Assembly: GCA_963924565.1 (NCBI GenBank)
Contig: OZ004615.1
Location: 7,936,001-8,000,000, forward strand
From: Ascidiella aspersa
Taxonomy: Eukaryota
Reading direction: 5' to 3'
DNA length: 64,000 nucleotides
Shown: positions 1 through 64,000 of the stretch, in pieces
How positions within the stretch are numbered: the first letter of the stretch is position 1
Layout: each line of letters starts with the position of its first letter
Position numbers and translations under genes: made by a program
The notes under the pieces: model-generated
Databases searched by the model: none
Seen by the model: the letters and a program-made list of their open reading frames with translations, nothing else
What the model was told of the DNA's origin: nothing

Positions 1-103
1 ATTAACAAAAATCGCAAAACTTGAGTCAAAATACTTATTCACAAATAGGCAAGTTCCAAAATCAAGATGTTTAAATTAGACGCAAAGCAAAATATAGAAG
101 TAC

Positions 104-277
104 CGTCTTCGTAGGACGTTTCTGAGGTGAGAATGCTCAACGACCTTCCGTCACGTGTCCACGTTACGCGTGGCTGCGGATGACCTGTGACCTTGCACTC
201 GAACGACGCCTCGGAGCCTTCCGCCACTTCGACTGTGGCTGGCAGCAGAGAGTCGAAAGAGGGCGCGACGCGCTTGG
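104..277 (-). CDS. Exon 18: N-part of Ig8 (KRVAPSFDSLLPATV...FECKVTGHPQPRVTWTRDG…SYED); gene continues beyond the window
   Basis: Acceptor tttgtttgttcag|, phase-1 donor ACG|GTACTT. Confidence 0.9.
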
Positions 278-3200
278 CTGAACAAACAAAGGTCAAAGGT
301 AACTTATAGCCGCCTTTGTGTTGTGACTGACAGGGTTCGTGTGGCTAATTGTTTGCAAAAGAAACAATGTAATGCAGAATAAAGATTTTTAAATGTTTAT
401 ATTTTAGGTCGTCTTATAATTACAGGGTTAAATTTGGTTTGGAAATGTCACTTTATTTATATTTTTATTTATGTGTTTAAACAGAAAACCTTATGGTGTA
501 CATATATAGGTCAAACCCAAATAGACACTGGTGAAATAATGATAATTTCCTAAAATCAAATTTATAGATTGCATTTTATTTACAAGATGATTTCCAAAAG
601 CTTTAAGAAAATACCACTCTTCGATTCTGATATACTAACTTTAAAATGGTACACCATTTAATAGGCCTACTTGACACTATTGAAGCCTTCATCGCTACGT
701 TTAACAAACAAAAAAACATTGCAAAACTTACATCTGACATATATCCTAGCCTCGTGTGAAGCTTTGCCAGCCGCGTTGTGCAACGTGCACTTGATGTGGC
801 CGCTGTGAGATGACGTCACGGGTGATATGGTGCACTTGGCCACTCCGCCCTGCCGGAAAAACACGCAGTTCAAGCAATTGAAATATATAATAAAAATACA
901 TGCGTTTTAAAACCCCGTTCAACTAGACACCATGAGCTAAGAGTATAGTCAAAGTATAGCTGAATACAAATAAAGCTGTATGCTACAGGTTGGTTGTTTT
1001 TTATTTTAAAGACGTGGCGGCTCGAAACTTAAATTCTCGACGTTTTAATGCCTGGCGACAGAATGGCAATATTCATATATTAAACATATACTATGAGATA
1101 ACACGTTACTACACGCCCACACACCTAAAAACAAAAATGTATGATGACAAAAAATCAAAACTAATCCCGAAAATGCAAAGAACTACGTATTATTTTATCA
1201 AATATCAAAAAAGTTACCGCGGTGAATCACATTAGTTTACAAAAAAAAATTTTCGGGATAACTAATGTAATCACACAATGAATAATACGACCTGTTAAAA
1301 ATAGGCGAAACTTACTCTAAAACTTGTGCAGTATTGAACGAATAGGACAGTATTGGATTGGGTGATTAAGCAATGCCGTTTGAGTTTTTACGCAATTGGA
1401 GAAATGAATTGTGAATTGTCAGTTCTACACGAGACCGTACAGTCTCTCCAACATCGGGGTAAACACTTCACATATTACTCGCCACGAACCTCGAACGTGA
1501 TTGTTGCGTTCTCGACCGGCGCGTCGTTGGCGGTCCACTTCACTTCCGGTTCCGGGTTCCCACAGACCACGCACTGCAGCGCGAGCGTGTCGCCCTCTTG
1601 CGAGCGGATGTACTCGTCAAAGGGCGACTCGAACTTGGGCGGCGCAGACGGAGCCGACTTTTTTTCCGGCTTTTTCTCAGCTAAAAGTTTAATGATCATT
1701 CTTAAGTTGGCAAGACGTATAAAATCGAACAGTTATTCCGTTTGGTTATTTTCGACTTTTTTGGATTACCTTTAACCGTTAATTTTGTTATTGTTTGTCG
1801 ATTTTTATAGACAGTTTTATTACAAACGATAAAAACACATTAATTTTTGTAAAAAAAATATATAATGATATCGACAAGAGTAATTATTCTCCTCGCGTAT
1901 TCCTATAAACTAATCGTTTCATAAATTTAATCTATTTGGGCATTCATTTAATACGCCACTGGTGAAAAATGTGATTGATTAAACTACTTCTGTATCTATT
2001 CGACCGATTGCAAACTCGGCTTAAAACAATTCCAAACAAAGCGCGAAAGAATTTAATCCAAAGCCATAGTAATAACAACAACGCAAATTGACGAAGATTA
2101 TCCTGCGCCCTAAAACCCACCTTGAACGGAAACGTGGCAGGAGGTCTTGGCTTGGCCCTCGCTGTTGATCGCTACGCACGTGTACGTTCCCGTGTCCTCG
2201 TCGGTCGCTTGCTCCAAGGTCAAAGCGGCGACCCCGTCGTGGTAGCTGATTTCTATGCCGTCTTCCGGTTCCAAACTCTGCAGCAACGAATATCAAAATG
2301 AGAAGTGTAAATAAGTCGACCGAAATATAAGAAACATATCAGATCAAAAATACAAGGGCATAATTATATGTCTTCATGATTGTATGTTTTTCTCAAACAA
2401 TTTTTCAAACAGTTTAATACGTTTCAAAAACAAACAAATCAGCTGCAACGTCGATAGCTTCGGTTTTAAACCGTGTATGTTATCCTCTGTAATTTAACGC
2501 CGATTTGTTTTTGTTACAGGATACTGGGGATAGACCGATATATCGGTTTCCCATATATTTTGCTTCTACCGATATATCGATGTCAGTATTGCTAAATTTG
2601 AGCCGATATTATAGTACGAAAATATGATACAGTTTTTCCTGAAATCCTGCAAAACACCCCAAAAAAGGATTCTAGCATCACACCAAATTATATGCAAAAT
2701 AAGAGTTTATTAAATACAGGTATAAATGAAATGTTATTTGGATTTTAATTTCAATGATTAAAAATCTGACTTTATCACAATATGTATAATATGTATATAA
2801 AAAGTTGGTATCGGGTACCGGTATCATATCGACCAACGCAAACAGGTAAACGGAGCGGACAAATGTACACCAATTGTCTGATTCTCGTACCTCGTTGTCA
2901 TACATCCACCTGACCGTTGGCTCGGGAATTCCCGTCACCATGCAACGCAAGCACACGTCATTGTTCTCTACGGCTTTGACGTCACTAAGCGGCGCGGTGA
3001 ACTGCGGCGTGATGTTTGTGTTGTTCTCTATGACGAAACAAGAAAATGAGTCAAACTAAAAAAACATGATTGCTGCAGTTTTAAGTAAAACGTTGCACAC
3101 AAACCAAACCCATATGTGACGCCCATATTATGCGGTCAAGTGTTCAAATTGTTTTTTTTATCAAACAAGTTGCATTAACAGTGGACAGAAATTGCTCTTC

Positions 3201-6200
3201 TGGTGTAAACGGAAGTATAAACCGACGTTTCGGTAGCAGATACAAGACCTTAAAAGGGTTAATAATTTAGCTGGTAACTGCTGCCGAAACGTCGGTTTGA
3301 ACTTCGTTTACACCAGAAGAGCGGTTTCATCTATATTTATGTTGCCTGGTGGAGCTATTTTTAAGTTGCATTAACATTCAAGTGAATTATCTCATCAAAT
3401 TTTCGGCCAATGAATTATTTTATCAGCAAGTTGCACTGCCATTATTTTGGAGGAACTAGACAAAGAACAAACTTTTTAAAACTAGTTAGAACTTCATATG
3501 GCCACGTTTTGATATTCATGGTTATATAATACTGCCAAAATACTTTTCGAATATTGCTTGAAGTTAACTTCAAACAGATGAGAAACGAAGCAAATTTTTT
3601 TTACTCGACTTACGTTTGACTCGCACTCGACAGGCAACTGAGTCTTCTCCGCCGGGATTCATGGCACTGCACATGTACTGGCCGCTACAAGCGGTCGTCA
3701 CCTTCTGCATTACCATTCTGGGAAAAAAATATTGATATCAGTGATAACATCAACGTTATAAAAACCATACATCGTAAATGGAATTGCAGTAATCTTAAAA
3801 CAAAGGCTTTAAGCGCGTATAGAGAAGAACGATATTTTATGTATCGTAATAAAAAAGAGATTTATCTTAGTTTAAAAAAGAGAGCGTATTGCGAAAAACT
3901 CAACCGATATAACTAAATTCACAATCCCCTTGACTTATTGTTAAGTAATGCTCTCTAAATGATGAAAAAAATCAGAATGATAATAATTGCGTTCCACTTT
4001 TATACGTGAGGTTTGGATAGATTTCAGTCACATTACCTGATAATAATACAACTAGGTATCGAAAACGCCTTTTTTAAGATGCCAGCGATTCACTCATTTA
4101 CCTTTTAGGCGTTGAGATTCGTGATCTAACTCTTAATTTTATGAAAACCTACTTTGCTAGGTTTTTATTGTAGCTGCAATCGGCCTCGGAAATCTCCTCC
4201 CCATCCAGAGACCAGAGTATCTCCGGCGTGGGACTCCCCTCAATTTCGGCCTCGAGGGTCAGGGTGTCCCCCTCGGAAACTCTGACGTCAGCAAGCGATT
4301 TTGTGAAGCGAGGGCGGGTGACAACTGGTCTCGCTACAAATGAAAACCGATAGGTTAAGATATTAGAACAATACTATACTCCAAGAAATTAATATATTTA
4401 AATTGCGTGTTCTTTTTTGCCAAAATCGCAATTTTTGAACCCTAGCCCTAATTACCAAATAAAACATGATTACCAAAAGATAGTATGCGCAAGAAAAGAT
4501 AAATTAGAGGTTACAGTTTGAACCATACACATATGCAAATGACAATTGAAACAAATCACAGAAAATAGCCATTAATCATCCGAATTAAATTGCCATTATA
4601 TTAATTTTATGTGCAGGAAAGGGCAATGAAAGACAGGCTCAGCGCAAAATTACCGCGGGACAGATTTGTAATTGGTCGGAACCTTATGACTCATTTCTTA
4701 TAAAAAATGATTTTAAGAACGTTGTGGGTTATTGCATAAAAAAGCACAAATCTATCCCCAGTTCAGCAACGATTCAAAATCGCCCGACATGGAATCCAGG
4801 CTTCGACATCGTCAGTCAAAACGGCGTCCCAAAACAAACTAATCACTTGGCGGCAAATTTGTGCGCCATTAGTACAAACAATCAGGGCGCCTTAATCGAA
4901 TTAACCTTTCGGGTTCGCGAACGCCAGAGTGCGGCCGTATCGACTTTCAAAAAGCCAGAAAGGCCGGGCACCGCGGTCTGCCGATGGCTAATCCTGGAAT
5001 TAGGCGCCGCAGACGTAAACAAACATGGACCGAAAATGTGCAAAGGCCGGAAAGTGGATTAGCACTTTGGGATTGATCATTGTGTAAGCAGCAAAAATAC
5101 CGTATTTTTGACGAGGAAAAACAAGCAGCGAAATTATGCAAATGTATTTGCTGTGCAAATCACCAGTTGTCTTTGGCCAGTTTGTATTTTGAAAGCGTGT
5201 GAACACAACGTTTATTGAACACACATAGAGAAAGGCTGGCTGTACAATACGCATATGTCTGAGTTTCTTAAATCAACTTTTTTAACTAACTTGGCGACCG
5301 GTATGCTTAATTGTATGAAAACAAGCCAAGCAAAAACGTAAATATCCTTCCAGCATCCCGACTATCAATAAAAAAATAGATCGAATAAAAAAATATACAT
5401 TACACGTCGAAACAGAAACGGTTGCTACGGTAACGCAGAACATAATGTATTAAATATTTACACACAGGTCCGCACCCAAAATGGTCCCCAACAAAAAACA
5501 TTAATAAACGAATTCTGATAATCTTGATTAAATTTCGGTAACCTACGAGATTTAACGAAATTATATAGAATTTTTGTAGAAATATTTAAAAATACAATAA
5601 ATCTTGGTTAAGTTCGGATCAGCCGATAGCAGAAGTTATTTTTCGGGTAGTAAGGGTTTAACATAAACAAGGAAAACAAATACTTATTCTCGTAAATTAA
5701 TGGCTGATCAAGCGCTCACCTTTGACGGTGACCCGGCTGCTGCACTGCACCACTCCTGCCTCGTTCACTGCCTTGCAAATGTACTCGCCGGCGTGGTTGG
5801 ACTGGAGGTCGCGCAGTCGAAGGCGGGCGATGCCATTCCTGAACGAGGTGAAGACCTCATCTTCCACAATTCCGACCTCGACGCCGTTGCGCATCCACTT
5901 CAACTCCGGCTCCGGCTCCCCGGTGACCTCACACTGCAGGAGAAGCTCTTCTCCTGGAGGAATTCGAAAAAGAACATAAAACGTTTAAATCGAAAAAAAA
6001 AAACAGAAACACCAAAAGAATTAGTAAATTGCTAGTAGGAAAAAAGTGCACATAGGATTGAATGAAAATTAAAAACGCACGATTGAGCAAGAAAGCACAA
6101 AACTAAAAATCGTTTTATTATAGGGAAGTTATACGTTTAATGGAAGCTGTTTGAATTACTTTAGTCCAATTTGGACGGTTGTGTGAAAGCTTTTTTTCAG

Positions 6201-9200
6201 CTAATGTAAATATCTTTGTTCAGCGCCTGGTGCTTTCCAGCTTTCACGCCTATCAACTAAGATTAAGATTAGAGCAGGTGACTTCCAGCTTTCACGCCTA
6301 TCAACTAAGATTAAGATTAGAGCAGGTGAGTTTTCTTTACAATAGTCTAAATAAAAAGCAATTTGCAGCAAATCTCGTTTAAAAACTTCGTTTGAAACAT
6401 GCCATTTACAATCGTCCCACGTTTTACCGATGAAGCAACAAGACAAAACCGACGCTTACCTTCCAGAACCTGAGTGCTCGAGAGTCTCCTGTTAAAAGTC
6501 GGCGCCACAAAGTGTCTCCTCATGGTCATCTGACTCCTGTAGGAGGACGCCGGAGGTTGCTCAGCGATGCCGTCCTCTTGCGTGGCCTCCTGCGCCGGTT
6601 CGTGACGCACCGACGCGTTCGAGCGTGACGATGACGTCGACATGCGCGAGTGTGACGATATAGTGGAGGAGATCGACGACGTCGGCGAGTCCTTGGAGTC
6701 GTCCGGCTTCAGATTGGCGGGAATCGCGAGGTCGTTGACCTTGCGCCGCGGTTCGTCCTGGTGGTTGTCCGAAGGTGACCCCGAGCTCACGTGATGTCGG
6801 CTGTTGTCCTCGCTGGTCACGTGATTCGACTTGAGGGCAGATCCGTTGCTGGTCGCCTTCGCTTTGCCGCCCGGTGTCGCGCCTGAGCGGCAAAGAAACG
6901 TACAGTTAGAATTTACAACGTTGGAATAAGGTTTCTTGATACTGTTGTGTTTACTGCCACAACGCAAACGATTGCACGAAGGTTGGTGTCATTGCGCATG
7001 CAATTGTGGTGCATTTAGTCTGTGGATTTTACTCCTGTTTTTATAAACTTGCACAAGCCAAAGCTTGAAGAAAGTATGTTTATCGTAATTCATTTTATTA
7101 AATATTAATACAATAAATAGCTAAAATGACCAGTTTTGAAAAAGTAAACCATCACACCTTAAAATAACCTGGTATTTTATCATTGTGAAAACATTTGATA
7201 TAAATTTAACATATAAGGTATAAATATTTCTTAAAAGTCATCTGGATATGGACCTACTCGATGTCCCGAACGCCTAGCAGGGCCGCGAAGTCCAGTTTCA
7301 AAATTTTTGCTTTATTACTGAACAACTACAATAAAACCAATGAACTTATCAAGTGTTTTAGGAAAACAGCAACTAAACACATAACTATTTTTCCAAAAAA
7401 TAGTTTCTCTAGTAATTACGGTTCTTTTTTCGGCACCCAAAAAATATATTTATAATCGCGTCTTGTTGTTTAGACGAATTTACCAATCTTATTAGTTTAT
7501 AGTTTAATTTTGTGTAACAAGTAATTGGTTTGCTCTAATTGACTAGGACTTGTTTATATTTACTTGACTGGGACTTGTTATATACACAAATTGACTTGAA
7601 TTGGATTTGACTTGTTTACAACACTTGGCACTCACCCGTGATGCTGACGTCGACCGAGGCGGTCTGCTTGCCGAGCGAGTTGCGAGCGGTGACGGTGTAC
7701 TTTCCCGCGTCCCCTCCGTCGCACTCTTCGATCTCGAGGAAGTAGTCGTTGCCGTCGTTCCGTGTCCGGATGTGACCGTCGGTTCGCTCCTCGTCCACCA
7801 GTTCTCCGTTCTTCTCCCACGTGACTGTTGGCTTTGGATGACCGAGCAGCGTGCACTTCAGACACATCCTGGAACAAGGGAAGAAAATTTAGGAATCCCG
7901 TATATGTGCAAGGTGTGGGTTTGTTGGGCGTTTCAGGCTAGGAATAATCTTATCTTCCCTGTGGATTGCTAGTTTCTCTACCTCTTTTATGTGCAATGTG
8001 CAATTGTGCATGTTGGTAACTTTGTAATTCGAGCTGTTATTTCGGCCAGGCGACTTTTGGTTTCAAGTAATGTAAGCACTAAACAGGTAACTATCGTATC
8101 GGGATTTAACTTATTGTTAGTTGTTTGGATATTTTATGCCAACACAACGAAGTCTTATTGGAAAAATTGGCTTCCTATATCTTCTACATGTTGAGGTATT
8201 TATATTTCCCGAAAATCTAGAAGCAGGATTGTAGTTATTGTCCCACTATAGCACTATAGAGATGAGTATCTCTATAAGGATCAAAAATGACCCCAATAGT
8301 TATTTAAACATGTAAGTACCTATTTGGACAAAAACACAACAACTTAGAATTAGAGTAACTATAGTGTCATTTAGGTGAAATTCATAATGATTTATCAGCA
8401 CTATATAGTTGTAACATTTTATAAACACCAATTGGTCAGGTAAAGAACAACAAACGGTATTCAAAAAGCAAAAAAAACTTACAGTTCGCCAACCCCTGCC
8501 GTCTGGGGCCTGGGGCGCAGAATAAACCCGGGGCCCCTTCTGCGCGGCGGCGGCCCTCCCCCGCCAGTCTTGACCCCGGATGCCCAGGGTGATGAGTTGC
8601 CGGTCACGAGGCGGGACGTGATGCCGGTTCGCCCCAGCTTGGGTGACATCGAGGGTGAGCTGAGGTTGGACGTGCTGGGGCTGCTCTTGCTCGAAGTGGT
8701 GTGAGTGTAAGTGGACGACGATAGTTGGGAGCTGGATGAACCACGCGAGGTTGACATGTCTGCGAAATGAGGAAATGGTGTTGAGACTTGGTTTACAAAT
8801 TATGGCTGAACTTGGGTGCACTATGCAGTAATGTACATGTAGTTTGATTGATAATGAATTGCAAAGCCAAGAAAGTCGAGTAGGTCGATATCATCTTGAT
8901 TAAGACGTTTCGATTCGAGCTTTTGTCATCTTCAGTTAACAAGCTTGTATCGAAACGTCTTAATCAAGATGATGTCGACCTATTTGGCTTTGCAATTCAT
9001 TATCCTGGCTGAATCTCCTTTTATAACTTGGTATCGGATCAGCACCGATACCACCTTAGTATCGGACGAGCAACGATACTACCACTTGACATCGGCTATT
9101 GATCCAATATAAGCGTACATCCCTAATCAGTAAATGGGCTAAAATTCTCTACAGTTAATGTTGTTTCAGAAGGTAAAGTCGCAAAGTAATGTAGAAGATC

Positions 9201-12200
9201 ATTTGTTGCGAAACAAACAATTTAATGACTCTCAGGGACGCTAAAATACTGAAGTGTCAAAACAAAACGTTGACTAGAGTGGAAAGATTTAATTGCTTGC
9301 TACTTGATTTAATTTGTTTCTATAAAAGCATTCCAACAACGGTAGTCGTTTGCTACTTATAATAGCATTCCATTAACAGTGAGTGGTCGATGTCTAAAGG
9401 ACAAAAGCACATGCACTTTGTAAGTTTCTTTTCTCGTTAGTCACATAAACGTTCGCAACAACTTTATTAAATCGCTGGAACGGAAAGTCGTCACAGTGTC
9501 AGTGAAATGAACTTGCTCGTGTACCAACGAAATTTCTCGCCCTGAAGGGTACGCGTACCCCAGTTTGAGAACCACCGTGTTGTGGTAATAAGATAAATGG
9601 GTAAATAAATTATGGACAAAGAAGAGCAAAGCAAAATACCTGATTTTAAAACAATAACTGTAATTGTAAATAAAGAATAAATGAAAATTACAAATACTTT
9701 TAATGGCAATTCTTATTAGATCAAACATGCATGGAAAAAATTATGCTTGGTTTCTGTTAGTTCGCAGTTTAAACGTTTCATTTCAAAATAAAATTGTAAA
9801 CATACAAATATAGATCTGTTAAAATAGGGCCATGATTCGTCTGTTCAGCTCAAAAGTGAGATTTTAAATGTTTACATAGACAGAGAGATTTTCGGATCAC
9901 GCTATAAGAGCTTGTTTGAAGCCGCGATAAAGATATCGAAGCCTTGAGAGCCACTTGGATCTGTTAGTTTGCCTATTGCCCAACGACTTAGACATTAGGC
10001 TCCATCGTCGGCAATACGATGCCTTGGTATTTCAACAACGGCTTTTACCGCATCCATTCGACTCGCCATCTGAGAAGCACGTCTTTCCGTCGAAACCCAT
10101 AATCGGCGATTTCTAGGCTTGGATATCATGCGGTGCCACGCGTAAGACGCCCATGCAATACATTATCACATTCAGACGGTAAACGGAGAATCTTCGACGC
10201 TCTTAATGCACACACGAAGGTTTCAAGTGTCTACATACACACCCGGTCTGAACACTCGATAATCTTGTAACCGGGCATAACTGGCATTCCATTCGAAGGC
10301 AAGTCTGTGACACTAGTGCGGCTGGATAAAGAAGCTCGAAAGGAATATACTACAAATAATACGCTAGCATTTGGCTTTACTTGAAAATTGCTGCTTGATA
10401 AAAAAAAAGTTGGTCGCCCGCCAAAACAAACTTAGGGCTTTAAAAAATGCGGTAATTTTAGGCTTTAGGTGGGTTGTTTTGCGTCGGCGTCTATAGTGGT
10501 TAAATCACATTTCAGCTAGAGGCAAGTATGGCGATGCAGCATTTTTTCGGAACATTGAACAAAGAAATTAGATGTTGTTCAAAGCCAACTGCGTCAGAGC
10601 ATACGTAAATCGACTGTTTTCGCGGACGATTACGAAATGTTAAGACAAGCTCACCTCGCTACCCACGAAGTAGAAACTGTTTCTACTTTGTGGCACATGG
10701 CGTGCAGTTTTGCGGCCTTTTTTCTTTGGAGGACATTTTTTTGAAAGCATTACAAAGTGTCGTGTTCTCTCTTCGCCTTCACGAGTCGGCGACAAAAATC
10801 CGGAATCAAAACACCGGCGTATCTCATTGCTTTTAACCGGCACGGCGGCCTGGGCTTTAGTCGGACGCAAAACACCGCTCGGCAGAGTGGTTTACGATTC
10901 GGTTCGACGGATGCTCTAACGACACCGGGGGTTGGGTGACTCACGGCCTTGAGGCGAGTTTACACGGCGATGGGTCGTTTGCTGAAATATCAAGTGACCG
11001 CTGCAATTTGGCGACGGGGGGGATTTCGTTTCACGCACAGTTGCGCCCCGCTAACGCATTGGCATGTCGCGATTCGTTACGGCCAAGCGATTTGGGAAAA
11101 GTTTTTTTGTGCGTATATCATGTTTCGCGTAGAAGCGAATGCCTTTGGTGGGCGTTGAAAGCGTTGAACAGAGGCATCAACGAATTTTATCAGAAGTAAA
11201 ATAATTCATTTTTGGTGTTTGGTTTCCGGGTGACATTTTTGTGGCGACCATAAAAAAATGAATCGGATAAATTTCCTAGTTTTATTAAATTTCCAAAATA
11301 GTGAACACGTGGGTGGCCTTAACGAATACCACAAGTTCACAACCGATATGATTTTCGGTCAAAGAGCGAAACCAAGGCTTGGGTTTAAATTCTATCAGAA
11401 ACCAATCTCGAGTTTAGAGAAAATTTATGGAATTTCTTAGATTGCGCAAATCAAATTTAGCATTTCTATCGAAACATTAGGAGTTCATAAAACGCGTTTT
11501 CCCAAAGAAGCTTAATCTATTATTATTTAAGCATCTGAAATAAAATAGCTAACTTAATGACGTTTTTGTCACAAAATTCAGTTTTTCTTAACATCATGGA
11601 CTTGTTCAAAGGTTACATTATTATTCATAAGTTACGTAAACTGATGATGACAAATATTTATAGCAACGTCTTTTTTCGAGATTATGTCGATTTAATCGAC
11701 CTATTTGACTTTGAAATTCATTTTCAAGCTAATTTGCAGATTCCTTTAGGTTACCTAAAGTATGTTATTCACAAATTTGACAAAAAATGGCCTTCTTCCT
11801 TAGTACCAACCTTGCAGATGCAGCTGCGCTGAGCAGGAATCGGATCCGACGTGATTGGAGGCCGTAATGGAGTAAAGTCCGCCATCGGCCGGTTCGGTTC
11901 GCGATATGACAAGGCTGTGGGTGCCGTACACCTCCATTATGCGCACTCTACTAGTGGCACTCACCACCTTACCGTCCTGCAATAGAACAAAAACACAGGG
12001 CGTTAGGGCGATTGACTGGTTACTACATTTCAATTGCATTTGATTTGGACAAAAGGAAGGACTCGCCTCTTACAGAATGGGAGAAGTTATCGCACAAATG
12101 AAATTCATATTTTTACCCAACTATTTTAGGATGTAAACTCGGACCGACGTTTGGCAACACACTGGCTGACCTCAGCATACAGTAAATTTTAAACAATTTA

Positions 12201-15200
12201 AGTGAAAACACTGGATAGGACATATTAGAAATCTGTTTCCGAGTGAAACACTGGATAGGACATATTAGAAATCTGTATTTCGCCTAAACTGGCATCATCA
12301 GTTAGTGTAAGTAAAGTAAAATACATAATAGATCATGTCTAATCCTGTGTTTCACTCAGGTTTTCAAAGTTTCAGTTTTGTTTATGTACGCGTCAGCGTA
12401 CCAGTGATTGACAAGCAGAAACCTGCTGCCAATGGTTTGGATTCCATAAAAATACACCCTTTTATATAAATATATTCTCTAAGTTTAATGTGTTGCTAAG
12501 TAACTTGTTATTACAACAAAGGAAAATTTAGAAACTGAAAAGCTCATGCGACAAAACATCCAATAAACTTAGCCGTTTCTAGATCAAACCAAAATCGCAT
12601 ATTTAAAGCGGGGATTAGAACGAAATTCTTCAGTCAAGATCACGTTCCCCTAAATCTGCCCCCACGGTGCTAATCTACTTTGGAAACAAACATTCCCAAT
12701 CGATCAGTGTTTGCCGTCTGTCACTCAAGAGCCAACTCTTGGCCGGCCTAACGCCAAACCGCGGAAAGATTTGAACTCGATTGGACCGAATCGCAAACAA
12801 ATTGCTTCCCGTAGCATGCGAAGAAGCATTTTTTCTTCCGTTTTCGTATTTGCAGCGGAATTCCCACAGAACCGGACGGTGACTGCACTACTTAAAAAAA
12901 GGCGCAAGTGCTGCAACTTTTCAACGACTTGAAGTATCCCAGCAAATTGAAACGTGTTCAAGCCATGCATTCAATCTGCCTTAAAATACTATAACTGATA
13001 TTAAAAAACCCTGAGCACAAACGCTATCAACGAATATTTTAACTTGCACTTACGTTTACTGTCAAATGCTTAAAAGATTTTAGTCCGACAAAACTGTTCT
13101 GTTTTAATACTCAAAAACCATCACAATACGTTAGCTGCCAACTACAGTTCATTAGGTCTAATCTAAGCTGAACAAAATCCCGGGAAACTTGATACGAAAG
13201 ACCAGGCAGGCGGTGGTCGTCGAAATCTAGATGAACTCGCACGGCAAGTTCGACAAAGAACTAATTCCTTCTAGAAACTTTTTCTGGCGTGTTTTTATCA
13301 CCCTGGGTTAAGAGAGGCCACCTTGCCACAGATAGTTTAAGTTTCTACTCAATCTTACTGTGTTAACCGCATAGAGCCACACTATATAAGGGCTGTTACC
13401 AAGTTTCTTTCTCATTTAACACGTATTGTTGGTTAGCCATAGATTAATTGTCAGTGCTACTAAAAAAAATAATAATGATAAAAGGCTACATAGTCGCGAA
13501 CGGTTTTTCACCAAGGGGAATTTGTTAAAAATAAACAACATTCGCTCTTTTAAGCAATGTCTCATCGAGTTATTCGACCAAGATAGATTCTCAGGTGTGC
13601 TGCTTAACTTATCGTGGGAAAATAAATCATTTTATTACAACTAGACATGCGACTTAAATAGAGCACTATCAGTTTAAAAAACTGATTAAATTGGAACATT
13701 CACTTATTGGCTTGCCATGAAGGTCCATTGTCACGTTATAAATTTTTTGTTCTGTGAAAATGCACCGCAAACATTTTTTGATTTTTTACTGTGCAAGCTA
13801 AAAAAATTGGGAATTACTAATATAATTCCTGAGTTCAGTAGATACTAATACGTTCAGTAGATACTAAGATCTAAGTTTGAAAGCTGTACAAATCTGTAAC
13901 TTAGGCTATCGAAGTTAAGCACAGGAAATCTATAAAATGAATTTAATATAACTGCAAAGTCCACATTAAACAGGTAAAAAGTCGCGGGTAAACCATCTCT
14001 ACCCCTGTTTACTTTCTCTGTCGCCTCGCAAACCACACTAAATAATGAAGGTAAAAGACAGGCGCTACTGCTGACAAAGTGGCAAGCACAAACTCATCTA
14101 CTTTCTTGCGAGTTGGCGCAGAGCATCATTCACGAATGCCGTCTTTGTGCGGGGGAGGTTATAACGAGAAGCGTAATTAACGTGCCGGTGCCAAATCGCG
14201 GCTGGCGTCCAGATCAACTCGAACCTGCGATTTAATTTGCGCCGCCGCGAAAATAACTGCGCGCTCGCCGCTGAACCCACAATTAACATTGTCGGGTCGA
14301 CCACACACTCGGTAGCGAAAGATGACAGTCTGTGTTTAGGCTGGGATGGACGAAATGTAAGCCAATGGTCGCTCTGTAAAATTCCACCTGTTAAAATAGA
14401 CAATTTTTGCGATCCGAAATGGACGATTTTTACGACAAGAAATAGGTATCGTTTTGTTGCGGCCGAAAATGTAACATCTCTGTTACGAAAACACAACCAT
14501 GTAAAGCAAAATATAAATGTAATTTCCGAATGTAAAAACAAGAACGTCGGGCTATGTGAATGATGTTCTAATTTTTTTTACGGTAAGCCTTTTTAAAGGA
14601 AGCTGGTGTTTTCTTAGATATTCAAGCGATAACATTTCACTAGTTTGGATAATGTGTGAAGGATAACATTCCGCTAGTTTAATAATATATAAATGTTTAA
14701 CAATCTACCAAAGATGGGTTGTGCAAAAAGTGCCTCTAAAAAAATCTTACTAAATGCATTATTTCAATCCCATTTGCAACAACGCTGTTCTATCTTATCT
14801 TGTAAATCTGCACAGCACCGTATTTATCGCTCAGCCTCCAAAACGACACAGCCCTCAACGGAAGCGTTCGGCATTCTTTCGCCTCTGTAGATCAGTAAAT
14901 CGCCGGGTCTTAGACGCCCGGGTGCGCCTAATTGCAGGGTGGATGCTTATCGAGGCTAAGCAATCTATACATTCCGACACGAAATTCGCGTAGCTGTTTC
15001 GCTCCCGTCTCCGGCCGCGGTCCGACTTGTTTGAAAAACGAGGCCTGAGCGCGGATCTCTAATTTCACGTTCGTCAACTTTCCCTGCCCGAATATTCCGC
15101 CTCGCAATAAACGTGACTGCGCAAGTAATCTGAGTTTGCATATTGGCGGCTCCCCTGCATGGTAAAGTTGTTGCAACAACACTTCTATCTCTCAACGCAA

Positions 15201-18200
15201 GGCACGATTACTGTGCAACATTTTTTTAATTAATTGAACCGTTATAGGTACTGTATACCTCTGCATAACATATAGATCGACAAAAAAGCAAAATTTGCAG
15301 TGCTTTAAAACATAGAAACAAAACAGTAATACGGATATTTCTTCTGGCAAGCGAAAATATATTTTTTATATATAATACAAACTTTTGTATCAGCCCTACT
15401 GACGAAAAAACGATAAACTATACTTATTGCGTTACTCGAATTATCTAGAAATCACGAAAACGAGCCACTTCGATGTTCCCGCAAACTGCGCCTCGCTCTA
15501 GACAAGAGGGTCTTTCAGGGCTGCTCCCCAGTCTGGCCAAACCACAACCACAACTGAGCCTAGAGTGCGAACAGAAAAATCGCACCGCCAGATCCATCAC
15601 GCAACTGAAACATCGAGGTAAAATAGTGTAACTTTAAACTTTACAAGCTTTCAATCTACAAACTGCATTTTTGCAGCCAGCAATTCATGCTTTGCCGTCA
15701 AGCATTACAATTAACAAGCGCGTTTACCGCTACTAAGACTCTTCTGCATTTTCGCCCGCTACTCTGACGCCAACCACCTTCACGGCAAAGGCGCTAGAGA
15801 AAGTGAGAGTCTGTCGAGCGATGCACCTGCGGCGGTGCGTCATGAGCAAGAGCGGTCATGCGGGCCGTGGCCTTATTTGGCGAGCGGCGAGCACCTCGAC
15901 TTTCGACATTTCGCCCGGGCAGCAATTCTTGGGCCAAGCGGCAGGCGATTTGACCGAGATCCAGTGCAATCCTCTCTTGGGCCTGCCTATCTTGTCCATA
16001 TCGCAGCTTTGCGCGCCTATTGCACGCTGGGTTCGGTATGTTTCCTGTGGGAATGCACGACGTGGTATTTGGTCGGGCGTGGGATCAACATTCCGAACAA
16101 AACTATACCGTTTTGCTTGCTTTTTGACTTCGCCAAGACATGAAATGAAGCGAAATGTTGAGCTTTAGGTTGATAAAAGCAATGGCGAACGCTTTGTGTC
16201 GGTTAGCAATTTAATAACGGACGTAACCGCGATCTCTCGTAATGTTAAGCGTTATTTGATCATGCCCATACTCTAAATCTCAAATTTTATCGCAATAAAT
16301 AAGATGCATTGCTAACTTGATAATAAGGCTGCCAACTCGTCGGTGCAAAACACAACCGAAGACCGGCCGTAAACATACGTCACTGTAGAACTGAGATTCG
16401 TCATTAACTGCGCACTGCATTTGCAACGCCAAACTAGCGATTCGCCAAAAACAAATCGCACCTAGCCTTATAAGGCAAAAATCGAGTATCCAACCGCAGA
16501 GACAGTGTGCGTGTGACGCAAAAAAACGCGCTTCTTCGCCGCGAAAAGTCAAAGCTGTCTATTGTTCGGTTCGAGCCGGGCGACGAGAAAAAAACGACTC
16601 AACCGACATGTCGTCGAAATCGACACACAAAGTACTTCCCGCAAGTTGGGTTGCAGGGATTTTCTCCTTCCGGCAGCCCGCGACAATAGAAGCACTGTGT
16701 GTCGGCGACCAAGACAGTCAATAGACTTTAATGGGATTTTTGTGAGCGTGGCGATGGGAATTTCTGAAGTTGTAATGACTGCCGCCCCTTGCTACTGATT
16801 AACTGCGAGAATACGGTCAATGTAAATCGTATGTGATTGATGCAAAAGTATATAGTCTCAAGCGTATAACAACTTTCCGTTTGCTGATAATCGCTCCCCA
16901 AAGCTTAAATCGCAAAGAAAAGTTTAAAGACACCTAAAAATAATTCTTTCGACCATTTGAGTCTTGTCTTGTGCTGTTTGCTTTGCAATACAAAGACCCG
17001 AACAATTATTGTACATCAAAGCTTCCCAAGTTCCTAACCTGCAGCCCGTGGCCTAATGCGGTCGGCGAAGCGCTCTGCAGTCCCCAAAATATATAACTAG
17101 TTTGACAAACTAATTTATAGTATTTATTTTATCTTTTGCAATTCAGTCACGCCTAGTGTTTTATCTTAAACTTTGAGGTTTACAGCACATTAAATCGAAT
17201 TCGAAGCCATTGTTTAGTCGCAACAGAGGTCCTTGTGTTGGGTAAATTCATCATATTAAAACAACAACAGTGGCTATATAAAAAAACGGTCATCTGTCCT
17301 TGCTGAAACTGTAGCCCGCGTCAGCCCGAAATTAGTTAAGGGCTTGTAGGAATGATGTGAAACATTACAAAAAAAGAGCAAGCGGGAATTTCCAAGTGGT
17401 TTCACGATAAGCTCTAAAACTACCAAGCATAATTAGAGCACACCTTGAACTATCATATGACACTCCATTTAATGTCTAATATAGCAGTCGGTAGAACCGC
17501 AAGATTATGGGCGGAATACCCATCCTTGTTTGCGGTTATTCAAATTTAATTATGCTGGTATAGGAAAGGGCTCAAAGGGGTTTGGCTCGTGTAACATAGC
17601 TAATTATCGAAAAGCAGCAGATCACAGTTTGGGATATTAACTTGAAATATCGATTAAATTCGAAAAACAATATATTTTCATAACAAATTTTGCAGCCAAG
17701 TTCAATCTCGCTTATCCTGTATCAATGTTACCTATTCTAAATTGGTTCTCCTCATGTCATGACACAACACTGTGGGCGGCCTGGAAAGGAATCAACAAAT
17801 TCAATTTAGTACCAGTCTAACTAGCACCTCTGTCATTTCGCACGTAAGCGCAATTCGGGGGACTTCGAAAGCCGCTCGACGCCGAATTTCCATTAAGCTC
17901 AACAACAAACAAGCGTCCGCCCATTCCCGACGTTCTCTAGCCGACGGGGGATGTTTACTGCAACGTCAAGACTCCGCGGCGCTGGCTGTTTGCCGAACAT
18001 TGCTCGCCGCAATAAACGTCAAGGCTTTTTGCGCCTAAATGGCCATCTTCAGCCATTCTTAAGTGTGGAAAGACTTACGCTCCATGTTTATCGTGTGGCA
18101 ATTTATTTCCAGTGGAATTTGCCTTCCCTGATGGGACAATGGAGGCCCCGCGGCCGTGCGTTCCTACGCCGTTACGCTGCAGCAGTGCAAACAGAGCTGA

Positions 18201-21200
18201 CAGAAGTGACACCACCGAGGACTGCAGCACTGCCCACCCTTGATTTAAAGCCTCGACTGACAGCAAAGTTTGGGAGGCAATCAAAGCTTTCTACTTGCGC
18301 AATGCAGCAGTTAAACGTATTTTTGTCAAAGTTTTAAATACGTTTGTTAAGCAATTCGCATTTTAAGGTGAGTGACGTACAGCATTCGAACAGATATTTT
18401 TCTATAATTTTAATGTCGACCATATACACCCAAAAACAACTATTGGATTATACGTATTGTTCGTACAAGTTTAATGTCAGAAATTTGCGATGACAATACA
18501 ACTTATCTCAACTTTAAGCAAATCACCGTCTCAAAATGTAAACAAAGATTTTACGACTCTTTTGTCGTCGATTTGCAGGCGGACTTACCTTCGAGGCCGG
18601 ACTGGTCCAGAAAACCGGTTCGAAGGGCCAGCCAACGAACTCCTCGGCCGCAGCGCCTAAACCGTTTGCGTCTGGCATTGACTGAACTGATAAGGGCCGA
18701 TTAACTTCCGGCTAAATCCTTTTACAAAATCTTCAGCAAAACTTGCGCGACCGTCCCGGGATACTCTTTACTCTTCGCGCTTCCAATTGGCAATAGGCAA
18801 ACAAGTCGGTCCGGGTGCGGCTTGAGTTCTACAAAGAAGGCGGCTGTCCGTTGGCCGCTATATAACACAGCATCAAAAATATTTCCCTGTCCACGCTATC
18901 TTCTTCGCACCTGTCGGCGCACACGCTCTCGTCGCTTTGTAACAGCAAGGCGACTGAAAAAGCGAAAAAAAAAAACACGGGCTCAGGGGCGCGCTTACAA
19001 CAGGACTGCGCCGCCTCCGGCCCGACAAACTCGTGTTCGCGATCCAATGTGTAATTACCTTGCCGAGGCTGGCTGGCTGGCGGGAGGAATGTTTGCTCGC
19101 GCTGGGAAATAGCAGCCGACGAGGCCGCAGCAGTTTAGCAGCAACAAACGAAGGGTAAATGCGCCGCGTGCGCGCACCCACACACAACACAGGCCAGGGA
19201 AGGGGATCACGGTTGTTACTTGCGTACGGGGGGAATTCGGTTTCACGCGTTGCACGGATTTTGCTATCAGACGCAAATCGCGCGGTGGTTGCTTATGTGA
19301 AGGCAATTTCCCGAATTCGGCGGCACATGATAGGATCGACTTTACAAAGCCAAATGCACGTACACACGCGCACACACAACAGCGCCCAAGTTGAGGGGGT
19401 ATCGGACGCTTGGCCGCGCAAACACAATTGCCGATCGCGCGCGGAGGTGTCGCCTGGCGCGAATTGACGCGTACAGGAGCGGAGCGAGACGCTATAGATT
19501 CTCCTGCGGGATCTTCGTCGCGTTTTTGAGGAAAACTTCCGATTGTCGCCGACGCGATTTCAGGATGTTGTCGTCTCAACGGCGTTGGTATAAGGATATG
19601 AGCAAAGCAGATTAAAATCGTGGATATACGTAAATTAATTAGTGTGATTGTCAGCCGATGTATGAAGTTTGCGAGTGAAGGTGTGCAGTCGTTTTCCAAT
19701 TTAGGTGGATATTCAAGACATCAAACTACTTTTCCGTAATTTCAAACTCAACGTATGTCCGGATGAACACATTTTTCGTGGCTTATTGACCGGCAAATAT
19801 ATATTCACCTTTCAACACCCCCCCCCCAAAAAAATACTCAATTGTACTATCCTTGTCGCCCTTAGGGCACTCTTCAGCCGTCGATAAATCCAGATGACAA
19901 GATCTCCAGAGCACAAAGCCACGCTTCCGGATTTTCACCAGTGATCCGATATCTTGCGCGCACTTAGGGAGACATCTGGCGCACTTTTGCGGCCGTCTTA
20001 CAACGGCCGGCACTATAACGACCGCCCTAAAGATATTTTAAATAAAACGGCCCCCTTGGTATGGCTCATTGGGCTCCACTTTGAGTTTGCACAATAGCTT
20101 TAAAAACTCAAAGAGGGACCTTGTCTACTGACATTGGTTGTACTGTGTGGTGTCAGATTAAAGATGGCAGATTATCCACCGCGTCACAAAAGATCCCACG
20201 TCAAGGTAGAATGGGCTTGTTTGGGGTTTAAAGCAGTGCACACGCGCGCACGAGAAAGATCAGGCGATTCTTCAAGTCTGACAGCTTAAGCTCGGAGTAC
20301 AGATCCCCGGAATCTCTAGAATCGCATTTCGTGCTGACGGACTTAAAAGACTTTAAAACGCCCAATTCTTGTCAAGAACTATAGTTATGTCCATACTATT
20401 GGTTGACATTGAATATTCGCTTTCTTGTTCCTTGCAAGTATGGCTGGTCTTTGACATTTTGATAGCAAATGCGCCATCACTTACGTCGTTTTCTACATTC
20501 AACAATTCCTATATTGTATCTTTACATGTTTCCCCCCAAAAAAAAATCGAACTGAATTGCGCAATTTTATTACTAAGCAGAATGGCGCCGCATTACGACA
20601 AAACGACATGCGATAAAAACTCCTGTCCTCAATTAATTGTCATAATCAAAGAAGTGAAATGAAGTTTTAAACAGAAAAAAGGTAATAGTGCTAATGGAAA
20701 ACATTTCGCACATAGGTATTCGATCAGTTTCGCAAAGTGTTGTATAGTTTGTTTTGCGCCACGCCGCAGACCAAGTCGGTATCAGAAAATGCACTTGGCA
20801 GACGACCGAGATAATGTCACCTACTAACCCGCAAGTGAGGATTTCTGCGTTAACATAACAAGGCACGCCGCGCCTGTTTGGGGAAAACGAATAGCAACAG
20901 AGCGAATAGCAAACCCGGGTACAAAAAACAGCAGGGCTGCAGAAAAAGCACTTAGCAATCTTGTTTGGTCTTGTTGAAAGAAGTTGACAACGAGACACGT
21001 CACCCGAAAGAAAAGGTCACAACTCTCTTGCAAAGCAGTGCAAGTGTTGCGAGGAAATACTAAATAAACCAGGTACGGTACGTCGGTACGTGTTTTATCC
21101 AGTAAACACCATCGACAACGAAGCAGTTAGGCGGTCAAAAAAATACGATGGTAAAAAAAAAATCTGCCCATTAACCTAACGTTAACGTTTAGAGAAAGGC

Positions 21201-24200
21201 TATACTCAATTAATTTAGCAAAGACCCACATACTAAAGTACACAACATTAGGGTTATATTGATCTTCCAATAGTCAGCTCGTGAGGGAATTTCTTGTATT
21301 AGAAAACACCATATTCAACACTTCAAAGGTCCAGATACCGCCGCGGTTAGCCAGTTCGGTAGCCCTGCTTGAGATTCAAGCGAACTACCCTGGACGCGCA
21401 TTGCGCTGTTGTCTGTAAATAGTTTTCCGAAAAGGTTGGGCAACAAACCAGCTTCAAAAGGTCACCAATGTCGCTAGCCCTTATTCGGCTTTATAGTCGC
21501 TTCCTTCAAACAAGACTTGTCGACACAACATCGTGAAACAACATTCACATGTTGATCATGAGGATTTTAGCAGCTGTAATGCGAGTAAAATATGCGGCGA
21601 ATGCATTATGAAATGCATCGAGATTTCTATTTTTAACGTCTTTATAAAGTTTTGAACACAGAAGGACGTAGGTGCATGCGGCAAGATTGTGCCAACTGCA
21701 AAAGGACAATGGGTGTAAAAAGATATGCAAAACTTATGAACATTTGGAATTGTCGAATTGGTTTAAAGTTCCAATGAATCATCGATACACATACGTGTAT
21801 TGTCCAACAACTGTCAGTTAGCCCTTTAAAAGTCTTCGTTTTAGTCAGCGATAGCGGCACCCGCATAGTTAGGATTCCTCAGCAAACTGAGAAATGTTTC
21901 GACGGCTTTGAGTATTGCTGGATTGTCCTGGTAAAGCTGCGACCGATATGAGCAACATTTCATGAGTATTAAAACACATTTGAGACGATTTCAGTAACAA
22001 ATAAATTGGTATTCCACAATATCAAATCAGACAAGGCAACATTCCTCTATTATAATTATCCATATTTGCTATTGTTTAATTCACGTTAAACCCCTAAACA
22101 ACGTTGATAAATATCACAATATCAGATAGCCTGGCGATTAAATCGCGTTTTTCGTAATTTGAATTTTTTGTTAATGTGTCACCACTATCAAACCCTTCGG
22201 CTCAGCGAAAACATCCTTGTGAACTTCCGCTAGCAATCAAACCAGCTCTCAACTTCGTGTTTGGGTTTCCTCGAGAAATCTTCACATCTTGTGCTTTAGG
22301 ACCTGTACGAAGTTATGCGCGGAATGCACCAGCTTGGAATCTGAGGGGAGTGACCCGTCTGAGCTGAGCTATGATTCGTCCGCTGCCTTTGAAGTCGTTC
22401 GCAACCGGCGGCGTTTAGTTGGATGATTAGATGTAGAACGGCCAAAGGAGTTTTGCTGCTGCATGTGGTTTATTAATTTGCGAAATGTGCTCAGCATAGC
22501 AACGGGACGCAGGGAAGTATTTTCAAGAGTTTGAAGGTCAAAAGCATGAATCAAACGCAGATATGTATGAGATTCTCAATTAGTATCATAGTAATTTTAT
22601 TGTCGAGCATTGGGTGACACATTCCACAATTTAAAATATAAAACTTTGCGAACGGGATTGCCATTAGCACATTGTTGCGTTGATTCCTAGAAAAAATAAG
22701 TAAAAAACCTGAAAGGGTCTGAATGCCAGAGAGTGTACGTGTTTGTTTGCAAATCTATTTTTCCAATATGATAGGTCAGGCACGGGAAGATCAGCCAAAT
22801 GCGCAGCGGCAGATTAGCTGACTAACACATCGTCGCCAGGCTTTTTGCAGCCTTTTTTGGTCGGACGGCAAAATTCCAAGGCTCTTGCCCCAACCGCAAA
22901 CGCTAAATAATCCGCTAAAACCTCGAGAAGCAAGAAAACAAGAGGAATCGATAAGACTCGATCAGTCGCGGTCCGGTGACTCGTCACGGAAGATCGCACA
23001 TCACGGGTCACGTGATTTTACCTGCAAGCCTGTCCAGGAAACCAGAGGCGACTTTTTTGTGCGATTTTGTGGCGCAAAGCGATGGGTTTAGGCAAATAAT
23101 CAACCTGCACAGACAGCAGACTCATATGCAATTCAAGGTACGCGTAACGTCCACTACTTATCCATACACCCATGTATAGATCTGTACTACAATGTTGAAA
23201 TAACGATTTTTAATTTGATGATAACTGGGATATCTTAGCAGCGGTGTTCAACTGTTTTCACACACGTAGAGGTTAGGTGTGCTGGTCAATTTGCATGACT
23301 CACTGACTAGCCGCGCACGCCACACCTTGCTTCGATCTACCTGTTGGTAGCGGAGGAGGCGCGCTTACGCTGATACCGGCGCTTGTTTTGTTGTGATAAC
23401 GGCAACCAGGCGTCGCCCGCTTTCGCTCACTTTGCTTGACGGATGGTGGACGATGCCTGAATGCTGGGAAGGTCGTCTTGCCTTGTTTGGAAACGACCTC
23501 CACTGCTTGCTACTGGTAATTTTGATTAATTTGCGAGATGACGGTTTTCGCGTATATATATATATTTTAATCGACTGTTTAGACAAATTAATCGACTGTT
23601 TAGTAAAAACAGAGAACAATCATTCTGCTCCATGATACACAAAAATGTATTTTTTGCCGAAAAGACGGGCAACGGCAATTTCACAATCGGACTAATTTTA
23701 TTTCGTATATAAACTATTCCATTTAATTCTTGAAATTTGATGAATTTATTACTAAATAAACAGCTTGTTTAGAGTTTAAAATGCTATCTATAGCTATTCA
23801 TTGCAATTGAGAGCAATCTCTAAAAAAAACTCATCAAACTGTTGTGCTTCCCAATTTAAATACACTGTATGGACTTATTTGACGAAACTGTTAGCACAAG
23901 ACGTTTCTGGAATTTGAATCGCATAAATCGAAGGTGATCACACTAGAAATCGAAGTTCCGTGTAATTGCAGCTCTGACTTGACCCGCACCTGACCACACT
24001 TGAGCTATTTCTGAACTACTTAAACGTTAAAACCCACGACTATAAACCCACGACCTTCTTACCACGCCATTGACTTGTTATATCGGAATGCGGAAGTATT
24101 AACATTGCGAACTTGTGAATTGCTGCTATTGAACGTTGGGCTGCTGAAATTGTTAATATAATGTTGTGACAAATATACAGTCATGTAAATTATAACCGTT

Positions 24201-27200
24201 GTGTACACAATCTCATCATCATTGAATTTTAATCCAACGGAAGCTGCCCAAGATGTATTACAAATTAGACCCACCTCTTTATATTAGATCAACCACCTTT
24301 AATCATCCTGGTTTTAAACAGTCCCAAGCAAGAAACTGCCATTTTTCGCTTCATTTGCCTAAAACATGTAAGACTACCCTTATCTAAAATGCACAAAGCA
24401 TCAGATTTCATGCTAACTTAAGTGCATTCGATACTATTGAGAAAGACGGTACTGATAATAATTCAGGGTGGCCTAAAGTCGTTATAAGTCCGAAAAGTCA
24501 GTAATGTAGATCCGTCTAATTCCCCTCGTGTTTGGTTACATTCTAACTAGGACTTCGTTCGTTTATCTAAATCCATACGATTGTCTGTTCGTCACTGAAA
24601 AACGCCAACATAAACCTAAACGCATATACAGTATAATGCAAGTAATAAATTTCGTCGCTCTAACCCAAGATAAAGTTAATCATTGAGTTTTAATTGGTGT
24701 AATTAAGACTGGAGTACAACCTTTAAACAAGCGTTGTAAACAAGAATTATTTGCAAATAATTACAGTTCTACAACGTAATCCAGTGTCGGTCCCAATTCC
24801 TGTTTTTTAAGTAATAAGATAGTCATTTGCCTTCAAAAGTAAGTGAGGTTGTAATTTGGCAAATTTTGTATATTAATTTTGAAGTTAAAACAAAACAAAA
24901 TACTTTCATGCTGTTTACATCACTGTGACAATAAAACTGTGAAAAAAACATTTACCCAATATAACCATATAGGTTGTCTAACGAGGTACATTCTAAACCT
25001 ATAATGTAGCCGAAACGTATATTTTAAATCAAAGAGAACATTGTTGTTGCAATTTGTTGAATATATGATTTATTTCCACTGAACAACTTCAGTTAAGCAA
25101 TCTAACCACAAACAAACGGTGCTGTCAAAATAAAGCAGGACAAATGAGGAATTTGGGTGACCGCTAAGTAGTTTTAAGAGACCGCAAGTGTTTCATTTAA
25201 ATACCTCCAGTTTTAAGAGACCGCAAGTGTTTCATTTAAATAAGTCCAAAATTTGGGAAACCGCTGGAGAAATTTGGGGGACCGTTTCGGTCCACACAAA
25301 ACACCTTAAAAAAACACTGAATTCATATAGGTTGTCTCACTACCTCAAACCTATGGTTAGTCTGATAAAGGTACTCACCCTCTTCCATATAACAGTAGGC
25401 TTCGGTCTTCCTTCTACTTTGCATTCGAAGCGGATCCGATTGCCGAGTTTGCATTCGGCCGGAATGAGGCTCTGACTAAAAGCTGGAGCGCGATCGCCCA
25501 TTGCGGATGAGGACTCTTTTGCTGCAACAGAAAAAATAAACATGAGCAATCTTAACCCAAGCTGCAAAGCATATTTATAGAAAAACATATGCTTTATTTC
25601 TTGGATTTAAAATGACGTTTTACTTTCTGCAACATGATACTGCTCTAAGTAAAACCTGAAGAACAAAATTGGGTGCAAAACATTACATTTTCTTATTAGC
25701 TTTTTGAGATGCTTTTTAAAAAGTTTGATGTTTAATTATAAAATAATGGACGTTTACAGCAGGGATTACCAGTTTAGAAAATAATAAAGATATGGTAAAC
25801 AATTTCTACAATCGGGAATTTTTGTTGGACGAGATCATATAATCCAAGGAACGGCAGAATTATAAAAAGTATTGGAAATAATTTTGTGTTTATAACAAAC
25901 CTGTAAGTATTAATTCAACAGAGCAGGAAGCTTTTCCAGCCGAGTTGTTGGCCACGCAACGATAGGTACCCGCGTCGGTCGCTCTTAGGTCTCGTATTTC
26001 GAGCAACGATTCTCCCGAATCGAGATTCACTACGTTCACTCGTTCGCTTTCGCGCAACTTAACAGCGCCCTGTAGCGGAAAAAGATAAGTCGGCGTTATT
26101 TGCCGGCATCGATTTCAATCCCGTCTATATTTTCAATCCAGCTGTAAGCATAACTTTTTGTTGGGTGATTGAGTCTAGTTTTAAATACGATTTTAAATGG
26201 CGCAGGTGTTTAATTTTTCTAAAGCCTAGCGAATAATTTGTAATTATAGCTAAAAAATACTACCCTAAATATATATGTTAATTTATTAGATCGAAGCTTT
26301 TCACACTATAATTATGCATCTAAAGAAATTAAAGATTCCCAAAATGAACGCGACAACTCGAGAAAATCTGTTAATTAACACAACCAGAAAAACGGCTTTT
26401 AACTTTCGACCAAAAAGGTCAAAAATAATTGCCAGCAACACATCTTGTTGGCACTAAATTCGATTTGCAAGTGAACTTCGGCGGATAGGACTTGTATTCA
26501 CCTGAAACACAGCAACAGGAATAAGTAATATAACACTCAACGTGACGAAATATCTGACCTGAGAAGGCAGTTTTAACATTACGTAACCGGCCAAGTGCGA
26601 TGTGTTACTATTGCAAATGCCGTGACACAGGGCCACAGGCGTACTTCAAAGAGAAACAACCCACAACAATTTTAACGGTTTGAGCATTGCATTACGACCG
26701 CCGTGAACTCAACTGATAGGAATATACAGAATTTAAAACCTTTAATTAAGCTAGTATATAGGCCCCGCTAAATACTATTTACACGAGTCGACAATTTAAG
26801 AAAGACACGTTTAGGCAATTTCCTAACAGGTTTCGATTTGTTCCAATTATGTAAGATAAAACGTAGGTAGTTCAAGCAAGAGTTTTGCAAAACAAAATCG
26901 TAAAAAAAACTTGCCTTAGTTCTAATCTGAGGTTGTGATCAAAACTGTTAGAAACAGAACTGCCAAATTGTGGTAGGGTATTTTTAAAATTCCTATAAAA
27001 TAAGGCTATTGTTCAGATATCTGCAGAACATTAAAGTATGTGTGATTGCCACAAGGTTGACAAGCATTTCTGCAAGTCATTAAACGTTATATAAACTCAC
27101 ATTCTGAAAATAAAAGGCAGCCGACTCAGATGAATTTAACACTGCATTTAAACGACGCTCTTTATTGGGGTTCACCAAAATTCCGAAAGATGTAGCTTTT

Positions 27201-30200
27201 TCTGGTGCGTGCAAAATCAGTTAGCCTAATTACGCTGCAGAACTTAGTAAGTGAGTTAAAGCCCACGATATGGGAACAGCAAAATGCCACGCTTGAAAAG
27301 GCACACGGGGGAGCATCTCAAGTCTTATCGATGCTCGGCACGGCCGTCTAGCTTTCTTGAACATGGCATTCTATCTCGCTGTACAAATTCCAGGTTTGTA
27401 GGCTTAGCGGACACATGGTAGAAGCCCAATATTGGTTTTGGGCGTGGGCTTTCTACAGTTTACGGTTCGTTCAGCGTGTAGGGGCGATTAAGCACTCATC
27501 GAGCGCTTGCTTATGAATTGAACATTTTTAATCGAATATTAGTCTGACAATTACATTTGTAGTAATCAATAGACCGAATTAAGGCTTTCGCTTGATTGTC
27601 CATATGTGACGTTTTATGGATAAGCGTTCCTAATAGCTAAAAAGCAAATTGCCTACTATTTGATTTAACTACGCCCCATTAAGGTTTTTTTTTATACATT
27701 GGGCCAATTAGAATGCTCTCCACACATGCCTTAGCGGGTCGGTCTGAGGCTTTTGGGCGGTGTTAGCGGTTATACTTCTACATACAATAGGTATCTCAAT
27801 TTTAAACTTTTGCAATAAAACCATTTCTTCTAATAAACAAAACCTTAAAACGGCAGTATTAGGGCAAAATGTGTCAGTAATATGCAACAATTTGTCGACA
27901 TGCGCAAACTGTAGAAAGAATTGTTAAGGAATCAGCTTGATATCCTTGATCAAATAGGAATTAGCAGTTTAACTATTGGGCACAACGCTGAATGAGGGGC
28001 TATTGTTATACAGGTGACACAGATTTACGGACTAATCGCTTTGTTCCCCCTATGACGGTGCTTTAACTGGCTTAATGCGCCGTACCGGCTTAGGTATGTC
28101 CTGTTCCGATACAAAGGCTGTTGTGTTTAAAATTACCCCCGTTGCAACAAGCGCGCAGGTTTGCGTATATCAAAGACGCCATTGTGCCGCTTCTTTAACT
28201 TTTAAATTTGCGCTGACAGGTATTATTACAAAAAAACAACTTACTAAGCCAACAGAAAGGTCATAACTAGCTACAAATTTGTGTAACACAAATCGTACGC
28301 CGAGCCGAGGTAATATATAAGACTATAGAGATGGTAGCGTTGTATAGGTAATATTGAAAACAGCTAAACTTATGTAGAACGTTTACAGGACTTTACCAAT
28401 TTAATAAATGGCTTGGATATCACAAATACCTCTAAAGGCAAACTTATAGCACCATACTCACAAGTGTTGTACGTATGGATTCCATTGGGATATTTTATAA
28501 TATAATGTTATAGTAGCATACTGAGTACTAGAAAAAGCAACGTGTAAGACCACCAGCAAAACAACTTCGCAACTGTTGTAATAACTTAGTATTTGGCTTT
28601 ATATTCTATTTTAATTTGGGCTTTAATTTTCACCCAAAACAAAATTAACTTGTCTTGTAGTAAATTTTTGATGAAAAGTCCGGATTGAATTAAACGTCAG
28701 AAGGCAGAACTAGCCAAGCGAACCGTTTACCGCAAATTAAACTTCGGGGTCACGAAGCTGCAGCCACGAAGCGACGTGAAGGTGTTAATATTGCTTTACA
28801 GCCCGGGCGCAATTAAACTAGAAACAACAAAGCCACTTGACTCACTTGGCACGACTGAAATGGAACAACGCAAGGACGGAAAATAAACAGAAAGGTCTCA
28901 GGTTGTTCACTTCGTCTCTCTTTTAGAGCGAAGCACGACACAAGCTTTCTGGTTAGAAATATAGTCGTAATAAAATTCAAACTGCTAATATTTGTGCAAG
29001 CACTATACAGCGTCTACTAGTAATCAGCTAAACATTACTGTGTGCCATAATGTATAGCCAACCGGTATTCTCATGCTCATTATTTACTAATTAATTATAT
29101 AAACAAAAGCTCAATCAAGTATTTTTGAGTGTCTTATTTATACTTTTTAGTATATAAGCTGGGTAACGCATTCTAGTTTCAATTATTAACCCTGATGAGA
29201 TCAGCTGGTATCTGCTGCCGAAACGTCAGTTTATACTTTGTTTACACCAGAAAAGTCTATTTTTATTTATTGATATGTTGCCTGGTGGAGCTAACTCTAT
29301 TTTTAAGTATTTTTGAGGTTTAACACTGATGCACATGGTAATTATGGTGCGCTTAATTTGTATCTGTCTTTCTTTTGCTAATTAATTCGGCACCATTGTT
29401 AATTTTATTTTTGTTGTAAAAAATCGCAAACATTTTCATGCTTTGAATCCAACCCATCTCGTTTTAAGGGCGCAATTATTTTTCATACAATGAACGGTGG
29501 TCGTCAGCAAACAACAAAACAGATCTTCGAACACACATCGCAGTAAAAGGTTTAAAGTAAAACACTTGTAAGAACAACATGTAGCTTTCAAAATACCCTC
29601 ACATGGGTTGATATTTTCGAACACGTGTGAGGCACTTTACGCCTCGTGAACTTATAAGGTTAGACATTTGTAAACGGCGAAGGTTTAGAGTTAAAAAATT
29701 GTAAAATACTGTGAGTTTATGTAGAAAGCATTTGGGCATTTTAACAGAACACCGGCGTGTATATCAGATGCGACACATTTATGGCAAAAGAAACGTGTTT
29801 CGATCGTGTTTGTCCCAGAAATAAGCAACAGTGCGTTGTCGCATTCACCAAGAGCAAAAAAAACGACAAAATGCCATCCTTTCGCAGATCTGCCCAGGAT
29901 AACGTTAACTGAAACGAACATACACGGCGGCTTAGAACAGCGAGATCGGCGCCTGAATACGAGCAAACCGAGTATGCCACAGCCTTGCAATAGCCCCAGG
30001 GCTGAACGGCAAGTGCATCGACTAAGTAACCACTTAATCTGGCTCAACGACCAACCGTAGGACGGCGTGATGCACCCTAGCTGGTTACGGCACGACACCT
30101 GATTTAGAAGTGAAGTATAAGCCGTAAACAAATCACATCACGCAAGCAGGACGCGGTCCTGGAAACTGTCACATTTCGGATGATTTATGGTCCCGAACGA

Positions 30201-33200
30201 TTGAGGAGCGTCCCACATATATATGACCCTTCGAACTCTTAACTATAAATATAAGTATTGGCAACCTCCTCAGCAAAAACGTCTGCTCTTTTCGTTGCGC
30301 AAATTTTGCATTACCTGCCAACAAACAGTAGTACACATACAAGTTTAAAATATCAGGTTTTAATAGAACAAGACAAATATATTTAAATTAGCTGAGATTA
30401 GATTAAAGTTACACTTTTATGATGTTGATCCAATAAATCATGTTGGGTCGGCATAACTGTAAGAGCCCAGCATGTCTTTACTATCATAGTATGCTAACAT
30501 CGAATAGCTATTCAAAACGGTTGCGATATGCTTTGGAAACGACGGTTAAAAACTTGTAAACAACATCGCAAATTCGAAATAGCAGACGCTCACTAGACCA
30601 TTAAGGGCTTACGGTTTGCGAAAGTGGAAAATCACAGGTTGTCAGTCGGAATTGAACGCAACAAGTGGCGTTTCAAGCTACTAGCTTTGTTTCCTGTGTA
30701 TACTTGCCTCTAAAACGGATGGAGCACCAGCCTAGAGAGAAATTCCCTATTCAATGTTCATCCTTTTACCGACCGCGCAAATCAAAAGTCAAGCTTCAAA
30801 AAGTCGTGACTGCGAGTTTGGAATTAACAGTAATTTATCTAAGCGAATGGTATTTGCACATCAATTATGCATTGTCGCTTAATTTTCTTTTTTAAACTGT
30901 CAACAGTTTTCTTACCCATATTCATTGGTACGTTTAAAAAAGTAAGAGATTGGATTTAAACATATCATACATAAGTAATAAAGTGAAACATAAAAAAACA
31001 GATACATACAACTGAATGTTTTTACTAACGCAGCTATAATAATTATGCTTCAAAGCCTAGGATTGCTCTGTACAAACCTGATTGCTTAAATCTTTCAACA
31101 GATAACTTCAATAAGTTTCCTGGAAAAGATCGCAGTAAATCCAACGAAACGCACTTTCAGTTGCAAATCTCGAATTACCTAAAGCGCCATTTGCAAATGG
31201 CGGCTCAGTTACATTTGTACAACGTTTGCCAATACAGATTCGAACAGTGGCCTTAACCTTAATTGTGGCCCAGTCCGCCGCTGTAAGACCTACAAACCTG
31301 TAATTAAAGGTACATTTTCAGCTCGCAGTCAACTCCAACGCAGCGAACCTGTTTGAACGCGGAAAATAACGAACGGTAACAGCAGCCTGAAGCGAAATGC
31401 AACTGGCAACTGAGATTCGCTTTCGCTATAGCGACGCACGCCGAAAAAAGGTAAGCTATTGTCGCCAACTGAAGAAAAACGACAAAGCCGCTCGCGGCAC
31501 CTTCTCGCCGGCATACGCGAGCCGTTATGCGCCAGTGCCGCCGTCATTTTTTTTTTCAAAAAACCAACGCCAGAAAGCCAGGCCCGTCGCGTCGACTGGC
31601 AGTCAAGCGTGCCCGCGGAGACGAATTCTTTGCACTTCCAAGCCATAACGAGGCGCTTTTTAAGGCGCAGGAATTTAAGGCCGACCAGCTCTCGCAGGGT
31701 CAGCAAGTCGTCGCGTTGCGTGACTTTATTCGCTGATCCCCTTGTAAAGAAAACAAACCTGCCTAAAATGTCTTAACCCACCTCGGTTTTTTACATAGGT
31801 TTGCCATTTTTGTACAAACGTTTGCATTTTATCAATTATTATCATATATTGGTTGCATTTTAAGCTCATTTCGTTATAGTTACTTGTTAAGAAAACAAAA
31901 CGAACGTAATTCGAAAGAATTCCTTGACTAACATATCAAGCTTAAACATTGAAGATACACTTCTACAGAACGACTTACACGGAACTTCAAACGGTTAAAA
32001 TATCCCGAGGGATACATAAAGCGCATAAAACAGGGTGAAAAAAAACATAAAGCGTTTCTAAAATGGACGAGGGCCAAATGTTAAGGATGGCAGAGAGAAG
32101 TCTTGAAATCAAACTGAGCCGTTCGATTACTGCGCGCTTCCGTATATATACGTTTAGATACGGCTATCCTGTAATGTAAGCAACGGCGGCGAAGCATCAA
32201 TTTAGCAGGTGTGGCACGTTTAGTTACTTATTGACAGCCGCCCAAAGGCTTGACATGCAAAATATACACGACCGGCGCAAAGCGTTTCGGCTGGTTGCGA
32301 TCGCCCGCTGGATAAGAGGAGCCGGTATGGGCCAAAAACCAGCCTTTTTGCCACTAATGGTATGTTGTGCACACCAGGTTGCCACACACCGTTAGTTTAC
32401 AGCTAAACCTGTCGCACTTGGCAATGGACCGTGGCATGTTGCCATAATCATGTTCTCGTATGACGCATATTTTCAGCTGTTTGTAGAAATCACCAGTTCT
32501 TGTCTAACATCGAAGTATTTGCCCATTTTGAAGCCCAAAAATCCTACCAAAAAAAAATCTTACATAGTAAAGCTACATTGACTTAATTGTTTACCACCTG
32601 TAAACACACATATATAACTCTAGTTCCCTGTTATTGATTGCAACCTATGGCATACAGAAACCTTATAACCGACAAAGTCCTATTGAGTGTGCTACCAGTG
32701 TTATAATGACTAGCTAATGACTTGCATTTAAGAGACTGTACTTTGGCTTGGAACGGACTTGCTCTTATTATGACTCGACTGGGACTTAATTTGGACTAGG
32801 ACTTGACTTGTGAATTGGTCAAAAAGACATCACTTAGACTCTTGGTATTTTACAGATAAAATTACTGGGTCTTAGGTCATTTCAAAATGACTCGTTTACA
32901 ACACTGTGTTAAATTTCACAAAATATAACTCTAGTAACTAATAGGCAATTATTTCACCATAGGAAGGTTTTTTAGCCAGTAAATAACAAGTAGAAGACGT
33001 TTAACACCACAAGTCGCAATTATAGCAACTGGCTTTTCTAGTCTCCGAATGCGTTTAACCCAGATGAATTGGACGCTTTCCAGTGCGTGTTATTCGCGAT
33101 ACGCATTAAAATCCCTTCAGCCGGAATTCGGCGAAGTGGGTTTTGACGCTGGGACCACACGCGTATCGTCAACTCAGCGGCAATTAAGACTAAAAATAGC

Positions 33201-36200
33201 GGCTCACGGAAACGTCGTGTTTGTGTCGGTCGGCATTAGGGGTGTCAAAACATCATCATAATCATCTCCGAAATGCACAAGGGATAGCAAGTTGAGCGGC
33301 CAATGAAACGCGTTCGTTTTAAGCTGTTCTGCGGATCGCTTACAGCTAAAGACGCATGTAACGCCTCAGGCCTTCAACGTCGGCAAATGCGTTAAGCTCG
33401 CTTAAGTCAGTAAACCTAGGAAGAAGAAACAGCCTTCGCAACAAAGTTGCTTCTCGCCGCTGCGAAATGTACATTATACAAATGCTATTAAAGAATGCTT
33501 TAGCCGTTCGAAAAGAATAAACAAAAACAAAATTCTTAGACATCGTTAAATCAAATCCGCACACGTACCGATAATTCTGTTAACACAAACACATTTTTAA
33601 CCGTTTTGCAGCTACAGAAACATTCTTTCGGCTTCACATTTATTTGGCATTTCAGACAACACCAGTGAACAATTCTAGCCACTGAATTATTTTAAGGTCA
33701 AATTTTATTAACCATTTACAAAAACAGTTCAAAGGTTTCTAAATGTAAGATAACAAGCAAAAAGCTGTTTTCTTGGACCTTGGCCTGCACGTACAATTTT
33801 CAAGGAGAACATTTTTCGTTGGTTTCATTTTGCGGGCAAATTTGCCAGAACATAGGCGGGGTATATAAGTTTAACGACGCAACAGCTGATGCCCGTTTGC
33901 AAACAAAGCATGTATGTATACGCCCGTTAAAGGGCTACAACTTGGAAGCGAAAGGTATAAACTTTAATCTCGGTTGCGATTTACGAGGGCTGGAAAAACG
34001 ACACCCACTCCCTCCCGACAACTGTCAAACGTACGTGCTTAAAGACGGAAACTCCTCTATTGATTATTTCAAGACCTTGGCAATTCGCAGTTCGACGTTC
34101 AAATGATGGATAGCAGGTGATAAAATATTGGCAGGTTATTTGGAAATGGTCGCTGATGCCCAGGCGAGTTTTAGCTTTATTTTGCGAGCTTCGGCCAAAC
34201 GGTATATGAGAAATATTTGTTATGACGTGCAAGGTGCCATCAGCTGGATTTAGCTGGCGTCAAAAAAAATAGAGCGATATTTTGATTTCGCACATTTTAA
34301 TTTAGGGTACGTGTTTGCGTAAATCAGATGCATGATGCATTTTGTGTCAATATTAGTGCACAAATTGTACATATTAGTTAACTGCATGTAGAAATTGAAC
34401 TTTAAAAGAAGTATTATAAGCAAATAACTCGGAATCGTTAATTTGGTCACTCTATTTGAACAAAATTAAGTTGTCATTGAGTAACTGACAATATTCAATC
34501 AGACTTAATGAGGGTTCCTTCTATGACAACCATGGCACCACATGCCATAATTGATGGTTTGCGCATAATTAATGGTGCATTAGCAGCACGCTTAGTGAAA
34601 ACGTTTATGAGCATTTGCCACGCCTAAAAAAGATAATGGCGATTGGCGTCTGAAACCTTCTACACGGGAAAAGCACAGCAGTCACCCGTTACTTTCAATA
34701 CTTTAATAATAAGACTGCTAACAGTTCATAAATAAAATAAAAAAGTTTTTCAAAAAAGCTTCAGGACTTTAGATTAGTATCTTCGCTACGCAATCAACCA
34801 CAACGGACTTAGTTACGCTATTGGGTGACGTAATATCTATAGACTTCAGTTTGCCCTTTTCGATAAAACTACATGTAATAGTGTGTTTGGCCTTCCTTTA
34901 TAATTCCATAGCAAATCCGTGTCACTAAAATGCTAAAATTACCTTAATTGGCTAAAAAAAGAGGTGCGTGAAACGCATATACATACACCCAAACACTTCA
35001 CATCCACTCACTAACTCAATTAGCTATATTATTTAACATTTAAGGCAACTTAATCAATAGTAAAAAGAGGCCTTTGTTGTATACAAGCGCATTACTTCAT
35101 CGAACTGGCCACCAGTCTTCGATTTACCATGTTATGATAGTGATGACGGTTTTTGAAACTAAAACGCTTGTAATCGTACGTTCCAATGTTAGAAGATCAT
35201 TGGATTTTAGCAAAGTCCACGGTTCAGCCGCAAAGTTCTTAGTATTGATAAGGCGGCAATGGGTAAGATGTATGGGCATATTTGCTATTCGAACGGCCCT
35301 CAAATACCGTCATAAAACCAACAATCCGCTTTGGGAAACGACAGTGAAGGCTAAGACTGAGGATAATAAACAACTTTAAAGCTGTGTTAGACGCCAGTGC
35401 GATTAAGGCATTTCACGGATTTTTAAAGAATTATACTTTGAAACAACGTTAAAAAACGTTTTTAAGTGTTTCGCCGTTCGATTTTTACTCATCTATATGT
35501 CACTACATCTATACTACGTCAACACTTTTTTATATCTGTCCCAATAAAGATATTTTGTCCAATTTTACGGAAGTTTACTTATTGCGAATTGATTTAGTGT
35601 GTTACTAAATGGGGAAACACATCACTAACCTCTATTTGACACTAGAATTGAAGTAAAAGCTAATTAGAATTGTATTCTTATGGACAACGTACTTTTAAAA
35701 ATCACACGTTAATGTATTTAACTTATTTTAGTTAAGCGGCACAAAGGTCAAACGCACTTTTTCTAACTAACTATCAATCTGTTCTTTACTGTAAAGTCTG
35801 CATCACATTTTATGGAAAATCTTAAGACCGCCATACAGCTATTTTATACAGAACTCGAAAACGGGGGCGCTATTCTATTTTGTCCCATTGCCACTAACTT
35901 GCAAAATCTAATATAGTCGCTCACAACACCATGCAAAAAACTGAATCGTTCCTAGCTTCGATTGGTCTTCGGCAAACAATCGTATCGCAGCACAAAGCGT
36001 ACGGAATGGCATAAGTGGTCGCCTCACGTAACGCACGGGGGCGACTCAAACCAACAAAACCAACAACTTGGAGAGCGACCAAAGGCCGGTTTGCTTGTCG
36101 TAGTCGGGCTCTTGCCTCTCCAGGTATACTCTGCCATCCAAGTCGCGGATTGGCTCTCCAAGCCAAGTCTAGTTTTGACTTCGCGGGCGGTCCTAATGTT

Positions 36201-39200
36201 TGCTCAAGGTTTTCGTCTATGAAGCGGCTGATCTGAGTCGCCAGTTGTACGTGGCTTGTCGATACGCGAATGCACATTCCGCCTTTTTTTCCTGTGGTTC
36301 CAATGGAACATACAGCGACACTGTCACAGGAGAAATCGAGCGGTTTTTAAGGGGACATTACGATCGCTAGAAACCCCTTATACTGCATGCAAAATTTTGA
36401 CCATGGTTGTTGACTGAAACATGCTCCAGTGCCAGGTTGCAATTGAGGCGGGTCAGTTTTACGTAAACTACACCTTAAACTTATCACGACTCGGTCGCGG
36501 TAAATTCCAGCGCTGTTAAAACACGTTGCCCCACGAAGTATTGACAAACGTTTTGGACCTGTTAAGCGTTAAAAAAAGAAAACAGTGCAGATTTAGACCT
36601 TTTTAGACCTCCGCGATAGTTTATGGGACAATCAAACACGGTAATATGATACACCTTGAATATATGTTCAGATGCAGCTATTCTGCAATATAGCGTCATT
36701 GCTGTGTAGGAAATGTGCGTTTTGAAGCATGTATTTCGATCAAGAAATCGCTTTGACAAGAAAGCATAACAACGGGTGAAGGTTGTAGGTGGACGTGGAA
36801 TAAATATTCAAGCCAATACAAAAATGAATAAAGAATGATTCGCAACGTGCAAAAAACACTACCTACTTCTTTATGGGCTCTGCTATTCCTTAAATAGCCC
36901 TAAACTGTTTGTAACTTGAATCCCAGTTTTAAATTCAGGGCGTTTCTGACATTTGTCAAAACTGGAAACCTACCGCGCTTTCCGAAATGACACGAATGCA
37001 AAGAAGATTACATCGAACCACATCCTGAGAAGATAAACGACCGACCATTTGTTCCCCACTGCCGTCCGTTCTATTTGACCGGCCGAATGATTTATCACCA
37101 ATCTGGCCGTTGCCGCAAGCAAATTATGGAAGCAAACTTTTCACTGCTGCAAAATGTCGCATATACGGCAACATATCTGGCTGTAAAAGCATAACATCAT
37201 TTTCCGTTTCATTTACGATTGTCGGCATTGGACTGATATGAGCACAGCGAATACAAGAGGAGAATTTCAAGCCAAAAGTTTTTCAAATTAGCGCGAATCT
37301 GCGGTTTCATATCGGCTTTACCAAGTAAGCCGATTCTTTCAGGAATGCGTTTAAAGTTGCTTACTAGCTTGAAGCTAATCAAGATGTCGACAATTCCTTA
37401 ATCTTGACACTGCCATAAACGTAAGGCCATAAATCAATTTACAATGTTGTCACATCTCACTACGCAACCTTTCCTTTTGGATTTTACCTATCCAAATCGT
37501 AAAATAAACCATCATGTAACATACTGAATGGTTTACGCAATCTTTCTTCTTTAAATCCGACGCTGCGCAATCGCAGGCAAAAATCACTCTGCGACTATGT
37601 GACATTGATTTGCGAGAAGGACCCCTATAAATTCGCCACAAAACCTCTTGAGCGCGTTTACGTGGAAACACGCACCAGCTCTTATCGTTGGTTCTTGTCA
37701 GACGTCGGCTGCAAACCGCACGGCATTCGCCTTAATCCGACACTTTCCCATTTTCTTGCCAGGCACCCGCGGCCGTTCTATTTGTCGAAAAAAAAAAATC
37801 GCCGAAAAATGCCAAAAACGCAACGCCCCAAGCAAAAGGGTCAGGTGACCTCAGCTCAACCAATCAGAGGCCACTTTCGCTTGCACGCTTGCCTGAGCGC
37901 GAAAAGGTCGTGTTACTCTCGCAAAAATAGTCGTCTTGCTTGCTTGCAATACAAATCACCTTTGCTGCCATCACAAAAAACTCCGCTGTCAAAAAAACCA
38001 TGGAAAAAGTTAAGGGGAACTTTGGTAATACAATTTTAAGTACAAAAGAACTTTATAAAGCGATGAAAAAAAACGGATTTTTTTAACTTTACCAGGGCAT
38101 ACTTTATTTTAGCGTTGAAAATGATGGTGTTGTTGCTTTTATCAAGATTTTAATGAATTTTTTATTTTTATTTTTAAAAACATTAAAACCAGCTGAATAA
38201 TTACGACATTTATGAGTTTTAGAACTTTGAATAATAAATAGTTTCTGTATGCATCACCTACTTTAGTTTAATGTTTAACATTTACCGCCATCTAGCGGAT
38301 GAAATAAAAATAAAGTACCGTGGGTTAAATTATCTACACACATGGCTCATGCATATTCTTTGGTAGATAAATTTATTGTTTTAAAGTGGCATTTTAAAAC
38401 CATGTGGCAATTTTTTTACATTACATTTACGAAAATGTATCGATTAATGCGCGCTTAAAATACTATAAAGTAACAAATAATGAGTCATGGTTCTGTCTTG
38501 GCTACAAATATTTAAATATGACAATTTTACTGCAAGAAGGTGAAAGGCACGATAAAAACACATGACTCAGCTGCCGTGTCCGTATTAACCAATAAACAAT
38601 AACACGTTTTTAGGAAAATGGCAATCCTCCAACCCTAATGATCCATGCCACGGCGGCACAATAACGATAGTAAAGTAAAACAAAAAATAACCAACCGCAA
38701 ATGGCCATACTCTCAAAACATCAAACCTTCGTTTCCTTCTGGCCGACCCAAATCAACTAACCTTTAACCTCGTGACCTTACACCAGTGATTCCCAAACTT
38801 TTTTTCTCGCGAACCATTTTGAGCTTTTGTACAGTGTTGATGTACCACCTAAGTTACACCTTACCAGAATATCTCAAACTTTAACTCAGTGGTTCTTAAC
38901 CTTTTTTCAGCCGCGCCCCCCTTTGGTAATTTTCTCATGCCTTGCGCCCCCCTAATATTTCGACATTTTGCAATTAAATATCACTGAGAAAACAGGAAAA
39001 TAGTGAAGGAAGGGATTGTTGGTCGCGCGAAGCGCGAAAAATTTTGAGTTTTAGTTGGTCGAATTGGCTAAACTGCAACCGAAGAGGCGTTTCGCATTGG
39101 GCACGCAACAAATTGCGCGAGCTCGACACATTGATTTTATCGAGCTGATTTTGACAAACGTGTTGCGAGGGCATTTACTCCACAGTTGTAAGAGTTATTA

Positions 39201-42200
39201 TGTCGAGCGCAAAAAATGTCAAGCGCAAATATTAAACATTGCGTTATCGTGTTTCAAAAGATGTAACGACACACAATACAACGGCAATATTGCAAAAACA
39301 ATATAGTTTCGCGCAAAAAAAGTTCGACTCCCCCTGTTGCTATAACCTGTTATCATATATAAAATATGGATGAAAAATAGTCCGAAAGGGCGATAGCTTT
39401 TATCGTTTATCTATAAGTTAATTTAATAGGACGGTGATACCATGGATTTTCTAAAAGGGAACTATAAGATTCGCGCGCAGCGCGAAAATTTTTGCAGTTT
39501 TAATGTTAAAGTTGGCAAAAAACAGAGTTTGTATGTAGGAATTATGCCTAACCCAAACGAAACCATTAAAATCACTGCAAAAATTAAAAATATATAAAGT
39601 CGAGCTCGCGCCCCCCTTAGAATTCCTTGGCGCACCCCTAGGGGGGCGCGCCCCCCCCCCCCCCGGTTAAGAACCGCGAACCGCTGCTTTAACTATTTTA
39701 GCATATTATACAAAATAAGTAAGCAGAATTAAACTTTACCAAACGCCATACCAGGAAGACAAAGAAGCCATAAATTAAACAAAACCCAAGGTTCAATGCG
39801 ATAGTTGTTGTTTCTTCACCAGCTGGTCGATACATACTACAACTACACCGCTCACTATTAGTTTATTACTACATATATATTAAACCAGCTAACAATTAGC
39901 GTTTTATTATCTTGAACAAGATAAGTGTTACGTCATAAACGTGCGAAACCTCAAGTTAAAGGTAACTAAAACGCAGCACGGCAAATTACCCAATCTGAAA
40001 GTTTAAAAAGTTGAACGTTTTCGAAATTTATACGTATGCTGAAGTTAGTCGCGTACCACCTGAAAGACTCTCGCGTACCACCGGTGGTACGCGTACCACA
40101 GTTTGGGAACCACTGCCTTACACCCTTGACTACAGGCGCCGAACGGCAATAACAATGCTCATTCGCTTTACGTTTATGGGTGATAATTGTCCGTTCGCTC
40201 GATGGGAAACTTATGACTCACTTGCCACGCCTACACGATAGCAAACGATGACCAATTTCGGCGAAAGTCAATGTTGTGCGAATGCCAGAGGACAGAGTCT
40301 GTCGCCTTATGGCGTGCAAATACCGAAAATCGCTATAACGTGCGGAAAACACAAGGGAAATTTCCTAGCAGCAATAAGTCCCCAATCAAAATTACCAAAG
40401 GTAAGGAAAATATTTAAACAATAAACTTATTAGTAGAATAAAGGAAAAAATATTATCCTTTTACACACAATAATTATGTATTTTTTCATCATGGCCAATT
40501 TTATAAAAATTGTGCGAACAACGCGATCTTCTATAGTTTTTTGTTAAGCACAATTTTTGTTACACTTTGTCGACCAAACCCTCTATGAAACGTCATGGAC
40601 TTCAATACAGACTTTGGAACAGCAATAGATAATTTTCCATGTTTACTACGATTTATACGTAAGTTGATCACATTTTAAAGAGAAGTTTTTAGAACTCTCT
40701 GGAGTCTATCAGTGAATCACCAAAAGAACAACAAACGCTGCCTTTTCGGCTTTTGTGGTCGTTGCCCACATCCCATTGGACGAAAAGAAGAATGACTCAC
40801 TTTTTGCACGCTTCATGCCAATAAACAATCGCGCCCTTTTTTCAGAAAAGGACAACGTTGCGCGAATGTAATTCGACCATGAAAGGAGTGGGGGAGGGGG
40901 TACAATGCTATTACACCTAAACGCGTGAAACAAAGATATTGCAAAAAAAATAGTAATTAGAACAGTAGAAAATAAACTTTTTCTGGTTTACAATAATTGC
41001 ATGACATGGCCCCCCCCCATTTGTTTGACAGATTAATTTTGGCTGCAAAGAAAAACGCTTTATGCCAATAAACAATCGCGCCCTTTTTTCAGAAAAGGAC
41101 AACGTTGCGCGAATGTAATTCGACCATGAAAGGAGTGGGGGAGGTGGTACAATGCTATTACACCTAAACGCGTGAAACAAAGATATTGCAAAAAAAATAG
41201 TAATTAGAACAGTAGAAAATAAACTTTTTCTGGTTTACAATAATTGCATGACATGGCCCCCCCATTTGTTTGACAGATTAATTTTGGCTGCAAAGAAAAA
41301 CAATTATAGCTACCAGCAGTATAGGATGCCAACATTTTGCTGGTAAGGTAGGGTTTCAAACGCTTTACGTCAGTGACACTTTCAACGTACTGTTTGTGTA
41401 TACCGATATCGGGATACAGAGGGAGAGGGATGCCCGATAGAATCCGATTTGAGTCATGTGCGTTACCAGGTTGTAATATTGGTACTTGTCTGCTATGGTC
41501 GTATCAGTGTTCGATACCAAACTGACAAGGGAATTGCAGCCTTGGTTTAACATCCCCTACAGTGTTTTCTTTCCTAATTATTTTAGAAAGAAATGAACAA
41601 CGTAAAGTAATAATTTATGTTAAACTCAAGCCATTTATAACCTGTAATAAGTTAATCTGAAACGATTTAATTTCATCTATTGTCCTAATATATAGAAATG
41701 TGGTTATTTGCTTCGGAACAGATGAGTGAATTTTGATATCGGTATCTGTATGGGTATCGGAACAAAATACGAAGTATATAGGACATCCCTACTTCATAGC
41801 ACACCATTACCACCAATTTGGGGGTGAATACACTATGACTTGATAGGGATTGTTTATTTTTAGAAACACAGAATCTTATAGCTTGTTAAGCCTTGTTGCA
41901 GTTTTACGATGGTTTTATTTTAAAGGAAGTCACCTGTTAGAGCTATAGATTTCAAATTCAGATCGTGTAGCACGTTTTGTATTGCAAAAATATAAAAAAA
42001 GCGGGACAGTGTACACTGTACACATACATGGAACAAGTTTTCATATACAAGAAGGCTAGCCCAAAACGACATTACATGTTTAGGTTTGGCTTATAAAGAT
42101 GAACATAAATTATACTTAATGCTGCGCCTCTAAATGTCTTACTGTATTTCGCTTCTGTTTGTCCAATTTAATCGTTTTGTCATTACAGAAAGAAATAGAG

Positions 42201-45200
42201 TAACAAATTCTAAAGGACAACTCAAAAACGGTAACAATTGTCACATGCGCCTTTTTATTATTTAATTTTATGGGTGGGTTACTATTACCATTATTAAAGC
42301 ATATTTCGGAGCAATCCACATTAAGAAAACGTCACATTTTAACAATTTCTTTAAAACGTCCAGATGGGTAGTGTCAGTTCGGCTCCACCCGTAACCTAAA
42401 ATGTCTAAGTGCGGGCAACGACCCTAAATTGTCACGTGACGATATCGATACGACAATAATCGTCTTGAACCGAACTGAACTGTCGATATTATCTAGAATC
42501 GGCGTTTGATTTCAAACGCTGGCGCTGAAATTGGCCTGATTTGTTCCCTGTGAGAGACTCAATCCTAACGCTATGGATCAAAATTGAAACAATATCCTCA
42601 AAAATACGGCCAGGAACAACATTTTATCATTTGCATCCCGGGTGCGATTTGTTAGGAATTTGAAAAAGTATAGGTTTTTATTTACGTTTTAAATAACCTA
42701 AAAAAAACCTTGATTCTAACAACAATAAAGATGTTGCTCGTTTTAAACAGTAGACATTTATCATTATGAACGCTATGCCATATTTTATAATTTTTTACAA
42801 GTACCTTGTATTGCAGAGGTTCCCAATCGGATACCGCGGTATTATGGGGTGAAATTTCTTGACCCAAAGGTTCTACGAGGTATTTTGAAATCTTTTAAAT
42901 CTGAGTTTTGCTTTTTTGGTAAACCTCTCAATACAACTTTTTGTATACTCTTAGTGTATAATTTAAAGTACTCCTAGATCGCAAGGAGTACAAAAGTACA
43001 AAAAATCCGATGACATTTCTACATGTGAGTTAGTGCATGTTGTTCCAGTCCCGTTCAGATAGTCTTTACAGTATTTTAAAAATTTCTAGGAGTGCCGTAA
43101 GCTATAAAAGATTAGAAGCCACTGTCATGTAGCGTAGCAGTTACGTGATGTTTTTTTGTCCAATCTGACAAAATTATCGAGTCAAATTTACGCAAAACTC
43201 ACAGTATCACATATAATGACTTAGTATACTATATCAAGCGGAAATATGTCGCCACTTCTGATAAATAGCGTTAACCAATTCATTTAAAAGGTTATAGCTT
43301 ACAAAAACTCCTAAGAATGCATTACTGTAAAATTTGCTTCTACATAATGGCGTCTTGAAACTTGCAATACTCTATATAAAATAGTTAACTAAAATAACAA
43401 CAAACATCAAAGCAATATACCCAGGGTGACAGCAACAACATAATATTTAAGGTTTACACCGGGACTCTTCAGAGGGGCTAACTGAAATCAATTCGTCAGC
43501 TGAGGATTTCGTGCAAGCAAGGCAGGTTAGAAAAACAATGGGCGAGGTTTGAAATATATGGGCGAGGTTTGAAATCACGACCTCCGGTCTCTTCCGAGTC
43601 GATCGCAGTGGTGCACAAGTGTGTATGAATGTTCAAGTTAAAACATGATTTAAATAATAAATACATAAACACATTTACCTTGAACCAGTCGATGCTGGGA
43701 AGAGGAGTAGAAAGGCGACATTTGAAGGTCACATCTTTGCCCTCTTCGGCCACTTTGGATTGTGGTTTAAGAGTGAATTGTGGCGTTCTCTGCGCCCGGT
43801 AGCTCATGTCTCCCTCTTCTGCCATAAGGACAAAAAACAACAAAAATATTGGTACGGTGGTGTGCAATCTAATAAGTAACAACTTTAGGACGATTATTTC
43901 TTTGATTAAGAAAATGCTTAGCTGATACTGTTTGTCATAGGAAAAAGAAAAACAACTATAAAAAAAAACAAAGAAAAAGAAGACGTTGGTCATTTTAGAA
44001 AATTGCTCAGCAAACAGTTTGCAAAAAATAAAGATCTAGCATATTTATCAATATAGGAAATACTTTACTACACAGTAAAAAGACACAGTAAACACTGTTT
44101 AGTACATTTGTCGTAATTAGAGATACAAAGCTTCTGGAGCAAAAATGAAGTTCGAGCTGATCCTATCGATTGAACCAGGCCTGCGTGATTAATTCTGCCT
44201 GATCTCGTATAACCATATATTCCTCTAATGAAGATATAACAGTTAATATTGACAATTTTAAATAGCTCACTACAGTTTTTGTAAATTTGGTAATCGATGT
44301 TTGTTTTGATTTGAAATAATTTTGACAAGTTTTGACTTCTTTGACAAGTCAAACAATAGTCGCCCGGGTAACATTCTAATCTAAACGATACCATAGTATC
44401 GAAGGGTACACACAACTAATTCTTACAGGGGCGCGGGATCTCGTCCAATATATAATTTTTTTAGTGATTTTATTTGTTACAATAGATGGCAATTCTGCCT
44501 TCCTGCTGTACTATGCTTTTAATCAAAATAAAAGTTACACTCATTTTCCAACTATTTTTAATATACATCTTTTATATACTACAATTGGTAATCTTTGATA
44601 ACTCGATACTATTTTTGCGTGAATTGATAATGCTGCAATATGGCCATTGCATCGCGTATCGTCATACTTTTTGAAACACGGTCAACGCAATGTTTTAAAA
44701 TTGCAATTCGCGCGCGATATTTTTACTTGCTTTTTATATTTAGCCTTACAACTGTGGATTCAATGCTCACAATATGTTTGTCAAAATAGATTAACAAAAG
44801 TCAATATGTTGAGCACGAGAAAGTTTTTATGCCCAATGCGTCAAGTCTATTAAAATAAGGTTTAACCAAGTTCAAACAAATAAACGTATTTTTTCGAGCT
44901 TTAAGAATTAACTTTAGAATTTTTATGTTGTCTCAGTGATATGTAATCACAAAATACCGATTTGTTCTTGGTTTTATACTTATTTAATTTCTGAGGTGGC
45001 GCATGGCACAGGACAAATTTTATCAAAGAGGGAGCGGAGAAACAAAAACTAACAACCAATGCACTGGAGGAAGCAAAGAGCGAAGATATTTAAAGTTATA
45101 GGCGGCTAAAACAAAAAAGCACATTCGTGAAAAATAAAGCTCTTAAAATTTTTAAGAGACCGATTGATAAATGACGCGCCACGGGTCAAGCATCATCCCA

Positions 45201-48200
45201 GCAAAACAACAGAGCTCATTGTTGTAGATTACAGTGTCCAGTAGCCTAATTAGTCAAAACAACCTCTATAGCACATTTTTCGAGTTTCGCCTCAATTACT
45301 CAACAAACGGGGCTTAGCATGGACAGTTCATCGACTCAGGACGCACTCCTTATTTATACTGAAACCCGAGCCTGGTCATCCACAACAAAGTACCTTAAGG
45401 GATAATCTCAAACCAGAAACAACAACCCAAACAATCGCCTACCTGATCCCCGCGGCAGGAAAACGTCACTCTCCGAGGTTAGTCGTGACGCAACCGATGA
45501 CGTATTGGATGCCAAGCTGTCGCGCTTGAGTGACGACGGCGTGGCGGGAAGATCTTGGGGATCGCAGGCGGTGGAGACGATAAACTCAGCGTTTTTACGA
45601 TTTTCGTTCCTATCGTTCCTTAAGGGGATAAAGAAGAAAAGTTAAATTCGTTGCACAACTAAATATCTTGAATTTAAAGTAAAAGGTTACACTAACAATG
45701 CAAGCTTTATCGGCCTCTAGGTTTAACCAGGTGTTAGCGAATTTTAAGCTACATATTTCGTTCTTGCGGTCTTCTACTTTTTTAATTCTGTTTTACCACA
45801 CTCCTCACTATTACTTTTCGACTCGTGTCCCAAGAGCGATGGATTGAGTTTAATTTTTACTCTTTGGAAATTTCTAACGCAGAACGTGTCGCATAATTAT
45901 CGTCAGAAAACAGTAGTACTGAAACAATATTGGTTATGTAATAGAACAGGGCTAAATTGCAAGAAAAAGTGCATGTGATTTCAAACAGAGGCCGTAAGTT
46001 TCTTCTAAGTTAATATTATATCCGACATCTTCCAAAAAAGGTTGCAACACTGAATCTTGTACTAAAAACGGGAAATCTACAAAAACAAAACACCCTTTTC
46101 TGAGCATAACGTTGCTGAGCGAACAAAACACATGTAAATTACCTAAACGTACTTTCTTTTCTAGCCTTAATAACACAGTATGTTTTCTGCTGAGTAGATG
46201 AAAAACTTATGTTACAACCTTGCCACTTTCAATTGCAGTTGCTTATGACAATCAAACGCCTGAGTTTTCCAATCTTAGGTTACCATATACAGTAACAGTC
46301 AATTACGCTCCTTGCCGAGCCGTTTAAAAGACCTTAGGCAAAAAACCTGGACATCGAACGATCACTCTGATGAATAAACCGCGGAATTTTAATCAACGCT
46401 TGACGCAAGTATATTCCGAGAAAACCGCACAATCACGTCAAAAAGAGTAGAATTTGCGCGTGCGTAGTAATTAGTGCGTTATTTTATGGCGTTGGATGTT
46501 CGAAATATGACATTTAGTTTGAAGTAAAATTTATTGCAAGCAGTACGTGTTAACAAGACCTAATATGTCATCAGTGTGCCATAGATTTAATCAAAATGTA
46601 ACAAAAACACTTTTGTGAATTGCCATTTGGTAAAATACGTAGTGTACTGTATAGCATTACAATAAATCAGTATATCATACAACATTTACAGATTTAATAT
46701 TACAAACAAAAAATGCCTTTTTGGTAAATATGGAAATATTTTACCTATTTTACTGAAATAGTAAAACGAAGTAATGTATGGCTGGTTTATAAATGGTTAT
46801 GTTTTTAAAATCGTCTGGAGATTGGCGATCATCACGTTTTGGTGCGACGCCGCCAAAACAAAACATATTAATTTCTTGGCACCGCTGAGCTCTTGGATCA
46901 ACTAGCTTAGATAAAAAATAACTCTTGGAGCACGAGGAAGAAAGAATGCACTCCTAATCTTTACGAGGAGAAACAAGTTGCGGCAACATGTTTACAATTT
47001 TCACGAATGCCTTGCATACACGCCGCTGTGTTTACAAACAAACGTCGACATGAATCTAAAATACAAAGCTTGAGTGATGCACCGCAGCGCGGCATTTATT
47101 TCACACAAAGAAGTCGTGAAGGACAGAAGAACAAAAAATAAACAGGCGTCGTAGTCTAACCACACTTCAGCTTTGTCATTAAGTAGTCTATGTCTAACCC
47201 AGTGCTTGTCAAACTTTTTGGAACAGTACACATGTTTACGTTTACTGAAGAACTTGTACATCCCAGTTCACGCAATGCACTGAACTTATAGAAACATACA
47301 CTCTGGTGTACTGCAGAAGAACTGTTAACTGTTATGAAGAACTAGTTCGTACCCCATAATAACGATTATCCAGAGACATATTTGGTTATGATGTCACAAA
47401 TAAAATATAGTATCTTGCAAGCTACGTACGCGTAAATAAATAGTGCCATGTACTATTCTACACTCAAGTCAGTCTGGTAATAAATATGTTTATTTAATAT
47501 GATACCTGATCATAGACTTTATTGTAATGCAGTATCTTGTACACCCCAGCACACCCCAGCACACCCCACCAATGTAGTATACCTTTAAAGAAATCCGGTA
47601 CACCTTGGGTGTACAATACACCTGGTTGAAAACCACTGATCTAACCACACTTACGCTTTGTCATCAAGAAACAAGCCAAGTTCGAAATACCACGAATGCT
47701 TGGACCTCGGTGCTGATTTTCATTAGAGCTGGCATCTATCGGAACGTTTCTTGCGGCGCACGTGTGTGGCTTGCGTCTGTCAGCATAAAGGAGCCATAAA
47801 TTTCAGGCCAAATTGAGGTTTAATTGTGCGTATGAAAGGGTCGCACAATAAAGAACGTTCGCTGGCGCCACCTGCGACATCATTGTAGTTCGGCAACTAA
47901 CGCATTCAATATGTATAGCTGAATTACTGGGTACAGCTGGCAAGTGTGCGCGTTGTGATCCGCTGAGACTGCTGTATACTTTCGTCAACCCAAAAGAGGA
48001 CACGCTTTTCTAACACAACTTCTCGTTAATTTGCATATAACCAAACATCACGAATAGTTTTGTAATAATGAGCATTCACTTCGTATCAAAGCAGCAGGTC
48101 CAGCAAATTTGAGATAACCGTTCATAGGGAAAGTTTAGAACATCCCGCCCGGCGTATAATATGGCAGACCTACTAAGTAATTTATTTCTTTAGTCTGTTA

Positions 48201-51200
48201 TACAAAATTCAGCTGCGCATAAACTAAGGACTACAACCGTCAAGTGTTATATTTTTTGTCAGCATGTTCTATACTAGTCCTATTACGGAGCAACATTTAT
48301 ACAGTGTTTAACATACCAACAGATATTTCAAATTAACATACTGTATTTAAACGGCTTTTCACCTGAACTAACAGCATGTTTGTATACAGACGCCTGTTAA
48401 AACTTTTGCTACAAGCTGTTAAACGACCGAACTATTTTCATGTAAAACAAATCAGCATCTCGTCTCTCAGTAACACCTTGGGAATACTGGAAATCTCTCA
48501 TCAGCCAGACAAATAACCTTTTGCGAAAGTATATATAGCAAACAAGCTCGCAAAACAAACGGACTAGTCCTCGACTGAATAAAGCTGCACATGCGGCCTG
48601 TGATTCAGACGGCGAACAGCCACTTTGAGTTGAGCCCTCAGCCTACAGGGGCCTCGGTAAGGGCATTTCGATTGCTTTTTCTCTGCTGATTCCATGGTTT
48701 ATTGCTTTTCGATGATTTCCTATACATAATACTGTATTGGAGCGGGCCGGATTGTCAGGTCAGGAGTTTGCTTACTGAATCATGCTGGCTAAAATTGAGG
48801 CATACGTGACTTGGGAGTAGTGAAAAGGTTTAAATTGAATCGCAGAAGGCAACTGCTGAATGGTAAGCAACGTCAACTCAATGTGACAAGACCAATTGTT
48901 TCTCAGTCCTAGTATAGTAGTATGATACATTTGAAAAATGCTATTCTTCGGAAATTCAATAAAATCATGTCAAAGGTGTTGCTAAGAAAATAAATAACCT
49001 TCCTAACTGTGGCCGTATCACTCTATAGGTTCTTCATTTGAAGTCCTGTTTTGCAAAGCATATTATAACTACGATTTATCTACCAAGTATAATTTAGTTT
49101 GCAAATTTTAATAAAATCAATCTGTCGATATCGTGCTCTTTGTTTTTGATTTCTAATTATACCTGCCAACTAAAAATTGTAAAAGTTTCCAAAGACAAGT
49201 TGACATACAAAATTCACGAAACAAAACAATCGCCTTTTCGAAATAAAGCAGAGGCAAACCTACCAAAAAACAAAAGTTCACATTTGCAGAAAAAATATCA
49301 CTGTCGACGGTGCACGTTTTCCTAACGTGCAGCCCATTTAATGCACGTTAAAGTCTGAAATAAAGAGACGAACTCTGGCAAGCGAGTACCTAGAATCGGC
49401 ACGATTCCAGTCTGAAGGGTTTGGCTCTGCAATTTGTTACCGCACTAATGATGCAAACGGATTTTGCGTTTGCTTCACGGAGATCCATTTTGGGTAAAAA
49501 AAACGCATATTAATATTTGGTGGCTCATTATATCGGCATCAACGTGTTTGTCAAAATCACGTAATTTTAAGTCATTCTAGTGCGATGCACAACTAGTTAC
49601 CCTTATTGTACGGTTTGCTCGGTACAACTTTCAGAAATCCTTAATCGGATTTATGGAGATGTATAATTAATTGCATATGCATTGGTTAATGCTCGTTGTC
49701 TGTCAAGAAAGTGTACGAGCATTAATCTCTGAACACATTTGACCATGTTGGGAAACACAAACCAATTACAAAATCAAAATCAAATAAAATAAATGTCAGC
49801 AAATAGATCGTCCATCCACAAGAATTAAAAAATACTACATTACATATTTGCATATTTTATGCAACTCGTAACAAAGCCATATAAAAAAAACTACAGAGAC
49901 AGAATAGATTACAAAAAGGCTTCGTTTTTGTGTCGCTTGTGACAAAAATGAAATAAGATTTAGGTTAATCATTGCAAGGGTGTCTATACAAGTACTTTCG
50001 CTTACAAATAACATCTGCCAGCTGCAGCACATATCATAATTGACATTAGGATACTCAAATGTACCAAAACAACCTAATCCGCTTAGGCAGCACCTGTTTT
50101 AAGACCTACCCATTGCGCTTATTTGAAAGGTACGAGCAAGCAATACGTCAACATCCGGTCACGCATGACTGGCGCCTCAACGTCACAGCGGTTCCACTCG
50201 ATCGGGCACGACACCCGTGATTTATTGCGCGAAAGGCTTTCGACAAATGAGATTCAGATATTCGACTTACTCTGGTGAAAGGTTGTCTGACCTCCCATGT
50301 ACAAAGATAACGTATTTCAGAGAAGAATTGCCTCGCCAATATCAAAGAGGTAAAGCTGAATTAATGAGCTACTGGGAAGGGAGAGGCCGAACGGATAACC
50401 TAACCCATCTCCTGCAGATAGCAACGTTTTCTTACTGACTATCCGACGCGTATGTCTTTATCTTAGAGACCCAAACTTAAGGTCCTTATGCAGTTAAGAC
50501 TGTTCAAATTGCGATTATGACCGGACTAGCAAACTCGTCTGTAAAAGTCGGACAGCTTTCTTCTACACTAAATCGAAACAGGTCGTGAGTGCTCAACGTG
50601 TTTTGCGAACATAACGTGTTTTGGCAGCGCTAAGACAAATAGTGAAGAGGACTGATGCCTCGTACCTGCGTGCAGAATTAGCATAAGGTGTTGGGCGACA
50701 GGGTGGTGCTATAGTCATGTTGAGTTATACAGAAAAACGATAAAAATTGCTTCAAAGTGTTGCCTAAACTGTTAACTGTAAACTAATATTTTGTCAACTT
50801 CCACTTTGCATTTGATTTCCAGTGTTAAGGGTTAAACACAGTTGTTCCCAAACTTTTTTGGCTCGCGGCACACTTTTAACTGAACAACAAAGGAGTAATT
50901 TTACAATCGCCCTTAACACACGACAAACTATATGAATATGTATCAAAATTCTTAATTCGTAATGCATAGTGCGTATTAAAGTCTAAAATGCTTGCGCGTA
51001 TGCTTATTGGTAATACAAATACTGTCTTCTGAAATTACAGCAAGTTTCGCGGCCCCCATTGGCAATCTCTCGAGGCACACAGTTTGGGAATCACTGGATA
51101 AACACAACAAACCAAATGACTCATATTCTGTTCAAGGGCGCACCCTAAATGAGGCTACCCCTCCCGAAAATAAATCACAATAACTGCCCACGTTCATGGG

Positions 51201-54200
51201 GATAGATATGAACTCTCGCAAGCAAAACCCGATGACTTCGGAGCCAGTGTTGTCTGGGCATTACAGCGGCTTACCTAAAACAAGCAACGTGCAGCAATTG
51301 AAAGCAAAAGCGGCGGCGCAGATCCCAAAGTGATAGCACGTCTGCCAAGCCCAGAAAAGTGACATAATACTTCTAATATTAGGCGAATATTAGGCGAAAA
51401 CCAACTCCTTTCGCGCCGGAACGTATACACACCGCTGGGAATCCAAGTTTCGTCGCTTCCAACGAGACAGAATGACTAACGTTTTAAACTTTGTTGGCTT
51501 AGTGACTGGTAGATTTTTACAATACCCTTAAGATTATTCAATTTCGTAGAAACATTCCAGAATCTTCTCGATGCAAAGCCACAATCTTTTTTAAAAGTTT
51601 ACGACAGTTATTAAATAATTCACAACGTTGGAGGATAGCGTTGCGGTGCGCTTTGAGAAAATAAATAGAAGTAATAAAACAAATTTGGTATGCCCTCGGT
51701 AATATATAAGCTTAGAATGATATAACATTTTGTAAAGTACTTTTTAATACCTTCTACCAGCTCTTTGGTGTTGACACGTTTTATCTTTCCAAATTTAGTA
51801 AAGTACATGACAAAAATCTCAAAAGCTGTTTAAACGTAATTATGTCATCGCCAAATATGTTTTAAAACCGTGTTTTGAATTCCCTATTACGCTTGTATTT
51901 AGGGGGCAGTGCCTTAAGCTACATTCCACACCACATCACCAACATAAGTAACCTCGAAAAAAACATCGAAAAATTGGCAGCGACTTTGCCGATTATTATC
52001 GATGAAGGGCAAAACGGCGAAAGGTCACGAGAAGTGGTGCGCGATCGAATTGACGAGGACACGGGTTCTTGCGCCAACTCGACCTTCTAACCGTACAGTG
52101 GCGGGCCGCTAATGCGTGTTTTGTCTGCGCACTGCAGACCGCCCGTCTGTCGATATTGGGCCCAGGCTACCGCAACGCTGCGAAGACTGACATTGTTAAG
52201 TTTATGCATAATCTGCCGTTGCCCCAAGGGGGTAGGGTGTAGTTTTAAATATTGCATTCAAATGTCTCTACTTGATTTTAAATTTGTCGGACTTCTTCTT
52301 GATAACAATTAAGGCAAGTACAGCATATTTTTAAATATTTTTTCGTCACATGATTTGGCCGCGTATACGTGACACTATGATGCCACACTCTCCCCAACTG
52401 TGTACGACCGATTGCTCTCGAAATTACTGAACGTTATTGGAAAACGATTAAAAAACAGTATAGGTCACGGTGGACGAAGACTGAAAGCAAGAAGGGTCAC
52501 AGGTTTAATGACAATTTTAAGTGCCTTATAGCGAAAAGCTTCGTGGTAATAAAAGAACTGCTTTTTTGCAGATTGACCTTGTATTTTGCTTAACTTTGGT
52601 ATTAACTTTCTGTTATTTTACTACACATAAAACTAAATATTACTTCTTCAGTGCACATCAGCTAACATTTAGCAGCTTTAGCAATTTACAATAATAAACA
52701 AAATGGTTACACATTGACCTTTGCTTCTATGACAAGCGATTCTATAGGTCAAAAGTTCTCAAACTTTTTTAGCATGTGACACAATAAAAAATCGTAAATA
52801 TTTCGCGGCACACTTTTAACAGAACAACAATAGATTAATTTTACAATCGCCCTTAACACAAACTATATGTAAATGTCTCAATATTATCAATATAGTGCAG
52901 GGGTTTCCAACCTGTGGTACGCGTACCACCAGTGGTACGCGAAGGGTTTTCAGGTGGTACGCGAGTAGCTTCATTTTTTTTCAGAAAAACCTGCATTCAC
53001 AACAAAACTTTGTATTTTGTTTATCTGGTTTTGTTTGCAAAAAATTGTCCAGAAGCCTATTCATTGTTATCTAGCTATCTCTGTTGTTTCGTATCATTAC
53101 GATCTTCAAAACACAGGTCAAGTCAATTGTCAACAAGAAGCACAGTTGCTTTGAAAAGCGGTACAACGCTGTGGGACAGTGGCCGTTAGTTATGTCAAAC
53201 GATTGCTCTTGATAGATATCAACTACTGCAAAATGCTAGTTGTACGATGAAAATATGCATGGATCAAATTAGTTGTTCTGCAAGAAGTGGTACGCATGGC
53301 AGTACAGAGCGTACAAGTGGTACGAGATCGTAAAAAGGTTGGGAATCCCTGATATAGTGTGTGTTTAAGTGTAGAATGCTTGCGTGTATGCCTATGGGAA
53401 ATACAATTAACTTATTTTTCGAATTGCAAAAAGTTCACACTTTTTTCGGGGCTCACTAGTGTGTCGCAGCACACAGTTTGGGAATTACTGCTATAGGTGA
53501 TCCCTAAGCGCATGTACTGACAAAATTACCATATATAAAATTAATTGGGTTTTGGGGGTGAAAACAAAAGTGGCTAGGCCACATTTTAAAGAGTCATCTA
53601 ATTCATTTTCGCGAGTGTGCTTTACAGGCTATTTCCACTTGCTGGTCGGATCAAAATTGCAGTTCAAACGTGACTGCCTATAATCTTTTCGCGTAGTTTA
53701 AATGTCCCATTTAAAACAACCCTTAGTGTCCCCTCGGCAGAACAACAAAGGGCACTTTATAGGGTTAACAGATAAGCTGGTCAACTCAAGGTGTACCAAA
53801 TGGGATTGAAAAAGCCATTAAAAATATGTCGCGATTCTATGTGTGCGATGGCTACTACCGTGTTAAGGTATTAGCAACCAAGTCCCAGGTGCGCTCAAAC
53901 GTCCAAACGTTTGCATCTGCTTTTTGTCACCGCATCTTTTTCGAAACTGCAAAAAATCGCAAATGCCGGTCGTAAAAGTTGATGAATCGCATGTCTTCGA
54001 ACCAGAGTAAATCAAGATGAATGACGGCATTTACGAGTCCGTTATAACCTATAGTCGCTCGGAATGCCGGTTATTTCCTCCCGAAAGGCGCGTGGATTAA
54101 AAACACGATCTCGACGATGTCTTCACTTCTAAGTATATTAATTTTTTATTGGAACGCGAGAGTTAGGCATTCGTAATACAAAAAATGCAAACGTTTGAGT

Positions 54201-57200
54201 TGCTTTTCATATCTGGCGATGTTGACCAAATGAAGTGCCAATAGCCATAACAAATCACCGGCGATTGGAGGTGCAATTGTGTGTCTTTAATTAAAAAAAA
54301 TGATGACCCTCTTTTTAAAATTGTTTTGATAACCTACATTAAAACACAATTGACAATTGTTTTTTTTCGACTAAAAATTTCTTTAAATGAATAACCCATA
54401 GCATAAGAACCATTGACAAGTATCTAATGTCTCAATAAAAAAAGTTAAGGTCAAATTTGGAATTTAAAATAAAACTGAATTTCGTCTTTGTAGTTTGAAC
54501 ATGATGGCTATCGAATTTCCACAAAGCCCAGTGGCCCAATTAACCAGACTAAACCGGTCGAAAGGACTGCTTAGGTTCTAGCAAGCGAGAATAAAGGGGT
54601 GTCCAATTCAATCTTATTTTGATAACATTTACTCTCCCAGGACGGGTAGTTACGGGGTTAGGGGTGACAGGGGTCACATGGGCCCGAAGCAGCTGTCCGA
54701 TCGTTTAGATTAGGATAGCTGAAGTCGGGTAGGGTTACCACAGCGCTATTGTGCCGTGGCGTTCAATGGGAAGTTCATTTATTTAGCGTGGGTATGAACG
54801 TTTCTTTTGGGGATTGTGGTTAAAAACAGAATTCACAACAATATTTTTTTTTGGATAATTCGAAACCCATTTGAATATGCGTTGTTTCTAAATGTGTTCC
54901 ATGTTGTTATTCTTATATTTTTGTGGAAGTTGATGCACCTTCCGTTTCAATAAAAACGTTGTAAACACAGTAAGATGCTCTTTCCGCTCGCTTCGATTAC
55001 TACTAGTAAAGGACTACTTGAATGTGGTTCTGAACTAAAAATTATTCCGTATAGTTCTTTGGAATGACAGGTTGAATCTGCAATTTTAGATTTATATAAA
55101 TCTTCGTTTAGCTGTACATTTACGACCAGGAAACCCCGTTTTCGAATATATTCGAACGAACGTAATATATTATTACCAACGAAGAATCACTATACATACA
55201 ATACACAGAAAGTAGCTTACATTAAAGAATGGCATAAGTTTTATTACATTCAGTGTCTAGTCAATGCTTTTAGGAATCAATGTTACAAAGGTGACAAAGT
55301 TAACAGCATAATTAAGTTATATCTTAACAGTGCAACCAATCTTTAATATGCCGACATTACCTGAATTGAGTTATCTATAGGAATAATCTGTATTAGGTTT
55401 TTGTACGATTTACAGTGGAGACTAAACCACAACGTATTACCGAACATTGCAAATTGCTATGCGAAAATCCGACATAGGAAAAGGACAAGAATCTGTTTTG
55501 TAACGACCTGCACGTCCTTGGCCTGGCAAAAGATGTACGCTTAATTTGCTGAGAGCAATTTAGCCAATAAATCGCCACGAAGGGCAATGTTTGCCGGGGC
55601 AGAGATAGCGTGAATGATTTATTGCCGATTACGCCTGTAATGCGAAACTTTCAACAGTGCAGAGCAATAAATGCGGCGCTAAACAAAGCGATTGCATCTA
55701 ATATAATTTAATCCTGGACGATGTCAAGACGATTAATGCGGACCTTAATTTGTGTAATCTTTGTGGTATGGTTTGATTTACGCGCAATACGAAATCATTG
55801 GGATCATTGGGTTGTCTGTGTTTTGCGCTACAACATGAAATTTGCTTTCGAAAATTCACACAAAGTTAGTAACAACAGTTTTATCTTACAAATTCCTATA
55901 GTGCTAGCTACCCAATGTAACTTGGGTATTATTTTCGCATAAGAAAACAGAGCAATAAGCAAACGCTCAGAAAACGGCAAATCGCCTACAACTCCAGCAT
56001 ATTTTCAAATGAAATTCAATTCGACAAAGGCCAATAAAAACTTAATGGTAAGCCGTTTTATTGGAAAGCAATAGGCCGATCGAACAGGGAGTGGGAATGT
56101 TGTTCTACCGGCTGCGGACCGTTTTCAATGACAACCAATGTCAATACCACGGAGGTTGATTGGCGGGTTCTGAACGCAGTCGCGATAACGATTTCTTGTC
56201 TGTTTTCTACTAATTCAAACCGATTTGCTAAAAGTTTCTTTGCGCAATAACAACAGTGAAAAACAGGGATTAACCTTTAAGCCAAGTACATGAAAAGCGG
56301 ACTTATTAATATCGGGAGATTTAAAACAAAATCGTCTCCATTAATTTTTAGCAGCATTAAATCGACATCCAATTCATATAAAAGGCTCTATCGGGGAACA
56401 GAATGACTCAACTCTTTACTTCACTTTGTAAGGCGACTGACCAACGCATTTCGTCCAAATAACTTTAAATCCCGCACCATCGAAATCGCCACGTTGGTTG
56501 TACAAACTCCGCAACTCACTTTCCGAACTTTTTAATGGAAAAATCACAGACGACTCACGGTAGCGGTGTGCTGTTCCTGGGCAGTACTTGTCTTTGCGTA
56601 GGCGGGGTGGCGGCAGCTTGGGTGTTATCGTTTTGTTTGACTTGTGGTGACTTGTTGCTCTTGAGGACTCGGGACTTTACGCCGTTTGCGACGATCGGCG
56701 ACTCTGTGTTATAAAGAGAAACGCTTTAAAAATATTTTTTATCGTAAGGGGTAAAGGGTAAGTTACTATCGACTGTTGGACACCAATTTGTGAAATATCG
56801 CCTTTCCAAGGTAAAAAAAACGTTACATCCCCAACCAAATGACATGGGCGCTTCTAAAGGCAGGTTGCAAAAAACTGGGAAAAAATGAGAAAAGTCTGTT
56901 TCTCAAGTGGTGATATAATCTCGTCTTATTTAACTAATTTGTTAATATAATTGGGTACACTATGCACGGATCTGGAATCTAGCTTGATAATGAATTGTAA
57001 AGCCAAAAAGGTCGAGTAGATCGACACCATCTTGATTGGAACATTATAGACACGAGCTTGTATCATCTTCAGTTAATGTGACTTGTTAACATAAATTTTC
57101 TAGTTTCCTTGAAAGATATTTTTGTTTCGTTACAAAAAGTTTTCTTTAGATTAGATTGCTAACATTCGTAAAATCGAACTAAGATTGCGATATTTCGAGA

Positions 57201-59041
57201 GTGCAGACCTGTTGTTACTGGTGTTAATCATCACAACATTGTGATTGTTGGCCGGGGCGCACATCAAAGTAAACGCGTATGTGCCTTGTGCCTTGTCCCA
57301 ACACTGCGATATGAAATCACACTTGTAGAACAGAGCACTTGATACCTGTATTTGTTTAGCGCGATATGACGAAGTAAAAGTCAAATTTAAAGTGCAAAAT
57401 GTTGCCGCTATAACAATGAAGCCATACGTATCCTATTTTTGTTATAACCGTAAAAAGACAGTTGGATTCCATGAAAGGGGATAAAACGAAGTTTAAAATA
57501 ATACCACAATTGAACAACCTATACAGTTACTATAATTGTGTGGCGTTTGTACGTCTCGTAAACCAAAGCAAAAGCATCTCCCAGTGATATTTTCCAGAGA
57601 CATAAAAACGTAAATTCAAATTGTGTATTTTATCATCATTAAATCGTTTTGCTGTGGGGTTCAGATGGCTTTAAAAAAATCAGCTGTTTAATCTGGTTGC
57701 TACCATACTTAAACATATTGTTTCATGCCCTTTTGATCTTATTTAAAGTTGGTAAATAAACTTTCAAGTGGCAAATTTTCCGACGTAACTGCGCAACGCA
57801 TTTCATCGTATAACGACGCAAGAGAAACAGAAACACAATCAGTCGGCGAAAATTTCCGTTTACGCTTTACCATCAGTGTATGTCAAACAAAGTCGGCTTG
57901 TTTTTTAGTGGTCGCACAGATTTAGAGGGACGTCTCGAAACACCTGTGGGCGTAAATTCAACTGAGACATCGGTGCCAAATTTTACGAGCCACTTATAGT
58001 GAAGAGTATTCATTTATAGTTCATATTACGGCGGGCCTATATATGCGCAATAAATTTTCCGCTTTAATGTGCCATTTACTCCTGTGTAAAGTTTTTGTGC
58101 GCCAATGAAATAATGTAAGACACTTTCCCGTGACATCATTTTTAACGACGAAGTAACCAAGTAAATATTGTATTGTATGCAGAACCAGTAGCATCTGAAA
58201 GAAGGTTACGAATCGTTCGTTAATGCACCTGTTACTTTGGATATATACTAATTTACTTTTAAATAGCGTCTATCCACCAATCTTTCGATTAAATATAGTG
58301 TTGAATAACAGTTCGCCTATATATAGAGATATTTTAGGGACAAATATGCCGTAACGTGATATCCTGTTGAAGCGAGCATACCGTAGTGTAAACACAGTAA
58401 CATGTTACTATTGCTTGAATTCCTTTGAATATCGAGTTCTCGCGGGATATCGTATGGCCATATTTTGAAAGTACACATTATCCCATGCTAAAGAATGCTT
58501 TACTAAAAAATAAGGAGTACTTGAGAATCTAGTTGGTATGGATTGGAAAGACAAAGCATGATTTTCTTCAGACGCATAACCTTTGACAAACCGGCAGTTT
58601 CTACAACGATTAAACGTCCCGTTTAGGTGATTATTTCTCAGAAATTCAGGAAAACGGCCACGCCGACTTAACACGTTGTCGGATTTACGCAGTTCCATAT
58701 TTAAGGGCAGGAAAACGCGTTGCAGAATGTGCTCAACAAAATACATTTTTGACTGCACGTCTGCATTACGTATACCGAATCCCTGCCTTACCTTCCCCCG
58801 CAAGAATAAATCCGTCGCTGGACAACTCGATTTCGTCTCTGGGGATCAGCTGACAAATCGGCCTGCCGATGTCAGACTTTTCCAAGTTGTTGTTTTCGTT
58901 TTGAAGCAAAGGCGCCTTGTGGCCGTTGCATTCGGCCCGGTTTGTGGCCGTCCTTGTCGAATCACTGGCGTTCTGCTGCCGACTGCAGCCGCCACACGAA
59001 AGAAGCCAGCGCTTGCCCACACAAGACCAAGCGGTCGACAT
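104..59041 (-). CDS. Spliced gene (5' part, 18 coding exons, 3'-partial) for a multi-I-set-Ig cytoskeletal/muscle protein (titin / obscurin / long MLCK / SPEG-like)
   Basis: Exons in transcript order: 59041-58792, 56703-56559, 45618-45443, 43818-43679, 26069-25901, 25521-25379, 11976-11811, 8759-8483, 7868-7636, 6882-6460, 5953-5720, 4333-4153, 3717-3614, 3027-2891, 2277-2121, 1680-1490, 849-732, 277-104. All introns are GT-AG, all phases match, and the 3418-nt frame is open. It contains repeated P-x-F...C-x-V-x-G-x-P-x-P-x-V-x-W...D-x-G-x-Y-x-C-x-A-x-N I-set motifs. Exact orthology cannot be fixed without the 3' end. Confidence 0.85.
732..849 (-). CDS. Exon 17: C-part of Ig7 (GGVAKCTISPVTSSHSGHIKCTLHNAAGKASHEARIYVR)
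   Basis: Acceptor ttttccggcag|, phase-1 donor T|GTAAGT. Confidence 0.9.
1490..1680 (-). CDS. Exon 16: N-part of Ig7 (EKKPEKKSAPSAPPKFESPF...LQCVVCGNPEPEVKW...TITFE)
   Basis: Acceptor aacttttag|, phase-0 donor GAG|GTTCGT. Confidence 0.9.
2121..2277 (-). CDS. Exon 15: C-half of Ig6 (SLEPEDGIEISYHDGVAAL...DTGTYTCVAINSEG)
   Basis: Acceptor ttgctgcag|, donor AAG|GTGGGT. The ORF track shows this region in the wrong frame. Confidence 0.92.
2525..2835. mobile_element. MITE-like repeat rich in (CC)GATA/TATCGG motifs
   Basis: Opposed CCGATA and TATCGG motifs. Similar motif-rich pieces ending CATCCC(C)TA occur at about 9028-9125, 41400-41559 and 41735-41791. Confidence 0.4.
2891..3027 (-). CDS. Exon 14: N-half of Ig6 (ITPQFTAPLSDV...LRCMVTGIPEPTVRWMYDNE)
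   Basis: Acceptor tttcgtcatag|, phase-0 donor GAG|GTACGA. Confidence 0.92.
3181..3362. mobile_element. Family A insert with inverted (hairpin) arrangement
   Basis: 14-bp direct repeat AAGTTGCATTAACA at 3167-3180 and 3363-3376; inverted arms about 3194-3243 and 3274-3322, each with CCGAAACGTCGG; same TTGCCTGGTGGAGCTA 3' end as the 29 kb copy. Confidence 0.7.
3614..3717 (-). CDS. Exon 13: C-part of Ig5 (MVMQKVTTACSGQYMCSAMNPGGEDSVACRVRVK)
   Basis: Phase-2 acceptor ttttcccag|, phase-1 donor C|GTAAGT. Confidence 0.9.
4153..4333 (-). CDS. Exon 12: N-part of Ig5 (RPRFTKSLADVRVSEGDTLTLEAEIEGSPTPEILWSLDG…)
   Basis: Acceptor tttgtag|, phase-2 donor AA|GTAGGT. Not in the ORF track. Confidence 0.9.
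5720..5953 (-). CDS. Exon 11: Ig4 (EELLLQCEVTGEPEPELKWMRNG...HAGEYICKAVNEAG)
   Basis: Acceptor ttcctccag|, donor AAG|GTGAGC; phase 1-1. Confidence 0.93.
6235..6329. repeat. 48-bp tandem duplication
   Basis: TTCCAGCTTTCACGCC…AGAGCAGGTGA at 6235 and 6283. Confidence 0.95.
6460..6882 (-). CDS. Exon 10: long Ser-rich disordered linker plus A strand of Ig4 (…FVAPTFNRRLSSTQVLE)
   Basis: Acceptor ttctttgccgctcag|, donor AAG|GTAAGC; phase 1-1, 423 nt. Confidence 0.88.
7636..7868 (-). CDS. Exon 9: remainder of Ig3 (MCLKCTLLGHPKPTVTWEKNG...DAGKYTVTARNSLG)
   Basis: Acceptor ttgttccag|, donor CGG|GTGAGT; I-set motifs. Confidence 0.93.
8483..8759 (-). CDS. Exon 8: Ser-rich linker plus start of Ig3 (MSTSRGSSSS...PGFILRPRPQTAGVGE)
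   Basis: Acceptor catttcgcag|, phase-2 donor CT|GTAAGT; GC-rich. Confidence 0.88.
8850..9004. mobile_element. Family B hairpin insert with hammerhead core (Penelope-like)
   Basis: Long inverted repeat. Minus strand 8940-8899 reads GTTAA-CTGAAGA-T-(stem II, degenerate)-GAAAC-GTC-TTAAT. Second copy at 56986-57077. Confidence 0.65.
9547..9577. mobile_element. hAT MITE terminal fragment
   Basis: GGGTACGCGTACCCCAGTTTGAGAACCACCG resembles the right end of 38784-40115. A similar end lies at about 47596-47638. Confidence 0.55.
11811..11976 (-). CDS. Exon 7: C-half of Ig2 (DGKVVSATSRV...DGGLYSITASNHVGSDSCSAQLHLQ)
   Basis: Phase-0 acceptor ttctattgcag|, phase-1 donor AAG|GTTGGT; completes WKR-DGK. 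Confidence 0.9.
12206..12276. repeat. 40-bp-period tandem duplication with a downstream inverted copy
   Basis: AAACACTGGATAGGACATATTAGAAATCTGT at 12206 and 12246; imperfect inverse at about 12334-12357. Confidence 0.9.
13833..13867. repeat. Short tandem duplication (period 19)
   Basis: GTTCAGTAGATACTAA occurs twice. Confidence 0.85.
18589..18678 (-). CDS. Candidate alternative first (or cassette) exon MPDANGLGAAAEEFVGWPFEPVFWTSPASK
   Basis: ATG plus 30 open codons ending at a perfect AAG|GTAAGT donor in phase 0, matching the acceptor at 11976; lies in a GC-rich block. Confidence 0.45.
23567..23603. repeat. Short tandem duplication (period 21)
   Basis: TTAATCGACTGTTTAG occurs twice. Confidence 0.85.
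25170..25242. repeat. 39-bp-period tandem duplication
   Basis: AGTTTTAAGAGACCGCAAGTGTTTCATTTAAATA occurs twice. Confidence 0.92.
25379..25521 (-). CDS. Exon 6: N-half of Ig2 (KESSSAMGDRAPAFSQSL...FECKVEGRPKPTVIWKR)
   Basis: I-set motifs; acceptor ttttctgttgcag|, phase-0 donor AGG|GTGAGT. Confidence 0.92.
25901..26069 (-). CDS. Exon 5: C-half of Ig1 (GAVKLRESERV...DAGTYRCVANNSAGKASCSVELILT)
   Basis: DAGTYRC tyrosine-corner motif; phase-0 acceptor ttttccgctacag|, phase-1 donor CAG|GTTTGT. Not in the ORF track. Confidence 0.9.
28846..28854 (-). CDS. Candidate 9-nt microexon TCGTGCCAA (Ser-Cys-Gln) in the Ig1-splitting phase-0 intron
   Basis: Minus strand reads ctgtttattttccgtccttgcgttgttccatttcag|TCGTGCCAA|gtgagtc: strong pyrimidine tract, consensus donor, frame-preserving. 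Confidence 0.5.
29130..29304 (+). mobile_element. Short retro-insert with minimal hammerhead core (Penelope-like pLTR fragment), family A
   Basis: 13-bp direct repeat AAGTATTTTTGAG at 29117-29129 and 29305-29317; shares sequence with 3181-3362; contains CTGATGA…GAAACGTC. Confidence 0.65.
29185..29234 (+). ncRNA. Minimal type I hammerhead ribozyme motif
   Basis: CUGAUGA 29192-29198; imperfect stem II (cagc/gcug); GAAAC 29220-29224; GUC 29225-29227; loopless palindromic ACGU helix III; weak stem I with a C-A mismatch next to the core in this copy. Confidence 0.55.
32696..32906. mobile_element. MITE-like element with GACTTG subterminal repeats
   Basis: CAGTGTT…AACACTG termini with internal GACTT(G) repeats; related end at about 7541-7626; no TSD seen. 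Confidence 0.5.
38784..40115. mobile_element. hAT (Buster/Charlie-type) non-autonomous element, outer
   Basis: TIRs CAGTGATTCCCAAACT / AGTTTGGGAACCACTG; perfect 8-bp TSD CCTTACAC (38776-38783, 40116-40123); subterminal GGTACGCGTACC palindromes. Confidence 0.9.
38887..39686. mobile_element. hAT non-autonomous element nested in 38784-40115
   Basis: TIRs CAGTGGTTCTTAACC / GGTTAAGAACCGC(GAACCGC)TG; perfect TSD CTTTAACT (38879-38886, 39687-39694). Confidence 0.9.
40808..41300. repeat. Near-perfect tandem duplication, period about 247 bp
   Basis: ATGCCAATAAACAATCGCG starts at 40815 and 41062; the two units differ by only a few positions. Confidence 0.95.
42814..43124. mobile_element. Degenerate hAT-type MITE
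   Basis: CAGAGGTTCCCAATC … GATTAGAAGCCACTG termini; no intact TSD. Confidence 0.45.
43538..43575. repeat. Short tandem duplication (period 20)
   Basis: ATGGGCGAGGTTTGAAAT occurs twice. Confidence 0.85.
43679..43818 (-). CDS. Exon 4: N-half of Ig1 (EGDMSYRAQRTPQFTLKPQSKVAEEGKDVTFKCRLSTPLPSIDWFK)
   Basis: I-set A-C strand motifs; acceptor ttttgtccttatggcag|, phase-0 donor AAG|GTAAAT. Confidence 0.88.
44410..45066 (-). mobile_element. Older, diverged inverted copy of the 38887-39686 element
   Basis: For example TTACAACTGTGGA…GTTTGTCAAAAT…TCAAT(A/G)TGT at about 44745-44820 matches the reverse complement of about 39120-39192. Boundaries are approximate. Confidence 0.65.
45443..45618 (-). CDS. 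Exon 3: Ser-rich NDRNENRKNAEF...SLKRDSLASNTSSVASRLTSESDVFLPRGS
   Basis: Acceptor ttttcttctttatccccttaag| (alternative in-frame AG 9 nt downstream), donor CAG|GTAGGC; phase 2 to phase 1; GC-rich open frame. Confidence 0.72.
47541..47570. repeat. 10-bp minisatellite ACACCCCAGC, about 3 copies
   Basis: Directly visible in the sequence. Confidence 0.85.
50839..51096. mobile_element. hAT MITE (uninterrupted relative of 52750-53490)
   Basis: TIRs CAGTTGTTCCCAAACT / AGTTTGGGAATCACTG; TSD GTTAAACA/GATAAACA (7/8 match). Confidence 0.85.
52750..53490. mobile_element. hAT MITE, outer
   Basis: Degenerate TIRs; perfect TSD CTATAGGT (52742-52749, 53491-53498); internal identity with 50839-51096. Confidence 0.85.
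52898..53351. mobile_element. hAT MITE nested in 52750-53490
   Basis: TIRs CAGGGGTTTCCAACCT / AGGTTGGGAATCCCTG; perfect TSD ATATAGTG (52890-52897, 53352-53359); GTGGTACGCG repeats. Confidence 0.9.
56559..56703 (-). CDS. Exon 2: low-complexity SPIVANGVKSRVLKSNKSPQ...PRNSTPL
   Basis: Acceptor ttctctttataacacag|, phase-2 donor CC|GTGAGT. Only this frame is open; phases fit both neighbours. Confidence 0.65.
56986..57077 (-). mobile_element. Degenerate single-arm copy of family B
   Basis: Clear similarity to 8850-8940; retains CTGAAGA-T-GATAC…GTGTC but GAAAC is mutated. Confidence 0.65.
58792..59041 (-). CDS. Exon 1 (first coding exon): MSTAWSCVGKRWLLSCGGCSRQ...DGFILAGE
   Basis: ATG at 59041 in gaaacATGt context with an in-frame TAG just upstream. 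Phase-1 donor GAAG|GTAAGG matches the phase-1 acceptor at 56703. Confidence 0.6.
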
Positions 59042-59110
59042 GTTTCAAGTAACAGAGTAAAGCTACTTCTCCGCGTACACAGCTGAAATCAACCGGTAGA
59101 AAGTCAGTTG
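59042..59110 (-). promoter_or_regulatory. 3' splice (or trans-splice) acceptor 41 nt upstream of the start ATG
   Basis: ctgactttctaccggttgatttcag| at 59083/59082, with a branch-point-like CTGAC, followed by a 41-nt leader containing an in-frame stop. Confidence 0.45.
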
Positions 59111-61003
59111 AAATCCATAAATGCGGTGAAGTACAACAAACAGGTAACCCTGTAACCCTGTTTCTCAGCTAAATGCTACTAAGCTGTACAGAACAGACAA
59201 AACCTGTTTTTTCTGTATTTGGTTTATCTATAATTAATATACCAAGGCTTCTCAACTCGTGTTTGTCCGTGGCCCATTAGACCTATTCAGACAACTCGGT
59301 GGAAAATAAGAGACATATTCGCACAGCGAAATTTGATCGTTAACCACGCAGATAACATTAAAAGGGTAAAATATTTGTATAAGCAATTTGATTGCAATAA
59401 TCAGTCTTTTGGATCAATATCCAATTTTACTCCATATAGGTAATAAACTATAACTTGCATGGCTATCGTTTCGTTTGACTGTGCTTAAATTGTGCAACTT
59501 ATGTTTAAAGACGGTTAACAGCAAACTATTTAACACTTTAAGTCAACCAATCAAGATTTTAAACCATTCACCATATATGACTCACGCTAACTATAGGTAC
59601 GACAATATACACAATAACTCACATACTTGAACACACTTTATAACTCGATGATTGGGGTGTGTTCAGCCACCCACTATATAAAAGGAAGATTCAGTTTCTT
59701 ACAGGAACATTTAGCTGAACAATAATCACAAAGATGTAAATAAGTCTGAAAAGGAAATCGAGGAGACATTTGACGTTAATCTGCAATACTCAATGTCGTT
59801 TTTGGCCTATAACGACGCACTAGCCTATGCCTCGCATTGAAAGTGATTGAAACTTCCTTGAATGGCACGAACTTTCAATTAGAGAAAACTACTGTGTAAC
59901 CGAGACACGTCGGAGCAAAGTGACAGCCGTAAAAATCATGTTCAATTGAAAAACCTATAACGAATTTTGAACGGACGTGAGCGACACAGGTTTGGCATTC
60001 GAACATTCGCCAATGCGTCGTACAATAGTTGAGTTATTGAAATTGGAAATACACTATAGTTTTCAGTGAGTTATATACTTAGACCTCAACATTACTTACG
60101 GTCCTAAACCTCTAAAACTGTTCTGTGCAAATCTTCTCGAATAACTAATTGACAGCGGATTCGTCTAACATTTAGATTTAAGCCAATTAGCCTTCCACTT
60201 GAAGATACGGCCATTTCCTCAAGCACTCAAGTAGCTTGAGTACTAAAATAATACGCGCAGTCGGCGACGCAATCGAAGGATTTCAAAATAAATTACGTCA
60301 AGTTCAACGGTAAGCCATGCCTCTTTTTAACAGCAATGTCATACAACTGTACTAGAAAGCAATGATTTTAAGGACGGCGGTAAAATGTAAAAAGATTCCT
60401 GCATTTGCGGCAAAGAATCTATTTTAAGATTTGTCCAAACAAATGAATGAATGTTTGTTCAAGTTGGTAAACTTCATTGTCCCAGTACGTTTAAAGCTGC
60501 TATTTGTCGTAAATTTCTTCCTGACATTAAACTCTGAAGATATTTCAAACAACTAAGCAAAACCTAAAGACAAGGTGACAGAAATATATATTCCATTAAA
60601 AATCGACAGCTGATTTGGTAGTAAAAGAGAGACTGTACAAACTTTCATGACGTAACTAGCAAACATGTCTGGAAAGTCTATAGTGCGCATTTTCGTAAAT
60701 CTCAAGCGGACGTCAATCTTCGAAAATCGCGGGACCCAAACAATACAAACTTGCCCTAACCTGATCCCTGGGCACACTGGCGGAAAAATCCGGCAGACTT
60801 ATTTTGCGCGTAATTGCGGTTCCGTAAGGCCTAGGCATAACGATGTGGTCTCGACTTTGGCCGACAAAACCTGCAGAACATAATACACGCGCGTATATGG
60901 CATACCAAGCCCTGACCTTTACGAGGCTATTTACCTGGTTCGTCAAATGTTTCTTTTCGGCGAAACGCTCCTGGTCGGTACCGTGTAAAAAACGAATGGG
61001 ATG

Positions 61004-61368
61004 CGATTTTAGAAAGTGACAGGTATAGGTAACTATCCGAACTATGCATCAAGTCATAGAATGCTGTTTTTCGCAATGGCTGTTAGGTAAACCTAGCTTT
61101 GGACTGCAACATATCACAAACCCTGATCGCTGTATTATCTCACCAATAACGGCAGCATGGCGTATTGAAAGCCACAAATGCTCCACAGACACGATTTTAG
61201 AAAAGTGACAGGTATAGCCAGCTATCCGAACTGTGCATCAAGTCATAGAATGCTGTTTTTCGCAATGGCTGTTAGGTGAACCTAGCTTTGGACTGCAACA
61301 TATCACAAACCCTGATCGCTGTATTATCTCACCAATAGCGGCGGCTTGGCGCATTGAAAAGCCACAAA
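61004..61368. repeat. Tandem duplication, period about 188-190 bp
   Basis: CGATTTTAGAAA(A)GTGACAGGTATAG…GCCACAAA at 61004 and 61192. Confidence 0.93.
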
Positions 61369-64000
61369 AAGCGCAACAGACACCGGGAACCAACAAAGGC
61401 AAAGTTGGCCGCCTTTACAACTCGCCGATACAGCTACTACAATCCGACCGGCGTTGTCGCAACACTCGAAACGCGCAAAAACAAACTTTCTCTTGGAGGC
61501 TCGAAACGCAAACACCGAGAAGCATAGTGGTCTGGTCTGGCCGGCGCGTTCGGGTTTCGTCGGCCAGAGACTAAGAAAATTTCAGGGTCGCTAAGCCCTG
61601 TGAGATCACAAGACATGAACACCACAACTTGGGCGTTCGGTTTAAGGTTTACAGGAGGGACGCTAGAAAAAGCTAAAAGTTTATACCAAAAGCACAGCTA
61701 TCGTTGCAAAATTAGAGCATTGCAACCTGTATTGGAAGTAATAACGACCTTATAAAAATGAATTAATGTCAACGCTGTTGGAAAAAAATATAGCACTCGA
61801 AAATTGTAAAGGTTATTTTTGTTATAACGCAGCAATCCCAGTGATAAAAAACAATAGGTGTAAACCAAAAAGCTTTTCTGTTTTGAACAACGAAAAAATT
61901 TGCAATACCTTTCCTATCAGGAATTTCAACTGGAAGAAAAAGCAGGTTTTAGTCATGTCGTTGAAATCTAAGTGGTTGGGAAAATCACAATTAGTGCTAA
62001 CCAAAGAACTTTGCCGTTTTCACTAACGAAAGACTTTGCGCTACCTTCTATACAAGGGGTTTATCGGATGAAAAAAAACAACAAAAAATTATCTCCGCAC
62101 GCTGTGTAGTACCTTAGTAAATTATATTATGGTAAACAAGGTAACTTATCTTTTTCAGTTCTAATAGTTGGCAAAAGCAGCAACAGGTTATTTTCCCGCT
62201 TAGTTTTTAAATATGACATGAATGTTACCCTGAATCAACATTACATAGGATTGTTGACGTAAAGCAATCCGTAAGCTCGAATCGACTTTAAATAAGTGAA
62301 TTTTTTCAATCATTTCTTTGCTTTGTTGTAGTGCTTCCAAGTTTGTTCTATTCAAGTTTTGTTAACGTTTTTAAAAACACTTCTCCGCACTTACCACACT
62401 ATTGCAAAATTATTAAGTTAATCATGCGAATAGACTTTGCCTTAAAAGGCTGCAGAGGGGTAAATTGAAAAAAAGGTTGGGAACTCTTGTTCTTCACACT
62501 CTTTGTTTTTTGCTGCGATGAAAAGGCCAATTGCCATGGCCCACTCCCCCCTCTGTCTCGACCGCTCGCTCGCTTACGGTAACCTGAGACTCTATTTGCT
62601 TTGGTTAAGGACCGAAGAGATACTTCAATTTTTTATTGTACGCCGTTCGCACACCCGGGTGGTCTCGCATACTTGCAGTTGAACCTATTTTGAACCGGCA
62701 ATAAGTGTCAAGGAATAACGGCAGTATGTTTTTTGAATAACTTAACAAATATGCAATGATAATTCTTTTCAATGTGTAGTCATTTAATATTAAATCCGAT
62801 TGGTTTTTGTTACTATACACACAACATATATACGAGCACCGATTAGAATAATTCTAAGGTGGTTTACAAAGTTTGAGGATTTCTAATTAACGAATATACA
62901 GCAAGGAAAACGGGTTACACAGCTGCAACGTCACATGCTGGCAAAACCACTCCAACGAAAAGTTGCGAAACAATAAACTGTATTAAAAAACTATGGTTTT
63001 AAAGTCAGAATGAAAAACAATGGTTTTAAAGTCGATGAAGAAAGGTGCGCTTGTGTAATTAAGTTCCCAGGATCGGTTTGTCTCGGGTAAGCCGCCACGC
63101 GCGAACGGGTGCAGAAACGGCGGAACGAAAAAGTGAAAACACATAAAAGTTGCGCGAGAGACTTGGTTTGTTTTAGCTGCGTCCGGTTCCCACGTGTTGA
63201 TGTGTCACTTGGGGATGGGACACCGATAACAGTTGCCCTATTGTATACAACGGCTTTCGTGTTTCATTGGGACGCTTTTGCTTCTTGAGAAGCGGCAATG
63301 TTACTCAAGCTTTTAGTGTATTTTTAGCCTCTTTATGGACGCTGTTAAGGGTAAAACCTTGCGTCATTTTACCCGAAATACTATAAACATTTCGATTCGT
63401 AAACTTGGTTTGTTCCTATTGTCTGCCTGTGAAGTGTTCTTAGTCTAATCTAACTATTTTTACATCTGAATAAGTACCGACGAGGGCGACATGTGCTCTT
63501 AAATTCTTTATTTCACTCTGTATAGCCTTAATGCCCCACTACTGTTCGAAAAGGGATTTAGGACACAATAGCGCATATGAGTCTAGAAATAGTTACGTTG
63601 TCATAAATAACCGTGAAATTGTAATGGATACAATTCACACGTAAAAATAGAATGGAAGAACCACTGGTTAAAATCTTCCAAAACTACACAGCAGGTAGAT
63701 ACAACATACAGGTATTGTTGTCACTGATTCTAATACTATGGAATATCAAAAGGCGGATTTAAAATGGTATATAAAGGTGCTAAACCTGAAAGCTAAATAG
63801 GCAGTCATGGCCTCATTTCAGATATTTAGATATTTACAATAACATCTTTCAACCGCGTATAGTTATTTAGAAAAAGTCGCACTCGATTTTTTTTTATTAA
63901 ACACAAATTAATAAGCCATTTAATTAGTCAATATAATACACAAAATGGTCTGTTGAGTTCATTCAATTCCCGACGCCATGATGGAAACGCAAATTGCATT

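Follow-up and report, generated by a model that had tools for sequence, protein, structure and literature searches.

Minimal hammerhead ribozymes are known from the pLTRs of metazoan Penelope-like elements (PLEs), for which no cleavage of monomers and low cleavage of dimers were reported (PMC4209133). In the Poseidon element of Anolis carolinensis (PAc; Frangieh et al. 2024) hammerhead cleavage is described as protein-assisted and as dispensable for insertion in vitro (PMC11167929). PLE insertions are also known to carry a 30-40-bp tail at one end (PMC3846280, PMC8557442), which in PAc was traced to two reverse-transcription start sites (PMC11167929). Retrozymes are described as tandem arrays in head-to-tail order, with repeats 150-450 bp long, canonical hammerheads and RNAs in circular form (PMC7229834). 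Our literature search for Penelope hammerheads in ascidians found none.

Here we analyse a short insert within a 64,000-nt stretch of the Ascidiella aspersa genome (contig OZ004615.1, positions 7,936,001 to 8,000,000; hereafter the window). Very probably it represents the 3′ end, truncated on its 5′ side, of an autonomous Penelope/Poseidon-type retrotransposon. Target-primed reverse transcription (TPRT) that stopped after ~175 nt likely placed it in an AT-rich intronic site, and the hammerhead it carries is today probably inactive. The relevant features are, in window coordinates:

29117-29129, plus strand: left copy of the target site duplication (TSD), an exact repeat of 13 bp, the commonest TSD length in the insert's family, family A (9/15)
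29130-29304, plus strand: very probable 5′-truncated 3′ end (pLTR and tail) of an autonomous Penelope/Poseidon-type element of an older subfamily, matched to the pLTR of the full-length copy L062
29188-29231, plus strand: minimal type I hammerhead motif (stem I 29188-29191/29228-29231; core 29192-29198; stem II 29199-29219; GAAAC-GUC 29220-29227)
29275-29308, plus strand: tail, the first 34 nt of the element ORF (ATG, MLPGGANSIFK), with its last 4 nt within the right TSD
29305-29317, plus strand: right TSD copy, an exact repeat
43679-43816, minus strand: predicted host exon lying upstream of the insert; it encodes the first half of an I-set Ig domain (Pfam I-set positions 1-36) and ends at a GT donor
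25902-26069, minus strand: predicted host exon lying downstream of the insert; it encodes the second half of an I-set Ig domain (Pfam I-set positions 40-89) and follows a phase-compatible AG acceptor
3167-3376, strand unspecified: second family A insertion, a head-to-head pair with a 14-bp TSD (3167-3180, 3363-3376)

The insert, its host gene and its parent element

The insert is bounded by two copies of AAGTATTTTTGAG, an exact 13-bp direct repeat (29117-29129 and 29305-29317) that cannot be extended and encloses 175 bp, as the preliminary description had reported; by arithmetic at 38% GC, such a repeat has a chance of ~6e-8 per position pair. Its length, modal for the family, also supports the retro-insertion with TSD that had been proposed. 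The insert is a solo tailed arm that ends at +34 relative to the ATG and overlaps the TSD by 4 nt. No joint skipping it was found in X1, X2, X6 or X7, or among the joints listed for X3-X6, at low flank depth; with no empty allele observed, no pre-insertion site confirms the TSD. Of the solo arms, 57 could be followed to both ends and only 8 of them had a detectable TSD, so the layout of the window copy is a minority form.

The insert sits among minus-strand exons for Ig domains. The two halves of an I-set domain, encoded on separate exons of compatible phase, place it probably in a 17.6-kb intron of an Ig-repeat gene, antisense to the host, in agreement with the orientation first described. 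This gene, which we take to be of the muscle Ig-repeat type, occupies positions 1-44000 on the minus strand and encodes numerous I-set Ig domains together with a stretch rich in serine. The intron around 28304-28720 is highly polymorphic: the haplotype of a second sample has 172 other letters in place of 211 bp there, with many differences just downstream. Contigs from this divergent haplotype span both insert junctions, which fits an old insertion. Local tandem duplications are also seen in the window at 40808-41301 (period ~247 bp) and 61013-61359 (~189 bp).

Searching the 308-Mb genome with the insert returned 771 first-look candidates, 40 of which were scored and proved ~90% identical. Exact matches numbered 115 for the 44-nt hammerhead, 150 for a 35-nt stretch and 382 for a 17-mer (0 for reversed controls), and read depth was ~2,115 at the motif vs ~6 on the flanks. 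Copies share sequence upstream of the insert's left end for 0.05-2 kb, collinear with an ORF whose translation shows first a reverse transcriptase and then a GIY-YIG-type domain (YVDD; AVY-EIPCGGCSAT-YIG). L062, the only one of 12 long fetched stretches with the whole ORF intact, consists of a 38-bp inverted stub, a pLTR with hammerhead, a 790-aa ORF and a second pLTR with hammerhead, the two hammerheads being 2,633 bp apart; its open frame runs uninterrupted for 815 codons (790 aa from the ATG). The suspected Penelope link is thus borne out by copies that run into a coding region for reverse transcriptase and endonuclease and by an intact full-length element.

The window insert is 91% identical to the L062 pLTR over 167 nt, and its tail sequence (29275-29308) continues in L062 into the 790-aa ORF; the earlier view of the insert as non-coding fails for these 34 nt, the start of the element's ORF, and stands for the remainder. 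At 91% identity to that pLTR and 9% divergence from young copies, the window copy is old. C29159 and T29171 are common to older copies, which assigns it to an older subfamily.

The L062 protein matches RVT_1 (E=3.1e-8), with YVDD and DKG motifs, and has the C-terminal motif series AVY-EIPCGGCSAT-YIG..R..H..H..E..N. A Pfam scan of it gave no GIY-YIG match and a PDB search with the ORF gave 0 matches at E<=1. Its nearest Atlas clusters (score 0.96-0.98) carry RVT_1, HTH_animal, DUF8422 and, in a minority of members, GIY-YIG; feature matches scoring 0.95-0.96 point to clusters with PF01541 in 11-24% of members, and the two Atlas comparisons count as a single line of evidence. As judged from the motifs and from clusters in which PF01541 is a minority, the endonuclease is GIY-YIG-like. 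The linker between reverse transcriptase and endonuclease has no CX2-5CxxC zinc-finger motif, and by its motifs the element is assigned to the Penelope/Poseidon clade. Family A is young, retains an intact full-length copy and constitutes a new family of EN+ Penelope-like elements.

Two near-full-length copies, L069 and L070 (G000:C5), have similar but not identical internal deletions; in L069 the hammerheads of both pLTRs survive, at a distance of 1.5 kb. A splice-acceptor-like pyrimidine tract ending in CTTCTCAG lies ~40 nt before the core in family A (L062), and the same kind of tract ending in CTTCTCAG lies ~9 nt before the core in a second family, B (L149, L153, L156). In Drosophila virilis Penelope an intron end near helix I is described (PMC4209133).

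The hammerhead motif

All elements of the loopless minimal type I hammerhead that had been claimed are present: CTGATGA (29192-29198), GAAAC (29220-29224) and GTC (29225-29227), read in RNA as CUGAUGA, stem II, then GAAACGUC. Helix III is the loopless palindrome ACGT and the predicted cut falls after C29227. The motif has the core CUGANGA...GAAA...UH with a palindromic, loopless helix III. Within the window, the loose pattern CTGANGA..GAAA has 6 matches vs 3.1 expected, which is not above chance, and at E<=1 an Rfam scan detected no hammerhead family, its sole matches being miRNA-type hairpins at 8881-8982; the reality of the motif consequently rests on evidence from the families.

A genome search with the core-only pattern gave 430 matches vs 3 for the control. 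The first 30 of these 430 motifs belong mainly to two other families, and in them 111 of 120 stem I cells are paired vs 45, 41 and 21 when slid; the cells count related copies, so that the effective evidence amounts to three independent stem I sequences. Stem I covaries across the families, which have different sequences there and keep the pairing. Preferential conservation of the core was not found among 30 family A loci, chosen by a 17-mer outside the motif: changes amount to 27/337 in the core (8.0%), 10/226 in the loops (4.4%) and 82/766 in the 5′ flank (10.7%). This is a weak test, with a result to be expected since dead copies decay neutrally. Of the two signs of a ribozyme proposed beforehand, conservation among genomic copies was thus not observed and stem covariation was, for stem I and between families.

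The window copy has two mismatches. The one in stem I (A29228) had been recognised; the one in stem II (A29200) had been missed. It keeps 8 of 10 stem pairs and lacks the pair adjoining the cut site, whereas young copies have 10 of 10, with stem I closed (4 bp) and stem II closed (6 bp, one bulge). Family A reads carry G in 1996/2117 cases at the stem II site and in 1902/2113 at the stem I site (94% and 90%), and A occurs at the stem II site in 1 of the 100 copies listed. The hammerhead-compatible fold is predicted at -11.0 kcal/mol in L062 vs -2.3 in the window copy; even in L062 it is not the minimum-energy fold (-11.0 vs -13.0). Single-strand folding of the motif is uninformative (z -1.3 to +0.4), and the best loop II pseudoknot pairings in families A, B and C (3-6 bp) all fall within shuffles (p 0.30-1.0). 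At the window site, an RNA run with 47 reads on a 4-kb stretch has no read-end pile-up listed; over the insert its reads lie on both strands and come mostly from other copies. As an old copy with rare mismatches in both stems, the window hammerhead is probably inactive.

Other hammerhead-like sequences occur in the window. A family B head-to-head pair lies at 8848-9004 (1,966 first-look candidates for this family), with a motif at 8908-8935 on the host sense strand and 5/5 stem I pairs. Two degenerate hammerhead-like stretches are found on the minus strand at 12130-12180 and 12278-12301, one family A-like, the other with CUGAUGA, a short stem II and GAAA and no GUC. Genome-wide, an abundant third minimal-hammerhead family, C, has its own stem I and stem II (L144-L173, e.g. 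L146, L158, L166) and supplies 19 of the first 30 matches of the core-only pattern. For families B and C, tblastn with the family A protein gave no match within 1.5 kb of 50 loci.

Insertion ends, inverted pairs and competing readings

About 100 fetched loci, merged by genome position, yielded 139 distinct pLTR arms. Their 3′ ends fall into two classes that together hold 121 of 139: 59 at -12 to +8 and 62 at +20 to +40 relative to the ATG, the tailed ends concentrating at +22 to +36. Seven of the remaining arms continue into the ORF and 11 end elsewhere. The 5′ ends spread continuously from -20 to -2,080, mostly between about -220 and -40, with no fixed boundary. An apparent 5′-end hot spot at about -138 was an artefact of a short indel in the first reference and disappeared when other real copies were used as references.

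Head-to-head pairs numbered 33, with both ends classifiable in 28. One tailed and one tail-less end were found in 27 of these 28; the exception has two tail-less ends and no pair has two tails (binomial p=2e-7 against independent 50:50). The tailed arm is the longer in 16/28 and the shorter in 12/28, counted with a slightly wider end class. Likeness to the tailed insert guided the choice of part of the sample; this raises the share of tails but cannot account for their being paired with tail-less ends. Under strict junction rules, TSDs in 15 pairs measure 11 bp (1), 12 (2), 13 (9) and 14 (3) and are 77% AT. Junction overlap averages 1.8 nt vs 0.8 in a blunt-join simulation, an excess that AT-rich target choice could produce without pairing.

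The second family A insertion in the window is such a pair, with a tail-less arm on the minus strand (about 3181-3267) and a tailed arm on the plus strand (3269-3362). The stem I pairing GG that had been pointed out in it is present, but neither arm has an intact CUGAUGA core. Family B behaves like family A: by eye, 20 inverted loci have a tail of ~32 nt on one side in 17 cases, on neither in 2 and on both in 1, and their inner junctions vary, which indicates that the pairs are rebuilt at each insertion.

These data can be arranged into a likely history of the insert. The element's endonuclease would make a staggered cut of ~13 nt in AT-rich DNA, reverse transcription would start at the downstream (tail) site, ~30 nt into the ORF, and would terminate early, after ~175 nt, with repair filling the gaps. 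The single antisense copy would then have decayed neutrally, with the loss of one pair from stem I and one from stem II. By analogy with reports on other PLEs, the motif of master elements is likely a ribozyme of low activity, dependent on dimer formation or on the protein of the element, and would be relevant only in tandem master transcripts.

The insert had been attributed to a non-autonomous, retrozyme-type family, and one may equally imagine a retrozyme- or SINE-like family of ~175 bp, propagating as its own unit by means of borrowed Penelope protein. Most arms are indeed short, with 5′ ends between about -220 and -40, short copies are re-mobilisable in principle, and an origin from pLTRs has been argued for animal retrozymes (bioRxiv 10.64898/2026.07.22.740005). 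We nevertheless consider this reading very unlikely, and the attribution is not upheld: upstream extension is variable and reaches continuously to -2,080 with no common 5′ boundary, longer copies are collinear with the ORF and an intact full-length copy exists. The motif is moreover minimal, vs the canonical type I of retrozymes (PMC7229834), and a check for a tandem array at the site found none. None of the 100 exact hammerheads listed (of 115) has a same-strand neighbour within 1 kb, the closest being 1.5 kb apart. Identity with non-LTR retrozymes was rejected on the missing tandem at the site and the presence of a coding master, collinear with the intact L062.

That the 13-mer might not be the TSD of one short reverse-transcription event, and the insert instead the remnant of a longer or inverted insertion after deletion or recombination, or a product of DNA-level copying, would suit the 49 of 57 solo arms without a TSD and the missing empty allele among the joints listed. 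Such an origin is very improbable given a repeat that sits exactly at both junctions, has the modal length (13 bp in 9/15) and is overlapped by 4 nt of tail like other junctions; an internal deletion would in any case still leave a Penelope insertion. Barely credible is a copy that the host retains for a regulatory role in the intron and that is antisense to spare the pre-mRNA, the purpose suggested in the preliminary description. Its antisense position in the probable intron and the contigs over both junctions in the divergent haplotype agree with it. Against it stand the 9% divergence from young copies with one break in each stem, the lack of in vitro cleavage reported for single minimal motifs (PMC4209133) and the 50:50 chance that governs the orientation of one copy. 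At 8908-8935, between exons of this gene, the sense strand carries the motif of another family, which argues that orientation shows no selection; with such a motif in the gene and two broken stems in the window copy, the suggested purpose is not supported.

A truncated end of an autonomous element therefore remains our reading of the insert, and the one-tail pattern allows us to speculate further on how such ends arise. In an asymmetric two-primer integration, a dimeric Penelope protein would use the two strands of a single staggered cut as primers on a pair of pLTR RNAs, one per start site, held together through the ACGU palindrome; the hammerhead would then serve as an RNA dimerisation handle more than as a nuclease, and the window insert would be a one-sided product. 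We offer this as a tentative scheme that is itself unlikely to be correct. The pattern has been stated qualitatively in print, and we found no count of it in the main-text passages searched; a search for twin priming together with Penelope, inverted copies, tail and TSD found nothing relevant.

Comparison with known systems

The family A element resembles described EN+ Penelope/Poseidon elements in its single ORF that combines reverse transcriptase with a GIY-YIG-type domain at the C terminus (PMC8557442, PMC3846280). The likeness to the published descriptions extends to DKG and CCHH-type motifs, to a linker without CX2-5CxxC, to pLTRs formed from a partial tandem, 5′ truncation, an inverted 5′ copy, a 30-40-bp tail and a TSD. 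The TSD is mostly 13 bp in family A vs 8-10 bp in the Adineta Penelope-like examples described.

Its hammerhead shares with known PLE minimal hammerheads the type I layout, the absence of loop 3, palindromic positions 15.2-16.2, the pair G10.1-C11.1 and a 4-bp helix I; also shared are one motif per pLTR ~3 kb apart, opposite-strand pairs and a majority of single truncated copies. Family A differs in having no extra base between A9 and G10.1 and a bulged U after the second helix II pair, whereas families B and C do have an extra U between A9 and G10.1. The window copy departs from the known examples by its two stem mismatches. With non-LTR retrozymes, as they are described, it has in common small size, a type I hammerhead and the link to PLE pLTRs (PMC7229834, bioRxiv 10.64898/2026.07.22.740005).

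The locus itself matters little, being one of hundreds of dead Penelope ends. The family is of more use, as its insertions supply counts that bear on how Penelope elements integrate, with a pair of start sites, a single tail in each inverted insertion and a stagger of 13 nt. The closest parallel is PAc, in the account of which two discrete 3′ ends ~30 nt apart likewise define the tail, targets are AT-rich and the hammerhead lies near the ORF start (PMC11167929). In PAc the ORF is described as starting in stem II, with reverse-transcription start sites ~111-118 nt into the ORF (PMC11167929), whereas in family A 46 nt separate the cut site from the first ATG after it, with the 3′ ends on either side of this ATG. 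PAc priming is described as non-homologous (PMC11167929), whereas family A junctions overlap by 1.8 nt vs 0.8 nt for the blunt-join null. The integration counts from family A are directly testable in a PAc-like in vitro system.
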